A DNA stretch of 64,000 nt, from positions 23,477-87,476 of IMG/VR virus record IMGVR_UViG_3300046528_000200. The stretch is one strand, 5' to 3'. Below the pieces are notes generated by a model, which was not told the DNA's origin, did not search any database, and worked only from the letters and a program-made list of their open reading frames with translations. Origin of the DNA: a virus. Its lineage: Duplodnaviria; Caudoviricetes. Shown here piece by piece: positions 1-64,000 of the stretch (its first letter is position 1; each line of letters begins with the position of its first letter). Position numbers and translations under genes: made by a program.

Positions 1-1
1 C

Positions 2-739
2 GTCAACCAGGCGCTGGGCGAGACGGCCGACGCTGGCAGCGCCCAGCTGACGGCCGAAGACATCGAGGCTTGCCGCTACACGGCTGGCTCGCTGGCGTCG
101 AACGAGCTGCATGCCATGGGCATCGACGTCGGCCAGACCTGCCACATCGCCGTCGGCCGCCGCACCCTTGCCGGCCAGCTGCTGGTGGTGCACCGGGAAC
201 AGGTGGCGCTGGCCAAGCTGGCGGTTCGCCGGCGCGAGCTGGCGGCGAAGTGGCGCGTCCTGATCACCGTGATCGACGCCTTCCCTGAGACCAACCTGGT
301 GCATCAGATGCAACGCCAGGACAAGAACCTGTACGGCGGCGTCTATTCGCAAAGCCGGCTGCTGGCGACCTACAAGATCGTCATGGTCGACGAGGACAAG
401 GCCGAGGGCAAGCTGCCGATCAACCAGGCGCAGATCATGCGCGACATCAACTTCGACGAGGTAATGGCGCTCTACAAGAGCCGACAGCTGCAGTGGATGC
501 CGATGGGCGACCACACCGACCGCCTCTGGCCGCTGCACATGCTCGACATGAAGCGCACCCAGGTGTTCGACAAGCACCAGGAGCTGGTCTACACCTGGGC
601 GAAGTCGAAGGAAGGCAACGACCACTTCATGCACACCTTGGGCTACTTGCACGTGGCTTCCCAGCTGATGGCGACGGCCTCACGCGACATTCCGTTCGTC
701 GGTGTGAAGCTGTTCGGTACTTTCCGCGTGAAGCAATAA
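2..739 (+). CDS. terL: Terminase large subunit, C-terminal nuclease part (5' truncated by window edge)
   Basis: Frame is open from base 2 (VNQALGE...AMGIDVG...NDHFMHTLGY). NQALGE, GIDVG and DH motifs fit GpA-type terminases, and the gene lies directly upstream of the portal. Confidence 0.85.
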   Translation, partial: VNQALGETADAGSAQLTAEDIEACRYTAGSLASNELHAMGIDVGQTCHIAVGRRTLAGQLLVVHREQVALAKLAVRRRELAAKWRVLITVIDAFPETNLVHQMQRQDKNLYGGVYSQSRLLATYKIVMVDEDKAEGKLPINQAQIMRDINFDEVMALYKSRQLQWMPMGDHTDRLWPLHMLDMKRTQVFDKHQELVYTWAKSKEGNDHFMHTLGYLHVASQLMATASRDIPFVGVKLFGTFRVKQ

Positions 740-758
740 TCCCAGGCAAGCAAAATTC

Positions 759-787
759 TTGCCAGCAGGATAGTTCGGTGCGATACT
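759..787 (+). promoter_or_regulatory. sigma70-like promoter for portal, overlapped by GGCAAG-N7-CTTGCC inverted repeat (745-763)
   Basis: TTGCCA(759-764)-17 bp-GATACT(782-787) with extended TGn. Confidence 0.6.
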
Positions 788-793
788 GCGCCA

Positions 794-2383
794 ATGTTCG
801 ATGCCGCCCGACAATTCTTTGCCAAGCTGTCCACGCCGAAGGCGGGGAAAAGCACTGGCACGCTCCAGCCGGCCACCAGCCTGCCGGCCATGCCGCTGAT
901 CGAGACGCCGAAGACGCCGAACAAGCAGGTCACCCAGCCGGGCTACGTCCCGAACACCAGCTACGTCACCTCGCCGCTGACCAAGAAGGATAGCCGGGTT
1001 GTCGTGACCGACGTCGCCGCGGCGGCGCGCCAGACAGCCACTACGCCGGCTGCAATCCGCACGCTGTCGCGCCTGACGCCCGACCTGTCGGCGGCGAACA
1101 ACGCCTTCCTGCGCGTCGGCATTCCTGAAAAATGGAAAGTCATCGCCCGCAACATCGACGGTAGTTTCAACCGCGAGGCGACCGCGCTGGCCAACAGCAT
1201 TCTGCGCCAGTTCGACCTGATGCCCGACTACGCGTCCGGCTTTTCGCAGGTCTCGAGCCTGCGCTCGGTGGCCGAAGCCTTGGGCAAGGAGATCCTGGTC
1301 GAAGGCGCCATGGCGCTGGAACTGGTGCTCGACAAGAATCGCATGCCTTACAAGTTCCAGCCGGTGGCCGTCTCCCAGCTGGTCTTCGTCGAGGACAAGA
1401 ATAGCCAGGGCATCAAGGCCCAGCAGCTGATCGGCGGCGAATACATCGACCTCGATGTCCCGACCTTCTTCTACACCTCGCTCGACCAGGACCTGCTGAC
1501 CGCCTACCCGATCAGCCCGATGGAAGCCGCGGTGCAGCCGGTGCTGACGGCGGCCGACTTCGCTAACGACATGCGCCGCATCTGCAAGCGCGCCGTCTAC
1601 CCGCGCTATGACGTCGAGATCGACGAAGAAAAGCTGCGCGAACGGCTGCCGCCGGAGATCCTCAACGATGCCGAGAAGCAGGCCGAGTTCATGAATTCGG
1701 CGATCGCCGACGTCCAGTCGGTCATCAACACGATGAACCCCGAGGACGCGATCGTCCACTTCGACTTCTTCACCGTCACCGTGGTCGACATGAAGAGCGC
1801 CAACAGCGCGGAGAGCTTCAACACCGTCAAGGGCATCATCGACGAAAAGGTCTCGACCGGCGCCAAGGTCATGCCATCGATCCTGGGCCACGGCTCGGGT
1901 TCCCAGAATGTGGCCAGCACCGAGACGATGGTCTTCATGATGAGCGCCAACGGCATCATCCGCCTCAAGCTGCAGGAGGTGTTCTCGAAGGCGATGACGC
2001 TGGCCGTGCGCCTGTTCGGCATGGACGTCACCGTCGAATTCCGCTACGACGACATCAATCTGCGCCCGACCCTGGAGCTGGAGAGCTTCAAGTCGATGAA
2101 GCAGGCGCGCAACCTCGAGCTCCTGAGCCTTGGCTTCCTGACCGACGACGAAGCATCGCTCGAGCTTACCGGCGAAATGACGCCGACCGGCTTCAAGCCG
2201 CTATCCGGCACTGGCTTCTATACGCCGGCCGCCGGCGGCGCCGCCGCGGCGCCCGGTGATGGCACGTCCGCCGATCCGACCAATCCGAATAGCAAGGCGT
2301 CGCCTCTCGGCAACAAGCAGGGCGCCGCCCAGCAAGGCCAGAAATCCGACGCGCCCAGCAAACCGAAAGGACCGCAAAAATGA
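794..2383 (+). CDS. Portal protein
   Basis: 529 aa between terL and the head protease, with a low-complexity C-tail. Assigned mainly from synteny and size. Confidence 0.8.
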   Translation: MFDAARQFFAKLSTPKAGKSTGTLQPATSLPAMPLIETPKTPNKQVTQPGYVPNTSYVTSPLTKKDSRVVVTDVAAAARQTATTPAAIRTLSRLTPDLSAANNAFLRVGIPEKWKVIARNIDGSFNREATALANSILRQFDLMPDYASGFSQVSSLRSVAEALGKEILVEGAMALELVLDKNRMPYKFQPVAVSQLVFVEDKNSQGIKAQQLIGGEYIDLDVPTFFYTSLDQDLLTAYPISPMEAAVQPVLTAADFANDMRRICKRAVYPRYDVEIDEEKLRERLPPEILNDAEKQAEFMNSAIADVQSVINTMNPEDAIVHFDFFTVTVVDMKSANSAESFNTVKGIIDEKVSTGAKVMPSILGHGSGSQNVASTETMVFMMSANGIIRLKLQEVFSKAMTLAVRLFGMDVTVEFRYDDINLRPTLELESFKSMKQARNLELLSLGFLTDDEASLELTGEMTPTGFKPLSGTGFYTPAAGGAAAAPGDGTSADPTNPNSKASPLGNKQGAAQQGQKSDAPSKPKGPQK

Positions 2384-3183
2384 CCCCGATTTTCTGGGCT
2401 GGCTCGGAAGAGAGCTTCGAAGTCTACCTGCAGGCAATCGCCAGCGTGCGCGACATGGCCAAGGAGATCATGGCGCGCGGCGGCGAAGGCCAGCCTGACG
2501 CACCCAAGACCTGGCAGAAGCAGGGCAGCCTAGCCATCATCCCGATCAGCGGCTCGCTGATCGAAGGCCATGCCGGCTGGCTGTCCTTCTTCGGCGTCAC
2601 CGGCTACGCCGACATCGAATCAGCCCTGACCGCGGCCGCCATGGACGGCGACGTCAAGCGCATCCTGCTCGACGGCCGCTCCGGTGGTGGCGCCGCCAGC
2701 GGTGCCCAGCCGCTTGCCGATTACATCACCCAGGTCAAGGCGGTCAAGCCGATCGACGCCCACATCAGCACCGTCGGCGCCTCTGCTGCCTACTGGGCCA
2801 TGAGCGCGGCCGACAACCTGTCGATCAGCCCGATGGGTGTGACCGGCTCGATCGGCGCCGTCCAGATCCACACCGCGGTGCACCGCCAGCTGACCGAGGC
2901 CGGCATCGACAAGACCGTCGTGCGCTCGGGCGAATTCAAGATGCTGGGCAATCCGTACGAGCCGCTGTCGGATGCCGCCAAGGCCGAGATGCAGAGCCAG
3001 GTGAACGATGTCGCCGCCCTGTTCGAAGATCACGTCGGCAAGATGCTGGGCGTCTCCGCCAGCCATGTGCGCGAGCACATGGGGCAAGGCCGGACGTTCC
3101 TTGGCCAGCGCGCCGTGACCGCAGGCCTGGTCAAGAAGGTCCAGACTTTCGATGAAGCTGTTGCCGCAGCGAAAAGTCGTTGA
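2380..3183 (+). CDS. Prohead maturation protease, S49/SppA family
   Basis: SGGG, GASAAYW and TGSIG motifs; ATGA overlap with portal. Confidence 0.9.
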   Translation: MTPIFWAGSEESFEVYLQAIASVRDMAKEIMARGGEGQPDAPKTWQKQGSLAIIPISGSLIEGHAGWLSFFGVTGYADIESALTAAAMDGDVKRILLDGRSGGGAASGAQPLADYITQVKAVKPIDAHISTVGASAAYWAMSAADNLSISPMGVTGSIGAVQIHTAVHRQLTEAGIDKTVVRSGEFKMLGNPYEPLSDAAKAEMQSQVNDVAALFEDHVGKMLGVSASHVREHMGQGRTFLGQRAVTAGLVKKVQTFDEAVAAAKSR

Positions 3184-3208
3184 CAAAGCAAAATCCGTGC
3201 CCAATAAT
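3180..3208 (+). promoter_or_regulatory. sigma70-like promoter for scaffold/capsid genes
   Basis: TTGACA(3180-3185)-17 bp-AATAAT(3203-3208). Confidence 0.7.
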
Positions 3209-3233
3209 TGCCATCATTCAAGAGGATGCCGAA

Positions 3234-3839
3234 ATGAAACTTAACGCCGCACAACTTGCCTGCGCAGCAGCAGGCGGTACCCCGGAGCAGATCGCCGCAC
3301 TGGCCGTCGCTCCGGAAGCCAATCCGCCAGGCAATCCAGGCGCTGACGCGAACGCTGCGCCGGGCGCCGCCGGTGCTGGCGCTGTCGCCGCGTCGGGCGC
3401 TGCCGCTACCGGTGCTGTGACCGCTACCGCGCCGCCCGCAGGCGAAGGTACCGGCATCGCCGCGCCGGCCGTCGCCGCTTCGGGCGAGCTGGTTTCGCAT
3501 CTGAAAGCCGAAGTAGCCGAGCTGACCGCCAAGCTGCTGGCTTCGCAAGTCCAGGCTGAAGGCTTCAAGGCCCAGTCCACGGCTGCCGACGGCATGCTCG
3601 CGGTGCTGCGCAGTGCGATCGGCGAAAAGATGGTGGCGCTGGGCGGCTCGGCCGACATCGCCGCCGGCTACACCCACGCGAACATCGTCGAGCATTACAA
3701 CCGCATCGACACCGTGTTCAAGACCCAATTCCGTGTTGGCGGCGTCGCAGCCGTTGCATCTCCGGACGTCAAACCCAACTCCAAGGCGCAGATCAGTCCG
3801 ATGTTTGCCGCGGCGGTGGAAAACTCTCTCGTTAAATAA
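3234..3839 (+). CDS. Capsid scaffolding protein
   Basis: Start reassigned to ATG 3234 (SD AGAGGA 3221-3226). Ala/Gly/Pro-rich N-half plus a coiled coil, lying between protease and capsid genes. Confidence 0.7.
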   Translation: MKLNAAQLACAAAGGTPEQIAALAVAPEANPPGNPGADANAAPGAAGAGAVAASGAAATGAVTATAPPAGEGTGIAAPAVAASGELVSHLKAEVAELTAKLLASQVQAEGFKAQSTAADGMLAVLRSAIGEKMVALGGSADIAAGYTHANIVEHYNRIDTVFKTQFRVGGVAAVASPDVKPNSKAQISPMFAAAVENSLVK

Positions 3840-3850
3840 AGGGGCGCACC

Positions 3851-4399
3851 ATGTCCAAAGCACATTACATCACTCCGACCGGGCCGACTCCCGATGTCAT
3901 GGTCGTCCGCCTGGGTGCCTCGCGCACCGTCGGCGGCGTTCCGGGCACCGGCGGCTCCATGACCTTCCTCGAAGAGAGCAAGTTCGTCAAGCTGGTCGGC
4001 GAATCGCAGTATGACCTCTGCGCTTCCGGCGACGCCATCGAGGCGCAGATCGTCTCGGTCGAAGCTGCCACCTCCGACGGCTGGACCATCGGCGGCGTGC
4101 GCGAGACCAAGGAAGTCTACGTCACCGCGGCCGGCCTGCAGGCCACCGAAGGCACCGGTAACATCGCGATCGGCGACTATGTCGTGGCCGGCACCCAGGA
4201 TGCCAAGGGCGTGGCGATGACCACCGCCTATCCGAAAGTCCTCAAAGCCGCCGTCCAGGTCGGCGCCGTACCTGCCACGCTGGCTGAAGCCGGCGCACAG
4301 TCGAAACTTGCAGCACATGCCTGGCGCGTTGTGTCGCTCGGTCCTGTCGGTTCCGGGGCTCCCGGCACCACCATCGTCATCACTCGCCTCGGGAGCTAA
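3851..4399 (+). CDS. Head decoration/cement protein
   Basis: 182-aa beta-rich protein immediately before the major capsid gene. Confidence 0.6.
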   Translation: MSKAHYITPTGPTPDVMVVRLGASRTVGGVPGTGGSMTFLEESKFVKLVGESQYDLCASGDAIEAQIVSVEAATSDGWTIGGVRETKEVYVTAAGLQATEGTGNIAIGDYVVAGTQDAKGVAMTTAYPKVLKAAVQVGAVPATLAEAGAQSKLAAHAWRVVSLGPVGSGAPGTTIVITRLGS

Positions 4400-4404
4400 T
4401 CAAA

Positions 4405-5628
4405 ATGGCATTTTTCATCAATAAAGACGGCAACCATGAGCACGTCGAAATCGGCGCTGATGTGTACGCCGCGGCCAAGGCCGAAAAGAAGTCGGTTCCC
4501 CAGTTCCTGAACTCGAAGTTCCAGGCTGACGCCGACATTTCGAAAGGCTCGCCTTTCGCCCAGCTGTGCGCGTCCGAAGGCCTGATCGCCGAGCCGAAGA
4601 ACAACGTGTTCGGTCTGCGTTCGCCGACCATCGCCGAGATCCTGGACGGCAAGAGCGGCTTCGACGCCGCCAGCTCGACCAACGTCCAGCAGAAGGGCAA
4701 TCCCTACGGCTCGCAGTCGCGCAACCTGTTCCCGGCCGCGCTGATCGCCGCGATCGAATCGGCTGTCGACGTGGATCGCACCACCGACACCCAGGTGTTC
4801 GAAAGCATGGTGGCGCAGAAGATTTCGATCGGTGGCGACACCTTCGAGCAGCCGCTGATCAACTACACCATCCCGGGCGAGCAGGGTCCGACCAAGGCCA
4901 AGGCGCAGCGCGTCTCGCAGCTGACCATGGTCCCGACCATCCTGCAGATCACCACCAGCGACAAGGTGCGTCGTCTGCCGACCTACGGTATCGGTATCGA
5001 AATGTCGGCGCAGGCCCTGAAGACCCAGACCCTGGATCTGCTGGCCATGACCGTCAAGCGCTACCAGGACATCGAGAAGGACCAGCGCGTCTACAACTAC
5101 ATCTCGAGCCTGTACGTCGGCGACAACGACATGGTGATCGGCGCCGTGCCGACCGTGACCTCGACCTCGTATGACTCGGTCGCGACCGGCGGCGTGATGA
5201 CCCACAAGGCCTGGGTGAAGTGGCTGACCGACAAACGCAAGTCGCGCAAGATCACCCACGCGATCTGCGACATCGACACCTACCTGAAGATCGAGAACCG
5301 TGCTGGTCGTCCGGGCCTGTCGGCTTACGACAACCGTCTGCCGATCATCGAAGCGCAGGCTCGCGTCACCAATCTGGACTTCCAGGACGTGACCTTCTTC
5401 ATCGTCGATCCGGCAACCCAGGGCGGCCCGGTGCCGGCCGGCGAAGTCTGGGGCCTGGACGCCCGCAAGGCGATCACCTCGGTGTCGAACACCGAAGCCG
5501 AGTACCAGGCGACCGAAGAGTTCATCCTGCGCCGCAGCTCCATGATGGTGATGCATTGGAGCCAAGAGGTGTACCGCACGTTCGGGGATGCTGAGTTGAC
5601 TCCGTTCACGCGCCTGGTCATCGCGTAA
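4405..5628 (+). CDS. Major capsid protein
   Basis: 407 aa with strong codon bias, followed by a strong terminator, at the canonical position. Confidence 0.85.
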   Translation: MAFFINKDGNHEHVEIGADVYAAAKAEKKSVPQFLNSKFQADADISKGSPFAQLCASEGLIAEPKNNVFGLRSPTIAEILDGKSGFDAASSTNVQQKGNPYGSQSRNLFPAALIAAIESAVDVDRTTDTQVFESMVAQKISIGGDTFEQPLINYTIPGEQGPTKAKAQRVSQLTMVPTILQITTSDKVRRLPTYGIGIEMSAQALKTQTLDLLAMTVKRYQDIEKDQRVYNYISSLYVGDNDMVIGAVPTVTSTSYDSVATGGVMTHKAWVKWLTDKRKSRKITHAICDIDTYLKIENRAGRPGLSAYDNRLPIIEAQARVTNLDFQDVTFFIVDPATQGGPVPAGEVWGLDARKAITSVSNTEAEYQATEEFILRRSSMMVMHWSQEVYRTFGDAELTPFTRLVIA

Positions 5629-5643
5629 TCCGCGAGCGCCAAA

Positions 5644-5675
5644 AGAAACAGCCCTTCGGGGCTGTTTCTCATTTC
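5644..5675 (+). terminator. Intrinsic terminator after major capsid gene
   Basis: AGAAACAGCCC-TTCG-GGGCTGTTTCT: 11-bp stem with UUCG loop. Confidence 0.85.
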
Positions 5676-5685
5676 TGGCAAACAC

Positions 5686-5714
5686 TTGCTGCTTGTCACT
5701 TTCCATGCCACAAT
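5686..5714 (+). promoter_or_regulatory. sigma70-like promoter
   Basis: TTGCTG-17 bp-CACAAT with extended TG; GGCAA-ACAC-TTGC at 5677-5689. Confidence 0.55.
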
Positions 5715-5742
5715 ATCTGCACCACAACTAAGGAGTCACACC

Positions 5743-6090
5743 ATGGCCGAAATCCCCCGCATCTGGCTGCGCAGCGAAGCCAGCTTCCCGATGATCGACC
5801 CCGTCTCCGGCACCCGCTTCGAGCCGGGCACTGCCGTGCGCGCCGACCACACCGACTGGGTCAAGAGTCAGCCGGTAATCAAGCGCACTGCCAATCCGGA
5901 CGACAGCCCGACCGAGAAGGATCTGCAGAAGATCGCCGACCTGAACGCCGCCGACGAGCTGGCGCGTCAGGAGCGCGAGCGCACCGCCGAGCACGCCCAG
6001 CGCCTGGCCAACGGCAAGCTGCCGGTCGAAGACGCTGTCGCCCAAGCTGTGGCGCCGGCGCCGGTGGCAGTCGACAAGGCACCGGCATGA
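5743..6090 (+). CDS. Hypothetical head-region protein
   Basis: ATG 5743 with SD AAGGAG; 115 aa. Confidence 0.7.
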   Translation: MAEIPRIWLRSEASFPMIDPVSGTRFEPGTAVRADHTDWVKSQPVIKRTANPDDSPTEKDLQKIADLNAADELARQERERTAEHAQRLANGKLPVEDAVAQAVAPAPVAVDKAPA

Positions 6091-6338
6091 GCGCCGTGAT
6101 GCGGGCCAAGCTGGCCGTCTCCGGCGTGAGCTCGTTCTCCGGCAGCGACTCGCTGAGCTTCCGCGCCGTGTGTCTGAAAGAAGGCTACCCGGCTGACGGT
6201 AGCGACGAGAACAACTCGTTCGCGCGCTGGACACCGATGGCAAACCTGACGATGACCGTGAACAACCCTGACCTGATCGGTAAGTTTAAGGTTGGCGACG
6301 AGTTCTACGTCGACTTCACGCCTGTGGTGCCGGCATGA
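6087..6338 (+). CDS. Conserved phage hypothetical protein
   Basis: ATGA coupling; ENNSFARWTP...VNNP...FYVDFT pattern of a kind common in phage hypotheticals. Confidence 0.7.
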   Translation: MSAVMRAKLAVSGVSSFSGSDSLSFRAVCLKEGYPADGSDENNSFARWTPMANLTMTVNNPDLIGKFKVGDEFYVDFTPVVPA

Positions 6339-6466
6339 AAGCCAAAATCATGGCAGTAGCCATGCGCCTAGCCTGCTGGAAGATCGGCCTGGACTGGCAG
6401 ATGAAGCATCGCCACCTGACGGTCCGAAAGACCACCGCTGTCGGGCCATCCACGCCGTTCAGCTGA
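6335..6466 (+). CDS. Small hypothetical protein (43 aa, not in the ORF track)
   Basis: ATGA overlap with the previous gene (MKAKIMAVAMRLACWKIG...); ends just before a terminator. Confidence 0.5.
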   Translation: MKAKIMAVAMRLACWKIGLDWQMKHRHLTVRKTTAVGPSTPFS

Positions 6467-6468
6467 CC

Positions 6469-6497
6469 AAAGACCGCCTTCGGGCGGTCTTTCTTTT
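6469..6497 (+). terminator. Intrinsic terminator
   Basis: AAAGACCGCC-TTCG-GGCGGTCTTT followed by CTTTT. Confidence 0.85.
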
Positions 6498-6513
6498 AAT
6501 CAAGCAATTTCTG

Positions 6514-6522
6514 TGCCACAAT
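6514..6522 (+). promoter_or_regulatory. Extended -10 promoter element
   Basis: TGcCACAAT, identical to 5706-5714; -35 is weak. Confidence 0.45.
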
Positions 6523-6543
6523 ACCTCCACTCCGGAGGAACCC

Positions 6544-7029
6544 ATGACTGATCTCGTCCTTACCAGCAGCGTGCGCGCCGTGCTGGGCGTATCCAGCAAA
6601 GAGCTGCCCGACAGCGTCCTGACCAACCCGATCTACGCGACGCGGCTGCGTGAAGATCTGCGCGATATGCACGTGCAGCTGATAGCCGATTTCGCACGCG
6701 CCAATGCGCTGCCGCAGCCGTCGGACGACGAGGAGCGATTCCTCGAACTTGCCGCCAGCTACGGCGCCTACCATGTGGCCAACCAGTGCCTTGCGGCGCT
6801 GCCGATGTTCTCGCCCTTGACTATCAAGGACGAAAAGGCCGAGCTCACCCGCAACGTCGACTCGTTCAAGCAGCTGCGCGTCGACGTGCCGGCCGTGATG
6901 TCGCTGCTGAAGACCCGACTGCTCAAGGCCTACGCCGCGGTCAACGTCGACGCGCCGGCGCCGAACCCGACCACACGAACATTTGCCGCCTCCGTCGGCC
7001 TGGCGACCGACCCGGTTACCGGAGCCTGA
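6544..7029 (+). CDS. Head-tail adaptor protein
   Basis: ATG 6544 with SD GGAGG; 161-aa helical protein, first gene of the neck cluster. Confidence 0.65.
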   Translation: MTDLVLTSSVRAVLGVSSKELPDSVLTNPIYATRLREDLRDMHVQLIADFARANALPQPSDDEERFLELAASYGAYHVANQCLAALPMFSPLTIKDEKAELTRNVDSFKQLRVDVPAVMSLLKTRLLKAYAAVNVDAPAPNPTTRTFAASVGLATDPVTGA

Positions 7030-7031
7030 CC

Positions 7032-7868
7032 ATGGAATTTTCCGCTGTCACGTCGTTTTTCAACAACGATCCGGTCTACGACGCGTACACCGGGGAATTC
7101 ATCTGCAACTGCCATTCGAAGGCACACAACGACCAGTCTTCAGCCGGCGCCACGATTCGCCGGCGGACCATGACGACCGAGGTCGACGTCACCATGCCGG
7201 CGCGCAGCGTCGTCACGCTGCTGGGTGACCCCTGGCTGGTCGGCCACAGCAACGTCGACAGCTTCCAGGGTGACGCCGTGCGGCGCGTCTGGGGCCTCAA
7301 GCGCGGCATCAACACCATGCGCATGCTGTCGCCAGCGGAAGCCTGCGCGGGCGCCTCGGGCACGCTGCTGTACGCCCAGAAGGAGCTCTATCGCGACATG
7401 CAGAACGTGAAGAGCTTTTCCGACTGGGATCCGCTCTGGAGTGTGAACGTGGCGCCCAGCGAGGGCGCCGACGCGCGCGGCAAGTTCCTGCGCGAGGGCT
7501 CGACCCTGTTCCGGATCCGCGGCCTCTACATGGAGGTCGACGGCTTGCTGGTGTTCGAAGCCGACGAATTCGAGAGCGACGCGCTGCAGTCGGCCACCTT
7601 CACGACCGGCACCCTGAACGTCGTGACCGACCGGATGGAGGCGGCCAACACCACGCTGCAGGTGATCCAGGGCGACTCGCTCAAGTTCTACCGCTACCGC
7701 ACACAGGTCGAGGCTGACAGCCAGCCGGGCGACCGGGTGGTGTTCGTGCCGGCCGCCAGCGCGGCGCCACAACCCGGCTCGCAGCTGACCATGCTGGGCG
7801 CCACCTGGCGCGTGCTGACCTCGATCATCGAGCTGGACGCGCGCGTGCTGCGGGTGAGGCTGGCGTGA
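7032..7868 (+). CDS. Head closure/stopper-like protein
   Basis: ATG 7032 (MEFSAV...); 278-aa beta-rich protein; assigned from synteny. Confidence 0.55.
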   Translation: MEFSAVTSFFNNDPVYDAYTGEFICNCHSKAHNDQSSAGATIRRRTMTTEVDVTMPARSVVTLLGDPWLVGHSNVDSFQGDAVRRVWGLKRGINTMRMLSPAEACAGASGTLLYAQKELYRDMQNVKSFSDWDPLWSVNVAPSEGADARGKFLREGSTLFRIRGLYMEVDGLLVFEADEFESDALQSATFTTGTLNVVTDRMEAANTTLQVIQGDSLKFYRYRTQVEADSQPGDRVVFVPAASAAPQPGSQLTMLGATWRVLTSIIELDARVLRVRLA

Positions 7869-8416
7869 TCGCGATCAATGCCACCAAGCTGGCCGCCTCG
7901 ATCAAGAGCCTTGCGCTGATCCGGAAGAAGGTGCAGGAGGCAGGCGACGCGGCTTTTCGCCAGAAGCTCTATTACCTGTATGAGCGCGGCGTTCTGGTCT
8001 CGCCGCAGTGGTCCGGTGACTTCGCCAGCAACTGGAACATCGTCGTCGACGGCAACATGCCGGTCTACAAGCCGTGGCCGGGCAAGTTCGAGTCGCGCAT
8101 GTCGCGCAGCGACGGTGCCTACGACGGCGCCGCGGCGTACCGCGTGACGCCGCACCAGGCCGGCGACCCGGAAGCCGTCGGCACGGCGCTGGCGCGCGGC
8201 GCGGCGCAGCTGCGCGGCGTGACGATGAAGAGCCGCGTGCACTTCGTCAACGCGACCGAGCTGGAAGTCGGCGACGGCGGCGCCACGATGATCGGTCTCG
8301 ATGGCGTCGAGCATCTGCGGCCCGAGAACGTCATCCCCGGTCACATGCGCATCGAGCAGTACATCCGCGCACAGGCGGTGGCCATCCCCAACATGCCAAA
8401 TTCGGAAATCCCATGA
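7865..8416 (+). CDS. Neck/tail completion protein (HK97 gp10-like position)
   Basis: GTGA coupling; SPQWSGDFASNW motif resembles P-x-x-T/S-G tail completion proteins. Confidence 0.6.
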   Translation: MIAINATKLAASIKSLALIRKKVQEAGDAAFRQKLYYLYERGVLVSPQWSGDFASNWNIVVDGNMPVYKPWPGKFESRMSRSDGAYDGAAAYRVTPHQAGDPEAVGTALARGAAQLRGVTMKSRVHFVNATELEVGDGGATMIGLDGVEHLRPENVIPGHMRIEQYIRAQAVAIPNMPNSEIP

Positions 8417-8841
8417 GCGACGTCTTTACCACCACCCAGCTGCGCGAGACCATCATGGCCACGATTGCCCAGGCCGCGGCCAGCTATACCGCCTACCCGG
8501 TCACGATCGAGACCAGCAACCGCGACGTTGTCGACCAGGTGGGCCAGACCAACCCCTACCTGCAGGTGACGATCGCCAACATGGGTGGCGAGCAGACCGA
8601 ACTTGGGCCGAACCCGCTCATCAAGCGCAGCGGTCAGATCCTGCTGGCCGCGGTCGTCAAGGACGGCACCGGCACGGCCGATGCGGAAGCGCTGCGCGAC
8701 TACTTCATGGCGCAGCTGAGCACCGCACAGCTTGGGATCGTGCAGTGCCAGGCTGGCTACCCGGTGCAGGGCAGGCCGCTCAAGGGTCTCTGGTTCGAGC
8801 CGGCGATCATCCCGTTTTTCTACTTCAGTCGCGACCGCTGA
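8413..8841 (+). CDS. Tail terminator protein
   Basis: ATGA coupling at 8413; 142 aa, immediately before the tail tube. Confidence 0.65.
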   Translation: MSDVFTTTQLRETIMATIAQAAASYTAYPVTIETSNRDVVDQVGQTNPYLQVTIANMGGEQTELGPNPLIKRSGQILLAAVVKDGTGTADAEALRDYFMAQLSTAQLGIVQCQAGYPVQGRPLKGLWFEPAIIPFFYFSRDR

Positions 8842-8857
8842 AATAAGTGGCAAACAA

Positions 8858-8888
8858 TTGACACTTGGCAATAGTTGCCTGCTAGACT
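8858..8888 (+). promoter_or_regulatory. Promoter for tail tube with GGCAA-TAG-TTGCC palindrome (8867-8879)
   Basis: TTGACA(8858-8863), 19-bp spacer, TGcTAGACT extended -10. Confidence 0.5.
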
Positions 8889-8915
8889 CCGGAGAAATTT
8901 CCTCGGAGAACTAAC

Positions 8916-10175
8916 ATGCCCACTTTCGCTAATGCCAGCCGCGAGCAAATCGCTTATGTTCCGGAAGCCCAGTTCGGTGTCATCCCGGTCACCGGCAACC
9001 CGTATGCGCTGCGCAACACTGGCGAATCCCTGTCGTTCGACCTGACCAAGGAGAACGACAAGGAGATGAACCCGACCGCGGAACTCACCTCGTCGACCAC
9101 GACCTACGGTGAAGCCAAGGGCGACATCAAGGTGCACATGCAGTACGCCGAATACGACCGCCTGCTGGCCAGCCTGCTGCGCTCGACCTGGAGCGTTTAT
9201 GGCACCAACGGCGTGGGCACCACCTTCTCCGCAACCGTCACCGCCGGCGTCGCCGGCACCACCGCATCGGTGATCACCGCCGGCGCCGCGCCGACTGGTT
9301 CGAGCGCTTTCTCGAACCTGCAGCCGGGCCAGTGGTTCCGCGTCAACATGCCGGGCGACCCGAACGATGGCAAGCTGGTGCGCAATTCGACCTCGGTCGC
9401 TACCACCGCCACCGCCATCACGCTGGACGTCAACACCCCGCTGGTGGCCTCGGCCGCGGTGGCCGGCAGCTCGATCGCCTCCTCGCGGCTGTCGAACGGC
9501 ACGACCTTGCAGTCGTTCACCATCGAGAAGCAGCAGCAGGACATCAACCAGTTCCAGACCTTCCGCGGCATGTACGTGTCGAAGCTGTCGACCCAGATCG
9601 CCTCGAAAGCACTGACCGACGCAACCTTCAGCTTCCTGGGCAAGGACGCGCTGGTTAGCGGCGCCGGCCAGACCCTGACCACCACCCGCCTGACCGGCGC
9701 CGTGGCAGCGTCGAACACCTACGACATTCAGAACGGCGTCAAGGGCGTCGGCCAGCTGTGGGAAGGCGGCGCGCCGCTGGTCTCGACCTCGATCAAGACG
9801 ATCTCGTTCGATGTGGACAGCGGGCTGCGCGCGCAGGACGCGGCCGGCACGCTGGGCCTGGTGGGCGTCGGTATCGGTACCTTCATGGCCAAGGGCAAGA
9901 TCACCGTCTACTTCGCTGACGGCGCGCTGTACAACAAGTTCCTGAACGATACCTACACCTCGTTCACGGTGTCGACCCAGGATACCGCCGGCAATGGCTA
10001 CGTCATCACCTACCCGAAGGCGATGCTGACCAGCGGCAAGATCGTGGCCGGCAGCAAGGATACCGACATCATGGCCGAGTTCGACTACACTGCGTACTCG
10101 GACAAGGGCAACGCCAATCCGGCGCTGCGCAAGACGATGTTCATCGACCGCGTCGGCGCGGCCGTGACGCCGTAA
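8916..10175 (+). CDS. Major tail tube protein
   Basis: 419 aa, starts NASREQIAYVPEAQFG; followed by a terminator and the chaperone genes. Confidence 0.85.
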   Translation: MPTFANASREQIAYVPEAQFGVIPVTGNPYALRNTGESLSFDLTKENDKEMNPTAELTSSTTTYGEAKGDIKVHMQYAEYDRLLASLLRSTWSVYGTNGVGTTFSATVTAGVAGTTASVITAGAAPTGSSAFSNLQPGQWFRVNMPGDPNDGKLVRNSTSVATTATAITLDVNTPLVASAAVAGSSIASSRLSNGTTLQSFTIEKQQQDINQFQTFRGMYVSKLSTQIASKALTDATFSFLGKDALVSGAGQTLTTTRLTGAVAASNTYDIQNGVKGVGQLWEGGAPLVSTSIKTISFDVDSGLRAQDAAGTLGLVGVGIGTFMAKGKITVYFADGALYNKFLNDTYTSFTVSTQDTAGNGYVITYPKAMLTSGKIVAGSKDTDIMAEFDYTAYSDKGNANPALRKTMFIDRVGAAVTP

Positions 10176-10199
10176 CAGTTTCATGGGTGGGTGTGGTTG

Positions 10200-10226
10200 G
10201 GGCGCGGCTTCGGTCGCGTCCTTTTT
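10200..10226 (+). terminator. Intrinsic terminator after tail tube
   Basis: GGGCGCGGC-TTCG-GTCGCGTCC-TTTTT. Confidence 0.85.
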
Positions 10227-10241
10227 ATTTCCTGCGGGATC

Positions 10242-10270
10242 TTGACAGCAGGCAAGCTACTCTGCAAACT
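10242..10270 (+). promoter_or_regulatory. sigma70-like promoter for tail chaperone
   Basis: TTGACA-17 bp-CAAACT, with GGCAAG in the spacer. Confidence 0.55.
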
Positions 10271-10307
10271 GTCACCTCCACAACCCACCTCATCAGGACC
10301 TGAATAT

Positions 10308-10745
10308 ATGGACTTCTACCGCGAATACGCCACCGACCCTAAAGCCGAAATCGAAGGCAGGGATATCCCCTGGGGCGGCGGTATCACGCTGACCATCGCG
10401 CGCACCCACAACCCGAAGTACACCAGCCTGTTGGCCAGCCTGTACGAAAAGCACAAAGAAGCACTGGACCGCCGCTCGACCGACGAAGAGCGCGCAGCCG
10501 CGGAGACCCTGTCGAATAAAATCATGGCTGAAGTCATGGCCAAGTCGGTCCTGGTGGGCTGGTCCGGCCCGGTCGCCTATAAAGGCGAGAATCTGGAATA
10601 CAGCGCAGCCAATGCCCAGAAGCTGCTGGAGCTCAAGGACTTTCAGGCCGAGGTGGCCAAGCGCGCTTCCGACTTCCGCAACTTCCGCTTCGAGATCGAG
10701 GAGGCGGACGCAAAAAACTCGCCGACTACCTCCGCTGGGACCTGA
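10308..10745 (+). CDS. Tail assembly chaperone (gpG-like)
   Basis: ATG 10308 (MDFYREYATD...) with SD CAGGA; between tail tube and tape measure. Confidence 0.85.
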   Translation: MDFYREYATDPKAEIEGRDIPWGGGITLTIARTHNPKYTSLLASLYEKHKEALDRRSTDEERAAAETLSNKIMAEVMAKSVLVGWSGPVAYKGENLEYSAANAQKLLELKDFQAEVAKRASDFRNFRFEIEEADAKNSPTTSAGT

Positions 10746-11047
10746 CGTGGGGGCCGCAGCTCAAGTTCCTGCTTGAGCAGCAGGCGGATGGCAGGAGCCC
10801 CAAAGCACTTGCCACCCGCCCGGTACTGGATGTGCGGCAGTACCACTACTACACGGCCTACCAGGCTGTGTCCCGCAGCCGCAACGTGAGCATGGCAGGG
10901 CCGCTACCGATCCCGATCTCCGAAATATTGGCATACTTCATCATGTTCGAAATCACAAACCTGTCAGAACGTGAGCGCATCCTCAAATTCGTGAATCAGC
11001 TCGACAGCATCTATCTTGAGCACGTTGCAGCGCAGAAACCAAAGTAA
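10712..11047 (+). CDS. -1 frameshift extension of tail chaperone (gpGT-like)
   Basis: Slippery A-AAA-AAC at 10712-10718 is in frame. The -1 frame is open from 10712 to 11047 (KKLADYLRWDLTWGP...). Confidence 0.85.
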   Translation, partial: KKLADYLRWDLTWGPQLKFLLEQQADGRSPKALATRPVLDVRQYHYYTAYQAVSRSRNVSMAGPLPIPISEILAYFIMFEITNLSERERILKFVNQLDSIYLEHVAAQKPK

Positions 11048-11060
11048 TTCCTCTAGGAAC

Positions 11061-11089
11061 TTGCTTCGCGGAAGCCCTCGTTAGATAAT
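11061..11089 (+). promoter_or_regulatory. sigma70-like promoter for tape measure
   Basis: TTGCTT-17 bp-GATAAT. Confidence 0.55.
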
Positions 11090-11113
11090 GACAATCTAAC
11101 GGGGGCTTTCCAT

Positions 11114-14100
11114 ATGAGTGAACCAATTGACGTTCCATTAACCGGCAGTGGCGGCGAGAGTATCGATCGCCTCACGTCGGCTGTCGATCGCTTAATCGGA
11201 GCGATGGAGCGCCTTGGGGATAACTCGGCGCTAGACAAGCTTGCCCAGCAGATCGAGGTGATGCAGGCCACCATGGTGACCGGCTTCGCCAATCTCGCCG
11301 CCACGGCCGAGAAGACGCTGCAAGGACTTGCCGCCCGGCAGGTGAAGGCGATCGAAGAAGGTTCGACCGAGGTCACCGCGGCGCTGGACGCCGCCGGCAT
11401 GAAGGCACAAATGGCGCGCGAGCGCCAGATGGACCGCCAACTCAGCACCGACAGCGCCTTCAACCAGGCGCGCCAGGGTATGCTCGAAGGCGCGCGCGAT
11501 CGCGAGATCGCACTGGAATCCCTGTTTGACCGCGCGCGCGAAGAGATCGCCCAGAAGGGCCTAGCCGCACGCATCCTCGACTACGATCGAGAAGAGCAGA
11601 TCGCGGTCCAGTGGGCCGCAGCGCTGGAGAAATCTCGCGAGCGTGTGCTCGCGGGCGAGGCCCTGTTCGAGCGCGTGCGCGAAGAAACCGCCCAGAGAGG
11701 GCTGGCCGCTCGGATCCTCGACTACGACCGTGAAGAGCAGATCGCCGCCCAGTGGGTCGCGTCCCTCGAAAAGACTCGCGAACGAGAGCTCGCCGGCGAA
11801 GCTGCGTTCAACCGGGCGCAGGCAGAAATGCTGGCCAAGCGCGAAGCAGAAGCGGCAGCCGCCGCCGAGCGCAACCGCGCCCTGAATACCGGCTTCCTGA
11901 CCGCCAGCCCGGCGTCCCAGGTGCGCACGGCTTCGCAGGCGCAGATCTACAGTCAGCTGGGTGGCGATGCTTCCGCGCGCTACGGCAGCGAGGCCTCGGC
12001 AGCCGGCGCGCTGGCTGCCGCGCAGGCCCGACTGGCAACCACGTCGCGCGAGGCAGGTGCCGCCCAGCTCGAGCTCGATGGCGCGCTGCGTCAGGTCGAG
12101 GGTGCTTTCCGCGGCGCCGCGCACCAGGCTGGCATCTACGGCTTCCACCACGGCCAGCTGATCGCGCTGCTCGCTGGTGGCGCGGTCGCGGCCGGCCTGC
12201 ATCACATCGCCGAAACTGGTGCCGAGGTGGAGTTCCAGCTGGCTTCACTCAACGCCCTGTCGGGTGAGGGTACGCCAGTCGACATGAACAAGTTCATCGG
12301 CATCACCGCCGGCTCGATGACGAGCCTGAAGGATGCCGCCGAGGGCGTGCACGCGCTGGCACAGGCCGGCCAGGACCAGGGTGCCGCCTTCGCGGCCCTG
12401 CCGGACGTGATGCGACTTGCCTCGCTGGGCGAGATGAGCGTGGCCCAGGCGTCCGAGATGGCCGTGGAGTCGATGCATGCCTTCGGCAAGGAGATCACGG
12501 ACCTCGGTAACATCGGCGACATCCTGGTGGCGGTTGGCGCCAAGTCGAACCTGTCGGTGCACAAGCTGGCTGAGGACATGAAGAGCGCGGCCGTGACCGG
12601 CGCGCTGTTCAACCTCAACATGGAAGAGATCACGGCGACGGTCGGCGCGCTGGCCGAGCGTGGCCTGACCATCCAGCCGCTGTCGTCGGCCCTGAACAAG
12701 CTGTACGAGCCGTCGGCGAAAACCGCCAAGGTGATGAAGGACTGGCATCTCGAGGTCAAGGACGGCGAGGGCAACCTGAAGAGCTACACCAAGTTCATGG
12801 GCGAGCTCGCGGCCAAGGTCGGCGAGTTCCGGGTGCCGGCCGACGCCCTGAAGCAGCTGGGCATGTCGCCGCAATCCATCAAGGCGATGGAGGTGATGAC
12901 TCAACACCTTGGCGACTACAAGCATCTGCTGGAAGAGGCTGAGAACGCCCACGGCAAGATGTTCGACGCCATGCTGGTGAAAGAGGACACGGTCGAGGGC
13001 GCCTGGAAGCGTCTGGGCAGCACGGTCGAAGGTTCGCTCGTCAAGGCCTTTGAGAGCGCCAGCCCAGCCATCCGCGAGGTGGAGGCGAGCCTGATGCACA
13101 TGGCCGGCTCGGAGAGCTTCCAGAATGCACTGGCGAATATCGCCGGCGGCGTGGCGCGCCTGACACAGACCCTCGTCGAGGGCGTAGGTCCGCTGACCAG
13201 CATGCTGGTCGTCTACGCCGGCCTGCGGATCCTTGCAACGGCTACTACCTGGATCAATGAGTTTGTCATTGCCCAGCGGGCACAGGCAATCGCCACTGCC
13301 ACCACCACCACGGCCCTGCGCGCTGAGACTGTCCAGCTGGAGCTGTTCGCCACTGCTGAAAATACGGCAGCCACCGGCGCCACCCGTTTCGCCACCAGCC
13401 TCGACATCCTGACTATGTCCGCAGCCGGCATCAGCCGCGCGTTCGGCTGGATCAGTCTGGTTGTCATCGGAGCCACGGTCGCGATTGACCTGTTGGGCGG
13501 CCGGATGGACAAGTTCGATCAGGAGCAGCTGGCGCAGCAGAACTCCTTCAACAACACCGTGGACGCCGTACAGCGTGAAATCGACCGCCTGAAAGGCCTG
13601 GAAGATCAGCTGCGCAAGACCGGCGAGACCGGCACCAGTGCGGCAGCCCAGGTGGCGATCGGCTTCGCCCAAATGCAGGAAGCCAGCGCCGAGGCGGACC
13701 TTGCCGCCGCCAAGAAGGCCCGGCCGCAGATCACAGCCACCTCCGGCATGATGGTGGTGGGCGGTCTGGCGCCGGTGGTGGATCAGCCCACGGCAGCCCA
13801 GCAGGCTGCCGTCGATGCCGCCCAGATCGCCTACGACAAGGCGCATGCCCAGACCGTCAAGGCGCTGAACCTGTTCGCCGAGCTGGACAGCCGGGAGGAG
13901 GACGTCAAGACCTTGATGAACGTCTCCAGCCTGAAGAAGAAGGTGCACGAGCTGCCAGAGAACGTCACGCCTGTCCTGCAGACGCCGGCGGCGAAAGCGG
14001 CGGCCGAAGCGGCCAATGCAGGCCTGCACGCCCTGCATGAGCAGGAGATCACCGAAGGCAATGTGGTCGAGCTCACCAAGACTTACGACCAGGTGCAGAA

Positions 14101-17100
14101 AAACATCGCCGCGACCAAGCGTGAGATCACCGCCATTAATGGCGGCGACAAGGACACGGCGCACGTGCGCATCGAGCAACTGCAGGAGGAGCTGCGACTT
14201 GCCCAGATGCTGAGCAAGTCCCGGGTCGACGACCTGAAGTCGGAGAACAAACGCGGCGAGCTGGGCGACCTGCAGCTGATCAACAAGGAGCTGGCCGAGA
14301 AGCTCTCGCTGGACCAGAAGGCGCTCGACCTGGCGCGGGCAGAGCTTGCTTCCGCCGGCCCGCTCAAGCCCGGCCAGCAGGAGAAATTCAATAGCCGTAT
14401 CAAGTCGGCCAAGCTGCAGGTCGAAATCGACCAGGACGCGGCCGAGCGCCAGAAGCTGGACCTGTTCGACAAGATGAACACGGCTGAGCTGCAGGCGCGC
14501 GCGCAGGCGCTGCAAAGCCGCGGCCAGCTGGAAGACGCCTTCCTGATGACGTGGGAAGCGAAGAATGCAGCCACGCTGGCGAACCTGCGCCGCGACATGG
14601 CCGATTCGGACAACCAGGAATACGTCGACCGCCTGCAGCGCTACGAGCAGTTCCTGCTGCAGCAGAAGGCGTTGGGTCAGAACGACGCACGCTTCAAGGA
14701 GGGCAAGGAGGCCTTCGGCGCGGCGAACGCGACTCTGCGCGAGCGCCTGAGCGACGCCGCGCTGCAGAACGGCCCGGGCAGCGGCCTGTATTCGTCGCTC
14801 AACAGCGGCGTGCTGGCGCAGCAGGCCTACGGCGATATGATCCCGCAGCTGCAGGCGGCCCAGGCGCGCGTGGCGCCGACCTCGTCGATCATGCGCGGCG
14901 GCGACGCCAGCAAGATCAAGGAAGCCCAGAACGAGCTGCGCCAGATCCAGGAGCAGATGGCGGCAATGCGCAACACCACTGTCTCGATGGCGCAGGAGAT
15001 CGGCAAGGCCCTGACCGAAGCGTTCGGCAAGGGCGGCACCGCGCTGGGCAGCATGCTGACGGCCACCGCCGCCTACGGCGCGAAGGTGCAGGAGATCCAG
15101 GCGACGCTGAAAGATAGCGGTGGCGGCGAAGAAGCGAAGGCGCAGGCCGCCAACGCCACCGCATCGGCGCAGCTGAAGGCCTACGGCGACATGTCCAGCG
15201 CCGCCAAGGGCTTCTTCGACGTCAACTCGAACGGCTACAAGATCCTGCACGCCACCGAGCAGACGTTCCGCGCGTTCGAGCTTGCTCAGGCGCTCACCAC
15301 TACCGCGAAGAAGATTTTCTTCAAGGAGACCGAGGTCGCTACCTCCACCGCGCTGAACGGCACCAAGGTCGCTGGCGAGGCTGCGACGACCGCCGCGTCC
15401 ACCACGCTGGCAGGTGTCGAGGCGAGCGCATGGGGCGTCACCGCGGTGGCCAAGGCCATCGCGTCTCTCCCGTTCCCGTTTAACCTTGCCGCCGGCGCCG
15501 CTACCATGGCTGCATTGTTGGCGGTCGGCGTGAAGCTGACCGGTGGATTCGGTGGCGGCAGCAACGCGGCCGACCGACAGGCCGAGAACGGTACCGGCAC
15601 CATCGCCGGCGACCCGAAAGCCAAGAGCGAATCGCTCGCCAAGTCGATGGCGCTGGTCGAGAAGAACACCTACAACGGCTTGACCGTGTCGGTGAGCATG
15701 CTGACGACCCTGCAGTCGATCGACTCGACCATGGCGAATTTCGCCGGCTTGGTGCTGCAGAACTCGAACATCGCCAATCCGGAGGTGCACCTCAACACCA
15801 ACAATGGCCTGGCGACCACCGCCGCGAAGGCTGGCGTGGTGGCCGCTGCTACGGTCCTGCTGGGGCCGATCGGAGGCGTCGTCACCGCACTTGCCATGCA
15901 GATCCCAGTGATCGGCAACGTGCTGGGCAAGATCGGTACCGCTATTTTTGGCGGCAAGCAGACGCTCGACGATAGCGGCTTCATGATGGGTCCGACCACG
16001 CTGGGCGCGGTTGCCGCCGCCGGTGTCAGCGCGAAGACCTACGCCGACGTCACCACCAGCGGTGGCTGGTTCAGCTCGGACAAGCACAACACCCAGTCGA
16101 CGACGCTCGACGCCGAGGCCAATCGCGCCATCGCCCAGGTCATCACCGGCATCGGCGACTCGATCAAGACGGCCAGCGCCATTCTGGGCCTGTCGGGCAG
16201 CGAGTTCGACGCGAAGCTGAACGGCTTCGTTATCGACATCGGCAAGATCAGCCTGAAGGGTCTGTCCAGCGCCGACCAGCAGGCTGCCATCCAGTCCGCT
16301 TTTTCGAAGCTCTCGGACCAGATGACGACGGCCGCCGTGGCCAACATCACCCAGTTCTCGAAAGCGGGCGAGGGCGCGCTCGAGACCCTGACGCGCGTGG
16401 CCACCGACTACCAGACCGTCGACGCGGTGTTCCAGTCGTTCGGGATCGCCTTCGCCGAAGTCGGCGTCTCCTCGATTGGCGCGCGCGAGAAGCTGATCGA
16501 GCTCTCCGGAGGCCTGTCCAAGTTCACCAGCCAGGCAGAATTCTTCTTCAAGAATTTCCTGACCGAGGGCCAGCAGACGGCCGCCACGCGTAATGCGATC
16601 GACCCGACCCTGGGCAAGTACGGCTTGTCGACGGTCGGCCCGGACGCGGTCCAGAAATTCGCCCAGGTGACCCTGGCGTTCGGCGCGATGGGCGAGGCCG
16701 GCGCCGCGGCGTACGCCGAGCTGATGAACATCGCTCCGGCCTTCAAGACCGTCACCGACGTGGCCAAGGACTTGCAGGACCAGATCGACTCGCTCCTGAT
16801 GACCCAGGCGCAGAAGGACGCTGCCGCGCGCGCCGCGCTGGACCCGGCCAACCAGGCCCTGTTCGACCAGCTGCAGCAGGCCAAGGCGGTCTCGCAGGCG
16901 CGCTCGAGCATCGCCAACGCGTACCAGAGCGAAGCCTCGACGCTGCAGTCCGCGATCGACAAGCTGAAATCCTTCAGCGCCTCGCTGCACAGCTTCGTCA
17001 ATTCGCTCCAGCTCGGCGGCATGTCGACGCTGAACCCGGCCGACAAGTACGGCGCCGCGCTGTCGCAGTTCAACACGACGCTGGCGAAAGCGCAGGCAGG

Positions 17101-18028
17101 CGACAGCACGGCGCAGGGCAATCTGCAGTCGGCGGCGCAGGCGTTCCTGCAGGCCTCGCGTGACGCGAACGCGTCGAACAGCACCTACCAGTCGGACTAC
17201 GACCGTGTCACCGCCGCGGTCAACGCCATGGCCGACATGGCCGACGGCCAGGTCAGCGAGGGCCAGCAGAACCTTGCGGCGCTGTACCAGCAGATCTCGC
17301 AGCTGACCACGCTCAACGAGAGCGCCCTGTCGATCGTCGAGGCGGTCAACAACCTTGCGATCGTCAACTCCGGCGGCAAGGATTCGGCCGTCAACACCTC
17401 GTCGCTGATGTCGCTCTACCAGGAGCTGCTGGGCCGCGCGCCGGATGCGGAAGGCTTTGACTTCTGGAGCAAGGCGCTGCAGAACGGCACCTCGTTCTCG
17501 TCGATCGTCACCGACTTCAAGAACAGCCCGGAGTATCTGGCGCGCATGGGCGCGCAGCAGCCGGTGACGAGCGTGTCACCGAGCACCCAGTACGGCGTGG
17601 TGGCGGCCGGCGCCAACCCGACCTCGCAGCTGACTGGCCTGTACCAGCAGCTGTTGGGTCGCGCGCCGGATGCGGAAGGCTTCGATTTCTGGAGCAAGGC
17701 GATGCAGAACGGGGTTTCGCTCTCGTCGATCGCCACCGACTTCATGAAGAGCCCGGAATACCTGAACCTGCATAGCGTGCCGACGACCAGCGTCACGACT
17801 GATCCGTATAGCGGTATCACCGCCCAGAACGCGCAGATGATCGCGCAGCTGACGGTGCTGAACGGCCAAATGAGCGGTTTGCGCGCCGAGCAGCAGACGC
17901 AGGCTGACCAGCAGGTCTATGCCACCATGTCGGCCGGCGCCACCACTGGTGACGATGTGGCCGAGGCCATTACCAGCGCGACCATGTCCGCGCGCTGGGA
18001 CAACTCGAACCAGGTAACGATCCGATGA
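11114..18028 (+). CDS. Tape measure protein with two C-terminal DUF4214-like repeats
   Basis: 2304-aa Ala-rich helical protein following the G/GT genes, with a TP901-like core at about aa 360-640. Confidence 0.92.
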   Translation: MSEPIDVPLTGSGGESIDRLTSAVDRLIGAMERLGDNSALDKLAQQIEVMQATMVTGFANLAATAEKTLQGLAARQVKAIEEGSTEVTAALDAAGMKAQMARERQMDRQLSTDSAFNQARQGMLEGARDREIALESLFDRAREEIAQKGLAARILDYDREEQIAVQWAAALEKSRERVLAGEALFERVREETAQRGLAARILDYDREEQIAAQWVASLEKTRERELAGEAAFNRAQAEMLAKREAEAAAAAERNRALNTGFLTASPASQVRTASQAQIYSQLGGDASARYGSEASAAGALAAAQARLATTSREAGAAQLELDGALRQVEGAFRGAAHQAGIYGFHHGQLIALLAGGAVAAGLHHIAETGAEVEFQLASLNALSGEGTPVDMNKFIGITAGSMTSLKDAAEGVHALAQAGQDQGAAFAALPDVMRLASLGEMSVAQASEMAVESMHAFGKEITDLGNIGDILVAVGAKSNLSVHKLAEDMKSAAVTGALFNLNMEEITATVGALAERGLTIQPLSSALNKLYEPSAKTAKVMKDWHLEVKDGEGNLKSYTKFMGELAAKVGEFRVPADALKQLGMSPQSIKAMEVMTQHLGDYKHLLEEAENAHGKMFDAMLVKEDTVEGAWKRLGSTVEGSLVKAFESASPAIREVEASLMHMAGSESFQNALANIAGGVARLTQTLVEGVGPLTSMLVVYAGLRILATATTWINEFVIAQRAQAIATATTTTALRAETVQLELFATAENTAATGATRFATSLDILTMSAAGISRAFGWISLVVIGATVAIDLLGGRMDKFDQEQLAQQNSFNNTVDAVQREIDRLKGLEDQLRKTGETGTSAAAQVAIGFAQMQEASAEADLAAAKKARPQITATSGMMVVGGLAPVVDQPTAAQQAAVDAAQIAYDKAHAQTVKALNLFAELDSREEDVKTLMNVSSLKKKVHELPENVTPVLQTPAAKAAAEAANAGLHALHEQEITEGNVVELTKTYDQVQKNIAATKREITAINGGDKDTAHVRIEQLQEELRLAQMLSKSRVDDLKSENKRGELGDLQLINKELAEKLSLDQKALDLARAELASAGPLKPGQQEKFNSRIKSAKLQVEIDQDAAERQKLDLFDKMNTAELQARAQALQSRGQLEDAFLMTWEAKNAATLANLRRDMADSDNQEYVDRLQRYEQFLLQQKALGQNDARFKEGKEAFGAANATLRERLSDAALQNGPGSGLYSSLNSGVLAQQAYGDMIPQLQAAQARVAPTSSIMRGGDASKIKEAQNELRQIQEQMAAMRNTTVSMAQEIGKALTEAFGKGGTALGSMLTATAAYGAKVQEIQATLKDSGGGEEAKAQAANATASAQLKAYGDMSSAAKGFFDVNSNGYKILHATEQTFRAFELAQALTTTAKKIFFKETEVATSTALNGTKVAGEAATTAASTTLAGVEASAWGVTAVAKAIASLPFPFNLAAGAATMAALLAVGVKLTGGFGGGSNAADRQAENGTGTIAGDPKAKSESLAKSMALVEKNTYNGLTVSVSMLTTLQSIDSTMANFAGLVLQNSNIANPEVHLNTNNGLATTAAKAGVVAAATVLLGPIGGVVTALAMQIPVIGNVLGKIGTAIFGGKQTLDDSGFMMGPTTLGAVAAAGVSAKTYADVTTSGGWFSSDKHNTQSTTLDAEANRAIAQVITGIGDSIKTASAILGLSGSEFDAKLNGFVIDIGKISLKGLSSADQQAAIQSAFSKLSDQMTTAAVANITQFSKAGEGALETLTRVATDYQTVDAVFQSFGIAFAEVGVSSIGAREKLIELSGGLSKFTSQAEFFFKNFLTEGQQTAATRNAIDPTLGKYGLSTVGPDAVQKFAQVTLAFGAMGEAGAAAYAELMNIAPAFKTVTDVAKDLQDQIDSLLMTQAQKDAAARAALDPANQALFDQLQQAKAVSQARSSIANAYQSEASTLQSAIDKLKSFSASLHSFVNSLQLGGMSTLNPADKYGAALSQFNTTLAKAQAGDSTAQGNLQSAAQAFLQASRDANASNSTYQSDYDRVTAAVNAMADMADGQVSEGQQNLAALYQQISQLTTLNESALSIVEAVNNLAIVNSGGKDSAVNTSSLMSLYQELLGRAPDAEGFDFWSKALQNGTSFSSIVTDFKNSPEYLARMGAQQPVTSVSPSTQYGVVAAGANPTSQLTGLYQQLLGRAPDAEGFDFWSKAMQNGVSLSSIATDFMKSPEYLNLHSVPTTSVTTDPYSGITAQNAQMIAQLTVLNGQMSGLRAEQQTQADQQVYATMSAGATTGDDVAEAITSATMSARWDNSNQVTIR
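11522..11803 (+). repeat. Tandem 141-bp (47-aa) repeat x2 in tape measure N-terminus
   Basis: LFDRAREEIAQKGLAARILDYDREEQIAVQW... versus LFERVREETAQRGLAARILDYDREEQIAAQW... Confidence 0.9.
17414..17764 (+). repeat. Two 126-bp DUF4214-like repeats (17414-17539, 17639-17764; period 225 bp)
   Basis: LYQELLGRAPDAEGFDFWSKALQNG...DFKNSPEYL and LYQQLLGRAPDAEGFDFWSKAMQNG...DFMKSPEYL. Confidence 0.9.
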
Positions 18029-19524
18029 CAAACGCCCAGTACCTCGCCTGGCTGAACGACCCCTCCGCCATCCGCATGGTGCTGGTGGAGGCGGTCGCCA
18101 GCGTGAACGGGGTCGACACCACGTTCTACCTGTCGACCCTGCCCTACACCAGCGCGGCCGCCGACACGCCGGCGAACCAGCCTTACCGTGCCGCGCTGAT
18201 CGCTTCCGACCTGCAGACCACGGAAGGCCTCTCGCTCGACGGCAGCGCCACCATGACGGTGGGCGACATCGGCGTGCAAAATGCCGACGGCGCCTACGAC
18301 GCGTGGCTCGGCTATGTCTGGACCAACCGCCCGGTCACCATCCTGTTCGGCGACGTGCGCTGGCCACGCAGCGACTTCCAGGTGATCTTCAACGGCGTGT
18401 CCGCCGACATCGGCAACAAATCGCGCACCTCGGTCAACCTGAAGATCCGCGACAAGCTCGAGCGCCTGAACGCGGCGATCTCCGAACACCTGGTGGGCGG
18501 CACCACGTCGAACCAGGGCGCGATGGTGCCGCTGGCATTTGGCGAAGTGGTCAACGTCACGCCGCTGCTGATCGACCCAACCACCTTGCAGTATCAGGTG
18601 CACGACGGCGCGATCAACGGCCTGATCGAGGTGCGCGACAACGGCGTGCCGATCGCCAACGACACGCTCGGCTGGGCCAAGGTCACGGTGGACGCCGCGC
18701 ACGGCACCTTCCGGCTGGCCAGCACGCCGGCCGGCACCCTGACAGTCTCGCTGCAGGGCGACATCGGCGGCGGCAGCTACGCGAGCACGGTGGCCGGCAT
18801 CGTCAAGCGCATCGCCACCGGCTACGGCTACACGGGCAACCAGTTCAGCGCTGGCGAGATCGACGCGACCAACTTCGCGGCGTTCGACACTGCGCACCCG
18901 CAGCCGATCGGCATCAGCGTGACTGGCACCACCAACTCGCTCTCCGTGATCCAGCAGGCGACCGGCGCCCTGCAGGCGCAGCTGGTGGCATCGCGCACCG
19001 GCCTGCTGCAACTGCAGCAGATCGACTTTAGCAACCTGGTGCCGAGCTTCGACATTAAGCCGGCCCACATGGTCGAGCACAGCATTTACCCTCAGGCGCG
19101 GGAACTCGTGCAAGCCTCGGTGGTACTGACCTTCTGCCAGAACCAGACCCAGCAGGCGAACCTGACAACCAGCTTGCCGGCCGAGGCGCTCTCGCTCATG
19201 GGCAAGGCGAACTTCGAGTCGACCGCGGTAGACGTTTCCGTCAAGACACTGTATAAGCTGACGACGGAGCCGACGAAGGTCGACACTGTGCTGCTGCGCC
19301 GGATCGATGCCGATGCCGAAGCGCAGCGCAGACTGAACATCTGCAAGGTGCCGCGCACGACCTACCAATTCGACGGCTTCGCCGCGCTGTTCCAGCTGCA
19401 GCTGAACCAGGCGGTCCGGCTCTTCCACCCGCGGTTCAACCTTGCCGCCGGCGCCGCAGGCCTTGTGGTTTCGATGACCACGAACTGGGCACTTGGCCGC
19501 ACCACTGTTGGAGTCATGGTCTGA
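18025..19524 (+). CDS. Tail tip/hub-like protein
   Basis: ATGA-coupled to the tape measure; 499 aa; PLAFGEVVNVTP motif of a type seen in tail-tip proteins. Confidence 0.7.
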   Translation: MTNAQYLAWLNDPSAIRMVLVEAVASVNGVDTTFYLSTLPYTSAAADTPANQPYRAALIASDLQTTEGLSLDGSATMTVGDIGVQNADGAYDAWLGYVWTNRPVTILFGDVRWPRSDFQVIFNGVSADIGNKSRTSVNLKIRDKLERLNAAISEHLVGGTTSNQGAMVPLAFGEVVNVTPLLIDPTTLQYQVHDGAINGLIEVRDNGVPIANDTLGWAKVTVDAAHGTFRLASTPAGTLTVSLQGDIGGGSYASTVAGIVKRIATGYGYTGNQFSAGEIDATNFAAFDTAHPQPIGISVTGTTNSLSVIQQATGALQAQLVASRTGLLQLQQIDFSNLVPSFDIKPAHMVEHSIYPQARELVQASVVLTFCQNQTQQANLTTSLPAEALSLMGKANFESTAVDVSVKTLYKLTTEPTKVDTVLLRRIDADAEAQRRLNICKVPRTTYQFDGFAALFQLQLNQAVRLFHPRFNLAAGAAGLVVSMTTNWALGRTTVGVMV

Positions 19525-20246
19525 TGGTAGCGCCCGTTAACGATTTCGATGTCCGCCTGCAGGCCGAGACGGTGCGCACGCTGGCGCCGCGCGGCGGCCT
19601 GATCCTGTCGGCGACGTCCAACGTGGTCACGGTGGGCGCCGGCGGCGCCGGCTCGCCATCGATCATCACGCTGGTGGCGACGCCGCTCAGCCTCGTCGGC
19701 ACCGTGGCCTGGACGACGTCGCCGTCGGTGCCACTGACCATCGACCAGACCGGTCTGATCGCCACGCTGGCCTATGCCGACATGGGCACCAGCAGCGTGG
19801 TGGTGACCGCCACGCTGACCGCCAACAGCCTGACCTACGCCGACAGCCGCACGATCTCGCAGGTCTCGATCGGCAGCCTCGGCTACACCGGCGCCCTCGA
19901 CGCCACGCGCAACAACAGCGCGCAAGGCACGCTTGCGAACCGGCCAACGGGCGCGAACGGCGACTTCTACTTCGCGACCGACACCTTGACCCTGTACCAG
20001 AAGGTGAGCGGCTCTTGGGCCAATGCGGCCACCGCCGGCGCCACGCTGGGCACCGACGTGCGCGGCTCGATCAGCGACACCAACGTCGGCAGCCTCGTCA
20101 CGGTCTCGAGCGTCTCGAAGCTGACCACCTATCTCGGCACTTTCAAGACCGGCGTCAGCGGCGCGCGCGCCGAGCTCAGCGACGGCGGGCTGAAGGTGGT
20201 GTCCAGCGCCGGCGCCACGATCCGCATCGGGAATTCCTCGCTATGA
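19524..20246 (+). CDS. Tail fibre-proximal minor tail protein
   Basis: TGATG coupling; Thr/Ser/Gly-rich, 240 aa. Confidence 0.6.
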   Translation: MVAPVNDFDVRLQAETVRTLAPRGGLILSATSNVVTVGAGGAGSPSIITLVATPLSLVGTVAWTTSPSVPLTIDQTGLIATLAYADMGTSSVVVTATLTANSLTYADSRTISQVSIGSLGYTGALDATRNNSAQGTLANRPTGANGDFYFATDTLTLYQKVSGSWANAATAGATLGTDVRGSISDTNVGSLVTVSSVSKLTTYLGTFKTGVSGARAELSDGGLKVVSSAGATIRIGNSSL

Positions 20247-22405
20247 CGTTCGGCTTCGAGGTGATGCGCGCGAACGGCTCGATCATGACGAATGGCCTGT
20301 CCAAGGGCGGCGTCCTGATCGACGTGCTGACGTGCCCGGCCGGCACCACCGGCAGCAAGAGCTACCCGCGCAGCCACATGGCAGGCCTCAGCTACTATTT
20401 CGCGCGCGCGGGCGCGCACTTGATCAGCCTGGCCGACCAGGTCGGCGGTGACGGCACCGTGCAGGGCACGGTGAAGTGGGCATGGACCGCCAGCGGCTGG
20501 CAGCAGGACACGGTGCTGCTGGTGTTCGCCAAGCGGCTTGATTCGGCCGACACCTTCGGCATCCAGCTGACGAACGACGCCGGCGATATTCTGGTCGACC
20601 CGCTATACCCGGCGCCGCAATTCGCTGGCACCGTGCAGCTGGGCACCAACGCCACCATGAGCTACATGACGCCGGACGGCTACAAGGCCAATGTCCACTC
20701 GGTCACGGTGAACATGCGCGCCGGTGCCGACAAGATGATCCTGATGAACCTGCCGGACTCCGGCGCCAACGACACCTGGTACCAGCTGCGCAAGGAATAC
20801 GCGCTGGCCAGCGAGTCAAGCGCGCTGGTGGAGGTGGTGGTCTACACGAAGGCCGCCAGCTACCAGCTGCCGTCGCTGCACTTTTACGCCGTCAACAGCC
20901 CGATCTCGTCCGGGTCTGCATTCACGGTGTCGGTGCGCACGCCCAGCCAGCAGATCACTTACGACGCCGCGGCCGAGGGCTTTAGCGGCGTTGCCGAGCT
21001 GCAGATGACGTACGTGGGCTACAGCTACACGACGACCTACAGCCTGCCGGCCGGTTATACCTGCGGCGTGTCGGTGCCCTTCTACCGGCAGCAGGCCACC
21101 ACTGCGAACGGGACCGCCTACGACGAGTCGGTCTATGTCGGGGTCGGCAGGCGGGTCGGCACCCAGCTCACACTTGGGGTCATGCTTGACGCGCGCAGGA
21201 CGGTGGCATCAAGCTCGGCAGCCGTGTACACCGCTGGCGGCACCCAGCTGCGCTATAGCCCGGTGGCCGACATCAGCCAGCTGTCGCCGACGACCATCAC
21301 CGGCACGCCGGCGGCGATCAGCACGCTGCCGTCATTCACCCTGCAACCGAACAACCAGGCGGTGCACCCAGGCCAGAGCGCGACTTTCACGGTCGCGGCA
21401 ACTGGCAATCCGGCGCCGACGTTTCAGTGGTACATGAACGAGGGCGCGGTGCCGGGCGCCACCAGCACCAGCATTACGCTGACGGCTGGCAGCACGCCGA
21501 GCGACACGGCGCTGTACTGCCGCGCCATCAACAGCATGGGCACCGTTAACAGCAACACGGCCTACTTCACCGTGACCAATCTGGTCAACGCCCAGATCAC
21601 CAGCACGCAGGGGCACGGCGGCTACGTGGGTGACGTCGTGACATTCTCGATGGCTGCATCGGGCGACCCTGTCCCGTACTGCACCATCACAGGCGCCGGC
21701 GGCATCTCGGCGGCCGGCTACGGATCCTGCTCGACCACAGTCACGCTGGCGCTGGCCAACAGCGGCTCCGTCGACTATAGGGCCGACAATCGGGAGGGTG
21801 CCTATGGTGCGGTAGATTCCATCCACACCAGCATCACGGTGACCAACACACCGCCCCCGCCGCCGACCACGCCAGTGGTCACCCAGCAGGTGGGCGATGC
21901 CTACGTCACCGAGGGCGACGCGTCCTCGTTCACCTTCATCGCCAGCCCGGTCACCAGCTACCAGTGGTATCGCAACGGCTCGCCCGTGTCCGGAGAGACG
22001 GGCAGCGGCATTTACATCGGCACGACGACCCTTGCCAATAACGGCGACCAGTATTCCTGCATCGCCTACAACGGCACCGCGTCGACGTCGTCGAGCACCG
22101 GCGTGCTGCACGTGAGCGCCAGGGCCACGCCCAGCCCGGTGTTTTCGCAGCAGCCAGGCGACTGCTATGTGACCGCGCCGGACCCAGCCTCATTCGCTTG
22201 TTCCGCCAGCCCGGTCACCAGCTACCAATGGTATAGGAATGGCTCTGCTGTCAGCGGCGCCACCGGCAGCGGCATTTACATCGGCAGGACCTTCCCTAAC
22301 GACGACGGTAGTGCTTTCTGGTGCATTGCGTCTTATACTTCCGGCGGGGTCACCACCTCCACGATTTCCGACACGGCGTACCTGAACGTCTCCTCCAACG
22401 CTTAA
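20243..22405 (+). CDS. Tail fibre/adhesin with C-terminal Ig-like domains
   Basis: Start reassigned to ATG 20243 (ATGA overlap). C-half has 3-4 I-set-like modules (FTLQP...FQWY...LYC; YQWYRNG...YSC; YQWYRNG...FWC). Confidence 0.75.
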   Translation: MTFGFEVMRANGSIMTNGLSKGGVLIDVLTCPAGTTGSKSYPRSHMAGLSYYFARAGAHLISLADQVGGDGTVQGTVKWAWTASGWQQDTVLLVFAKRLDSADTFGIQLTNDAGDILVDPLYPAPQFAGTVQLGTNATMSYMTPDGYKANVHSVTVNMRAGADKMILMNLPDSGANDTWYQLRKEYALASESSALVEVVVYTKAASYQLPSLHFYAVNSPISSGSAFTVSVRTPSQQITYDAAAEGFSGVAELQMTYVGYSYTTTYSLPAGYTCGVSVPFYRQQATTANGTAYDESVYVGVGRRVGTQLTLGVMLDARRTVASSSAAVYTAGGTQLRYSPVADISQLSPTTITGTPAAISTLPSFTLQPNNQAVHPGQSATFTVAATGNPAPTFQWYMNEGAVPGATSTSITLTAGSTPSDTALYCRAINSMGTVNSNTAYFTVTNLVNAQITSTQGHGGYVGDVVTFSMAASGDPVPYCTITGAGGISAAGYGSCSTTVTLALANSGSVDYRADNREGAYGAVDSIHTSITVTNTPPPPPTTPVVTQQVGDAYVTEGDASSFTFIASPVTSYQWYRNGSPVSGETGSGIYIGTTTLANNGDQYSCIAYNGTASTSSSTGVLHVSARATPSPVFSQQPGDCYVTAPDPASFACSASPVTSYQWYRNGSAVSGATGSGIYIGRTFPNDDGSAFWCIASYTSGGVTTSTISDTAYLNVSSNA
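21941..22286 (+). repeat. Duplicated Ig-domain coding segment (about 21941-22021 and 22206-22286)
   Basis: GCCAGCCCGGTCACCAGCTACCARTGGTAT...GGCAGCGGCATTTACATCGGC occurs twice. Confidence 0.8.
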
Positions 22406-22419
22406 AGCCCGGACCCGAC

Positions 22420-22758
22420 ATGGCCATTATCTCTGCACAGACCGCCCCGAATTTCGCCGTTGGCAATTACCATCGCATCCTGCGCGCCGAGATCAACTGC
22501 GCGCCAGGCGACCCGAATCCACGCTGGGTGGTGCTGCTGGGGTTCTATGCCAACGAATACGCGCGCGACCAGGCGGGAGACGCGCCGCTCTACACGCGTA
22601 CCCGCACGATCGACTTCGCCCAGCTGCTCGAACTTGGCCTGCCAGATCCGCGCATCGGGCTGTACGATTACCTGCTCAACCACGACCCGCTCTTCAAGGA
22701 CGTCGACGCCGCTTCCGACGAGACGCCAGAGGCGGCGCCAGCGCCCAGCTCCGCCTAG
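22420..22758 (+). CDS. Small tail-associated protein (possible fibre chaperone)
   Basis: ATG 22420 (MAIISAQTAP...), directly after the fibre gene. Confidence 0.55.
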   Translation: MAIISAQTAPNFAVGNYHRILRAEINCAPGDPNPRWVVLLGFYANEYARDQAGDAPLYTRTRTIDFAQLLELGLPDPRIGLYDYLLNHDPLFKDVDAASDETPEAAPAPSSA

Positions 22759-22784
22759 GCAAACAGCTGGCAATGTGGTATTTT
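22756..22784 (+). promoter_or_regulatory. Promoter with tandem GGCAA (22758, 22769)
   Basis: TAGGCA-17 bp-TATTTT with extended TG. Confidence 0.4.
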
Positions 22785-22814
22785 CGGGAGGAATAATTTC
22801 CTTCCGGAACTCCC

Positions 22815-24176
22815 ATGCCCAACCTCCGCGTCATCTCCGACAACGCGATCGAACGCGCGACCCTGACCGCCTCGACCACGGCAAGTAATTTTGCCCTTTC
22901 GAATCTCGTCTCAGGCCGGAAGTCGGACGTATGGCGCAGCACGGCCACCAGTGCGCGTCTGGGCGCGACGTGGGCGGCAGCCGAGGCGGTCCAGGGTGTG
23001 GCTCTACCGTTCTGCAATCTCTCCCCGACGGCGACTGTGCGCGTGCGCGCCACCAGCGAGCCGGCCGTCACAAACCTGTTCACCTACAGTGAGCAGATGG
23101 ACAACGCAGCGTGGACCAAGACTCGATCGACCGTCCCTGCGACCAACAGCACCGCGCCGGATGGCACCACTACGGCAGACACCCTGCAAGGTGATGGGAC
23201 CGGCTCTTCTTACGCCTACCAGTCGAAGACACTGTCGTCGGCTGGCACCTACCCTGTCTCGGTGTTCGTGAAGGCCGGCACCTATGCCGGCAGCTTCTCA
23301 ATCCGCGATCTGACTGATGGCGGCATTGTTTCCGTCGACCTGACGACCCTTGCAGTGTCCGCCAGCGGCAACTTCTCATCGCCCAAGTTGACCGCGCTCG
23401 CGAACGGCTGGTACCGGCTATCCGCCACGATCACTCCGCTCACGACCGGCAGCAAGGACATCAGCATCTTCAACGCCAACACGACTGGCAACGTGCTCGT
23501 TTGGGGCGTCATGCTGGGATCGGGCTCCGGTGCGCTGACCTCCTACTACCCGTCTGTCGCGTCGCCGGGCGTCCGGCCGCTCGGCTACATTGACAGCTGG
23601 CAGAGCTACAGCTACGACAGTGGCAACGTGCTGGCCTGCCCGGTACCGGCCGTCACCCTGCGCGGCTTCACGGCGGCGCAGGCGGCGAGCGCCTATGCGT
23701 TCGGCGGCGGCGCCACCGCGCGCCACTGGATGCCGGCGGCCATACAGGCCTACGGCCTGGCCGTCGACATCGTGGACACTGGCAATCTGCAGGGCTACAT
23801 CGAGGCCGCTTTCCTGCTGGCCGGCCCCTACTGGGAAGCAGCGACCAACTTCGATTACGGCGCCAGCGCCCAGCTGATCGATTCGACCAAGAGCGAGCGC
23901 AGCGACGCCGGTGACCTGGTCAGCGACGCCGGCACGATCAGCAAGAAGCTCAGCCTGCCCTTCTCCAAGTTGTCGCCGACGGACCGCGCAACCTTGTGGA
24001 GCATCCTGCGTGCGAACGGTAGCCGCTATCCGGTGTTCGTCAGCATGTTCCCAGGCAGCAGCGACCTTGCGCTCGAGCGTGACCACCAGGTCTACGGCAA
24101 GCTGGTGCAGCTGCCGGCGATGAGTCTGCCTTTCTTCAACCTTGCGTCTGCTACGGTCGAAATCGAATCGATCTAG
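22815..24176 (+). CDS. Distal-tail (Dit)-like minor tail protein with inserted carbohydrate-binding-like domain
   Basis: N- and C-terminal halves look like a minor tail protein. The insert is TNLFTYSEQ...APDGTTTADTL...NGWYRLS...WGVML...TSYYP. Confidence 0.6.
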   Translation: MPNLRVISDNAIERATLTASTTASNFALSNLVSGRKSDVWRSTATSARLGATWAAAEAVQGVALPFCNLSPTATVRVRATSEPAVTNLFTYSEQMDNAAWTKTRSTVPATNSTAPDGTTTADTLQGDGTGSSYAYQSKTLSSAGTYPVSVFVKAGTYAGSFSIRDLTDGGIVSVDLTTLAVSASGNFSSPKLTALANGWYRLSATITPLTTGSKDISIFNANTTGNVLVWGVMLGSGSGALTSYYPSVASPGVRPLGYIDSWQSYSYDSGNVLACPVPAVTLRGFTAAQAASAYAFGGGATARHWMPAAIQAYGLAVDIVDTGNLQGYIEAAFLLAGPYWEAATNFDYGASAQLIDSTKSERSDAGDLVSDAGTISKKLSLPFSKLSPTDRATLWSILRANGSRYPVFVSMFPGSSDLALERDHQVYGKLVQLPAMSLPFFNLASATVEIESI

Positions 24177-24305
24177 TCCTACGCGCATGCGCGGTTTATG
24201 CCTACAGGATGTTTCCTGTGGACTATTGCAACATGGCACAATTTTTGCTGGACTAACCGAACAGCAACATCTAAAATTCCTCTAATCAACTTTGGAGGGA
24301 TCGTC

Positions 24306-24401
24306 ATGTACCGTGCGTTCGCCGTTGCCTGCTTCCTCCTGGTATTCCTCGGAGACCTCGTTTCTGAGTTGTTTGACAACGAATACGAGGTGCATGAATG
24401 A
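24306..24401 (+). CDS. 31-aa membrane peptide at the head of the lysis cassette
   Basis: SD GGAGG then ATG 24306 (MYRAFAVACFLLVFLGDLVSELFDNEYEVHE); ATGA-coupled to the next gene. Confidence 0.55.
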   Translation: MYRAFAVACFLLVFLGDLVSELFDNEYEVHE

Positions 24402-24634
24402 CACTGGCCGAAGCCAAGACCCACTGGGACCATCTGCGCGCAATTATCGAGCCTCATCAGCGCGAGGTCGACAACTCCGTTGTTGCTCTTTCCGTCGTCG
24501 CCTTCTTCGGCTGGCTTCCACACCTGACGATGCTGGTTACATTCATGTGGTCCTGCATCCGGTTCTACGAGACCAAGACCGTACAGGGGTGGCTCGGGCG
24601 CCATCCTCCCAAGGAGGAATCCGATGCTCCATAA
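24398..24634 (+). CDS. Holin/antiholin-like membrane protein
   Basis: Hydrophobic segment plus IRFYETKTVQGWLG motif, upstream of the endolysin. Confidence 0.65.
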   Translation: MTLAEAKTHWDHLRAIIEPHQREVDNSVVALSVVAFFGWLPHLTMLVTFMWSCIRFYETKTVQGWLGRHPPKEESDAP

Positions 24635-24875
24635 CTGGAAAGCCGCCATCCTCTCAGACCTGAAGCGCTGGCGCACCTGGCTCAACATGCTCCTGCTCGC
24701 CGCCCTGCCGTGGGCCGCCGAGATCAAGCAGCTCCTGGCCGACAACCTGACGGCTCTGCAGCCGTACCTCCCCGAAAACGTCTACAAGTTCATGGGCGGC
24801 GCCGTCGTCGTGACCGGCATGATCCTGAGCCTGGTGGCTTCTCACCGGGCAGTGAAAGCTGCCAATGACGCCTGA
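24624..24875 (+). CDS. Holin-like two-TM protein
   Basis: SD AAGGAGG; two hydrophobic segments; overlaps the endolysin start. Confidence 0.65.
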   Translation: MLHNWKAAILSDLKRWRTWLNMLLLAALPWAAEIKQLLADNLTALQPYLPENVYKFMGGAVVVTGMILSLVASHRAVKAANDA

Positions 24876-25515
24876 CCAGCTGCGCCACGCGGTACCCTCC
24901 ATGCCGATCGCGATCGCGCATGACGCCGCCATCGCCATCAACGCGGCCTGCGCTCGCTTCGACATCAGCACGACCCTCGAGCAGGCGCATTTCACCGTGC
25001 AGTGCCTGCATGAGTCGCGGGGCTTCATGAAGATGGTCGAGAGCCTTGACTACAAGGCTGAGCAGCTGTTGGTGGTCTGGCCGAAGCACTTTACTGCCGA
25101 GACGGCGCGCATGCATGGCCGGGTCGACCACACCAACGCCCATCCAGGCGAGAAACTCCACCCTGCCAACCCAGCGATGATCGCCAACATCGCGTATGCC
25201 AAGCGTTTCGGGAATGGCTCGATCGAGAGCGGCGACGGATTTCGCTTCCGTGGCCGCGGCCCGGGCCAGTTGACGTTTGCCGAGAATTACCGAAAGTGCG
25301 GGGCTGCGCTGGGCCTGAACCTGCTCCAATTCCCGGAGCAGGTGGCGCAGATCCAGGTCGGCACTGCTGCCTTTGGCTGGTTCTGGTCCACGCACGGCTG
25401 CGCAGCGCCAGCGCGCGTCAACAACCTTGGGTGTGTGCGCCTGAAGGTCAACGGCGGCGACCTCGGCCTTGACGCCTGCGAAGGCCTGCTCGACAAACTG
25501 CTGGAGGTCCTATGA
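24865..25515 (+). CDS. Endolysin, glycoside hydrolase family 19
   Basis: HES...E, GDGFRFRGRG..QLT...NY and VNGG motifs. Confidence 0.9.
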   Translation: MTPDQLRHAVPSMPIAIAHDAAIAINAACARFDISTTLEQAHFTVQCLHESRGFMKMVESLDYKAEQLLVVWPKHFTAETARMHGRVDHTNAHPGEKLHPANPAMIANIAYAKRFGNGSIESGDGFRFRGRGPGQLTFAENYRKCGAALGLNLLQFPEQVAQIQVGTAAFGWFWSTHGCAAPARVNNLGCVRLKVNGGDLGLDACEGLLDKLLEVL

Positions 25516-26048
25516 GCCTAGCCGACATCATCGTGCCGGCCTGGGCGCGCTGGGCCGCGATCGCCGCGCTGGCGCTGGCCAGCTACGGCACCGGCCGACT
25601 GCAGGAGGCACGCCATGCACAGGACCAGGTGATCACGAAGACAGTCACGCTGATCAAGACCCAAGTCCAGACGGTGACGAAAGTCGAGACCGTCTACCAG
25701 GACCGCATCCAGAAAATCTACCTCCAGGAGAAGAACCTTGCGTCCCTCATTCCAAGTGTCGTGCCACCTAGCGTGGATGAGCATTTCGCTGTTCCTGCTG
25801 GCTTCGTGCGCCTCGCCGGCGCCGCATGGTCTGGCGCCGCTCCTGGACCCGCCAGCGACGCTGACGCAGGACCCTCCGGAATTCGTTTCTCCGAGCTCGC
25901 AGCAGCAGAAGTCGGCAACGCCACCAGCTGCCGCGTCTGGCGCGAGCAAGCCCTCGGCTGGCGTGACTTCTACGCCCGCCAGCAAGTAACCTTCAACGGC
26001 CGCGCCGGTGACTGGTACCGCCCCGATGCTGGAGCTGAACGTCATTAA
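25512..26048 (+). CDS. i-spanin (Rz-like)
   Basis: N-terminal TM segment, then coiled/beta region with PAGFVRL motif, right after the endolysin. Confidence 0.75.
   Translation: MSLADIIVPAWARWAAIAALALASYGTGRLQEARHAQDQVITKTVTLIKTQVQTVTKVETVYQDRIQKIYLQEKNLASLIPSVVPPSVDEHFAVPAGFVRLAGAAWSGAAPGPASDADAGPSGIRFSELAAAEVGNATSCRVWREQALGWRDFYARQQVTFNGRAGDWYRPDAGAERH
25738..25989 (+). CDS. o-spanin (Rz1-like) lipoprotein embedded in +1 frame of Rz
   Basis: Lipobox LLAS-C followed by a Pro-rich mature part; start is TTG 25738 or ATG 25777. Confidence 0.6.
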   Translation: MRPSFQVSCHLAWMSISLFLLASCASPAPHGLAPLLDPPATLTQDPPEFVSPSSQQQKSATPPAAASGASKPSAGVTSTPASK

Positions 26049-26146
26049 GCTCCAGCGCGAAGCTGACGGGACCTTGCGCCCCGTCAGCATCCCCATCTGC
26101 TCCGTGGTCAACGGACGCGCCATCATCCCTGATCAGCAGGAACCAG

Positions 26147-26911
26147 ATGAACATCCTCATGATACCCGACGTCCAGGCCCGGCCCGGTGACGACTTTGAA
26201 TTCCTGCGCTGCATCGGCCGCTTGATCGTGGCCGAGAAGCCCGAGGTTGTGTTGTGTATCGGCGACTGGGCTGACATGCCCTCGCTTTCGTCCTACGACA
26301 AGGGCAAGAAGTCGTTCGAGGGGCGCCGATACCGCGCTGACGTCGAGGCCGCGCATCAGGCGATGGAAGCACTCCTTGGGCCGTTGCGCGACTACAATTT
26401 GCGGCGCGTCGCCAGCAAGCACGGCATTTACCGGCCGCGTATGGTGCTCACGATGGGCAACCACGAGGAGCGGATCCTGCGTACGATCAACAGCGAGCCG
26501 ATGCTGGCCGGCGCGATCGGGCTGGAAGACCTGAAGTACCTAGAATACGGTTGGGAGGTGTACGACTTCCTCGAGGTCGTGACAATCGAGGGCGTGGCCT
26601 TCAGCCACTACTTCACCACCGGGACTATGGGCCGGCCGGCGTCGAGCGCCCAGGCCCAGCTGAACAAGAAGCACATGAGCTGTGTCGCGGGCCACCAGCA
26701 GGGCCGCCAGATCGCAACCGCTTTCCGCGCTGACGGGCGCCAGATCACCTCGATCATCGCCGGGTCCTGCTACGAGCACCTGGAGGGTTATCTCGGCCCG
26801 CAGGGCAACAAGCACTGGCATGGTGTGGTCTACCTGAAGAACGTCGAAGACGGATGCTTCGACGAGCAGTTCATTCCGCTCGCCGAAGTCAAAGAAAAAT
26901 ACGCCGCCTGA
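26147..26911 (+). CDS. Calcineurin-like metallophosphoesterase
   Basis: PDVQ, GDWAD, GNHE and GH motifs. Confidence 0.85.
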   Translation: MNILMIPDVQARPGDDFEFLRCIGRLIVAEKPEVVLCIGDWADMPSLSSYDKGKKSFEGRRYRADVEAAHQAMEALLGPLRDYNLRRVASKHGIYRPRMVLTMGNHEERILRTINSEPMLAGAIGLEDLKYLEYGWEVYDFLEVVTIEGVAFSHYFTTGTMGRPASSAQAQLNKKHMSCVAGHQQGRQIATAFRADGRQITSIIAGSCYEHLEGYLGPQGNKHWHGVVYLKNVEDGCFDEQFIPLAEVKEKYAA

Positions 26912-26923
26912 AGCGGCGGCGTA
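26891..26923 (-). terminator. Terminator at convergent junction of late and replication arms
   Basis: TACGCCGCC-TGAAGC-GGCGGCGTA with a U-tract on the minus strand. Confidence 0.75.
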
Positions 26924-26926
26924 GGG

Positions 26927-27286
26927 TTACGGACTCCAGGCCGGACAGAGCTCGCCCGTCCAGTTCCAGCACGCAGCCAGGATGTCGCCGAAGCGTTGGA
27001 TATCGCTGATGCCGCAGCCGTGCAACATGACACGCTCCTGCTCGTCAAAGTGCCAGTTGCTGCACCCATCCCACTTCACGAAGCCGTGCAGGTAGACAGG
27101 GGCGTCTTCCAGGCGCTCGGCACCGTCCCAAATCGGAACGTCAAACACGCCTTTCGTTTCGCCCTCCATCCAGCCGCAGATATCGAAAATCCTGAAGTCG
27201 ACATGATGCTGATACGCAGACGCCTCGACCGTAAAACGCAAGTCTAAAAAGTGCTTCACGTGCACGGCAATCGGCGGGGCGCTCAC
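26927..27286 (-). CDS. Hypothetical protein
   Basis: GTG start 27286 overlapping the upstream stop (GTGA); 119 aa. Confidence 0.65.
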   Translation of the reverse strand: MSAPPIAVHVKHFLDLRFTVEASAYQHHVDFRIFDICGWMEGETKGVFDVPIWDGAERLEDAPVYLHGFVKWDGCSNWHFDEQERVMLHGCGISDIQRFGDILAACWNWTGELCPAWSP

Positions 27287-27498
27287 AGCTGCCTCCAGCT
27301 GCGCCAGTACCAGATCAGGCCGGCCGGCCATGTCAGGATCATGATCAGGATCGCGGCCATACTCGACACCATCAGGCGCCGCTTAACAGCAAGGCCCATC
27401 GAGTAGCCGGTTCGGTGGTCGACGGTGAACATGACGGCCAGGCCAAGACCAAACCAGCAGACCACGACGGTCGCGCACTGCAGGATGGTCAGGAGCAT
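27283..27498 (-). CDS. Small two-TM membrane protein
   Basis: SD GGAGG, ATG 27498; hydrophobic 71 aa. Confidence 0.65.
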   Translation of the reverse strand: MLLTILQCATVVVCWFGLGLAVMFTVDHRTGYSMGLAVKRRLMVSSMAAILIMILTWPAGLIWYWRSWRQL

Positions 27499-27710
27499 GC
27501 CACCTCCCGCAGCTTGCCGTGCTCCTTCAGCCATGCCACCGCGCGCTCTTCATGCACGAAGCCGGTGCCGCCGGACGGCGACGAGTAGTACACGCCGCGC
27601 GGCCAGGTGCCGTCGGTCGCTCGCTTGTGGACCGTGTTCTTGCGCTCGCCGTACTTGGCACAGAAAGCGTCCAGCTCGATCCAGCCGTCACGGTTGATGG
27701 GGTCGCTCAC
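27489..27710 (-). CDS. Excisionase/AlpA-like HTH DNA-binding protein
   Basis: WIELDAFCAKYGERKNTVHKR...W pattern resembles Xis-like wHTH proteins. Confidence 0.55.
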   Translation of the reverse strand: MSDPINRDGWIELDAFCAKYGERKNTVHKRATDGTWPRGVYYSSPSGGTGFVHEERAVAWLKEHGKLREVACS

Positions 27711-27964
27711 AGGGCCTCCTTCGTGACGGCCATCAAGACGACCGGGTGCGAGCCGTCGTCGCCGCCGAGGCGAACGCCCAACTGGATGGCGCCGCCGGCC
27801 GCCAAGGCTTCCAGCTCTTGGCCGCTGGGCTTCCAGTACGAGCAGGCCCAGGTGCCGTGCTCGTTCCTGACGAGCACGACTGGCAGATTCTCGCAGCTGC
27901 CGTCCTGCATGTCCGGCGGCGCGCCGAAATCGTGGTTGGTGTTGGGGTGCCTTACGATGTCCAT
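27707..27964 (-). CDS. Conserved phage hypothetical protein
   Basis: SYWKPSGQELEALAAGG..LGV....HP motif; coupled to neighbouring genes. Confidence 0.65.
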   Translation of the reverse strand: MDIVRHPNTNHDFGAPPDMQDGSCENLPVVLVRNEHGTWACSYWKPSGQELEALAAGGAIQLGVRLGGDDGSHPVVLMAVTKEAL

Positions 27965-27974
27965 GTGGACCTCC

Positions 27975-30167
27975 TTAAACGGTGATGATGCGGTCAGCGA
28001 CCGAATCGGTCAGGTCGCTGTGTGAAACGATAATCGTCTGGCCGAAGCCCAACGTCGACAGCATGCCAAGCATCTTGGTCTCGCGCGCGTCGCTGCAGGC
28101 TGCGGCCGGCTCATCCAGCTGGAGCATGTCGATGCCCGGCAGGAAGGTCTTAGTGAGCGTGATGCGCATCGCCAGGCCCAGCATGTCTTCGGCCGAGCCG
28201 GACAGACCCGAGACCGGGAAGCCATTGCATTTGAAGGTGCCGTCGGCGCGGGTGATACGCGACTCCTGCCCGCGCACATCCGAGAAGTGCTTCGAGACGC
28301 CGCCCAGCACGATGTTCCACAGCTTGTTCGTGATGACCGGGCGCGCAGCGCGCACCTTTTTAATGAGCAGGTTGTACTTTTGCATCTGGGCCAGCTCAGC
28401 CTCGACGGCGGCCAGTTGGGCGCGCGTCTGCTCCAGCTGACGCTGCTGCTGCGCGGCCAGCGCTTCTTTAGTGGCGAGGGCGGTCTGCAACTGCTGCAGA
28501 TGGTGCTGGTGCAGTTGCAGCGCTCCGGACGAAGTCTTAATCTGCTGGACCAGCTGGCCCGCGCGCTCCAGCACCGACTTGGCTTCCTGCACTTCCAGCA
28601 CCTGGCGCGCGGTCACCGCGTCGCGACGCTCCAGCACCAGGCGGTTGCGCTGAGTTTCCTTTTCCTGCCGGCGCACGGCGTCCGCATCGGCTTCGCGTTG
28701 CAGCGTCTCGAGGTGAGCAAGCTGGTTGGCCAAGTCGGCCGGCACGTGTTCCAGTACCGGGCCGGTCCAGCGCCACGCACCCGGCACCACGTTGCGGTCG
28801 ACCACGATGAAGTCGGCAGCGCGCGCGTACAGGTTTTCGATGGCGCCATTGACGCGCACGACGTCGTTCAGCTGCGCGAGGTACTTGAGCTGCTGCTCCA
28901 GCTCCGTGCTTGCCTCATCACTGGCCTGGCGGTATTCCCGCTCATCCAGACCAATCTCGTCCAGCGCAGCCTGCAATGCCTGCTTACGGTCTGCAATCTG
29001 GCGCCCCAGCTGGCCGTTGGTGCGCGCCACCTCCGGCACGTCCGACAGGTCTTTCTGGCACAGTGCACAGGTGGTCTCCCTGATCAGTCGCCCTTCGAGT
29101 TGCGCCACTTCAACGTCAGCTGCTCGCTGGCGCTCAGCACGTTCCTGCGCCAATTTGTTTAGGTTGACCACTGCGCTATTGCGACGGTCACCTAGAGGCT
29201 TGATTGACTGCTGCACCTGAGCGACTTCAGCTTCCAGCGACGCCAGATCCTTGTCCCACTGGACCGCGGTGTCGGTGCCAGCCAGCTCGGCATACAGTTT
29301 CGCCGCGCGCGCCTGCTGCTTGCCGGCTTCCACTGCCGCGCGCGCCTTTTCGATGCTGCCTTCCGGCGGCGCCAGCACGGCGGGCCGGCCCAGCTCACGG
29401 TCGATCGCGTCGATGTCGAAGGTGGTCTTCTCGATCGTGCGCGTCAGCGCCACTTCGCTGGCGATGGTCTGGCGCGCGGTCTCGACGTCGAGCTGGTCCT
29501 GCTGCGCCTGCAGATCAGCCAGATCGCCTTCCGCGGCGCGAACCGTTTCAGCAGCGTCTCCGATGTCGCCGCGCAGGCCTTCCAGATCTTCGAATGTCTG
29601 GCCCTGCACCTCCTGCTCTTTCAGCTGGGCGATGCGCGCCTCGACGCCCTCGGTCCTGCCGGTCGGGCGCTGCGCAGCGATCTTCTCGGCCACCTGGTCG
29701 ATCAGGTCGAAGTTGGCCAGCTCCTCGATCATGCGGCCGGCGGCCGTGGGGCCTTCCTTGAGCGACTCAGCCAAGGATTTCTGCGAGGCGAACATCAGCT
29801 TGCCGGCCAGCTTGGCGTCGGCGCCGAACAGGCGCTCGAAGAAAGCGGTCACTTCGTTCTGGCCGGTGATCTTTTCGCGGCCGAAATTCAGCTCGGCGCC
29901 GGACTTGCCGCGGTAGCCGGTATAGGTGACGCCGAGGTGCTCGATCTCGCAGTCGACGCGCAGCTTCGAAACTGGCGTGTGATAGGTGACGACGTCGTCG
30001 ATGGATTCGCGCAGGGAGCGCGCGCCGAAGCAGAAGTAGAAGAAGGCTTCCAGCACGGTGGTCTTGCCGGCCTCGTTCTCGCCGCGAATGGCGTTCAAGC
30101 CCGGGCCGAAGTCGAAGGCACGGTCGAGGTGCTGGCGGAAATTCTGGAGTCGGATCTTTTTGAGCAT
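27975..30167 (-). CDS. sbcC: SbcC/Rad50-like SMC ATPase
   Basis: Walker A GENEAGKT, coiled coils, CALC zinc hook, LSGS signature, LQLDEP Walker B. Confidence 0.92.
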   Translation of the reverse strand: MLKKIRLQNFRQHLDRAFDFGPGLNAIRGENEAGKTTVLEAFFYFCFGARSLRESIDDVVTYHTPVSKLRVDCEIEHLGVTYTGYRGKSGAELNFGREKITGQNEVTAFFERLFGADAKLAGKLMFASQKSLAESLKEGPTAAGRMIEELANFDLIDQVAEKIAAQRPTGRTEGVEARIAQLKEQEVQGQTFEDLEGLRGDIGDAAETVRAAEGDLADLQAQQDQLDVETARQTIASEVALTRTIEKTTFDIDAIDRELGRPAVLAPPEGSIEKARAAVEAGKQQARAAKLYAELAGTDTAVQWDKDLASLEAEVAQVQQSIKPLGDRRNSAVVNLNKLAQERAERQRAADVEVAQLEGRLIRETTCALCQKDLSDVPEVARTNGQLGRQIADRKQALQAALDEIGLDEREYRQASDEASTELEQQLKYLAQLNDVVRVNGAIENLYARAADFIVVDRNVVPGAWRWTGPVLEHVPADLANQLAHLETLQREADADAVRRQEKETQRNRLVLERRDAVTARQVLEVQEAKSVLERAGQLVQQIKTSSGALQLHQHHLQQLQTALATKEALAAQQQRQLEQTRAQLAAVEAELAQMQKYNLLIKKVRAARPVITNKLWNIVLGGVSKHFSDVRGQESRITRADGTFKCNGFPVSGLSGSAEDMLGLAMRITLTKTFLPGIDMLQLDEPAAACSDARETKMLGMLSTLGFGQTIIVSHSDLTDSVADRIITV

Positions 30168-30168
30168 T

Positions 30169-30396
30169 TTATTTTCCGGTTCGGTTGAGTATCAGGGATG
30201 CAGCGCCCTCCATCTGCTCGACGGTCAGGTGCCGGGTCAGGTTCAGGGCAGCGGTGATCCGGCGAGCCATCGCTTCGCGCTCGTTCTGCGACAGCTTGTA
30301 GCTGTACGTCGTCGTTGCGACACCGCCGTCAGCGTCAGCAAAGCGGATCGTCCGGGCACCAAGCCCGCATTGTCTGTAACGTCGGCCCTCAAACAT
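30169..30396 (-). CDS. Hypothetical protein
   Basis: Fills the operon gap and overlaps the upstream stop. Confidence 0.55.
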   Translation of the reverse strand: MFEGRRYRQCGLGARTIRFADADGGVATTTYSYKLSQNEREAMARRITAALNLTRHLTVEQMEGAASLILNRTGK

Positions 30397-30589
30397 CGCG
30401 GCGCTCTGGTTTAACAGCGTCGGTAAAGGCTTCGCCGGCGGTGCCCAGCAGGGCGCCGGTGCGGCTGAAGGGCGTGTCGCGCTTTTTATCGTAGGAGCAG
30501 GCGTCGGGGATGAACATCACGACGTCGACGACGGCGGTGACCGGCGTGGCGGCGACAGCGATGGTTGCTTTAAGCAGGTTGAACAGCAT
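30389..30589 (-). CDS. Hypothetical protein
   Basis: 66 aa, tightly packed in the operon. Confidence 0.6.
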   Translation of the reverse strand: MLFNLLKATIAVAATPVTAVVDVVMFIPDACSYDKKRDTPFSRTGALLGTAGEAFTDAVKPERRDV

Positions 30590-30773
30590 TTTCTTCCCCC
30601 AACTTCGTTGTATTGCCGCCGATCAGATCGGTGACGCCCTGCTGGCCAGCACCGCACTCGTGCCACGAAACTAGGCTGATCCGGCCAAAGCTCATCAGGT
30701 GAGCGAGGGCCTGCGGCGACTGCCGCGAAAACTGCCGGCCGCAGATGCGACACTTGTAGGTCAGGAAGTGCAC
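30570..30773 (-). CDS. Small Zn-finger-like protein
   Basis: GTG 30773 with SD GGAG; YKCRICG...HEC. Confidence 0.5.
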   Translation of the reverse strand: MHFLTYKCRICGRQFSRQSPQALAHLMSFGRISLVSWHECGAGQQGVTDLIGGNTTKLGEENAVQPA

Positions 30774-31825
30774 TGGTCTTCTCCCATGATTTTGTCGATC
30801 TCGGCCGCGTCGTCGGGCCCGAGGTATTCGCGCAGCGCCTCCAGCACGTTGAAGCTGGTGACGTCCTCGTGCGACAGCGTCATCTCGGCGCCGTCGTCGA
30901 CGCCTTCGATCTTCACCGCATTGGTGATGACCAGGGCTTTCGCCTCGCGCCGGAAGCGGCCGATTGCGGTCACGACCTTGTCGGCTTCGGCCGCCGTGGC
31001 GGTGCCAGTGATGCGGATGAAGCGGCCGACGTCGGTGAGACCACGCCAATCCTGCTCGCTGTAATCGACCTTGCCAAAGTCGTTGATGTCCTGCCAGGTC
31101 GTGTGCAGCGCGTAGCTGGCGGCACGGTTGGCCTGATACGTACAGAACAGAGCTTTGTCCTGGTTACCCAGGCAGTCGCTGATCGAGGATGGGAACTGGT
31201 TCCCGACGATCACGACCTTGCCGCCCAGCTCGGTCCGGGCCTGGTGTTCATGGCCGAACACGATGTATTCGACCGGCAGCTGCTCGGCCTGCTCTTTCGA
31301 CAGGTTCAGCGAGTGGTCGGCCTCGACCGCGAACTGATTGTCGTAGTTGGCGTGCACGAATAGGAAGCGGCAGGCCGGGACCTTGGCCAGCTCCATATTG
31401 AACAGGTCCTGGTTGGCGACGTGCGGAATCACGTAGGCGTCGTGCCTCGGCAGTGACGTCCCTTCGGCGATATGCGCTACGCGTGCTGGCCCGTGCATCT
31501 CAAGCAACAGCTGCGCAAAAAACTGGAACGACGACAGGCGCGTGCTGTTCTTGTCGAGATCGTGGTTGCCATTCGCAAGGAATAGGCTCCCAGGTGCGCG
31601 CGTCAGCCAGTCGCCGAAGATGCGCACGGCCTGCAGTAGATCCGCGCGCGGGATGTCTGGGCCGTCGAACAGGTCGCCGTTGACCAGCAGATCGCCGGTC
31701 ACGCTGTAGAGAATCTCTTCGGCGGCCGTGAGCAGATCCTGCCGCAGCTGATAGGCAGTGGCTGGTGTGGTGCCAGCACTGCGATTGGCGCCGAGGTGCC
31801 AGTCGTTCACTACTGTGAGCGTCAT
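30761..31825 (-). CDS. sbcD: SbcD/Mre11-like nuclease
   Basis: NDWHLG, NGDLFD, GNHD and GHEH metallophosphoesterase motifs; in the operon with SbcC. Confidence 0.9.
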   Translation of the reverse strand: MTLTVVNDWHLGANRSAGTTPATAYQLRQDLLTAAEEILYSVTGDLLVNGDLFDGPDIPRADLLQAVRIFGDWLTRAPGSLFLANGNHDLDKNSTRLSSFQFFAQLLLEMHGPARVAHIAEGTSLPRHDAYVIPHVANQDLFNMELAKVPACRFLFVHANYDNQFAVEADHSLNLSKEQAEQLPVEYIVFGHEHQARTELGGKVVIVGNQFPSSISDCLGNQDKALFCTYQANRAASYALHTTWQDINDFGKVDYSEQDWRGLTDVGRFIRITGTATAAEADKVVTAIGRFRREAKALVITNAVKIEGVDDGAEMTLSHEDVTSFNVLEALREYLGPDDAAEIDKIMGEDQCTS

Positions 31826-31849
31826 TATTATTTTCCTTTATGGGTGTGG

Positions 31850-31873
31850 AAAGAGGCCCCGCAGGGCCTCTTT
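31850..31873. terminator. Bidirectional-type hairpin
   Basis: AAAGAGGCCC-CGCA-GGGCCTCTTT. Confidence 0.7.
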
Positions 31874-31876
31874 GTC

Positions 31877-31905
31877 ATTCTCAGGTAAAGTTTGCCTACG
31901 GTCAA
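31877..31905 (-). promoter_or_regulatory. sigma70-like promoter for sbcD-sbcC operon
   Basis: Minus strand TTGACC-17 bp (gtaGGCAAACtttacct)-GAGAAT. Confidence 0.6.
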
Positions 31906-32354
31906 GGAAAGAGTTGCAGCATCACATCCTCGACCTTAGGGTAGGCCTTGAACAGGCTAAGGTCCCAGGACGCAGCGCGCTCAAAAAAGTAGTCAGCCGG
32001 AACCAGCCGCCACTCACGCACGCCGCCACGGCCTTCCGTCAAGTGGCAAACAATCACCCAGCACTGGGAGCCAGCGAGACGCCACTTGCGCATCCGCCCG
32101 ACCTTGTCAGCCGCGAAATTCGCCGCCGGCAGGCGCCGGCTGGAGACCGTCGTGATCTTGACCTCCTTCACCTCAATCTTGAAGTTGGTGCCGCGATGGC
32201 CGGCCTCGAAGTCGGACGGCGCCGGCTGCGCGCTGCCGGCCCGGGCATCCGGGTAGCGCAAAAAAGCGAAGCCGGCATCAGTTTCGCTGCGCCGCGACAT
32301 CCAGTCGCGCACCTGCTTTTCGGCCCACTTGCCGCGTGTTCCAAGGGTCGCCAT
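31902..32354 (-). CDS. Holliday junction resolvase (RecU-like PD-(D/E)xK nuclease)
   Basis: GKWAE...PSDF...IEVKE motif. Confidence 0.7.
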   Translation of the reverse strand: MATLGTRGKWAEKQVRDWMSRRSETDAGFAFLRYPDARAGSAQPAPSDFEAGHRGTNFKIEVKEVKITTVSSRRLPAANFAADKVGRMRKWRLAGSQCWVIVCHLTEGRGGVREWRLVPADYFFERAASWDLSLFKAYPKVEDVMLQLFP

Positions 32355-32355
32355 A

Positions 32356-32541
32356 TCAGTCTCCCAGCCGGGTCAGGGCGTTGTGGACGTGGGTGTCAAG
32401 CTGGTCGAGCTGGCTGCACAGCCAGACGTCCTGCACTTTGACACGCAGCTGGTCGAGAATGGCCTGGGCCGAGACCAGCTCGCCCACCGCCTCGTCGCAC
32501 AGCTCGGCGATGCGGCGCGGAGCCTCCGGTGCGGCGCTCAT
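32356..32541 (-). CDS. Hypothetical protein
   Basis: ATGA-coupled to thyA. Confidence 0.6.
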   Translation of the reverse strand: MSAAPEAPRRIAELCDEAVGELVSAQAILDQLRVKVQDVWLCSQLDQLDTHVHNALTRLGD

Positions 32542-33404
32542 ACGGCCATCGGCGCTTTGATCGCCGCGTGAGATTGGTAGTCGACCAGCTGAATATCTTC
32601 CGGCCGCAGGGCCAGAAGCAATGCGTCAAGAGTTACCGTCGCGCTGTTGTACGGGACGTCCAAAGCCAGCTTCGGCGCCGGCAACACTTCGCGCGCCAGC
32701 TGCTCCTGCACCTGCTCGATGTGGTTCTCGTAGATGTGGGCATCGGCCAGGAACATTGTCAGCGTGCCGGCCGTATAGCCGGTCCAGGCCGCGAACAGCT
32801 CCAGCAGCAGCGCGTAGCTGGCGATGTTGAACGGCACGCCGAGGAACATGTCGCAGCTGCGCTGGTACATCGTCATGTGCAGCACCTTCGTGTCGACGTG
32901 CGGCAGCAGCTGGAACAGCACGTGGCAGGGCGGCAGGGCGGCCACGTCCAGCTCGGCCGGGTTCCAGGCATTGACCAGGATACGGCGATCGGTCGGCTCG
33001 TAGCGCACCTTGTCGAGGGCGCGGGCGATCTGGTCGACACGCGTCACGCCGCCAGCGATACCGAAGTCGCGCCACTGCGCGCTGTAGATCCGGCCAAGGT
33101 CGTCGTGACCGCGCCGCGCCGGGCTGGCCAGCCACTTCGTGTTCTCGTTGGCGTTCTGGTCCCAGATGTTGCAGCCCAGCGCACGGAAGTCAGCTGCGCT
33201 GGTGGCGCCGCGCAGGAAACCGATCAGCTCGCCCTTCACGGCGTCGAAGGCCAGCTTCTTCGTGGTGACGGCCGGGAAGCCATCGCGCAGATCGAACTTG
33301 AGCATGGCGCCGGGCAGGGTGTAGGTGTCGATTCCGGTGCGGTTCGACTGCTTGACGCCGTTGTCGAGGATGTCGCGCAAGAGGTTCAGGTAGTTTTGTT
33401 CCAT
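32538..33404 (-). CDS. thyA: Thymidylate synthase
   Basis: NRTG, DLGRIY..QWR, RRILVNAWNP, LPPCH and QRSCDMFLGVPFNIASY motifs. Confidence 0.97.
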   Translation of the reverse strand: MEQNYLNLLRDILDNGVKQSNRTGIDTYTLPGAMLKFDLRDGFPAVTTKKLAFDAVKGELIGFLRGATSAADFRALGCNIWDQNANENTKWLASPARRGHDDLGRIYSAQWRDFGIAGGVTRVDQIARALDKVRYEPTDRRILVNAWNPAELDVAALPPCHVLFQLLPHVDTKVLHMTMYQRSCDMFLGVPFNIASYALLLELFAAWTGYTAGTLTMFLADAHIYENHIEQVQEQLAREVLPAPKLALDVPYNSATVTLDALLLALRPEDIQLVDYQSHAAIKAPMAV

Positions 33405-33607
33405 TATTTGCTTTCAGGTTTCAGGGTTGCATTCAGGTTCACGTTGATGATGGGAGACGCCACACCGACGTTACGCATCTCGACTGGGTTGGCCCAGACG
33501 ATCTGGTCCATCTCGCGGCCGGTCTCTTCCAGCACCAGCCGGCGGATGGCCGCATCGACCTTCTCGCCTGGGATCTCGACCACGTCGAGGGTGGTGCGGA
33601 TCTTCAT
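33404..33607 (-). CDS. Hypothetical protein
   Basis: Coupled on both sides (ATGA/TAATG). Confidence 0.6.
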   Translation of the reverse strand: MKIRTTLDVVEIPGEKVDAAIRRLVLEETGREMDQIVWANPVEMRNVGVASPIINVNLNATLKPESK

Positions 33608-34593
33608 GCCGCCTCCTTCGCCAAGTCGTACTTCTCGCGGCGGCGCACGAAGCGCGCCTGGCGCGGCGCGTCCTTCACGCCGGTGTCGAGCGAGCAGTAT
33701 TCGGCCGGCCAGCCGCAGATTTCAAGCGGATTGTTGAACCACTCGATGCGCTGGGCGTGCGTGGCGCTGCCGGGCCCCAGGCGGATCGGCTGGCCGGTCG
33801 CGGTGTCGGTGGCGAGGAAGGCGCCGATCATGCCCTTGCCGACCTTGTTCTCCTTGTGGCTCGAACGCTCGGTGCGACCCAGGGCGTTGGTGGTCGCCTC
33901 GTTCTGGTTCTCCATCGCCTCCTCGAAGCCGGTGATGACGCAGTCCTTGACCGAGGCCGGCTTGAAGCGCCAGAAGTCGTTCAGCTTGGCGGTGGCGCGG
34001 CCGTGCTTGTGCTTCGCCTTCGGGTCGCGGAAGATGGCGCCCTCGTAGCCCAGCGCCAGGCACTCGTCGATGAAGGCCTGGGCCTGCTCGGCGTCCTCGA
34101 TCACGACGTAAGGCAGCAGACAGACGCCCGGCAGCCCAAGCGCAATCAGCTGCTCGAGACGGCCATAGCGGTCCTCGTATTCGAGATCGATCACTTCCGG
34201 GTGCAGGAAGTCAAACACATTCCATACGACGTTGGTCGGCAGCTCGGTCTCGCCCTTCTTAATCTTAACGCGGCTGGTGATGCCAGTCGTCAGGCTGCAT
34301 AGCGTCTTCGGCTTGTCGCCTGGCTTATCCGGCGCCGTCAGCTCCGGAGGCAGTTCGCGGTTCGACAGGTAGCCGTCGATCGTCAGCTCGCCATCAAGGC
34401 CGGTATAGATCGGCGACGAGAACTTCTCGACTAGCGCGGTGTTGGCAAGGTCTTCCAGCGAGCGGCCGGTGAATTTGCCAGTGACGTGGCAGCCGCGCAC
34501 GCCGTCGATCTTACGGAAGCCCCAGACAGGGAAGCGCATGCCCTTGAAATCTGGTGCGATGTCAACAGCGAGTTGTGGGAGGGTTTTGGTCAT
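33604..34593 (-). CDS. ATP-dependent DNA ligase
   Basis: KIDGVR adenylation motif, DGEL, EGAIFRDP and RFKP, plus C-terminal OB fold. Confidence 0.9.
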   Translation of the reverse strand: MTKTLPQLAVDIAPDFKGMRFPVWGFRKIDGVRGCHVTGKFTGRSLEDLANTALVEKFSSPIYTGLDGELTIDGYLSNRELPPELTAPDKPGDKPKTLCSLTTGITSRVKIKKGETELPTNVVWNVFDFLHPEVIDLEYEDRYGRLEQLIALGLPGVCLLPYVVIEDAEQAQAFIDECLALGYEGAIFRDPKAKHKHGRATAKLNDFWRFKPASVKDCVITGFEEAMENQNEATTNALGRTERSSHKENKVGKGMIGAFLATDTATGQPIRLGPGSATHAQRIEWFNNPLEICGWPAEYCSLDTGVKDAPRQARFVRRREKYDLAKEAA

Positions 34594-34832
34594 GCTGTTG
34601 CCTTTCTGATGGAATTGTTTAGTGTGTTAGCGATTTGATCAGCCCCAACAACGAGCAAAGTCTCTGAGCACTCGTCACAGCCAAGAGTGAAAATGCACTC
34701 AACGTCACGTGTATTCAGCCGACCCTGCTGGGCGTCTGACCGATTTACAATCGAGGCCTGCCAGGACAGGCGAGTACTCTCGCACTCGCTACATTGGGTG
34801 ATGGCCATGGTCGTAGCCATGTCAGCTGCCAT
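34590..34832 (-). CDS. Small CxxC...CxxC Zn-ribbon-like protein
   Basis: CSEC...CDEC; AT-richer than its neighbours. Confidence 0.55.
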   Translation of the reverse strand: MAADMATTMAITQCSECESTRLSWQASIVNRSDAQQGRLNTRDVECIFTLGCDECSETLLVVGADQIANTLNNSIRKATA

Positions 34833-35097
34833 GCGTCGCGAGGTACAGCTTGCCTTCCTGCCCGGTCAGCGCAAGGAATCGCGCCTTGGCCTCCTCGATC
34901 TTGGCAAGGTCGAGGGTGAGTTCGGCGGCCGAGTAGTCGCCGCTGTCCGCCACCTCGACGCCGCGGATCGTGACGTCCGGCCCGCCGTCGTAATAGCCGA
35001 CAGCGCGGTCCATGTTTTCGAGGACTTCCTCGTCATCGATCTGGATGTCTTCCTGGTACAAGCCGACGATCAGTTTTGCGGAGTATTCAATGCCCAT
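34822..35097 (-). CDS. Hypothetical acidic protein
   Basis: SD GAAAGGAAG; 91 aa. Confidence 0.65.
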   Translation of the reverse strand: MGIEYSAKLIVGLYQEDIQIDDEEVLENMDRAVGYYDGGPDVTIRGVEVADSGDYSAAELTLDLAKIEEAKARFLALTGQEGKLYLATHGS

Positions 35098-35147
35098 AAG
35101 GCTTCCTTTCAGGTTGTGTGCCCGGCGCGGCCGGGCGGACTGGGTAG

Positions 35148-35501
35148 TTATTTGCGTTTCGATTTCTGATTTTTGCGATACACGGTCATCTGGGCCAGCG
35201 CCTTGAAGATGTGTTGCGTCTCCTTGCCGTACAGGAGGGCCACATCAAGGCGCGCAGGCACATCAGGCGGCTGTCGCGCCTCCACATCGATTGCGTTAAG
35301 TGCCCAACTACCGTGTTGGTGGCCCATCTGCAGCTTTCGCAAGGTATCGTGGTCGGAAATCACCCGGACTTGCAGGCGCGTCTGCAGCATGCCCGGCACG
35401 CCAGGCCCGCCGTCCTGCCGGGCGTTCAGCTCCCAGCCCCAGATGTGATGCAGCGACACGCCCAGGGTGCGGGCGACCGCGGCGGCGACGGTGTCCTTCA
35501 T
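35148..35501 (-). CDS. Hypothetical protein
   Basis: ATGA-coupled; 117 aa. Confidence 0.6.
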   Translation of the reverse strand: MKDTVAAAVARTLGVSLHHIWGWELNARQDGGPGVPGMLQTRLQVRVISDHDTLRKLQMGHQHGSWALNAIDVEARQPPDVPARLDVALLYGKETQHIFKALAQMTVYRKNQKSKRK

Positions 35502-35782
35502 GCCGTCTCCTTCGTCGAGTCCCTGAGCTTCAAGGCCAGCTCAGGTGATGCCATGAGAATCACCACGTCCGAGTCATTGCCGGCGCCGAAGACATCGCCG
35601 AAAATAGCGTCGAAGGTGTCGCCAAACGAGCCCTTCTTCAGGCCGGAGACGATTAGGATCTGCCCGTCCGGGGCCACCAGCTTGGTCATCCCTTCCCAGG
35701 TCGACTGAGCTTCGAGGTTGGCCAGCGTCAAGACGCCCACGCTCAGGGTAAAGATTTCGTTTCGCTTCAGCTGCGCTTTCAT
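35498..35782 (-). CDS. Hypothetical protein
   Basis: ATGA-coupled to the polymerase stop. Confidence 0.6.
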   Translation of the reverse strand: MKAQLKRNEIFTLSVGVLTLANLEAQSTWEGMTKLVAPDGQILIVSGLKKGSFGDTFDAIFGDVFGAGNDSDVVILMASPELALKLRDSTKETA

Positions 35783-38700
35783 GCTGCCTCCAAAAGTTGA
35801 ACTTCATTTTCAATCCACGACTGCTCCCAGGTGGTCTCGCCGCGGGCGATCATCCCAAGGTGCATCTCCAGCAGGCCGTCACGGATAGCGTCAGGCGTTG
35901 GGTAGGCGCCGATCTCGGTCTGCCGGTAGAAGTTCGGGCCGAACGAGATGGTGGAGACCACCTCGAGGTCCATCGTGGCAAACGGCGCCGTCATGGCCGC
36001 GTGGCAGCGCGGCAGGAACGCCGGCAGATCGTCGATCATCACCGACCACACCACCTCATCGTGGATCGGGCCGTAGCAGACCGCGTCGAAGTCGTACGAC
36101 AGGTTGTCGCGCCACATACGCCCTTCCGCAAGCTTCGTCTGCTCGCCGGCCGGGCCCTGCACCTTGAAGTTGACCGCCTGGCGCTCGGCCTTCGATTTCT
36201 CGAAGTTGGTGCCATTGAGCAGCTGGTCGCTCAGGTGGCGCACGCCGCCGCCCAGGGTACGCACGACGCCGTTTTCCTTCACCTCGGCCTTGATGTCTTC
36301 CTTCCACTGCTGGGCGACCGGGTACATCGCCTCACGCGCATCGAGGAACAGCTGAGCGCGCTCGACCGGGATCATCAGGGTGGCGGCCACCTTCTCGGCC
36401 ATGGCGCCGTATTCGGCCGTGAAGTTCACCTTCTTGCCCAGGTTGCGGATGTCCTTGACGTGCTTGGCCAGCACCTTGTCGCCGCTGGCCAGCGCCGCTT
36501 CGAAGTCCTCGTACGTCCAGTCCAGACCCTCTTCCTCGCGGATGATACCGAGGCCTGTGATCGTGTGCGGCGACTTGCGCTTCTCACCCTGGAAGCACGA
36601 CAGCGCGTTCGGATCCTGCGACTGGAACGCGATCAGCACCATCTCCTGGGAGTCGAAGTCCATGGAGACGATGACGGCGCCGGGCCGGTGCGGCACGATC
36701 ACCTCGCGGAACTTGGCCTCCTGCCCCTCGATCTTCTGGTGCTTGGGCAGCTGCTGCTTGTTGGGCTTCGATTCGCTGGCACGGCGCGTGACGGTCGAGC
36801 ACTGGTTGTGCTGCGAACGCACCCGGCCGTCCTTCCAATGCGTGAAGTACGGATACTTCGAGTAGTAGAGCGAACGGCGCGTGGTGACCATGCCCATCAG
36901 CTTCAGGGCTTCCAGCACCGGCTTCTGTTCCGGTGTGCAGTCCTGCAAGCCGTAGGCCACCGCCAGCAGATCGGTCTTGGGCGAGCCCTCGCGGATGCCG
37001 GCTTTCTTCATGGCCTCGGTCGGCATGTTGCGCACCTTGACCGGCAGGCCCATCACCTCGTACATCAGGCGCTGCATCTGGATAGGCGAGCCCTTGTTGA
37101 ATTGCGGCTCACCCTTGAAGTGGCGGCGGACGTAGGTGGTAAATTCCTTCTCAGCTGCGCAGACCCGCGCGTTGTCGGTCAGCTGCTGCTCAGACATCTG
37201 GAAGTCAGGGGGCCGAACCTCGAAACCCGCAGCCTTCAGGCTCTCCTGCAGGGCAGTAGAGACCGGCTGCATCTGCACCAGCCGGTCCAGCATCTCGGCA
37301 AACTGCAGATGCTCGGTCTCGGTACGGATGAAGGTCACGATCTTCGACGGCGTGCGCATCATCGTGTCCAGCACTTCGCCGGTCACGATCGTGTATGCCT
37401 CCTTGATCTGCGCCGGCGTGATGTCGACCGTATAAACTGGCGGCGACGTGCCGGCCCAGCCCTGCTCGATCAGGTACTGGCGCACCACGCCCCAGGCCTT
37501 CTCGTAGGTGATGTCGTCCTCACGCTCGAGCTCCTTGCAGCGTGCCACCGAGATCTCGGTACCATCGATGAAGTTCTTCGCATGCTGGTAGGCCGCGTCG
37601 AGCTCCACCTCGAGGTAGACGCGGTACGAGTGCTCCAGCTGCATGAACAGCTTGTAGTAGTTGTGCAGCGCGATCGTGCAGATCGTGTCATCAACACCGT
37701 AGCCGACCACGTGCGTCGCCGGCAGCTCGTTCATCTTGTAACGGCGCGTCTGGGTGGCTACGACCGGCACCATCACCGGCTTGCCGTCTTCGCCGATTTC
37801 GCCCGACTCAACCTCCACCAGCTCCGGCTTCGTGATCTCCATCGGCACGATGCCGGCGGCGACTTCTTCATCGGTGAGCGGCTCGAACTTGCCAGTGCCA
37901 ACCGTCCGATACTGGTAGTCCTCGCGCACCAGGCGGCCACCCTTGAACAGCTGGTCAACCGGCGCCGTGATCTCGCACGTCTCCTTGTAGGTCTGCTGGC
38001 GATAGCCCAAGGTTCCGTGGCTTCGCTCCTTGAGGCCAACCGGGATATTCTCGTTCACGTAGTTCGCCTCGAACTTCGTGTCGCGCACATTCGGCAGGAA
38101 GCCGTGATAGCCGTTGTCCATCTGGCGCGCGCCCCACTCGTTGAAGAGCACCGTCAGCTCGAACGAGACGTTCTGGATGATGAGGGCGATCTCCTGTGGG
38201 ATCGAGGCGATGAACTGGCGAAGCAGCTCGGAGTCGACGTTGTCGGTGTCGGCGTGGTCGACCGGGAAGTACAGGCTGTACTGGTTGTTCGGGCCGAAGG
38301 TCAGCGCGAGGCCCGTCAGCATCGAGCCGAACACGTCGACACCATCCGGATCACCCAGTGCGGCCAGCCATTCGTCCGACTCGTCCGGCGTCGAGGTCTC
38401 GATGTCGAGCGAGACTTCGTGGTGCGCGCAGATATGCGGCATGGCCCAGGCGATGGCCTGCTCGAACGTGCTGCCGGTGATGAGCCGTGTGCGGCCGTAC
38501 CAGGGCTTCAGGCGCGGGTCGCGGTCGGTCGGCGCCAGCTGGCGCACCATGCCGGCTTCCCACTGCAGCGGCTGGCGCATGGTGTTGACCCACTCAGGCC
38601 GCACGCGTGCCAGGTCGAAGCAGCGGATCACCTGCGGCGCGTTATCGAGAATCAGCTGCAGCAGCTTGTCGTCCTTGCCGATGAAGTCGCCCAGCGGCGA

Positions 38701-39414
38701 CAGGTCGCTGCGCGCCAGCATGTCGTGGATCTGCTGCAAGCCGTCGTAGCCGTACTTCTCGCACAGCGCCTCGAACTTCTTCGGGCCGAAGCCCGGGCAG
38801 CCCTTGATGTTGTCGCTCGAGTCACCGACCAGCGCCTTGTAGGTCGTGACCAGGTGATAGTCGAAGGTGCCGTACTTGTTGTACTCGAACATCTCGTTGA
38901 TCCACGTCGAGACACGCGCGCCGTGCGCGTTCGGGTGCAGGTTCAGCACCGTCAGGTCGTTGTCGAACGTGAAGACGATCAGGTCGTCCTCGGTGTTGTG
39001 AGCCAGCCACCCAAGCGTGTCGTCGCCCTCGGCGAAGTCCTGCGTGAGCACCTGCGCGCCCAACTCGAGGAAGGTCTGCTTGAGCATCGCGCGCAGCTTC
39101 TCGAACTGCTCGTACGCGGCCGGGTGCCGGCTGCTGGCGCCGCCGCCCTTGTACTGGTTGTCGATCAGGAGACGCTTGCCCTTGCTGTTCTGACCTTCGA
39201 ACACCAGGATCACGTCGATCGGGTTGAGCTTGTACGCCTTCATGCAGTCGAGCATGCGGCCCAGCGTGTTGTCGTAGCCATACAGCGCGCTGTTGATGTA
39301 GACCTTCTTGCCTTCGTGCTCGACTTCGAAGCCGTTTTCTTTGTCGGTGCCCCAGGACATCATCGTCCACATGAAGGACGAGCAGTCGAAGGCGCCGCGA
39401 CGGTATTTTTTCAT
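35779..39414 (-). CDS. polA: Family A DNA polymerase with fused 5'-3' (flap) and 3'-5' exonuclease domains
   Basis: N-terminal AFDCSS...FAEGDD...DND...LVGDSSDNIKGCPGFGPK; LDIET; motif A MDFDSQE; motif B RNLGKKVNFTAEYG; motif C IHDE. Confidence 0.95.
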   Translation of the reverse strand: MKKYRRGAFDCSSFMWTMMSWGTDKENGFEVEHEGKKVYINSALYGYDNTLGRMLDCMKAYKLNPIDVILVFEGQNSKGKRLLIDNQYKGGGASSRHPAAYEQFEKLRAMLKQTFLELGAQVLTQDFAEGDDTLGWLAHNTEDDLIVFTFDNDLTVLNLHPNAHGARVSTWINEMFEYNKYGTFDYHLVTTYKALVGDSSDNIKGCPGFGPKKFEALCEKYGYDGLQQIHDMLARSDLSPLGDFIGKDDKLLQLILDNAPQVIRCFDLARVRPEWVNTMRQPLQWEAGMVRQLAPTDRDPRLKPWYGRTRLITGSTFEQAIAWAMPHICAHHEVSLDIETSTPDESDEWLAALGDPDGVDVFGSMLTGLALTFGPNNQYSLYFPVDHADTDNVDSELLRQFIASIPQEIALIIQNVSFELTVLFNEWGARQMDNGYHGFLPNVRDTKFEANYVNENIPVGLKERSHGTLGYRQQTYKETCEITAPVDQLFKGGRLVREDYQYRTVGTGKFEPLTDEEVAAGIVPMEITKPELVEVESGEIGEDGKPVMVPVVATQTRRYKMNELPATHVVGYGVDDTICTIALHNYYKLFMQLEHSYRVYLEVELDAAYQHAKNFIDGTEISVARCKELEREDDITYEKAWGVVRQYLIEQGWAGTSPPVYTVDITPAQIKEAYTIVTGEVLDTMMRTPSKIVTFIRTETEHLQFAEMLDRLVQMQPVSTALQESLKAAGFEVRPPDFQMSEQQLTDNARVCAAEKEFTTYVRRHFKGEPQFNKGSPIQMQRLMYEVMGLPVKVRNMPTEAMKKAGIREGSPKTDLLAVAYGLQDCTPEQKPVLEALKLMGMVTTRRSLYYSKYPYFTHWKDGRVRSQHNQCSTVTRRASESKPNKQQLPKHQKIEGQEAKFREVIVPHRPGAVIVSMDFDSQEMVLIAFQSQDPNALSCFQGEKRKSPHTITGLGIIREEEGLDWTYEDFEAALASGDKVLAKHVKDIRNLGKKVNFTAEYGAMAEKVAATLMIPVERAQLFLDAREAMYPVAQQWKEDIKAEVKENGVVRTLGGGVRHLSDQLLNGTNFEKSKAERQAVNFKVQGPAGEQTKLAEGRMWRDNLSYDFDAVCYGPIHDEVVWSVMIDDLPAFLPRCHAAMTAPFATMDLEVVSTISFGPNFYRQTEIGAYPTPDAIRDGLLEMHLGMIARGETTWEQSWIENEVQLLEAA

Positions 39415-39587
39415 TGAAAACTCCCGATAATGATTGCTGCCGCAAGCCAGATCGTCATCCTGATTTCGTGGTGCGCGACCTTCCCCTCATTCTGGCGACA
39501 GGCGTACCAACCAGCGTAGACGGTGTGAGTCACAGCTGATGCCGCACACCAGCCAAGGCCCGTAATCGTCACACCTGCGATAGTCAT
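39411..39587 (-). CDS. Small membrane protein
   Basis: ATG 39587, ATGA coupling on both sides; hydrophobic. Confidence 0.55.
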   Translation of the reverse strand: MTIAGVTITGLGWCAASAVTHTVYAGWYACRQNEGKVAHHEIRMTIWLAAAIIIGSFQ

Positions 39588-39820
39588 GCCCGCCTCCGCA
39601 TCTTTTCCTGCCGCTCGACCTCGCATTGGCAAGTCGTGCAGCGCACCCGCTTGTAGGCGATGCGCACGGCCGGCAGAGTCTCACCGCAGTCGATACAGTC
39701 GACGCCGTTGAAGTCCGGGTGGGTTTGCGTCAGCTGGGTGCGCACGCGTGCCAGGGCGTCCACGTTGGCCTGCTCCTGCAGCTCGGCGGCCATATCGAGT
39801 TCGTCGCTGCGCTCGCTCAT
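39584..39820 (-). CDS. TraR/DksA C4 zinc-finger protein
   Basis: DELDMA...E N-terminal acidic helix plus CIDC...R...RCTTCQ. Confidence 0.85.
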   Translation of the reverse strand: MSERSDELDMAAELQEQANVDALARVRTQLTQTHPDFNGVDCIDCGETLPAVRIAYKRVRCTTCQCEVERQEKMRRRA

Positions 39821-40344
39821 TTGAGACCCTCGAGCACGGTGTAGTGCAGCTGCAGGAACAGCGCTTCGATGGTGCTATCGTTCACGATGACGTGGTCACC
39901 GGCACGGAAAGCAATGCCTGCCTCCGACGCATGCCTAGCGTTGGCGCCCAGCTCAGCTGCGCGACCGGTCACATGCAGCACCTTGCCGCCCAAGCGCCGG
40001 ATCATCGCGGCCTCGTTCTCGAAGCGCACATCCGAGAAGACGACGCGCGGGATGCGCATCGACTGCAGCTTCATCTCCATGACCTTGACCCAGATTTCCG
40101 GATCCAGTCCGCGGCCCCATTCGGTGCCCAGACGCTGCGCCGCCTCGCGCCAGGTAAAGCTGAAGCCCTCGATCAGCAACTCCTTGGCCGCGCGGTCAGT
40201 TGGCTCCGGCAAGCCGGCAACCTCCAGCATCTCCTTGAGCGGCCCAGCAAACGACAGCTTCAGAAAGCCGTGCTCACGCACGAGGTAGTCGGCAACCGTA
40301 TCCTTGCCAGCGCCGGCCTTGCCGGTGATCCCTGCTAAAATCAT
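39817..40344 (-). CDS. Deoxynucleoside monophosphate kinase
   Basis: GITGKAGAGKDT, FAGPLKE, QRLGTEWGR and SDVRFENE motifs. Confidence 0.9.
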   Translation of the reverse strand: MILAGITGKAGAGKDTVADYLVREHGFLKLSFAGPLKEMLEVAGLPEPTDRAAKELLIEGFSFTWREAAQRLGTEWGRGLDPEIWVKVMEMKLQSMRIPRVVFSDVRFENEAAMIRRLGGKVLHVTGRAAELGANARHASEAGIAFRAGDHVIVNDSTIEALFLQLHYTVLEGLK

Positions 40345-40565
40345 GATTTATCCCTGTTGTGGAGCCAGTTGAAGAACCGGCGAAAGTAAAAGCTTCGAAC
40401 CAACGAAACGACGGTGAAGAAAACGGTGATGCTCAGGCTGTCCAGCGGCGAGCTGTGCAGATGCCAGAGCGGGTTGACAAAGTAGTGCTGCAGCACCACG
40501 CTGAGAAGAAACGCGACCAGCGTGCTGCACACGGTCTCGATGGCGGTCTGCCTCACAGTCTGCAT
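40341..40565 (-). CDS. Small two-TM conserved phage membrane protein (DUF7220-like)
   Basis: ATG 40565; MQTVRQTAIE...FTVVSLVRSFYFRRFFN pattern. Confidence 0.7.
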   Translation of the reverse strand: MQTVRQTAIETVCSTLVAFLLSVVLQHYFVNPLWHLHSSPLDSLSITVFFTVVSLVRSFYFRRFFNWLHNRDKS

Positions 40566-41617
40566 ACGCCCTCCCGCTGCATATCGGCCGGCAGCTGCTG
40601 GTACTGGCTCTCGAGCCAGGCGCGGATCGATTCGACCTTGGCCTGCGCCAGCGCGAACGGGTACTGGCTGCCGGAAAACACGTGCTGGCGAAACTTCGCT
40701 GGCGCGATCACGTCCGGCACCAGCAAGTTGTGCCAGATCTGCAGCTTGCTGCGGTCCGACATCTGCAAGTCGTCGACGATGCCAAGGCAGTCGCGCAGTA
40801 CCCGCTCGGTGCTGCGCAGCCGCGGCAAGTCGAGGGGCAGCATCCGCAGCTGGGTGATCAGCTCCGGGCAGTGGCCGCCCAGCGACAGCAGGCGCAGCGC
40901 CTGCAGGGCGTAGTCTAGCCCTTCGAACTCCTCGAAGCGCCGGCGATGCGTGTGCAGGACCGAGCGCAGCATCGCCAGCTGGTCGAAGCGGCAGACATAG
41001 TCGGCTTCGCCGCGGCTCGACTCCAGCATCTCCTGCACCATGCCGCTCACGCCATCGCCCCAGGGCGAGTCGCACGCCGGCCTGCCGTTCTTCACGCCGA
41101 TGACGATGTCGTCGGACAGCACCGCGTAGTAGTTGTCGTCGTCGCTGACCAGGTCCAGCACCGGCAGCGACGAGACAGCCGCCGTCGCCGCCTCGATCGA
41201 GAGCATGGCACCGGCCGTGACGTCAGGCTGGGAAGGGAAGCCGAGCGGCACCGAAAACAGGAACGCGCGCTGGCCGACCTTGAGCTTGGGGAAGGCCCAG
41301 CGGCAGTTGGCGAAAGCGCCGCCGCGCATGATGGCGGAAGGCTTGTGCCAGAGGTCGTCCAGCGTCTTGGTCCAGAACCGGTGCAACGAGCTGGCGTCCA
41401 GCGCCATCGGCACGTTGAGGTAGTCGGAGAGCGGCACGCGGCCAAGGGTCGCGCGGCAGGCGAGCGGCGGCGCCGCCCACGGCAGGTCCGTCAGTTCAAT
41501 CCGGCCCGGGTTGCGCTCCTCCTCCGACAGTGGAGACGCGAGAAAAGCGGCCGAGACCGCTTTCGAGAGGGACCGGATCTGCGCCGCGGCGCTGATCTGG
41601 TGGGAGCTCATGGTCAA
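40553..41617 (-). CDS. Hypothetical protein (354 aa, no family recognised)
   Basis: Long ORF coupled to mazG (ATGA) and overlapping the next gene. Confidence 0.7.
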   Translation of the reverse strand: MTMSSHQISAAAQIRSLSKAVSAAFLASPLSEEERNPGRIELTDLPWAAPPLACRATLGRVPLSDYLNVPMALDASSLHRFWTKTLDDLWHKPSAIMRGGAFANCRWAFPKLKVGQRAFLFSVPLGFPSQPDVTAGAMLSIEAATAAVSSLPVLDLVSDDDNYYAVLSDDIVIGVKNGRPACDSPWGDGVSGMVQEMLESSRGEADYVCRFDQLAMLRSVLHTHRRRFEEFEGLDYALQALRLLSLGGHCPELITQLRMLPLDLPRLRSTERVLRDCLGIVDDLQMSDRSKLQIWHNLLVPDVIAPAKFRQHVFSGSQYPFALAQAKVESIRAWLESQYQQLPADMQREGVCRL

Positions 41618-42213
41618 GCCTTGTCGGCGCGCGCCTCAGCCGCCAGATCGGTGTACTTCTCCGGGTAGCGCAGCTGCAGCTTGGCGATGTTGTCGGCGGC
41701 GAGCTGGACGATGTCGAGGCCGGCCAGGTATGCCAGATCGACCAGATGGCGAACGATGCTGCGCGCTTCGATGGTAGGGTCGATCAGCGGCGGCATATCG
41801 CAGTACATCGATTCGACATACGACGCCAGCCGGCCGCTGTGGATCTGCAGGCGGCGCACGATGCTGGTCAGCGCTGGCAGCAGCGGCGTATCGAAGCCGT
41901 AGGCTGCATCCAGCTGCAGCGTCGTGTGCGTGAACGCTTCCTGGTTGCCCTGCACGCTGCCGATGATCGGCAGATACCAGAGCACGTCGCCGATCTCTTC
42001 GCCGATCAGCTGGCGGTACGTCTTGCCCTTGTCTTCGCCCTTGTCCATGATGCTGTCGAGCGATTTGCCATAGATGGCGATGCGCTTGACGATGGTGCCG
42101 ATCTCGCCGGTTTCGGTGAGCACGCCCAGCGCGGCGTGCTCGAGGCGCAGGAAGTCGGTCGGCAGGAGTTTTTCGGTGCGGGCCGCGAGGGCCGGGTACT
42201 CTGCGAAGTTCAT
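41614..42213 (-). CDS. mazG: MazG-like NTP pyrophosphohydrolase
   Basis: HAALGVLTETGE...EEIGDVLWY...NIAKLQLRYP. Confidence 0.8.
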   Translation of the reverse strand: MNFAEYPALAARTEKLLPTDFLRLEHAALGVLTETGEIGTIVKRIAIYGKSLDSIMDKGEDKGKTYRQLIGEEIGDVLWYLPIIGSVQGNQEAFTHTTLQLDAAYGFDTPLLPALTSIVRRLQIHSGRLASYVESMYCDMPPLIDPTIEARSIVRHLVDLAYLAGLDIVQLAADNIAKLQLRYPEKYTDLAAEARADKA

Positions 42214-42250
42214 GGTGTTCTTTCGTGGGTAGTTGTGGGACAGCGTGGGA

Positions 42251-42961
42251 TTACTTCATCGCCTTCAGGGCTTTGTCGATCGACTTCTTCAGGTTCGCGT
42301 CGCAGTCCTGCTTCTTGAACCACTGGAGGTATTCCTTGGGCGTCTCCATCAGCAGCATGCCCTTGTGCTTGCCGAACGGCCAGCGGTGCACCGTCGTCTC
42401 CTGGGTCTCGTAGAAGTCGCGCAAGGTGCGCCGGCCGGCGCGGGCCATCAGCTCACGCAGCAGGCGGTGCGTGGTCGCCACGTCGGCCATGGCGCGGTGC
42501 GCCTCGTTGACCGGGAAGCCGAAGTGCTCACGCAAGGTCGGCAGCTTGTGGTTGGCGGTTTCGCCGACGATCGTGTTGCGGGCGTGGAACAGCGTGCAGA
42601 TCGAAGCGACGATGTTGCCGATCCGGTGCAGACGCTTGATGTCGAAGCTGGCGTTATGGGCGATCAGCACGATGTCGCGACCTTCGAAGCGGCCGTCCAG
42701 GTAGCCGGGCACCGTCAGGAACTCGTCCAGCGTCGGTGCGCTGGCGACCATCTCCTGCGTGATGTTATGCACAGCCATGGCGCCGGCCTCGATCTCGCAC
42801 TCGGGGTCGATCAGCGACTGGCACTCGTCCAGCACTTCCAGCGTCTCGGGGCAGATCTCGCGCAGCGCGATCTCGCACGCCGGGCCGTTCAGGCCGGTGG
42901 TCTCGGTGTCGGCGATGACGAAAGCCAGCGGCCGCAGTTCTTGTTGTTCTTGCATATCCAA
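42251..42961 (-). CDS. DnaQ/ExoX-like DEDDh 3'-5' exonuclease
   Basis: DTETTG, AHNASFD and HRAMAD motifs, plus C-terminal PFGKHKG domain. Confidence 0.9.
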   Translation of the reverse strand: MDMQEQQELRPLAFVIADTETTGLNGPACEIALREICPETLEVLDECQSLIDPECEIEAGAMAVHNITQEMVASAPTLDEFLTVPGYLDGRFEGRDIVLIAHNASFDIKRLHRIGNIVASICTLFHARNTIVGETANHKLPTLREHFGFPVNEAHRAMADVATTHRLLRELMARAGRRTLRDFYETQETTVHRWPFGKHKGMLLMETPKEYLQWFKKQDCDANLKKSIDKALKAMK

Positions 42962-42977
42962 GGAGTTTCTCCTGTAG

Positions 42978-43005
42978 AAAAGGGACCGCCGAAGCGGTCC
43001 CTTTT
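42978..43005 (-). terminator. Intrinsic terminator after SSB-like gene
   Basis: AAAAGGGACCGC-CGAA-GCGGTCCCTTTT (UUCG loop on the minus strand). Confidence 0.85.
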
Positions 43006-43023
43006 GGGTGGGTTGAGGGTCGC

Positions 43024-43836
43024 TTACGCGGCCGGGGCGCCGTAGCGGCTGAAGTTGGCGACGGTCCAGTCGCGGTCACCCTTGCTGACCGGCTCGCACT
43101 CGATCTGGATGCGCTCGGAACCAGCGGCATCGAGGATACCCTTGCCGACCTTGAACGCCTGGTCCAGCATGTAGCGGTCGAAGGTGGCCTTCGAGGTCGG
43201 CGGCAGGCTGACCTGCACCAGGCAGTCCTGCAGTTCCGGAACCGCCTTGCGGCCCTTCTCGCCCAGGTCGAACAGCGAGCCGCAGATGACCATGCGCTTC
43301 GTCATCTTGGCTTCCGGATAGCCCGATTTTTTCAGCTGTGCCAAATAGTCGTTGCAGTCATCGCCCTGAGTCGTGGTGATGCCGTCGGTCGAGTAGCGGA
43401 CGTGCTCCTTGGACGCTTCCTTGTCCTTGTCGTCGCCGCCTGGCGAAATCACCCACTGATCCTGATAGGACAGCAGTTCCAGGCCGAAGCTGCCACCCAG
43501 CGACTTTCCGGTCTGGTTGTCGACCAGGTTGCCATTGGTCAGCTTCAGGCTGCGCAAGGTATCCCACTCAACCGTGAAGGCGTCCTTCAGCGGCGCCAGC
43601 GGGTTCACCATCGGCTTGGCCACAGCCACCTGACCGGCCTTGGCCGATTGGGTCGCCACATCGCGAGATGCCGACGGCTTGACGTCATCTGCCGGTTTGG
43701 CTGCAGCGTGCTGGGCTGCAGCTTCAGCCAGACGAGCCTGCGCTGCGCTGCGGGTGTCGGTTGCGCCGTTCTCGATGACGTTCTCGTCGTCCGGAGCTTC
43801 GAAGGAAGGGGTGGATTTTTGATTGGTCAGTGCCAT
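43024..43836 (-). CDS. Single-stranded DNA-binding-like protein
   Basis: Strong promoter and own terminator imply high expression; adjacent to primase-helicase; beta-rich C-part. Function is inferred from context. Confidence 0.5.
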   Translation of the reverse strand: MALTNQKSTPSFEAPDDENVIENGATDTRSAAQARLAEAAAQHAAAKPADDVKPSASRDVATQSAKAGQVAVAKPMVNPLAPLKDAFTVEWDTLRSLKLTNGNLVDNQTGKSLGGSFGLELLSYQDQWVISPGGDDKDKEASKEHVRYSTDGITTTQGDDCNDYLAQLKKSGYPEAKMTKRMVICGSLFDLGEKGRKAVPELQDCLVQVSLPPTSKATFDRYMLDQAFKVGKGILDAAGSERIQIECEPVSKGDRDWTVANFSRYGAPAA

Positions 43837-43904
43837 TTTCGTTACCTTTAAAGTTGTCGTCTTGCCGGGTCAGGATCCCACGCCCGGCATGTGGGTGAAA
43901 ATTC

Positions 43905-43933
43905 AGTATGGCAAACTTGTTGAGCCGTGTCAA
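43905..43933 (-). promoter_or_regulatory. Strong sigma70-like promoter
   Basis: Minus strand TTGACA-17 bp-CATACT, extended TG, AAGTTTGCC overlapping -10. Confidence 0.75.
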
Positions 43934-46873
43934 TTAATTCTTGAAGGTATCGACACCCAGTCGTGCAAGCTCATCAGCATCAAACGTGAACACGCCCGGC
44001 GCCTGCAGCTTGTCGCCGGTGCCTCGCTTGATGAAGGCGCTGCAGTCCTGGATCGAATGCGCGAAGCTCTCGAAGCCGCCGAACAGCGCTTCCAGCCCGG
44101 ACGCACGGCAGTGCATCCGATAACGCTGGTAAGCTGGCCGGACCGCGATCTCGATGACCTCGCGCCCGCCGACATTCGAAAAAGCGTACTCGTAGCCCTT
44201 GCGGATCGCGTCCGCCCGGTCCGACTCGATGTGGTGGCTCATGCTACTGATCTCGGAGAGCACCTTGATGTATTCCGGCGTGGTCGACGCATGCAGGTCA
44301 TGCAGGCGGGCAAACACACCCTCTTCCATCTCGGACAGGAGCTTGTCGAACTGCGGCCCGACGGCGTCGTTCACCAGCGTGCGCAGCTGCCGCAAGCCGA
44401 AACGGGCTACCGTGTGGTTGTAGACCGGGCGCTCCTTGGTGTTCTGCTTCTCCTTGAGCTCGTCGGCAGACAGATCGCCCTTCAGGTCGGCCTCGGACAG
44501 CATGAAGCGGCCCTTCGCCTCGGCGTACAACACGTCGAATTCCTCGACGAACTGGGCGCCGCTCCTGCCCTGCACGATGCTCATCGCAAGGTACTGGCCG
44601 AGGATCCCCAGCAGATGCCGGTTGCGCCAGAAAGCCTGCCAGTGCGCATGGTTCTTCAGGCCCAGGCTCTGGTGCGGGCGCGCCAGCGTCACCAGCACGA
44701 CACGCTCCATCACCGCGGCCTCCTCCTCGGCGGCCTCGGCGATGAACGCCATCGGCGCCGCCATCTGCGAAAACTGCAGCACGCGATAGTCATCGTTCTC
44801 ACGCGAGCCGCCGCCGCGCGCCGAGTCACGCTGGTTGTAGACGTCACGAAGCAGACCCTTGAGCTGGTCCAGGCGCGTCTTCTGCATCACATGCGGCTTG
44901 TACTCGTCGAGGATCAGGGGGATCGACGACGAAGCGATCAGGTGCTGCAGCAGCGCGAAGTTGGTCGAGCCCGGCGACAGCGGCCGTGGCTCGCCGCGCC
45001 AGTAGAACAGGCTGGCCATGCCCAGCTGCATCTCGGTCTTGCCAAGGCCTGCCGGCCCATTCACGTGCAGCAGCGGGAACTTGCCGTAGTGCTTCTGGAA
45101 CAGCTGCTTCCAGAAACAGGCCACGTACCAGCCCAGCGCCTTGCCCAGCACCTCGGGCTTCTGGCAGGCGAACAGGTGGCCAAGGGTCTCGGCCAGCAGC
45201 GCCTTGTTGCCCGGCCCCTCCAGCCACGGCCCCAGCGCCGGCGCGTTCGAGATGTCGGTCTTGAACATGCCGCGTGGATCGGGGAAGCCGGCGAACTTGA
45301 TCTTCAACCCGGTCTGCTCGATCTCCGGCTCGAGGCGCACGCCGAAGTTGTCGGCCCACAGCATGAAGGGCTCGCGCAGCCGCGGGTTGTCGTGCTGGGG
45401 GATGGTGATCATGTCGAGGCCTTCACGGTCCACGACATAGCTGATGTTGCCCTTCCTTTTTGCCTGCTCTACGAAACGCATCATGACTGTCCTTACCTGG
45501 GCATCCGAGCCCTGAAAGGCGTGCCCGTATTTCGACACAAACCGGTTGAAGGGCACCAGGCCGGAAAACATGTCGTTCTCCAGTGTGATGGTGCCCACCG
45601 ACTTGCCGTTGACCAGCACCGCGGCGTCGTAGCCGATGATCTGGTCACTATCCTTCGACATCAGGATCGACGCCGCGTCGAACGACACCGCGCAAACCCG
45701 CTTCTTGCCGTACTCGCCGTCGACATAGATGCCGTAGCGCGACAGCGTCACACCCTTGGCGACGTCGGCATACTCGTCCTGCTGCAGCTCGGGGTCGTCC
45801 AGCTGGGTGGCGGCAAGCTCGATCTCGGCCTTGATCTCCTCCTTCGTGGTGGTGATGCCGTCGAGATCCGGCGCCGCGTGGTTCAGCAGCGACTTGATGG
45901 CGCCGACCGAGAATTCGTAGCAAGCGTTGCCGTCCATGTAGCGGTGCATCCGGCGCAGCTCTTCGGTGCGCTTCGCCGGCGAGCCGTAGCGGCTGCCGTC
46001 GCCCTGGTGGTTGTCGATCAGACCGGAGCACTCGACGATGAAGCGCTCCTCCGACAGGCCGGCCGCGACGGCGGCGATCGCCAGCTGGGTGGCGATCTCC
46101 TGGAAACCTGCGCTGTGCTTGATGCCCATGCCGGCCATCATCCACTGCACCGATTCGCAGTGCGCCTTTTCCCTGATATGCGGATCCGGCTTGAAGCGTG
46201 CGCGCTTCTTGAGCAGCTCTTCGACCTTCTGCTGCGCTTTCGAATACTCGATCGAGAGCTTGACGCAGAAGGCCGGCGGCAGGATCGGCACCGGATCGCG
46301 CGGCTGTGACGACAGAGCGACCGCAACTTCCGGCACCATGTTGCGCATCTCGTCGACCGTGATCGGCACCTTGAAGCGACCATTCGAGCGCTCGACGTTG
46401 GGCATGCGCCACATCCGGCCGCGGCCGGTCGAGTAGATCTTCAGGTCGAGCGTGTCGACGGCCAGCGCCAGCGCCATCTCGCGGTAGACCGACGGCAGGC
46501 CGACCACGCCATTCTTCGGCACCTTCTCCATGAAGAGTTCGACTGGCACCTCGACGTGGTAGCCACGGCCGCCGGTGGTGAACAGGCGGCACATGGCAAG
46601 GTTCACACCCAGCTCTTCGAGCTTGTCCAGGTACTCGTTGGTCTTCTGGATGACGAGCTGCTCGTCCTCCGAATCGAAGTCCGAGTAGAACGGCCCCATG
46701 TAGGCCAGCTTGAGCTTCTCTTCGTAGGTGAGGTCGTCGACCAGCTTGGAGACCGCCAGCACGGTCATGAACATCGGGTGGCAGTCGGCAATGGTCGAGT
46801 CCCGGTGCGACACCGGGACCGGCTGCCACGCCTCTTCGCCACCCTTGATCTGGTAGTAGTGGAATGCGCTCAT
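43934..46873 (-). CDS. Primase-helicase fusion (AEP-like primase plus P-loop helicase)
   Basis: Start reassigned to ATG 46873 (MSAFHYY, SD GAGG). FYSDFDSE and TGGRGYH are AEP-like; GPAGLGKT is Walker A and LILDEY is Walker B. Confidence 0.8.
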   Translation of the reverse strand: MSAFHYYQIKGGEEAWQPVPVSHRDSTIADCHPMFMTVLAVSKLVDDLTYEEKLKLAYMGPFYSDFDSEDEQLVIQKTNEYLDKLEELGVNLAMCRLFTTGGRGYHVEVPVELFMEKVPKNGVVGLPSVYREMALALAVDTLDLKIYSTGRGRMWRMPNVERSNGRFKVPITVDEMRNMVPEVAVALSSQPRDPVPILPPAFCVKLSIEYSKAQQKVEELLKKRARFKPDPHIREKAHCESVQWMMAGMGIKHSAGFQEIATQLAIAAVAAGLSEERFIVECSGLIDNHQGDGSRYGSPAKRTEELRRMHRYMDGNACYEFSVGAIKSLLNHAAPDLDGITTTKEEIKAEIELAATQLDDPELQQDEYADVAKGVTLSRYGIYVDGEYGKKRVCAVSFDAASILMSKDSDQIIGYDAAVLVNGKSVGTITLENDMFSGLVPFNRFVSKYGHAFQGSDAQVRTVMMRFVEQAKRKGNISYVVDREGLDMITIPQHDNPRLREPFMLWADNFGVRLEPEIEQTGLKIKFAGFPDPRGMFKTDISNAPALGPWLEGPGNKALLAETLGHLFACQKPEVLGKALGWYVACFWKQLFQKHYGKFPLLHVNGPAGLGKTEMQLGMASLFYWRGEPRPLSPGSTNFALLQHLIASSSIPLILDEYKPHVMQKTRLDQLKGLLRDVYNQRDSARGGGSRENDDYRVLQFSQMAAPMAFIAEAAEEEAAVMERVVLVTLARPHQSLGLKNHAHWQAFWRNRHLLGILGQYLAMSIVQGRSGAQFVEEFDVLYAEAKGRFMLSEADLKGDLSADELKEKQNTKERPVYNHTVARFGLRQLRTLVNDAVGPQFDKLLSEMEEGVFARLHDLHASTTPEYIKVLSEISSMSHHIESDRADAIRKGYEYAFSNVGGREVIEIAVRPAYQRYRMHCRASGLEALFGGFESFAHSIQDCSAFIKRGTGDKLQAPGVFTFDADELARLGVDTFKN

Positions 46874-46880
46874 GCCGGCC

Positions 46881-47360
46881 TCACACAGAAACGTCAGGCC
46901 ACTGGGCGCGGAACTCCGTGATCGGCGTGAGGCGGGCATTGCTGCAGCCCGCCCGCACCAGCATCGGCAGTGTGGCGCGCCACGTGCCGCAGGGGTTGTC
47001 GTAGGCCCGCGGCGTGAAGCGGAACTCGCAGAACGCCGGCAGCCAGGCGAACAGGCCCGGTAGGATCTCGCGCGGGTGCGCCGAGACTTTGAACGTGGTG
47101 CTGTTGGCGCGGCCTGCAAGGGTGACAGTCAGGCCGGTGGTGAAGGAAGCTTCCAGGCCGGTGGCGTGGAGCACGTCGATGATCTGGGGCTGGCCGGCGG
47201 CGTCCGGCGACCAGGCGACATAGGAGCGATTCTCGCTCACTGCCAGCATGCGGGGGATCGTATGCTGGATCTCCCAGAGGGAGTCGCCGGACATCTTGGC
47301 GTTGAGCCAGCGCGCCTGCAGGCTGAGTCTTTCAGCTCTGCTGAGAGAGGCGTTGTCCAT
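46881..47360 (-). CDS. Hypothetical protein
   Basis: SD AAGGA; 159 aa; upstream of primase. Confidence 0.65.
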   Translation of the reverse strand: MDNASLSRAERLSLQARWLNAKMSGDSLWEIQHTIPRMLAVSENRSYVAWSPDAAGQPQIIDVLHATGLEASFTTGLTVTLAGRANSTTFKVSAHPREILPGLFAWLPAFCEFRFTPRAYDNPCGTWRATLPMLVRAGCSNARLTPITEFRAQWPDVSV

Positions 47361-47420
47361 CTTCTTATTCCTTATACGGTTGAACCACTTTATTGAACTG
47401 CGAATTCTACAGCGAATTTC

Positions 47421-48863
47421 CTACAGGCAAAGCAAATCTTTGATGCCCTGTTTCGATCCTGACGCACGGTTGACCAGGTCGTCGTTGCTCATCAAACTCT
47501 TGAGCAGCCGCTCCTGGATCGTGCCGCGCGCGATGAAGAGCCGGTTGTTGGGCGGGTAGCGCTGGCCCTTCCTGTCGATCCGGCCGGTCGACTGGATGAA
47601 CGGGATCGTGGTGGTCGGGATCTGCACGAAGCCGGCCTCCCAGCACATGTACTGCGGGTTCAGGCCGGCGCCGGCGCTGCCCGGCTGCGCTGTCAGGTTG
47701 ACCGTGTTCGGGTCATCCATGAATTCCCTGATCGAGCGCTTCGAGTCGACTTCGGAAAAGGCCATCACGCCGCGCTTGCCGATCTCGGCAAGCCGCTTGT
47801 CCATGTGCCCGCCGATCAGCCGCGAGACGCTGCGGTGCGACGTCCAGAGGATCAGCTTGCTGGCCGGGCGCGCCACGCCGTCGACCATGATCTCGCCGCC
47901 AAGGTTGATCTCGTCGGCCACCTCGTCGATCAGGTCGAAGATCGCCGAGCGCTTCGTCTCGTCGCCGGCGAAGTAGCCGAAGTCGATCACCACCTGCTGG
48001 GCGGCGTGGTACAGCTTCGTCGCCGTGGTGGCGTCGATCTTGCCTCCGTCGTCCAGCAGCAACAGCTGCTCCTCCATCAGGCGCCGGTACAGCGCCATAT
48101 GCTCCTTCGAGAGGTCGTAGTAGATCGGGATGATGCGCCCCTTGGGCAGGGCCGAATGCACCTCCTCCTTGGTGCGATGGATGCGCCGCATGTTGAGGTT
48201 CGTCTGCAGCAAGTCGAGGTTGTGCCACTTCGTCGGCTGCTTGAAGATGTCGCGCTCTTCGACGTGGATGTTCTCGAACTGGGTGTAGGTCGCGTACACG
48301 TCCGGCGTATTGAGCTTGATGTAGGCGTAGTGGTCGCCCACCTTGCTGGCGATCGTGCCCGACATCAGGATCAGGTCACGCGCGGTGGCGATGCGCCGCA
48401 CGTTCTTGAACAGCACGCCGCGGCCCTTCAGGTTCTGGCACTCGTCGACCACCGTCAGCACGTCGAAACGGGCCAGCTCCTTGCTGAGCCGCTCGATGTC
48501 GTTGTTGAAGATCTGATAGCTGGTCACCAGCCAGCGCGCGCCAGCCAGCTGCAGCTCGCGCCGCTTGGCCGGCCCGCCAGTGTAGTCGACCACGCGCCCG
48601 GCGCCCGGGATGCTGTTTAGCCAGGCGACCCACTGGGCGACTAGGATCGGCGGCATCAGGACCACCGTGACGTCCGGCTGCAGCGCCAGGGCGATACAGG
48701 TGGCGATCACCGTCTTGCCGTAGCCGACCGGCAGATCCAGCAGCGCGCGGCGCCACATGACCGCCTTGACGATGTCTTCCATCTGCATCTGCTCGAGCGT
48801 CATCACGCCACCCAGCGGGTGGGGCAGCGGATAACGCTCGATGACTTGTTCAAGTGTCAGCAT
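47421..48863 (-). CDS. SF2 (SNF2-like) helicase
   Basis: Start ATG 48863 (SD AAAGGAGG); LPVGYGKT, VVDECQ, SGT and QSTGRIDRKGQ motifs. Confidence 0.88.
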   Translation of the reverse strand: MLTLEQVIERYPLPHPLGGVMTLEQMQMEDIVKAVMWRRALLDLPVGYGKTVIATCIALALQPDVTVVLMPPILVAQWVAWLNSIPGAGRVVDYTGGPAKRRELQLAGARWLVTSYQIFNNDIERLSKELARFDVLTVVDECQNLKGRGVLFKNVRRIATARDLILMSGTIASKVGDHYAYIKLNTPDVYATYTQFENIHVEERDIFKQPTKWHNLDLLQTNLNMRRIHRTKEEVHSALPKGRIIPIYYDLSKEHMALYRRLMEEQLLLLDDGGKIDATTATKLYHAAQQVVIDFGYFAGDETKRSAIFDLIDEVADEINLGGEIMVDGVARPASKLILWTSHRSVSRLIGGHMDKRLAEIGKRGVMAFSEVDSKRSIREFMDDPNTVNLTAQPGSAGAGLNPQYMCWEAGFVQIPTTTIPFIQSTGRIDRKGQRYPPNNRLFIARGTIQERLLKSLMSNDDLVNRASGSKQGIKDLLCL

Positions 48864-49287
48864 GCGCAAGCCTCCTTTCGGCAAGCATCTTCAGTAGCGG
48901 GTAGGCGCTCTCGGCGCCCAGACCTGACGAGGCCGTCGCCGGCAGCCGCGCCGCGAATTCCCGCAGCGTCAGCACGCTGGCCAGATCCAGCAGCGGCTCG
49001 CCGTCAAGTTGTGCACTGTGCCCGATCAGCAGCAGCAGCATGTAGAGGCCGTTGCGGTTGACGTCGTAGCACTGCGGCGAGCTGCCCATGTCGAGCGACA
49101 GCCACAGCAGATTGGCCAGCCCCGGATTGGAGTAAGTCAGAGGCGCGAAGCCCTGCGGCCGGCCGTCGGGCCCGGCCCAGAACCATTCCAGCGGCCGGGC
49201 CATCCAGTGCGGGTCCGACAGGCGCTTATACAGCGTCCGGACCCGCGTCAGATCCTTGTCCGGGTAGCCCATAAAGAGCTCCATCAC
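48850..49287 (-). CDS. Hypothetical protein
   Basis: 145 aa; coupled to neighbouring genes. Confidence 0.6.
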   Translation of the reverse strand: MMELFMGYPDKDLTRVRTLYKRLSDPHWMARPLEWFWAGPDGRPQGFAPLTYSNPGLANLLWLSLDMGSSPQCYDVNRNGLYMLLLLIGHSAQLDGEPLLDLASVLTLREFAARLPATASSGLGAESAYPLLKMLAERRLAHADT

Positions 49288-49490
49288 GTCAGCTCGAGCT
49301 TGCGCTCGAGATCGATGTCACGCGCCGGCACTGGGTGCCAGGCGATGTAGCGGGCGTTGCTGCCGATCGTCGGGCCTTTCCATGGGCCGACGTCGATCGA
49401 GCCGTCGCGCTCGAGCAGGATGACGCGCTGGTTCAGCGGTGCCGGCTTGATGTATTCGAAAGGCAGATCGTCCTTGGTGCAATTTTTCAT
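49284..49490 (-). CDS. Hypothetical protein
   Basis: ATG 49490 with ATGA overlap; 68 aa. Confidence 0.6.
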   Translation of the reverse strand: MKNCTKDDLPFEYIKPAPLNQRVILLERDGSIDVGPWKGPTIGSNARYIAWHPVPARDIDLERKLELT

Positions 49491-49822
49491 ACTTTCTCCG
49501 GTGGTGCGCCGATGGTCAGCGCTTTGATTCCCGCCTGGCCGAACAGGACTTCCTGGCAGTTGCGGCAGGCGTGGGTGTGGTTTTCGACGTAGGCGTGGCT
49601 GCCCTTCGCAGCGTCGCCGGCCAGCATCACTGCAACCTCCTCGGCATGTCCGATCTGGTTGCAGATGGTCTGACACTTCTCGTAGCCTTCGTCGCCCTGG
49701 CGCGGGCAGGCAGGCTGCGGGGTGGCGCACCAGTTCTCACCGACGAAGCGACTGCCCTCCGGCGTGACGATGGTGCAGCGCACGACGCGCCGGGCGCAGG
49801 GGCCTAGGATTCCGGCGCTCAT
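49487..49822 (-). CDS. Zn-dependent (deoxy)cytidylate deaminase-like protein
   Basis: GHAEE and ACRNC zinc motifs, plus extra Cys residues. Confidence 0.75.
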   Translation of the reverse strand: MSAGILGPCARRVVRCTIVTPEGSRFVGENWCATPQPACPRQGDEGYEKCQTICNQIGHAEEVAVMLAGDAAKGSHAYVENHTHACRNCQEVLFGQAGIKALTIGAPPEKV

Positions 49823-50505
49823 TCAGGAGCTCCCTTGAATGGCTGCAATACTCTCTTCGATGAAGACCCTTGCAAGTTCTGCCGTGATCGCATCACCCGC
49901 AGCATGCAGGAATGGAACGATGCTGGAATCGACATAAGCCAGAGGGCTAATTCCGGGTTTAATCGGACGTTGCTTTCCGTCTCGGCAGTCACGCCATTCG
50001 GCGTCGGCCCAGAAACCATTAACGCGGCCTGGCGCGGCAGCTGGTCGAGCCTGCTGCGCCCGTCGGGCCGCGTGGTAGCCATCCCAGGCGTGTCCTTCCA
50101 GTCGCGCGCCGTTGGCGTGACCCACGAACCAGAGCCTGTCCCGCATGTGCGGGGCACCGACGCTGCAAGCCGGGAGACCAGCCGCTGCGAAGGCGTAGCC
50201 TTCTCTTTCCAGCTCAACTTGTACAAGGTCGAGCCAGCCGAAGCCAATCGCTCTCTGAGATTGCTCACCAAAGACTGCGTCAGGCCGGCACTCCGCAATG
50301 AGGCGCCGCCACTCAGGCCAGAGATGGCGATCGTCGGCGAATCCTTGCTGGAGTCCGATCTCGGAAAACGGCTGGCAGGGCGGACTCCCGGTCCAGATCC
50401 GGGCACTGTCTGGGACATTGGCAAGTCGTAGGGCGTACTGCCAGATTCCGAGCCCGCTGAAGAAATGGCACTGGGTGAATCCAGCGAGGTCGCTTCCTGT
50501 GACAT
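49819..50505 (-). CDS. Putative methyltransferase beta subunit nested in the +1 frame
   Basis: 228-codon ORF with SD AAAGGAG 8 nt before ATG 50505. It carries WVTPTARDWK and RLNPELALWLMSIP (motif IX-like), and its stop overlaps the next ATG (ATGA). Confidence 0.7.
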   Translation of the reverse strand: MSQEATSLDSPSAISSAGSESGSTPYDLPMSQTVPGSGPGVRPASRFPRSDSSKDSPTIAISGLSGGASLRSAGLTQSLVSNLRERLASAGSTLYKLSWKEKATPSQRLVSRLAASVPRTCGTGSGSWVTPTARDWKDTPGMATTRPDGRSRLDQLPRQAALMVSGPTPNGVTAETESNVRLNPELALWLMSIPASFHSCMLRVMRSRQNLQGSSSKRVLQPFKGAPE

Positions 50506-50617
50506 CTTTGATGCTCCTTTCGTCTACTTCCCCCGGAGCGATCAGACCTTCGCGGATGAACTCGCGAAGGAAAGCCGCCTTGTCGGGATCAAACTCGTTG
50601 TAATAGACCTTCACCAT
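49823..50617 (-). CDS. C5 cytosine DNA methyltransferase, alpha subunit (motifs I, IV, VI, VIII, X; no recognisable IX)
   Basis: FFSGLG, PPCQPFS, GEQS, MRDRLWFVG and AGDAI motifs. Confidence 0.9.
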   Translation of the reverse strand: MVKVYYNEFDPDKAAFLREFIREGLIAPGEVDERSIKDVTGSDLAGFTQCHFFSGLGIWQYALRLANVPDSARIWTGSPPCQPFSEIGLQQGFADDRHLWPEWRRLIAECRPDAVFGEQSQRAIGFGWLDLVQVELEREGYAFAAAGLPACSVGAPHMRDRLWFVGHANGARLEGHAWDGYHAARRAQQARPAAAPGRVNGFWADAEWRDCRDGKQRPIKPGISPLAYVDSSIVPFLHAAGDAITAELARVFIEESIAAIQGSS

Positions 50618-51042
50618 TTGACCGGCCTCCGGCCGAGGGAGGGTACGTACTGGTTGCCACCAAAGCCGTGGCGTGCAGCATGCTCAGCTGAAGCCATCAG
50701 CTCGAAATTCGAGATGTCGTTATTCGACTTGTCCTCGTCGAGATGGTGGACCTCAAAGCCTTCAGGGATCGGGCCGCTGTAAAACTCCCAGACATCTTGA
50801 TGCAGATACCTGCGATTGCCGGTCGTCCGACCGTAGTAGCCGCACGGCCGTAGGGTGTACTTCGCGCCGCGCCAGTACACGTACGGCGCTGGATCCCGGT
50901 GCCTCATCTCTACTCCGCGGCGCCCGAGAATCTTCCACATCGTCTGCCGGGTAACGCCGCAGGCCGCAGCCACTGCCTCGATGGACTCGCCGCGGGCATA
51001 CTGCGCCACAGCGTGGTCGTAATTCTTTCGGTGCGCCGGCAC
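50611..51042 (-). CDS. HNH endonuclease with N-terminal HTH
   Basis: YLHQDVW...VHHLDEDKSNNDISNFELM..AEH (HNH_3-like). Confidence 0.85.
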   Translation of the reverse strand: MPAHRKNYDHAVAQYARGESIEAVAAACGVTRQTMWKILGRRGVEMRHRDPAPYVYWRGAKYTLRPCGYYGRTTGNRRYLHQDVWEFYSGPIPEGFEVHHLDEDKSNNDISNFELMASAEHAARHGFGGNQYVPSLGRRPVKW

Positions 51043-51899
51043 TATGCCTCCCGCACCAGGCGATCGAACAGGATGCCGAGCTCGCGCGTCATCAGCGCGA
51101 TGTCGGCGTCGAAGCGGTCGACATCCTTCTCGGCGCCGCGCCCTTCCTGCATGATGTCCAGCGGCTTGATCTTGCGGATCTGGCTGTTCTGGGTCATGAC
51201 GAACGAGAGGCGCGAAGCGAAGGTCATGGCCACGGCCTCGATCACGGCGCCGGCCTTGAGGTGGTGCTGAACGTCCTCATCCCGCAGCAGTGCACGCTCG
51301 AACTTCACCACCTTGCTATTCGGGTAGCGCAGCGCCGCATCAGCGTCGACGCTGAACTCGTGCGGCGGCTCATCGCTGACCCATTCGGTCAGCAGCGCGG
51401 CGCGCGGCCAGCTGACGTCGCACAGGCCCAAGTCGTTCCGGCCGTCCTGCACGTATTTCAGCAGCACCTTGACGATGTCGCCGCAGACGCTGTCGGATGT
51501 CGAATCGATCACAATGCGGTGCTGGTCCTGGTCGATCCAGACCAGCGTGGTGCGGGTGGTGGTCAGGGCGCGCGGCAGCAGCTCGCCGAGAGCGCGCTCC
51601 TTGAGCTCCTTGCGCGCCTTTTTACCCGGCAAGAAGCCCTGCTGCTCTTCCAGCTCCTTGCAGCGGGCTTCGACCACCGCGGCCACGGCCGACGCCGGGA
51701 TCACCTTCTTCTCGACCTTGAAGCGCAGCAGGATGTGCTTGCCCTGGCGGTAGGCCAGCTCGTCGCCGCGCACCGGCACGAAGCCCTTGGACTCCAGCTC
51801 GTGGGTACCGACAGGAACGAAAAGAGCAGCTTGGAGCTGCTCGGTGGGGAATTGCGCTTTCGGCGAGATGCCGTAGATGGTTGCGTTTTTGGGCCACAT
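51042..51899 (-). CDS. rdgC: Recombination-associated protein RdgC
   Basis: Start ATG 51899 (MWPKNATIY); ESKGFVP, EKKVIPASAV, ELLPRA and RFDADIALM motifs. Confidence 0.88.
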   Translation of the reverse strand: MWPKNATIYGISPKAQFPTEQLQAALFVPVGTHELESKGFVPVRGDELAYRQGKHILLRFKVEKKVIPASAVAAVVEARCKELEEQQGFLPGKKARKELKERALGELLPRALTTTRTTLVWIDQDQHRIVIDSTSDSVCGDIVKVLLKYVQDGRNDLGLCDVSWPRAALLTEWVSDEPPHEFSVDADAALRYPNSKVVKFERALLRDEDVQHHLKAGAVIEAVAMTFASRLSFVMTQNSQIRKIKPLDIMQEGRGAEKDVDRFDADIALMTRELGILFDRLVREA

Positions 51900-51932
51900 A
51901 GTGATGGAATTTTCTCTTGGGAAGGGATTATT

Positions 51933-51961
51933 AGGGTAAGCAAACTTCTGAGTTGTGTCAA
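51933..51961 (-). promoter_or_regulatory. Leftward promoter of divergent pair
   Basis: Minus strand TTGACA-caactcagAAGTTTGCt-TACCCT; the spacer resembles the 43905-43933 promoter. Confidence 0.55.
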
Positions 51962-51996
51962 AACAATTTTCCTGAATCAATACCTCCTGTCGTTAC

Positions 51997-52040
51997 TTTA
52001 CATCAGGCAAGAAGCGTGCCAGAATTCTTGCATTCTGGCA
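51997..52040 (+). promoter_or_regulatory. Rightward promoter for accessory cassette with operator-like palindrome
   Basis: TTTACA-17 bp-CAGAAT; TGCCAGAAT-N6-ATTCTGGCA (52017-52040) overlaps -10 and the start site. Confidence 0.65.
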
Positions 52041-52065
52041 TTCTCCCTACCCACCTGGAACTTCC

Positions 52066-52488
52066 ATGTCCTCGTTCGCCTACGACAGCTTTCTCGACCA
52101 AGCCTTGCGAGGCAACATCGACCTCGATACCGACACCTTCTACGTGATGCTGGTCGATTCGACCTACACGCCGAACCAGGGCACGCATGCCTACCGCTCG
52201 AGCGTGACCGGCGAGGTGGCGGGCACCGGCTACACCACCGGCGGCATCGCCTGCGCGGTCACGCTGAGCAAGAACACGGCCCAGCACTCGAACACGATCA
52301 CCTTCGGCGCCGTCTCGTGGCCGACCAGCACGATCACCGCGCGCCAAGCCGTCTACTACAAGCGGCGAGGCGGTGCCGCCAGCGCCGACGAGCTGATCGC
52401 CGTCGACGACTTCGGCGCCAACATCAGCTCGACGGCCGCCACCTTCTCGCTGGCCGCGACCACGATCACCCTGCCGACGCCGGCGTAA
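52066..52488 (+). CDS. Conserved phage virion-associated protein (fibre/collar module)
   Basis: IDLDTDTF.VMLV...EVAGTGYTTGG...W..STITAR.AV.YK..GG motif family. Confidence 0.65.
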   Translation: MSSFAYDSFLDQALRGNIDLDTDTFYVMLVDSTYTPNQGTHAYRSSVTGEVAGTGYTTGGIACAVTLSKNTAQHSNTITFGAVSWPTSTITARQAVYYKRRGGAASADELIAVDDFGANISSTAATFSLAATTITLPTPA

Positions 52489-52501
52489 TAAGGACAATCC
52501 C

Positions 52502-54010
52502 ATGACAGTCATCGACCGGCAGAAACAGACCGCCACCGTAAGCAGTGCATCCGTCATCACACTGGGGGCAGCAATCAGCCCCTACCGCACCTGCGCGGCG
52601 GCTATTGCCGCTGGCGACGTCCCCAACGGCGCCACTGACATGGAGTTCTTTGTCGTCAATCCGGCGAACGGGGCGTTCGAGTCGGGCAAGTACACGGTCA
52701 ACCACAACGCCACCAGCGGCGTGACGACCCTCACGCAGACCGAGCGCACCGGCAGCTCGAACAACGGCTTGGCCGTCGCATTCGGCGGCGTGCCCTGCGA
52801 GGTGTTCAGCTGCATCTCCGCCAAGGTGCAGAATGGTACGCCGCTGGCCGACTTCCTGGCTGCCAACCTCGGCGCCGCAGTGAGCGCCTCGGACCTTGTG
52901 CTGATGGTGCAGGGTGGTCAGGTGGTCGGCGGTGCAGCAGGTGCCTTGGCCACGTTCATCATCGAGCAGTGGCGCCTGGCCAAAGAGACGACGATCGAGG
53001 TCACTTCGACCGCTGCAATCGTGCTGGACGCGTCATCCCAACAGAAAAAGACGTACTTCTGCACCACCACTCCGGACTCCATCAGCGGCCCTGCGGTCTA
53101 TGCCAGCGTGGGCGACGGCTTCAAATGCGAATACGTGAACGTGTCGGGCGCTCCAATCCCACTGCTGAACATGATTGTCCTGCCGTCCGGCGCGGCCATT
53201 CCAAACAAGTCGTCCTGCACGTTCAAGTCGGGCGGGGGCAAGCTCTACGCCGACTTGGGCACGGCCGCCGCCGCTGCTAGCGGAACTGCACCTGGCGCGG
53301 TAACCGGCCTGACTGCAGGCACCGCGACGGACGTCGCGCAGCCGCTCAGCTACGCCGCCCCGTCGACTGGCACCGCACCGTTTACCTACAAGATCGAGTA
53401 CAAGAAGTCCTCGGACTCCGGCTGGACCACCGCGAATGGCAACGTGTCGGGCACCAGCTATACCGTGACGGGCCTGACCGCGGCGACCAGCTACGACTAC
53501 CGCGTGACGCCGTCGGGTTCGGGCGGCTCCGGCCCTGCAGCCACGATCAACGGCAAGTTCACTGCGGCTGCATCGGGTGGCTCGGGTGGCGAGATCGCGC
53601 CGTTCACTATCAAGTCGCGTGACGATTTCCCGGCAATTGACATTTCCAACACCAGCGGCGGCTACTGGAGCATGGATGTTACCGAGCTGCAGGCCGGGGT
53701 AACCGTCGTGTCGATCGATGCGGCGATCTCGACCTCCCACGACATTCCGCCGACTCCATCGATCGCCTATGACTCGACGCCGGCCGGATCGCGCGTTGCC
53801 ATGCAAATCGCGGGCGGGCGCTGGGTCGCGTTCGGGCTGATCGCTGGCTATGCGGTCACCAACCTGACCAACTACTACTTCTGGCTGTTCCTGACCGATA
53901 GCAACGGCAAGGTCTGGACCTTCCGGCATCCGAACACGATCCAGCTGCAGACCGGCTACCCTGGAACGCCGACGACTGTCGGCTCTGCTGTCACGTTGGT
54001 GCAGGTATGA
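52502..54010 (+). CDS. Fibre-like protein with FN3 domain
   Basis: N-terminal DRQKQT..TL.AA...SSNNG anchor-like segment; FN3 APGAVTGL...YKIEY...VTGLTAATSYDYRV. Confidence 0.7.
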   Translation: MTVIDRQKQTATVSSASVITLGAAISPYRTCAAAIAAGDVPNGATDMEFFVVNPANGAFESGKYTVNHNATSGVTTLTQTERTGSSNNGLAVAFGGVPCEVFSCISAKVQNGTPLADFLAANLGAAVSASDLVLMVQGGQVVGGAAGALATFIIEQWRLAKETTIEVTSTAAIVLDASSQQKKTYFCTTTPDSISGPAVYASVGDGFKCEYVNVSGAPIPLLNMIVLPSGAAIPNKSSCTFKSGGGKLYADLGTAAAAASGTAPGAVTGLTAGTATDVAQPLSYAAPSTGTAPFTYKIEYKKSSDSGWTTANGNVSGTSYTVTGLTAATSYDYRVTPSGSGGSGPAATINGKFTAAASGGSGGEIAPFTIKSRDDFPAIDISNTSGGYWSMDVTELQAGVTVVSIDAAISTSHDIPPTPSIAYDSTPAGSRVAMQIAGGRWVAFGLIAGYAVTNLTNYYFWLFLTDSNGKVWTFRHPNTIQLQTGYPGTPTTVGSAVTLVQV

Positions 54011-56088
54011 GCCCCTACGTGACAGCGGGCGGCAAGCTGCTCACCCTCTCAGGCAAGTTGATCAGCCTGTTCCGGGATGTGGTGCAGCCGGGTTCAGTTA
54101 CGCCGCCCGGCCCGATGCCAACCGTAGGCATGTCCGGCTGGTGGGACGCTTCGACGCTGCCCTGGAATACGACCGTCAACACGCTGACCGACAAGAACGG
54201 CGGCGCCGTGTCGGCGAGCACCGGCGGCGCGACCGCCGTGCCGCGCCAAGCTGGCGTGCTGGGTGGCCTGTACCGCAAGGGTAGCCCTACGGCATACCCG
54301 TTTAATCTCAGCTACATGCTGCCGGTGATCCTCGACCACGCCGTGACGGCCAACGGGGTGACGGTCGGCGCGGGCGGCACCTTGACTGTGTTCTTGGCGT
54401 GGTCGCGCGCCAACCAGCGTCAGGTGGACGCGGTCTATAGTGCGGCGACGGTCCCGCTGCTCGATGTTGGCGGTACGACCGTGCTCAGCATGACCGGGCG
54501 CGGCGACGGAACCGATACGCTGACGCTGTTCCCGAACGGTACGCCGCAGACCGCCGGCACGCTGGAATTGCGCCATACGCACAGCGTGCGCGTGGTGTTC
54601 AGTGGTGCTACCGTCGACGTGTGGCTCGACGGTGCCAAGGTCATCAGCGGTGCCGCCAACCAGATTTCGCTCGGTGCCACGGCGCACCTGTCGTTCCTGA
54701 ACGCTGCGCAGTGCGTCTTCCACGAGGCTGCAGCGTGGTCGCATGCGCTGACGCCTTCCGAACACACCGCGCTGACCACCTACGCAGGCCGCTGGCCGCT
54801 CGGGCCGCGCCGCGCCATCAACGGCGTAATAGTCGGTCAAAGCAACCTCGCGTATTTCACGGGTGCCGCGTATGGCCAATTCATCACTGCCAATCGCATC
54901 GCCTATCTGACCGGAGCTATCTCCGCAAACCTGCTGGTCGCTATCGGCGATGGGCGGGGGCAGATTCCGGTCGGGTCGACCATCTACTCGGGTGAAGGTT
55001 TATACGATTTCGCAGGGTCGAACGCACTATTCCTGGATAGCCGGGCAGGTGGCGATCCAGCGAACTGGCCTCTCGGCACTAAGGGTAATGCGTTCATGAC
55101 CGCGCTCGACGGCATGACCGCAGACCAGCGCGCCAACCTGCGTTTCATTGCATGGTACTGGTCGGAAAGCGACAGCAGCCTGTTGTCGCCCGCAACCAAG
55201 GCGACGTACACCGCCGCGATGAGGCGCGCTTTCGCACTGATCCGGGGGCATCTTGGAGTCACCACGGCGGACAAGCTGCCCTTCATGGTCATCAACGCCA
55301 TGCCGTTCGGTGCGTTCACGGCAGGCTGCCAAACGCACCGAGAAGTGATGCAGGATCTGGTGAATGACGCCACGCAGAACGTGCACTTCATGCTTGCGCA
55401 GACGGACGACGCGATCGGCTACAGCAATGGCGAAACCTGGGACTCTGCTACTGGCATCGAGGGCGGACCCGGCGATGGCGCGCACCGCAGCATTGAGGAT
55501 CAGGCGATGTTTGCTCGACGCATGGCCATCCCGATTGCACGCGCTGCGCTCGCGGCCAATGCGGCGGCCGGCACCAGCGATCTCGTGACCACGCTTGACG
55601 ACAGCATCCCGCAGTTGGGAGGCCCGTCGATCGCGACCGCACACTACGAAGGAACCGCCTACGCGCCGACCGGCTCGCTGCTCGTCACCATAGCGCACGA
55701 CAAGGGTACCGACCTGATCGTGCCGCGACGTGCGGCGCAGGGTGTCGGCTGGACCCTGATGGACGGCGTGAGCGACACCGTGGCCGGTACGGTCGCCGCG
55801 CCGGGCGCGCTAATCACCGCCACGTCCTGCGCCAAAGTGGATGCTTCGCACCTTCGCGTAATTCTTGCAAGCCTGCCGTCGCATCCCACTAAGGGTCTGC
55901 TGTATTTCGTCTACGGCTCGGGCCTGGACGCCAACAGCTACGCGGTCGTAGGTCGCGGCAACGCGGTGACCGACAATTTTGCGTCCATCACGCTGGCCGA
56001 CGGCTGGCGCATCGGCTCGGACCTGGGATCCGATGAACAACCGAACAACCCGCTGCAGGCGACCACGTACGGCGTGGCGTTGACTTAA
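54007..56088 (+). CDS. LamG-like domain plus SGNH (SASA/CE6-like) carbohydrate esterase
   Basis: GQSN (54835-54846), WYWSESD (from 55153) and DGAH (55474-55485); N-terminal WWDAS...FHEAAAWSHAL lectin-like part. Confidence 0.75.
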   Translation: MSPYVTAGGKLLTLSGKLISLFRDVVQPGSVTPPGPMPTVGMSGWWDASTLPWNTTVNTLTDKNGGAVSASTGGATAVPRQAGVLGGLYRKGSPTAYPFNLSYMLPVILDHAVTANGVTVGAGGTLTVFLAWSRANQRQVDAVYSAATVPLLDVGGTTVLSMTGRGDGTDTLTLFPNGTPQTAGTLELRHTHSVRVVFSGATVDVWLDGAKVISGAANQISLGATAHLSFLNAAQCVFHEAAAWSHALTPSEHTALTTYAGRWPLGPRRAINGVIVGQSNLAYFTGAAYGQFITANRIAYLTGAISANLLVAIGDGRGQIPVGSTIYSGEGLYDFAGSNALFLDSRAGGDPANWPLGTKGNAFMTALDGMTADQRANLRFIAWYWSESDSSLLSPATKATYTAAMRRAFALIRGHLGVTTADKLPFMVINAMPFGAFTAGCQTHREVMQDLVNDATQNVHFMLAQTDDAIGYSNGETWDSATGIEGGPGDGAHRSIEDQAMFARRMAIPIARAALAANAAAGTSDLVTTLDDSIPQLGGPSIATAHYEGTAYAPTGSLLVTIAHDKGTDLIVPRRAAQGVGWTLMDGVSDTVAGTVAAPGALITATSCAKVDASHLRVILASLPSHPTKGLLYFVYGSGLDANSYAVVGRGNAVTDNFASITLADGWRIGSDLGSDEQPNNPLQATTYGVALT

Positions 56089-56096
56089 GGATTTAT

Positions 56097-56435
56097 ATGG
56101 CCGGCTTTTATCCAAGTGGTGGTGCGCCGAGCGGCGCCGGCGGAACTGACGCACCGGCGGCATCGGGCGGCAGCGCGCCGGGCGCGACCTTGTCGAGTGT
56201 GACGACGCTTGCCCGCGGCGCCGCCACTGGCGGCTCAACGGCCACGAGCGGCAGCGCACCTGGTGCAAACCTTTCCGGCACGCCGCGGCTGACGCCCGGC
56301 ACCGCCTCGACCGCAACCTACCACCCTGTCCCGGCCGGCGTCGCTGCAAACGTGCCGACCGCCCGTCGTGTCGTATTCCCCGGAGGGACCAAGGTCGTGA
56401 CCTTCCCCGGCGGGACCAAAACTGTGAGATTCTAA
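56097..56435 (+). CDS. Short Gly/Ser/Ala/Pro-rich linker/mini-fibre protein
   Basis: Low-complexity body ending in a repeated RRVVFPGGTKVVTFPGGTKTVRF. Confidence 0.6.
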   Translation: MAGFYPSGGAPSGAGGTDAPAASGGSAPGATLSSVTTLARGAATGGSTATSGSAPGANLSGTPRLTPGTASTATYHPVPAGVAANVPTARRVVFPGGTKVVTFPGGTKTVRF

Positions 56436-56753
56436 ATGGCAAACGCAACCGCACCTTACGACGGCCCGAAGGGCAAAACGATCGACGTCGATCCGGACGA
56501 CATCAACTACATCGTCTGGGACGTCACCAAGGACCTGTCCGATCGTGGCACCACCGCGGCCAGCGTCGTGATGGCGCCGGGCGGCGCCATCACCGTCTCG
56601 CAGGGACCGACCATCCAGGGCACCGTTGTCGTCGCAATGCTCCAGATGGACGTATCCGTACCGCTGGTATCGCACTACGGCACCGTGCGCGTCACCTGCG
56701 CCGACGGCCAGCGCTTCGACCGCACGATCTACTTCAACCTGGAGGATCATTGA
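56436..56753 (+). CDS. Fibre-tail adaptor-like protein
   Basis: DPDDINYIVWD...VTCADGQRFDRTI pattern of small phage adaptor proteins. Confidence 0.6.
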   Translation: MANATAPYDGPKGKTIDVDPDDINYIVWDVTKDLSDRGTTAASVVMAPGGAITVSQGPTIQGTVVVAMLQMDVSVPLVSHYGTVRVTCADGQRFDRTIYFNLEDH

Positions 56754-56914
56754 TGACTCCCGAAGTCACCACCGACGTCACCGCGCTGCTGGTGGCGTCC
56801 CAGCGCGCACAGGCCGGGGCCGAGCAGCGCGAAGCGGAAGCTGCGGCCGCCGAGGCACCGCGGCCTGCCGCGCCAGCGGTGCCCACGCCGGTGTTCATCA
56901 AGGTTCGGCCCTAG
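56753..56914 (+). CDS. 53-aa hypothetical protein (not in the ORF track)
   Basis: SD GGAGGA, TGATG coupling; MTPEVTTDVTALLVAS...; last gene of the cassette. Confidence 0.5.
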   Translation: MTPEVTTDVTALLVASQRAQAGAEQREAEAAAAEAPRPAAPAVPTPVFIKVRP

Positions 56915-57572
56915 CCTCGACGAGCTTGATAACGGTGCGCCGGCGCGCGCCGTGCGCCTCGAACGCCACGATTGCGTGGCGTTCGGCGTTCGAACACAGC
57001 TTGCAGACTGCGCAGGTCATATGCTCCATCGTCTGCGCAGGACAAAGCGTGACCTTGCGCCCTTCCGGCGTCTTCCCTTCGCGCCAGCCCGGCGGCACCA
57101 CGACCACCAGCGGCAGCCCAAGTGGCGCCAGCTGGTCGGCGTCGGCCAGCGAGTCGGCGCTCATGTTGATCGTGAAGCCGTGCATGTTGGCGTGCCGCAG
57201 CGCCTTGAGATTCTCCTTCGACGGCGGATAGTGGGTATAGGTGAAGCCGCGCCGGCCCTGATTGGCCTCCACCAGCTGGCGCAACTTGGCGGCGTCGATA
57301 ACGTCATCCTGCCCGGCAAGGTCTCCGGCCTGGTTGTGGCGCCACAGCTGGCCCTTCTTCATGCGCGAGACCTCGTCGATGAAGTCGTCCCAGGAGAGAC
57401 CCTTGCCGGCCGTGACCTTGTCCCAGTGCAGCGACAGCGGGAAGTTCTCGGCGTAGCAGCCAGCGCCCTTAAAAGAACAGGTCGACGGACACGTCGACCT
57501 GCTGGATGTGGTGACCGGGATCGGCCCGGTCTTGGTGTTCCCCGATTCCCGGGTCAGGTGGATGGTCGTCAC
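56898..57572 (-). CDS. Cys-rich gp88-like/DUF7227-like putative Fe-S protein
   Basis: NTKTG...CPSTC....GCYA, RHNQAGD, FTYTH and CPAQ...CAVCKLC motifs. Confidence 0.65.
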   Translation of the reverse strand: MTTIHLTRESGNTKTGPIPVTTSSRSTCPSTCSFKGAGCYAENFPLSLHWDKVTAGKGLSWDDFIDEVSRMKKGQLWRHNQAGDLAGQDDVIDAAKLRQLVEANQGRRGFTYTHYPPSKENLKALRHANMHGFTINMSADSLADADQLAPLGLPLVVVVPPGWREGKTPEGRKVTLCPAQTMEHMTCAVCKLCSNAERHAIVAFEAHGARRRTVIKLVEARAEP

Positions 57573-57970
57573 GGAATCTCCTTGATCATCTCGTCCAGGT
57601 CCGGCATATCTGGGTCACCCCAACACTCCACCATCATGCGCGCCAGCTGCTCGCGGCGGCCGACGAAGGCCCACTCGTAGGGCGCCTTCTCGCGCTCGGT
57701 GATGATGACGCCATAGTCACGGGCGATCTGGTCTTCGAACTCGGCGTCAACGCAGAACGCCTCGATGCGCAGCACGCACATGCCGGCGATCGGCTGTACG
57801 CTTGCCGCCAGCATGGTGCCGGAGTAGATGGCGTTCTCGTGGCCGATGCGCGCGTCGACGAGCGCCAGTCCCAGCGCGCGGTCCGGGCTCGAGGCCTGGA
57901 CGTCGACGTGGAAGACGCCATCGGTGAAAACAATGATGGCGCGGTAGCGCGGGTGGTTTGGGTCAGGCAT
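57569..57970 (-). CDS. Hypothetical protein
   Basis: Coupled to both neighbours. Confidence 0.6.
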   Translation of the reverse strand: MPDPNHPRYRAIIVFTDGVFHVDVQASSPDRALGLALVDARIGHENAIYSGTMLAASVQPIAGMCVLRIEAFCVDAEFEDQIARDYGVIITEREKAPYEWAFVGRREQLARMMVECWGDPDMPDLDEMIKEIP

Positions 57971-58623
57971 TATTTGCTCCAGGGCGGTGTGGTTTCATCA
58001 GCTGGCGGCGGCCAGCCGCTGCGATCAAACAGATCTTCGATCTGTTCTTCCTCGGTCGGCAGCGTCACCAGCACCGGCTCGCCCTCGGCCAGCGCCAGAT
58101 TCGGCAGCGTGCCGGGCGTGCGCATCCGGCGCCAGTTCGTCTCGCGGATGCCGATCTTCTCCATCAGCGAAGCGTGGCCGGCCTGCTGGTTGCAGACGCG
58201 ATGCGCCAGCGCCATGTTGGCTATGTGGTCCGGGCCGCCGTGCGTAACGGCGACCAGATGCTCGGGCGACTCTTCCTCGATCGCCACCGGCAGATGGCAG
58301 TAGAAGCAGGCATCGCCGTCGCGGTCGCGCAGCGCCTGACAGACCACGCTGGAACGCAGCTGGCGCTCGGTCTTGGGCACGCCACGCCAGCTGCTCTTGT
58401 TGCTGACGTGGGCCAGATAGGCTTCGCCTGCCTGGTTCATCCAGGTCAGCTGGCCGCGCTTGTTGGAGTAGACGATCGACGTGCCCTTCTCGGTGCGAAA
58501 GCGCAGCATCTCCCACTCGTTGGTGGGCGTGAGCACCTCGGCGCCGCGCGCGGTCAGCCAGGCCGTGAACAGCTCGAGCCGGCGCCCTAGGAACTGCTTG
58601 CGGGTGAGGGTGGGTGTAGCCAT
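57970..58623 (-). CDS. HNH endonuclease-domain protein
   Basis: Start ATG 58623; CFYC...EHLVAVTHGG.DHIANMALAHRVCN. Confidence 0.8.
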   Translation of the reverse strand: MATPTLTRKQFLGRRLELFTAWLTARGAEVLTPTNEWEMLRFRTEKGTSIVYSNKRGQLTWMNQAGEAYLAHVSNKSSWRGVPKTERQLRSSVVCQALRDRDGDACFYCHLPVAIEEESPEHLVAVTHGGPDHIANMALAHRVCNQQAGHASLMEKIGIRETNWRRMRTPGTLPNLALAEGEPVLVTLPTEEEQIEDLFDRSGWPPPADETTPPWSK

Positions 58624-58940
58624 TATTTCTGCTCCAGCACGCGGCGCAGCTGCGCCTCCCAGTCCTTGAACGGCACGGTGCCGTTGGCATCGAAGCTGAC
58701 CATGCCGCTGTCGTCGCGGCAGCCGGTGACGATCACACGGCCGTTCAGCACCTCGCCGATCGCGACCTCTAGCTCCTCGATGCGCTGGGCCATGGCGAGA
58801 GTCACGCCGACGTGTCGCAAGATGTCGACCGCCGGCCACGCCTCACCATGCCGCAGAAAGCGCAGCGAGCCATTGTCGTTGAAGACGGTGTACTTGCCGC
58901 CGTCGAGGGAAATCGTGTACATGTCAATTCTCCTGCTCAT
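58623..58940 (-). CDS. Hypothetical protein
   Basis: TAATG coupling; 105 aa. Confidence 0.65.
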   Translation of the reverse strand: MSRRIDMYTISLDGGKYTVFNDNGSLRFLRHGEAWPAVDILRHVGVTLAMAQRIEELEVAIGEVLNGRVIVTGCRDDSGMVSFDANGTVPFKDWEAQLRRVLEQK

Positions 58941-59265
58941 AGCGAGCCTTGGCTCGCATGGGGTAAATGTAGGATCGAAGGCGCTTCAGCCGGCCTTCGA
59001 TTTCAGCTATCTCATCAGCGCGCCGGCCAAGCTCCAGCAGCTCCTGTCGATGCCGGGCCTGCACGACGCGACGCTCGGCGCGCAGGCAGTCTGCAAGTTC
59101 GCGCTGGTACTCGATGTGCTGGTTAAGGATCTCGAGCTCCTGCTCGATCTGGGCGAGCGTCATCGGCTCCTGCAGCTCGGCTTCCGAGATCACCGACTCC
59201 TCGGGTTTCTCAGGCGGGGCCTTGTCGAGGGCGAGGAACACCGGCACCTCAATCGGAGGCTTCAT
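58924..59265 (-). CDS. Coiled-coil hypothetical protein
   Basis: ATG 59265; heptad-rich. Confidence 0.6.
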   Translation of the reverse strand: MKPPIEVPVFLALDKAPPEKPEESVISEAELQEPMTLAQIEQELEILNQHIEYQRELADCLRAERRVVQARHRQELLELGRRADEIAEIEGRLKRLRSYIYPMRAKARYEQEN

Positions 59266-59755
59266 GTCCCTTACTCTTCGCCGGATTGGCATCATAGTCG
59301 CCCGGGCGCTGGACACGCATGCGCTTGTCGGTCTCGCGGCAGACCCGGACGAAGTCGCGGTGCGGCAGCGCCTGCAGCACCTCGTCGTAAGCCAGCAGCA
59401 GATTCTCCATGATGGCCACCTCGGCGCCGACCAGGCGCAGCGGCACGCCGTGCTTGGCGGCGTGCTGGCTGGCGCTATACAGCACCGCCTTGGCATGCTC
59501 CAGCAGGCCGTCCTCGTCCTTGACCAGACCGAAGGTGAGCATGGTCTGGAAGAGGTTGCCGACCGTCGTCAGCACTTTCCAGTTCTGCCGCGTCGGCACA
59601 GCGCCGTAAGCAAGGTTCGCAAGGTGGGACTGCGCGGCGCGCATCTCGTCTTCGCGCTTCGCTGCCGGCATCGGATGCTCGGGTGAGGCGCGGATCTCGT
59701 CGAGCAGGGAAAAGGCGAAGTCGCCGTCGGGGGCTTTGCGGCGTCGGGTGCTCAT
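59249..59755 (-). CDS. Hypothetical protein
   Basis: ATGA-coupled; 168 aa. Confidence 0.65.
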   Translation of the reverse strand: MSTRRRKAPDGDFAFSLLDEIRASPEHPMPAAKREDEMRAAQSHLANLAYGAVPTRQNWKVLTTVGNLFQTMLTFGLVKDEDGLLEHAKAVLYSASQHAAKHGVPLRLVGAEVAIMENLLLAYDEVLQALPHRDFVRVCRETDKRMRVQRPGDYDANPAKSKGHEASD

Positions 59756-60396
59756 GCTGGCACCTCGGCCGGCATCTCTCCTTGCAGCGCCTCGTAAGCC
59801 GCGTCATCGCCGACGTGACCCCACAGCGTGGTGCAGTCCTGCTGCTCGCCGGCGAGATCGTAGGTGACGATCACCAGACCATAGCACTGGCCATTGCACC
59901 AGGCGGTGTACTCCGCGGCAGCCATCTCGGCACACCTGGCCGCCCAGCGCCAGTCCGCGTCACCGCCCGGCGCGTCTTTCAACAGCGCCTTGCTCGGCAC
60001 CCAGACAGCGCCAGCGCGTGCAGTATCGAATCGGCACTGCGTGCCGGCGCCCTGCAGGCTGTAGGAAACCCCGCCGTGCTCGTAGACATCCAGCAGCACG
60101 GCATGCGGGTTGCGCTCACCGCCCTCATAGCGGCCCAGCGCCAGCGCCTCTTCGTACTGCCGCAGGGTCGGGCCGTTGCGGCGCGCCTCGTAAATGTGGC
60201 CGGCGTACTCGTCATTTTCCAGCGGATTTTCACAGCTGTCGTCATGCGCCAGATAGCCAAGTGTGATCTGATCGCCGGCGACCCGGATGACCGGCTCCTT
60301 GTAATCCATGACACTGTCGGGATTGAAGGGCAACTCGACCTCGATGTTGGTGCCGGGGATGATGTAGGTGGTACGGCTGTGGGTATGGGTTTTCAT
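59752..60396 (-). CDS. Conserved hypothetical protein
   Basis: ATG 60396; LDVYEHGG..YSL...FDT..AGAVW...Y..WCNG..YG motif. Confidence 0.7.
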   Translation of the reverse strand: MKTHTHSRTTYIIPGTNIEVELPFNPDSVMDYKEPVIRVAGDQITLGYLAHDDSCENPLENDEYAGHIYEARRNGPTLRQYEEALALGRYEGGERNPHAVLLDVYEHGGVSYSLQGAGTQCRFDTARAGAVWVPSKALLKDAPGGDADWRWAARCAEMAAAEYTAWCNGQCYGLVIVTYDLAGEQQDCTTLWGHVGDDAAYEALQGEMPAEVPA

Positions 60397-60397
60397 T

Positions 60398-60625
60398 TCA
60401 TTTCTCCGGAGGGATTTGAGTGATGATCGCATCGCGTGTCACGACCTTGAGATACAGCGCGCCGCAGTGCGGGCAGATAGTCGGCGTGTCCCAGACGACG
60501 TCGTCATCAGTCGGCGCCGTCGTCTCGGTCTCCACGCCGCAGCAGACTGGCCTGTACGTCAGAATGTGGGCGCCGTGGGCGCGCACCCGCGCCATGTAGT
60601 CGAGGTGCCGCTGCAGGAGGCTCAC
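60398..60625 (-). CDS. Small Zn-ribbon protein
   Basis: CCG...CPHCG. Confidence 0.6.
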   Translation of the reverse strand: MSLLQRHLDYMARVRAHGAHILTYRPVCCGVETETTAPTDDDVVWDTPTICPHCGALYLKVVTRDAIITQIPPEK

Positions 60626-60936
60626 TTCGCGCTCCCGTTCTCGATCGCCAGCAGCTGCTGGGCCTTCGCTTCCAGCCGGCCCGCTTTGGCCGAAGCCTCG
60701 GCCCGCAGCTTCTTCGCCTCGATGCGCAGCGCCACCACAGCGTTGCCGATGATCTGGTCAGGGCTTAGCAGGTCGGCCTCGAGTTCGACCTTGCCGACAT
60801 TGACATAGCCCATGCTGCTCATGTCGCACTGAGTGAAGGAGAGGTGCGGGATCAGCTTCTCGATGCTGTCCAGATCCTTCAGGTTGACGTAATCAAGAGT
60901 GCCGGAGGAAAGGGAGGCTATCAGGGTGACTTTCAT
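60622..60936 (-). CDS. Hypothetical protein
   Basis: Coupled ORF with C-terminal coiled coil. Confidence 0.65.
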   Translation of the reverse strand: MKVTLIASLSSGTLDYVNLKDLDSIEKLIPHLSFTQCDMSSMGYVNVGKVELEADLLSPDQIIGNAVVALRIEAKKLRAEASAKAGRLEAKAQQLLAIENGSAK

Positions 60937-61172
60937 TTTGGGTCCTTGGGTGTGCGATAGTGGAAGTTGCGGCCGTCGAACAGCACCATCACAAGCAGCC
61001 CGTCCTTGGCCATGCGACGAGTCAGCTTGCGCAGCTTGTCATGGCCCCAGCGATACTTGTGGACGGTGAGATTGCGCTGGCTTGCGATGAGCAGGATCTC
61101 TGCCCGGGTCAGGTCACCTTCTCGGTGACGGCGGCGAACGACGGACGCCGCGGTGTCCGGAATAGCGACCAT
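60933..61172 (-). CDS. Basic hypothetical protein (possible wHTH)
   Basis: Coupled ORF, Arg/Lys-rich. Confidence 0.6.
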   Translation of the reverse strand: MVAIPDTAASVVRRRHREGDLTRAEILLIASQRNLTVHKYRWGHDKLRKLTRRMAKDGLLVMVLFDGRNFHYRTPKDPK

Positions 61173-61696
61173 CAGACCTCCCGGCCGCCGGCTTCGACCA
61201 TCGCAATGGCTTTATCGATCGTGGCCTCGGCCAGCGCCTGGTCGGGCTCAGCGTCGCGGGGCGTCTCGGCATGCAGCTGCTCCATGGCTTTGTTTTCCGG
61301 GCCGCTGTCGTTGAAGGCGCAGGCCATCATGAAGCGCCAGCGCTTGGCCTGCTGCAGGGTGTCGGCCGGTGACAGCGTGTGCAGCGTCGAGCCGCCCACC
61401 CAGCGGATAAAGTCCGGATGCTTGCCGTGACTCTCGATCTCACGTGCGCCGATAGCCAGGACCAGCACACGCTTGTCCGGGTTGGCCGACGACCAGTGCT
61501 CTCCGACGCGCCACTCGTCGCCGGCACGCGCCAGATCCACAGGCGCCGGCAGCCGCGCCAGCAGTTCTTCGCAGGTGGTGTGGACCAGCTGCCGGGTTTG
61601 ATAGTCGACTCCCAATACGGCTCCGCTGATCAAGGTGTCGACCACGCGGTCGGGCAGGCGCGGCACATTGCCGGGGCCGTTATTGTAAGTGCTCAT
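61172..61696 (-). CDS. Hypothetical protein
   Basis: ATG 61696 with SD GGAG. Confidence 0.6.
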   Translation of the reverse strand: MSTYNNGPGNVPRLPDRVVDTLISGAVLGVDYQTRQLVHTTCEELLARLPAPVDLARAGDEWRVGEHWSSANPDKRVLVLAIGAREIESHGKHPDFIRWVGGSTLHTLSPADTLQQAKRWRFMMACAFNDSGPENKAMEQLHAETPRDAEPDQALAEATIDKAIAMVEAGGREV

Positions 61697-61926
61697 TTTC
61701 TCTCCGTGATGATGGTTTTGATTTCCGGCTGGCCGATGATGCGCAGCCGGTGTTCGCCGCGGTCGCCAGCGGCAAGGTTGCGCAGGAAGCCGATCGCCTC
61801 CTCGCTGGCCTGGCGATGCACCTGCTCGACGCTGCAGCCGGTACCCCAGCTGCTCAGGCCGCTGATCTCGACGGTGACAGTAGCCGTGGCCGTGGCGGTG
61901 ACGGGGCGGACTTTGGGCTTGTTCAT
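61693..61926 (-). CDS. Hypothetical protein
   Basis: ATG 61926, ATGA coupling. Confidence 0.6.
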   Translation of the reverse strand: MNKPKVRPVTATATATVTVEISGLSSWGTGCSVEQVHRQASEEAIGFLRNLAAGDRGEHRLRIIGQPEIKTIITERK

Positions 61927-62462
61927 GCCTTGCCCTCCGCTGCCAGATACTCGCGCCACAGCACCTTCTTGCCGTCGACGAGGAAGCCCCAGGTGCCACG
62001 GTACTGGTAGGTGATGAAGAGCGTCCAGACGCCGCCCGGCGACACTTCGACGATGCGGTGGTACTCGCCGAAGTTCAGCGTGACGGTGTCGCCCGGGCGC
62101 CGCGTGAAGCGCTGCGTGGTGCCGTCGGCCAGCAACCGCTCCTCGATGTACCAGCCCTTCAGGATCACGGTGCGCGCGTCCCACGGGTGATCATGTGGCC
62201 AGCGGTCGTAATCCTCGCGCAGGATGTGGTGCACGCGCACGCTCGGCAGCTCACGGGCGCCCTTCGGCGCGTTGAAGTCGTACGGGTTCAGGAGCCAGTA
62301 GCGCTCCATGTAGCCCTCGAGGTGCGTGTAGGGCGTGGCCTGAGAGCGGTGGATCAGGTAGTCGGCCATGGCCGGCTGGCCAAGTTGCTTGGCAAGGTTG
62401 CGCCAGCCGGCGTCGTCGAGGTTTTCGACAGCGAGGCAGGCCAGTTGCTCGTTGAGCTTCAT
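61923..62462 (-). CDS. Cupin-fold protein
   Basis: VHHILRED.DRWPHDHPW...ILKGWYIEE...HRI cupin metal-ligand pattern. Confidence 0.7.
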   Translation of the reverse strand: MKLNEQLACLAVENLDDAGWRNLAKQLGQPAMADYLIHRSQATPYTHLEGYMERYWLLNPYDFNAPKGARELPSVRVHHILREDYDRWPHDHPWDARTVILKGWYIEERLLADGTTQRFTRRPGDTVTLNFGEYHRIVEVSPGGVWTLFITYQYRGTWGFLVDGKKVLWREYLAAEGKA

Positions 62463-62794
62463 GGTCCCACCTCCAGCCGCGTCAGAATGTCGGCGCGGAT
62501 CTCAGCACGCTGGCCTTCGTTGGCGTCGGTCAGGCAGCCGTGCGCGTCGAGGTCTCGCATGATCGCGTCGACCAGCGCGCCCGGCGTCGCAGGAGCGCCA
62601 CCGCTGCGCGCCAGCTTCAGCTCGCCGGCCAGGGCGAGGTAGCCGGCGCTCAGGGCGCGGACATCGGTCACGCTGACGCGATCAAGTTGTCCTCCGACGC
62701 CCAGCTGCGCGGTGACGAGCACGTTGATCTCGGTCTTGCGACCGCGGCCGATGATAGTGGCGACGCCGTTGTCGTAGGTGACTTCCGTGGTCAT
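62459..62794 (-). CDS. Hypothetical protein
   Basis: ATGA coupling. Confidence 0.6.
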   Translation of the reverse strand: MTTEVTYDNGVATIIGRGRKTEINVLVTAQLGVGGQLDRVSVTDVRALSAGYLALAGELKLARSGGAPATPGALVDAIMRDLDAHGCLTDANEGQRAEIRADILTRLEVGP

Positions 62795-63135
62795 TCTGTT
62801 TCCTTCACAGTAATCTCGTCCTCATCCAGCTCAAACTGGTCGAGGTGTGTCAGCCAGATGCCTTCCGAGCCGTCCATCGGATACCAGCCCTCGACCTCGC
62901 CGCGGCGGAACATCCCTTCCGGGTCGAGCTCGGTGACGGTCATGATGAAAGCGCGCAGCGCCAGCATCTTCAGCACCGCCTTCGTAATGTCGCCGCCGGC
63001 TTCCCGCAGCCGATCTTCGGCGCCGCTCCAGAAATTATTCATCTCGTGGAGCTTCTCGTCAGTCATGATCGAATGATCGATCGTGACGTTCATGTCGTAG
63101 GTCCAGTCGTACTGGACCAAATAACGCTTCTTCAT
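62791..63135 (-). CDS. Conserved phage hypothetical protein (DUF2528-like)
   Basis: VTIDHS...LHEMNNFWSGAE.RL...EGW motif. Confidence 0.65.
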   Translation of the reverse strand: MKKRYLVQYDWTYDMNVTIDHSIMTDEKLHEMNNFWSGAEDRLREAGGDITKAVLKMLALRAFIMTVTELDPEGMFRRGEVEGWYPMDGSEGIWLTHLDQFELDEDEITVKETE

Positions 63136-63146
63136 GTGGTTTCCTT

Positions 63147-63938
63147 TCAGGCAGCAATGCCCGTGATTTCTTCGAGGGTGCGCTTCTTGCCGTTCTTCGG
63201 CATCATCATGACCTGTCCGGTCGAGCGTTCCAGGCCGACGTAGTTGCGGTAAACGTTCGGATCGTTGACCATTTCCGGATGGTCGCGCACTAGCGCCGCA
63301 GCGCGCGCCAGATCCTCGTCCTGGGCATAGATACAGAAGACGCAGGAGAAGCGCCGCATGCCCATGGCGTAGACCGGGTGCGGCTGCTGGCCGGCTTGCT
63401 CAATCTTGGCGAACACCTGCTGCTCGGTCCAGCTATGGATGGCGAGATACTCATACCATTCGCGGCCTGCCTTGCTGTTGATGGCGTCGAAGCGGAAAGG
63501 CTGCATCTTCTTGCGGGTGACCGATTCCTCGGCGCGCAGGCCCATGCAGTTGACCACCAGATGCCAGGCCGGGTGGCCGGCAGCCTTGCGCTCGTAGGTC
63601 AGGTGCCGAATCAGCTTCGTGATCGGGCCGCGCTTCAAGTCCGACGTGCACTGGCGCTGCGCCGGGCTGGGGAACATACCGCGTTCCTCGACCATCTGCA
63701 AGAGGTCGCGTCGCGCCTTGACGACATGCAGCGGCTCGCCGGCGGTGGTGGCGCGGATATGCTCGACCGCACCGGCCCACTCCACACGGCCAAGGTCTGC
63801 GTGGACGATGGCCAGCTGGTCGCGCGGCACGAGACCGCGCAGCTGGAGGTACACGGCCTGGGAATCCTTGCCGCCAGAGTGGTTGATGACGAACAGGGCG
63901 CCTCGGTTGATGAGGGATTGGATTTCGGAAGGGATCAT
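63147..63938 (-). CDS. Phosphoadenosine phosphosulfate reductase family (PP-loop) protein
   Basis: SGGKDS, RQCT..LK, GLRAEES..R and RFSCVFC motifs. Confidence 0.85.
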   Translation of the reverse strand: MIPSEIQSLINRGALFVINHSGGKDSQAVYLQLRGLVPRDQLAIVHADLGRVEWAGAVEHIRATTAGEPLHVVKARRDLLQMVEERGMFPSPAQRQCTSDLKRGPITKLIRHLTYERKAAGHPAWHLVVNCMGLRAEESVTRKKMQPFRFDAINSKAGREWYEYLAIHSWTEQQVFAKIEQAGQQPHPVYAMGMRRFSCVFCIYAQDEDLARAAALVRDHPEMVNDPNVYRNYVGLERSTGQVMMMPKNGKKRTLEEITGIAA

Positions 63939-64000
63939 CCACGGTCTCCTTCGTCAGGGTTCACGGCGTCGCAGTAGTCCGCCTGGGTCATGCCGTACAG

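Follow-up and report, generated by a model that had tools for sequence, protein, structure and literature searches.

Organisation of the locus

The window, i.e. the whole stretch of 64,000 nucleotides that was analysed, comes from a genome consisting of a single phage contig of 87,476 bp. On its minus strand it contains two reading frames, here called alpha and beta, which occupy almost the same nucleotides. The genes and their translation signals are as follows.

49823-50617, minus strand: alpha coding sequence, from the ATG at 50617 to the stop at 49823, 264 amino acids, large domain of a C5-cytosine methyltransferase
49819-50505, minus strand: beta coding sequence, from the ATG at 50505 to the stop at 49819, 228 amino acids, in the +1 frame of alpha
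50626-50630, minus strand: likely Shine-Dalgarno sequence of alpha (GGAGG), 8 nt before the ATG at 50617, read from the sequence
50514-50520, minus strand: Shine-Dalgarno sequence of beta (AAAGGAG), formed from alpha codons E33-R34-S35, 8 nt before the ATG at 50505
49819-49825, minus strand: TGAATGA junction, with the alpha stop, the ATG of the next gene and the beta stop overlapping that ATG

The overlap between the two frames measures 683 nt, as 683 of the 687 nucleotides of beta lie inside alpha on the same strand, in agreement with the roughly 680 bp of dual coding claimed in the initial annotation. The coordinates, frame, strand, Shine-Dalgarno sequence, motif IX-like block and stop coupling given there for the nested frame also hold when the sequence is re-read. 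The start of alpha overlaps the stop of an upstream HNH gene (ATGGTGA), and the alpha gene has a G+C content of 61%.

The neighbours in the flanking 2 kb or so in each direction (47421-51980) encode an HNH homing-type endonuclease, an RdgC-like exonuclease, an SNF2 helicase and small open reading frames, and are described as replication and recombination genes. No recognisable restriction enzyme was found among them, which, together with the location on an 87-kb phage contig, bears out the earlier description of the methyltransferase as an orphan phage enzyme. A megablast search with 12 kb around the locus rendered no match among phage records, and the region therefore has no close named relative.

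The alpha chain

Alpha matches PF00145 with 58.7 bits, the Pfam gathering threshold being 22, and this match is limited to residues 68-174, where motifs IV-VIII are found. The match to the PHROG profile phrog_363 has an E-value of 3.6e-64. The alpha profile aligns to M.HhaI across motifs IV-VIII, and M.HhaI is also the top Foldseek match of the single-chain AF2 model of alpha (pLDDT 83, pTM 0.76). The following parts of the chain are referred to below.

50447-50464, minus strand: motif I-like SAM loop FFSGLG, residues 52-57, between the motif III-like block and motif IV
50363-50383, minus strand: motif IV PPCQPFS, residues 79-85, with the catalytic Cys81, aligned to PCQ of M.HhaI
50135-50143, minus strand: motif VIII R-D-R, residues 159-161, aligned to the motif VIII region of M.HhaI
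50021-50122, minus strand: linker, residues 166-199, unconserved and of variable length, pLDDT about 50
49886-49897, minus strand: motif X-like GDAI, residues 241-244, family consensus GNAI

The motif complement of alpha is thus II/III-like, I-like, IV, VI, VIII and X-like. The set assigned earlier (I, IV, VI, VIII and X, without IX) is recovered, with motifs I and X as I-like and X-like blocks. Both motif IX and TRD homology are absent from the alpha chain and are located in the product of the +1 frame. Among 56 sequences P80, C81 and S85 of motif IV are invariant, with Q82, P83 and F84 nearly so, and R159 and R161 of motif VIII are likewise invariant; motif VI is made up of G117-E118-Q119, in which E118 is invariant. 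When alpha is compared by hhalign with a single-chain enzyme, a segment of 24 residues that spans FFSGLG and its flanks appears as an insertion.

The linker after motif VIII is the read-through of the variable TRD region of beta. Its amino acid entropy is about 3.2 bits, with about 1.6-1.8 bits at all three codon positions, and insertions and deletions in it match whole W-x-T-P modules in beta.

In the family, the motif X residues G241, N242, A243 and I244 are each at least 90% conserved, and the window has D242. Other departures from the consensus at highly conserved sites are R233I, G235P, R236F and R238H in alpha, and G192S and W197F in beta. The activity of this particular copy is less certain because the C-terminal dual-coded block departs from the consensus in this way. 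The departure is not obvious decay, since a relative (L175), which also reads GDAI in motif X, keeps the same variant under strong constraint.

The beta chain

Beta matches phrog_1008, which carries the label 'DNA methyltransferase', with an E-value of 1.2e-17, and more than 1000 homologues were found. Searches with 56 beta sequences against Pfam, and with beta against NCBIfam, rendered no match, nor did a profile search against PDB sequences even at E 10. Neither Pfam nor NCBIfam contains a model for this family of beta chains. The protein begins with a weakly constrained N-terminal third of about 90 residues, followed by a small-domain core at about residues 96-205. The conserved elements are, in order, a helix, an S-T-L hairpin, at least one W-x-T-P-x-x-D module and, last, a block resembling motif IX (L-N-P-x(4)-W-L-M-G-x-P). 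A T-L dipeptide is typical of the TRDs of C5-methyltransferases. Three of these elements are located in the window as follows.

50203-50235, minus strand: GSTLYKLSWKE block, residues 91-101, a beta-hairpin, dual-coded with alpha residues 129-144 or thereabouts
50092-50124, minus strand: W-x-T-P-x-x-R-D-W-K module, residues 128-138, a TRD-like repeat unit
49924-49962, minus strand: motif IX-like LNPELALWLMSIP, residues 182-194, dual-coded with alpha residues 219-232 or thereabouts

In the hairpin block, which has a pLDDT of 94 and lies within the predicted interface described below, G91 and W99 are invariant. The number of W-x-T-P modules in beta homologues varies from 1 to 8 or more, with one in the window. 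The block RLNPELALWLMSIP corresponds to beta residues 181-194, and L182, P184, W189 and L190 are invariant in it.

A comparison of the beta profile with the in-frame TRD of the single-chain enzyme L087 (residues 218-274) gave an hhalign probability of 97% and an E-value of 3.5e-11, and the alpha profile aligns to the motif II-VIII region of the same enzyme. Judged from these profile alignments, the core of beta is homologous to the in-frame TRD region of a single-chain C5 methyltransferase. The initial annotation had assigned to beta the supply of motif IX. A motif IX-like block is indeed present, but the assignment was too narrow in that TRD homology is found in beta as well. In M.HhaI and M.HaeIII the small domain consists of the variable region and motif IX (PMC3404938), and by this correspondence alpha would be the large domain and beta the small domain.

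Conservation of the nested pair

The arrangement was followed in two samples of loci. One was picked by alpha similarity only and contains 80 IMG/VR loci (40-64% identity, G+C 49-67%), which with the window and one E. coli phage give 82 non-redundant loci. The +1 frame is open for 197-334 codons with homology to beta in all 82 (phmmer E 1e-13 to 1e-52). The other sample was picked by beta motifs only and contains 80 loci from bacterial and archaeal genomes; in a collection of 185,579 species genomes, 491 relatives were confirmed. Each of these 80 loci has an alpha gene with which beta overlaps in the +1 frame, and a beta gene standing by itself was found in none of them. The nested pair is thus present in 162 of 162 sampled loci, as well as in six further named phages. 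Stops in the +1 frame of homologues, which the initial annotation had singled out for checking, occur in none of the 162.

The family is large, as a search with the beta profile rendered 28,991 representative clusters at E<=1e-3 and 8,625 at E<=1e-30. One relative (L086) has an insertion of about 190 amino acids in beta that is read through open in alpha. A search for fused forms among longer proteins gave mostly longer beta-frame open reading frames without PF00145, and one true single-chain enzyme.

When the codons of alpha in the window are shuffled synonymously, 5.7% of the shuffles leave the +1 frame free of stops, and for this reason the window alone is not decisive. Across the 82 loci no stop was observed in the +1 frame, compared with 252 expected under synonymous shuffling, and the +2 frame of the same loci contains 1043 stops.

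Selection on both reading frames

Codon entropy was calculated from a codon alignment of the 82 sequences, in which the third position of alpha is the second position of beta. The third-position entropy of alpha is about 1.5-1.8 bits in codons 17-48, 0.67-0.76 bits in codons 129-144 under the GSTLYKLTWKE block of beta, and 0.48-0.63 bits in codons 217-232 under LNPxxxRWLMGxP. Second positions are free in the first approximately 90 codons of beta, and this part of the protein is therefore a weakly constrained read-through of the motif region of alpha.

The window was also compared with L175, which originates from an independent sequencing run and has 89% nucleotide identity. Differences that are synonymous in alpha, per 100 nt, are distributed as follows.

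before the beta ATG: 14.3
beta residues 1-95: 8.1
beta residues 96-205: 1.5
beta residues 206-228 (tail): 15.3

The rate is about ten-fold lower inside beta 96-205. Suppressed synonymous variation, which had been proposed earlier as a test of dual coding, is thus found under the beta core both in the 82-locus entropy and in this close pair. As judged from these substitution patterns, both frames are under purifying selection at the protein level, with the constraint partitioned along the locus into parts that serve alpha only, parts that serve beta only and two segments that are constrained in both frames.

Probable start site of beta

The beginning of beta coincides with a near-invariant alpha sequence, VDERSIxDV, with the typical codons GAn GAA AGG AGY ATC GAn GAT GTN. 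Written in this way, the codons contain a GGAG that precedes an ATG of the beta frame by 7-8 nt. The Arg codon is AGG in 36% of the loci (7% elsewhere in alpha), the Ser codon is AGY in 73% (46% elsewhere in alpha) and the Asp codon is GAT, which creates the ATG of beta, in 83% (39% elsewhere in alpha). Both GGAG and ATG are present at this site in 38 of 72 loci. Other loci have the ATG shifted by 18 nt in the upstream or 12 nt in the downstream direction, and a GGAG or GAGG of its own usually accompanies it. Altogether, an ATG preceded by a Shine-Dalgarno sequence is found near the opening of the beta frame in 62 of 80 loci, and the remaining 18 are without an obvious one. On the evidence of codon usage, the Shine-Dalgarno sequence and the ATG of beta are written into the VDERSIxDV codons of alpha through biased codon choice, and in the window beta is probably translated from the ATG at 50505.

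Predicted alpha-beta complex

A structure prediction of alpha and beta together, as proposed in the initial annotation, gave a complex score of 0.93, compared with 0.07 for the best of three controls. Of 80 solved complexes 58 reach the mark set for this score, as do 2 of 110 mismatched pairs; both counts are approximate here, since the prediction was run on own alignments. At least 78% of the contacts are shared between the runs, and the partner pLDDT is at least 65. Modelled alone, beta is poor (pLDDT 61, pTM 0.27). In the predicted interface, beta residues 68-136 and 160-223 face the motif VIII strands and the C-terminal helix of alpha, and W-L-M of beta (residues 189-191) lies next to alpha residues 155-157 and 245-246, with which beta residues 190-192 are in contact. 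The model supports binding between alpha and beta at the level of a prediction. The high score may partly reflect likeness to solved single-chain C5 methyltransferases, because the two chains are in effect halves of a split enzyme.

Interpretation

The most probable explanation, and one held with good confidence, is that two polypeptides are made from one segment of mRNA and together form one orphan C5-cytosine DNA methyltransferase of the phage. The two-subunit reading in overlapping frames, which the initial annotation had put forward, is supported by the nested frame in all sampled loci, by the constraint on both frames and by the complex model. In such an enzyme, alpha, in frame 0, would be the large domain, responsible for catalysis and SAM binding. 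Its motifs II/III-like, I, IV, VI and VIII would be followed by a linker free of constraint, then by a hairpin that is conserved, and finally by the helix of motif X. Translation of beta would begin at the internal Shine-Dalgarno sequence and ATG within the VDERSIxDV codons. The core of beta at about residues 96-205 would form the small domain, composed of the S-T-L hairpin, one W-x-T-P-x-x-D module and the motif IX-like helix, and this helix is predicted to pack against the motif VIII and X region of alpha. Both chains are probably needed for methylation, and the role of the enzyme is presumably to protect phage DNA from host restriction, i.e. anti-restriction.

The pair is likely to have originated by frame-splitting of a single-chain ancestor with the order motifs I-VIII, TRD with motif IX, and motif X, whereby alpha would have come to read the TRD as a junk linker. 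A wider proposal sees beta as the obligatory small domain, composed of TRD and motif IX, in a very large clade of C5 methyltransferases from phages and prophages, in which specificity is set by variable W-x-T-P-x-x-D modules that expand freely over the unconstrained alpha linker, with frame-splitting as the origin. This proposal, taken as a whole, is favoured only slightly. If it is true, few dual-coding regions on one strand in prokaryotic viruses would be as long and as widely conserved as this pair, and one half of it would be absent from the annotation of most genomes.

An explanation in which beta is real but only modulates a self-sufficient alpha, for instance in specificity, processivity or regulation, is unlikely. 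Alpha folds confidently alone, and the conserved hairpin between motifs VIII and X could serve as a minimal recognition element, but the homology to motif IX and the TRD is found in beta and is absent from alpha, beta has never been lost in the 162 loci, and the alpha chain of M.EcoHK31I is inactive alone (PMC2836561). It is less probable still that the frame overprinted on the methylase gene yields a genuine protein whose function has nothing to do with alpha, for instance in anti-defence or in regulation. The lack of a match to beta in Pfam, NCBIfam and PDB sequences would fit such a protein. The motif IX-like block of beta does not, and neither does its core, which is homologous to the TRD of an enzyme of the single-chain C5 type; the predicted interface is extensive and centred on motifs VIII and X of alpha, and in the 80 genome loci picked by beta motifs beta is seen only nested in alpha.

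The remaining two explanations concern whether beta exists as a separate protein at all. Ribosomal frameshifting from frame 0 to +1 and back to 0 would give one fused chain and no separate beta, and the resulting succession of alpha I-VIII, beta TRD-IX and alpha X is the canonical order of single-chain enzymes. Against this, alpha 129-160 and beta 97-133 share nucleotides, as do alpha 201-232 and beta 170-200, with conserved interface residues in both chains, and since one pass of a ribosome cannot supply both frames of the same nucleotides such a fusion is very improbable, marginally more so than an unrelated beta. Beta also has its own conserved Shine-Dalgarno sequence and ATG about 110 nt into alpha. 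A chance shadow frame in a G+C-rich gene would agree with the stop-free fraction among the synonymous shuffles of the window and with the abundance of long antisense and alternative open reading frames nearby. It is rejected, its probability being practically negligible, because the expected stops are missing in all 82 loci, down to a G+C content of 49%, homology to beta exists at the protein level in every locus and alpha-synonymous change is suppressed. The two-chain enzyme remains the preferred explanation.

Annotation and implications

The initial annotation expected that standard annotation would lose one subunit, and this is what is seen in named phage records, mostly with alpha only and in one case with beta only. 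Only alpha is annotated in EBPR podovirus 2, phiXaf18, Klebsiella phage ST13-OXA48phi12.5, BcepC6B and Edwardsiella phage PVN06, and only beta in Cylindrospermopsis phage Cr-LKS3. Both frames are annotated in K1ind2 and K1ind3. An E. coli RefSeq entry, 'DNA cytosine methyltransferase (x2)', was considered as a case where both frames had been called but was rejected, as it consists of two alpha pseudogene fragments. No description of the phage pair as a two-subunit enzyme was found in the open-access literature searched.

Thousands of phage and prophage genes recorded as 'DNA cytosine methyltransferase' would be half-annotated, with beta given as 'hypothetical protein' or missing and, in some records, beta called and alpha dropped. 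Where alpha is cloned alone, as in studies on anti-restriction or specificity, the product would probably be an inactive enzyme, and if beta holds the recognition modules, prediction of specificity must read the other frame. The locus would be a clean natural case of two proteins sharing about 680 nt, and nested pairs of this kind are a useful test set for gene finders that forbid long overlaps on the same strand.

Comparison with known systems

Two-chain nested enzymes of this kind are already known, the precedent being M.EcoHK31I, which reportedly dates from 1995. In this enzyme from E. coli (YGGCCR), the whole of beta is read from a second frame within the gene for alpha, both chains are needed, alpha alone is inactive and the N-terminal part of beta aids association (PMC2836561). 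Internal starts reportedly rescued activity in the work on this enzyme. The parallel drawn in the initial annotation matches the published description (PMC2836561, PMC3404938): here too, the beta frame is nested in alpha on the same strand in another frame, with motifs up to VIII (motif I as an I-like block) and an X-like block in alpha, and a motif IX-like block in beta. The published description of M.EcoHK31I, however, assigns a predicted TRD to alpha, and to beta motif IX alone (PMC3404938), whereas the TRD homology at the present locus is in beta. A further difference is that M.EcoHK31I belongs to a restriction-modification system while the present enzyme is an orphan of a phage; these likenesses and differences in motifs are drawn by published description.

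M.AquI (CYCGRG) is a natural heterodimeric C5 methyltransferase that is split within the variable region, and its small subunit contains part of the TRD and motif IX but also motif X (PMC3404938). It resembles the present pair in that the small subunit carries TRD sequence and motif IX, comparable to the TRD homology and motif IX-like block of beta. It differs in that motif X is in the small subunit, whereas it is in alpha here, and M.AquI is not described as nested.

The single-chain enzyme L087 / P0191 (PF00145) aligns with alpha in motifs II-VIII and with beta in the W-x-T-P-x-x-D repeats. A stretch of L087, W-x-T-P-[TS]-[AS]-R-D-W-K-D-T-P-G-M, is near-identical to W-V-T-P-T-A-R-D-W-K-D-T-P-G-M in beta of the window. 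Its motif IX, L-S-P-x-F-x-E-x-L-M-G-F-P, resembles the beta block, and its W-x-T-P modules lie in frame between motifs VIII and X. In contrast to the present locus, L087 is one chain in one frame, and its motif I is N-terminal, whereas the motif I-like block is found between motifs III and IV here.

The same nested pair is found in K1ind2 and K1ind3, where it is labelled 'Mte8-like protein', a name that, like that of phrog_1008, comes from annotation only; ORF29 of K1ind3 matches beta (E 7e-23) and ORF30 matches alpha with 43% identity. Compared with these systems, the apparent novelty is an orphan phage enzyme whose small domain comes entirely from beta.

Motif order in the alpha polypeptide

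The motifs in the N-terminal part of alpha, the large domain of the C5-cytosine methyltransferase, depart from the canonical order. Alpha (residues 1-85) begins with the motif II-like YYNExD, and the motif I loop is found further in:
50447-50464, minus strand, motif I loop FFSGLG of alpha, between the motif III-like segment and motif IV

Compared with a canonical single-chain enzyme, alpha lacks the N-terminal motif I, and the hhalign alignment shows 24 inserted residues, made up of FFSGLG and the sequence on either side of it. The placement of motif I suggests that the SAM-binding fold has been locally permuted, in a form common to the whole family.

Variation within the family

Highly conserved positions are altered in both frames at 49886-49930 (minus strand), and the changes are lineage-specific, common to the window phage and its close relative L175. 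These two have IVPFLHAAGDAI in alpha where the family consensus is RVGRLRAYGNAI, and WLMSIPxxF in beta (the overlapping +1 frame) where the consensus is WLMGLPxEW.

Differences are also found in other loci:
L086:2380-4080, nested pair with a Cys-rich insertion of about 190 amino acids in beta

This insertion carries a C-x-x-C ... C-x-x-C pattern and is located upstream of the beta core. The alpha frame is open across it, resulting in a protein of 566 amino acids in which the extra residues follow motif VI and precede the motif VII region. The beta-frame ORFs of three prophage loci (L126, L170 and L173) comprise 497-635 amino acids and continue for hundreds of codons beyond the alpha stop, which suggests C-terminal fusions to beta.

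Deposited annotations and possibly disrupted copies

In Cylindrospermopsis phage Cr-LKS3 (L092:910-1824 and 1037-1774) the deposited g58 'methyltransferase' is the beta frame, and the alpha ORF of 304 amino acids is missing from the annotation. PGAP presents alpha in the E. coli EC20 prophage (L174:2363-3532) as two partial pseudogene fragments, which adjoin a frameshifted MT-A70 methyltransferase. At L165:1222-2423, alpha is broken across two frames near codon 50 with the beta frame still open; the copy is a pseudogene, or else the sequence was misassembled.

Neighbouring genes

The nested pair is flanked on both sides by overlapping genes:
50611-51042, minus strand, HTH + HNH_3 endonuclease gene directly upstream of the methylase
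49487-49822, minus strand, 111-amino-acid gene following alpha and beta, its start ATG overlapped by the beta stop

The endonuclease is a homing-type nuclease, and the 3' end of its gene reaches 7 nt into alpha (overlap ATGGTGA). A PHROG search with the 111-amino-acid protein gave no match, and its similarity to Pfam dCMP_cyt_deam_1 reached only E 0.011, under the cut-off. Its H-A-E ... C-x-x-C pattern resembles the zinc site of cytidine/dCMP deaminases. Translational coupling between a cytosine methyltransferase and a protein of the deaminase fold may merit attention.
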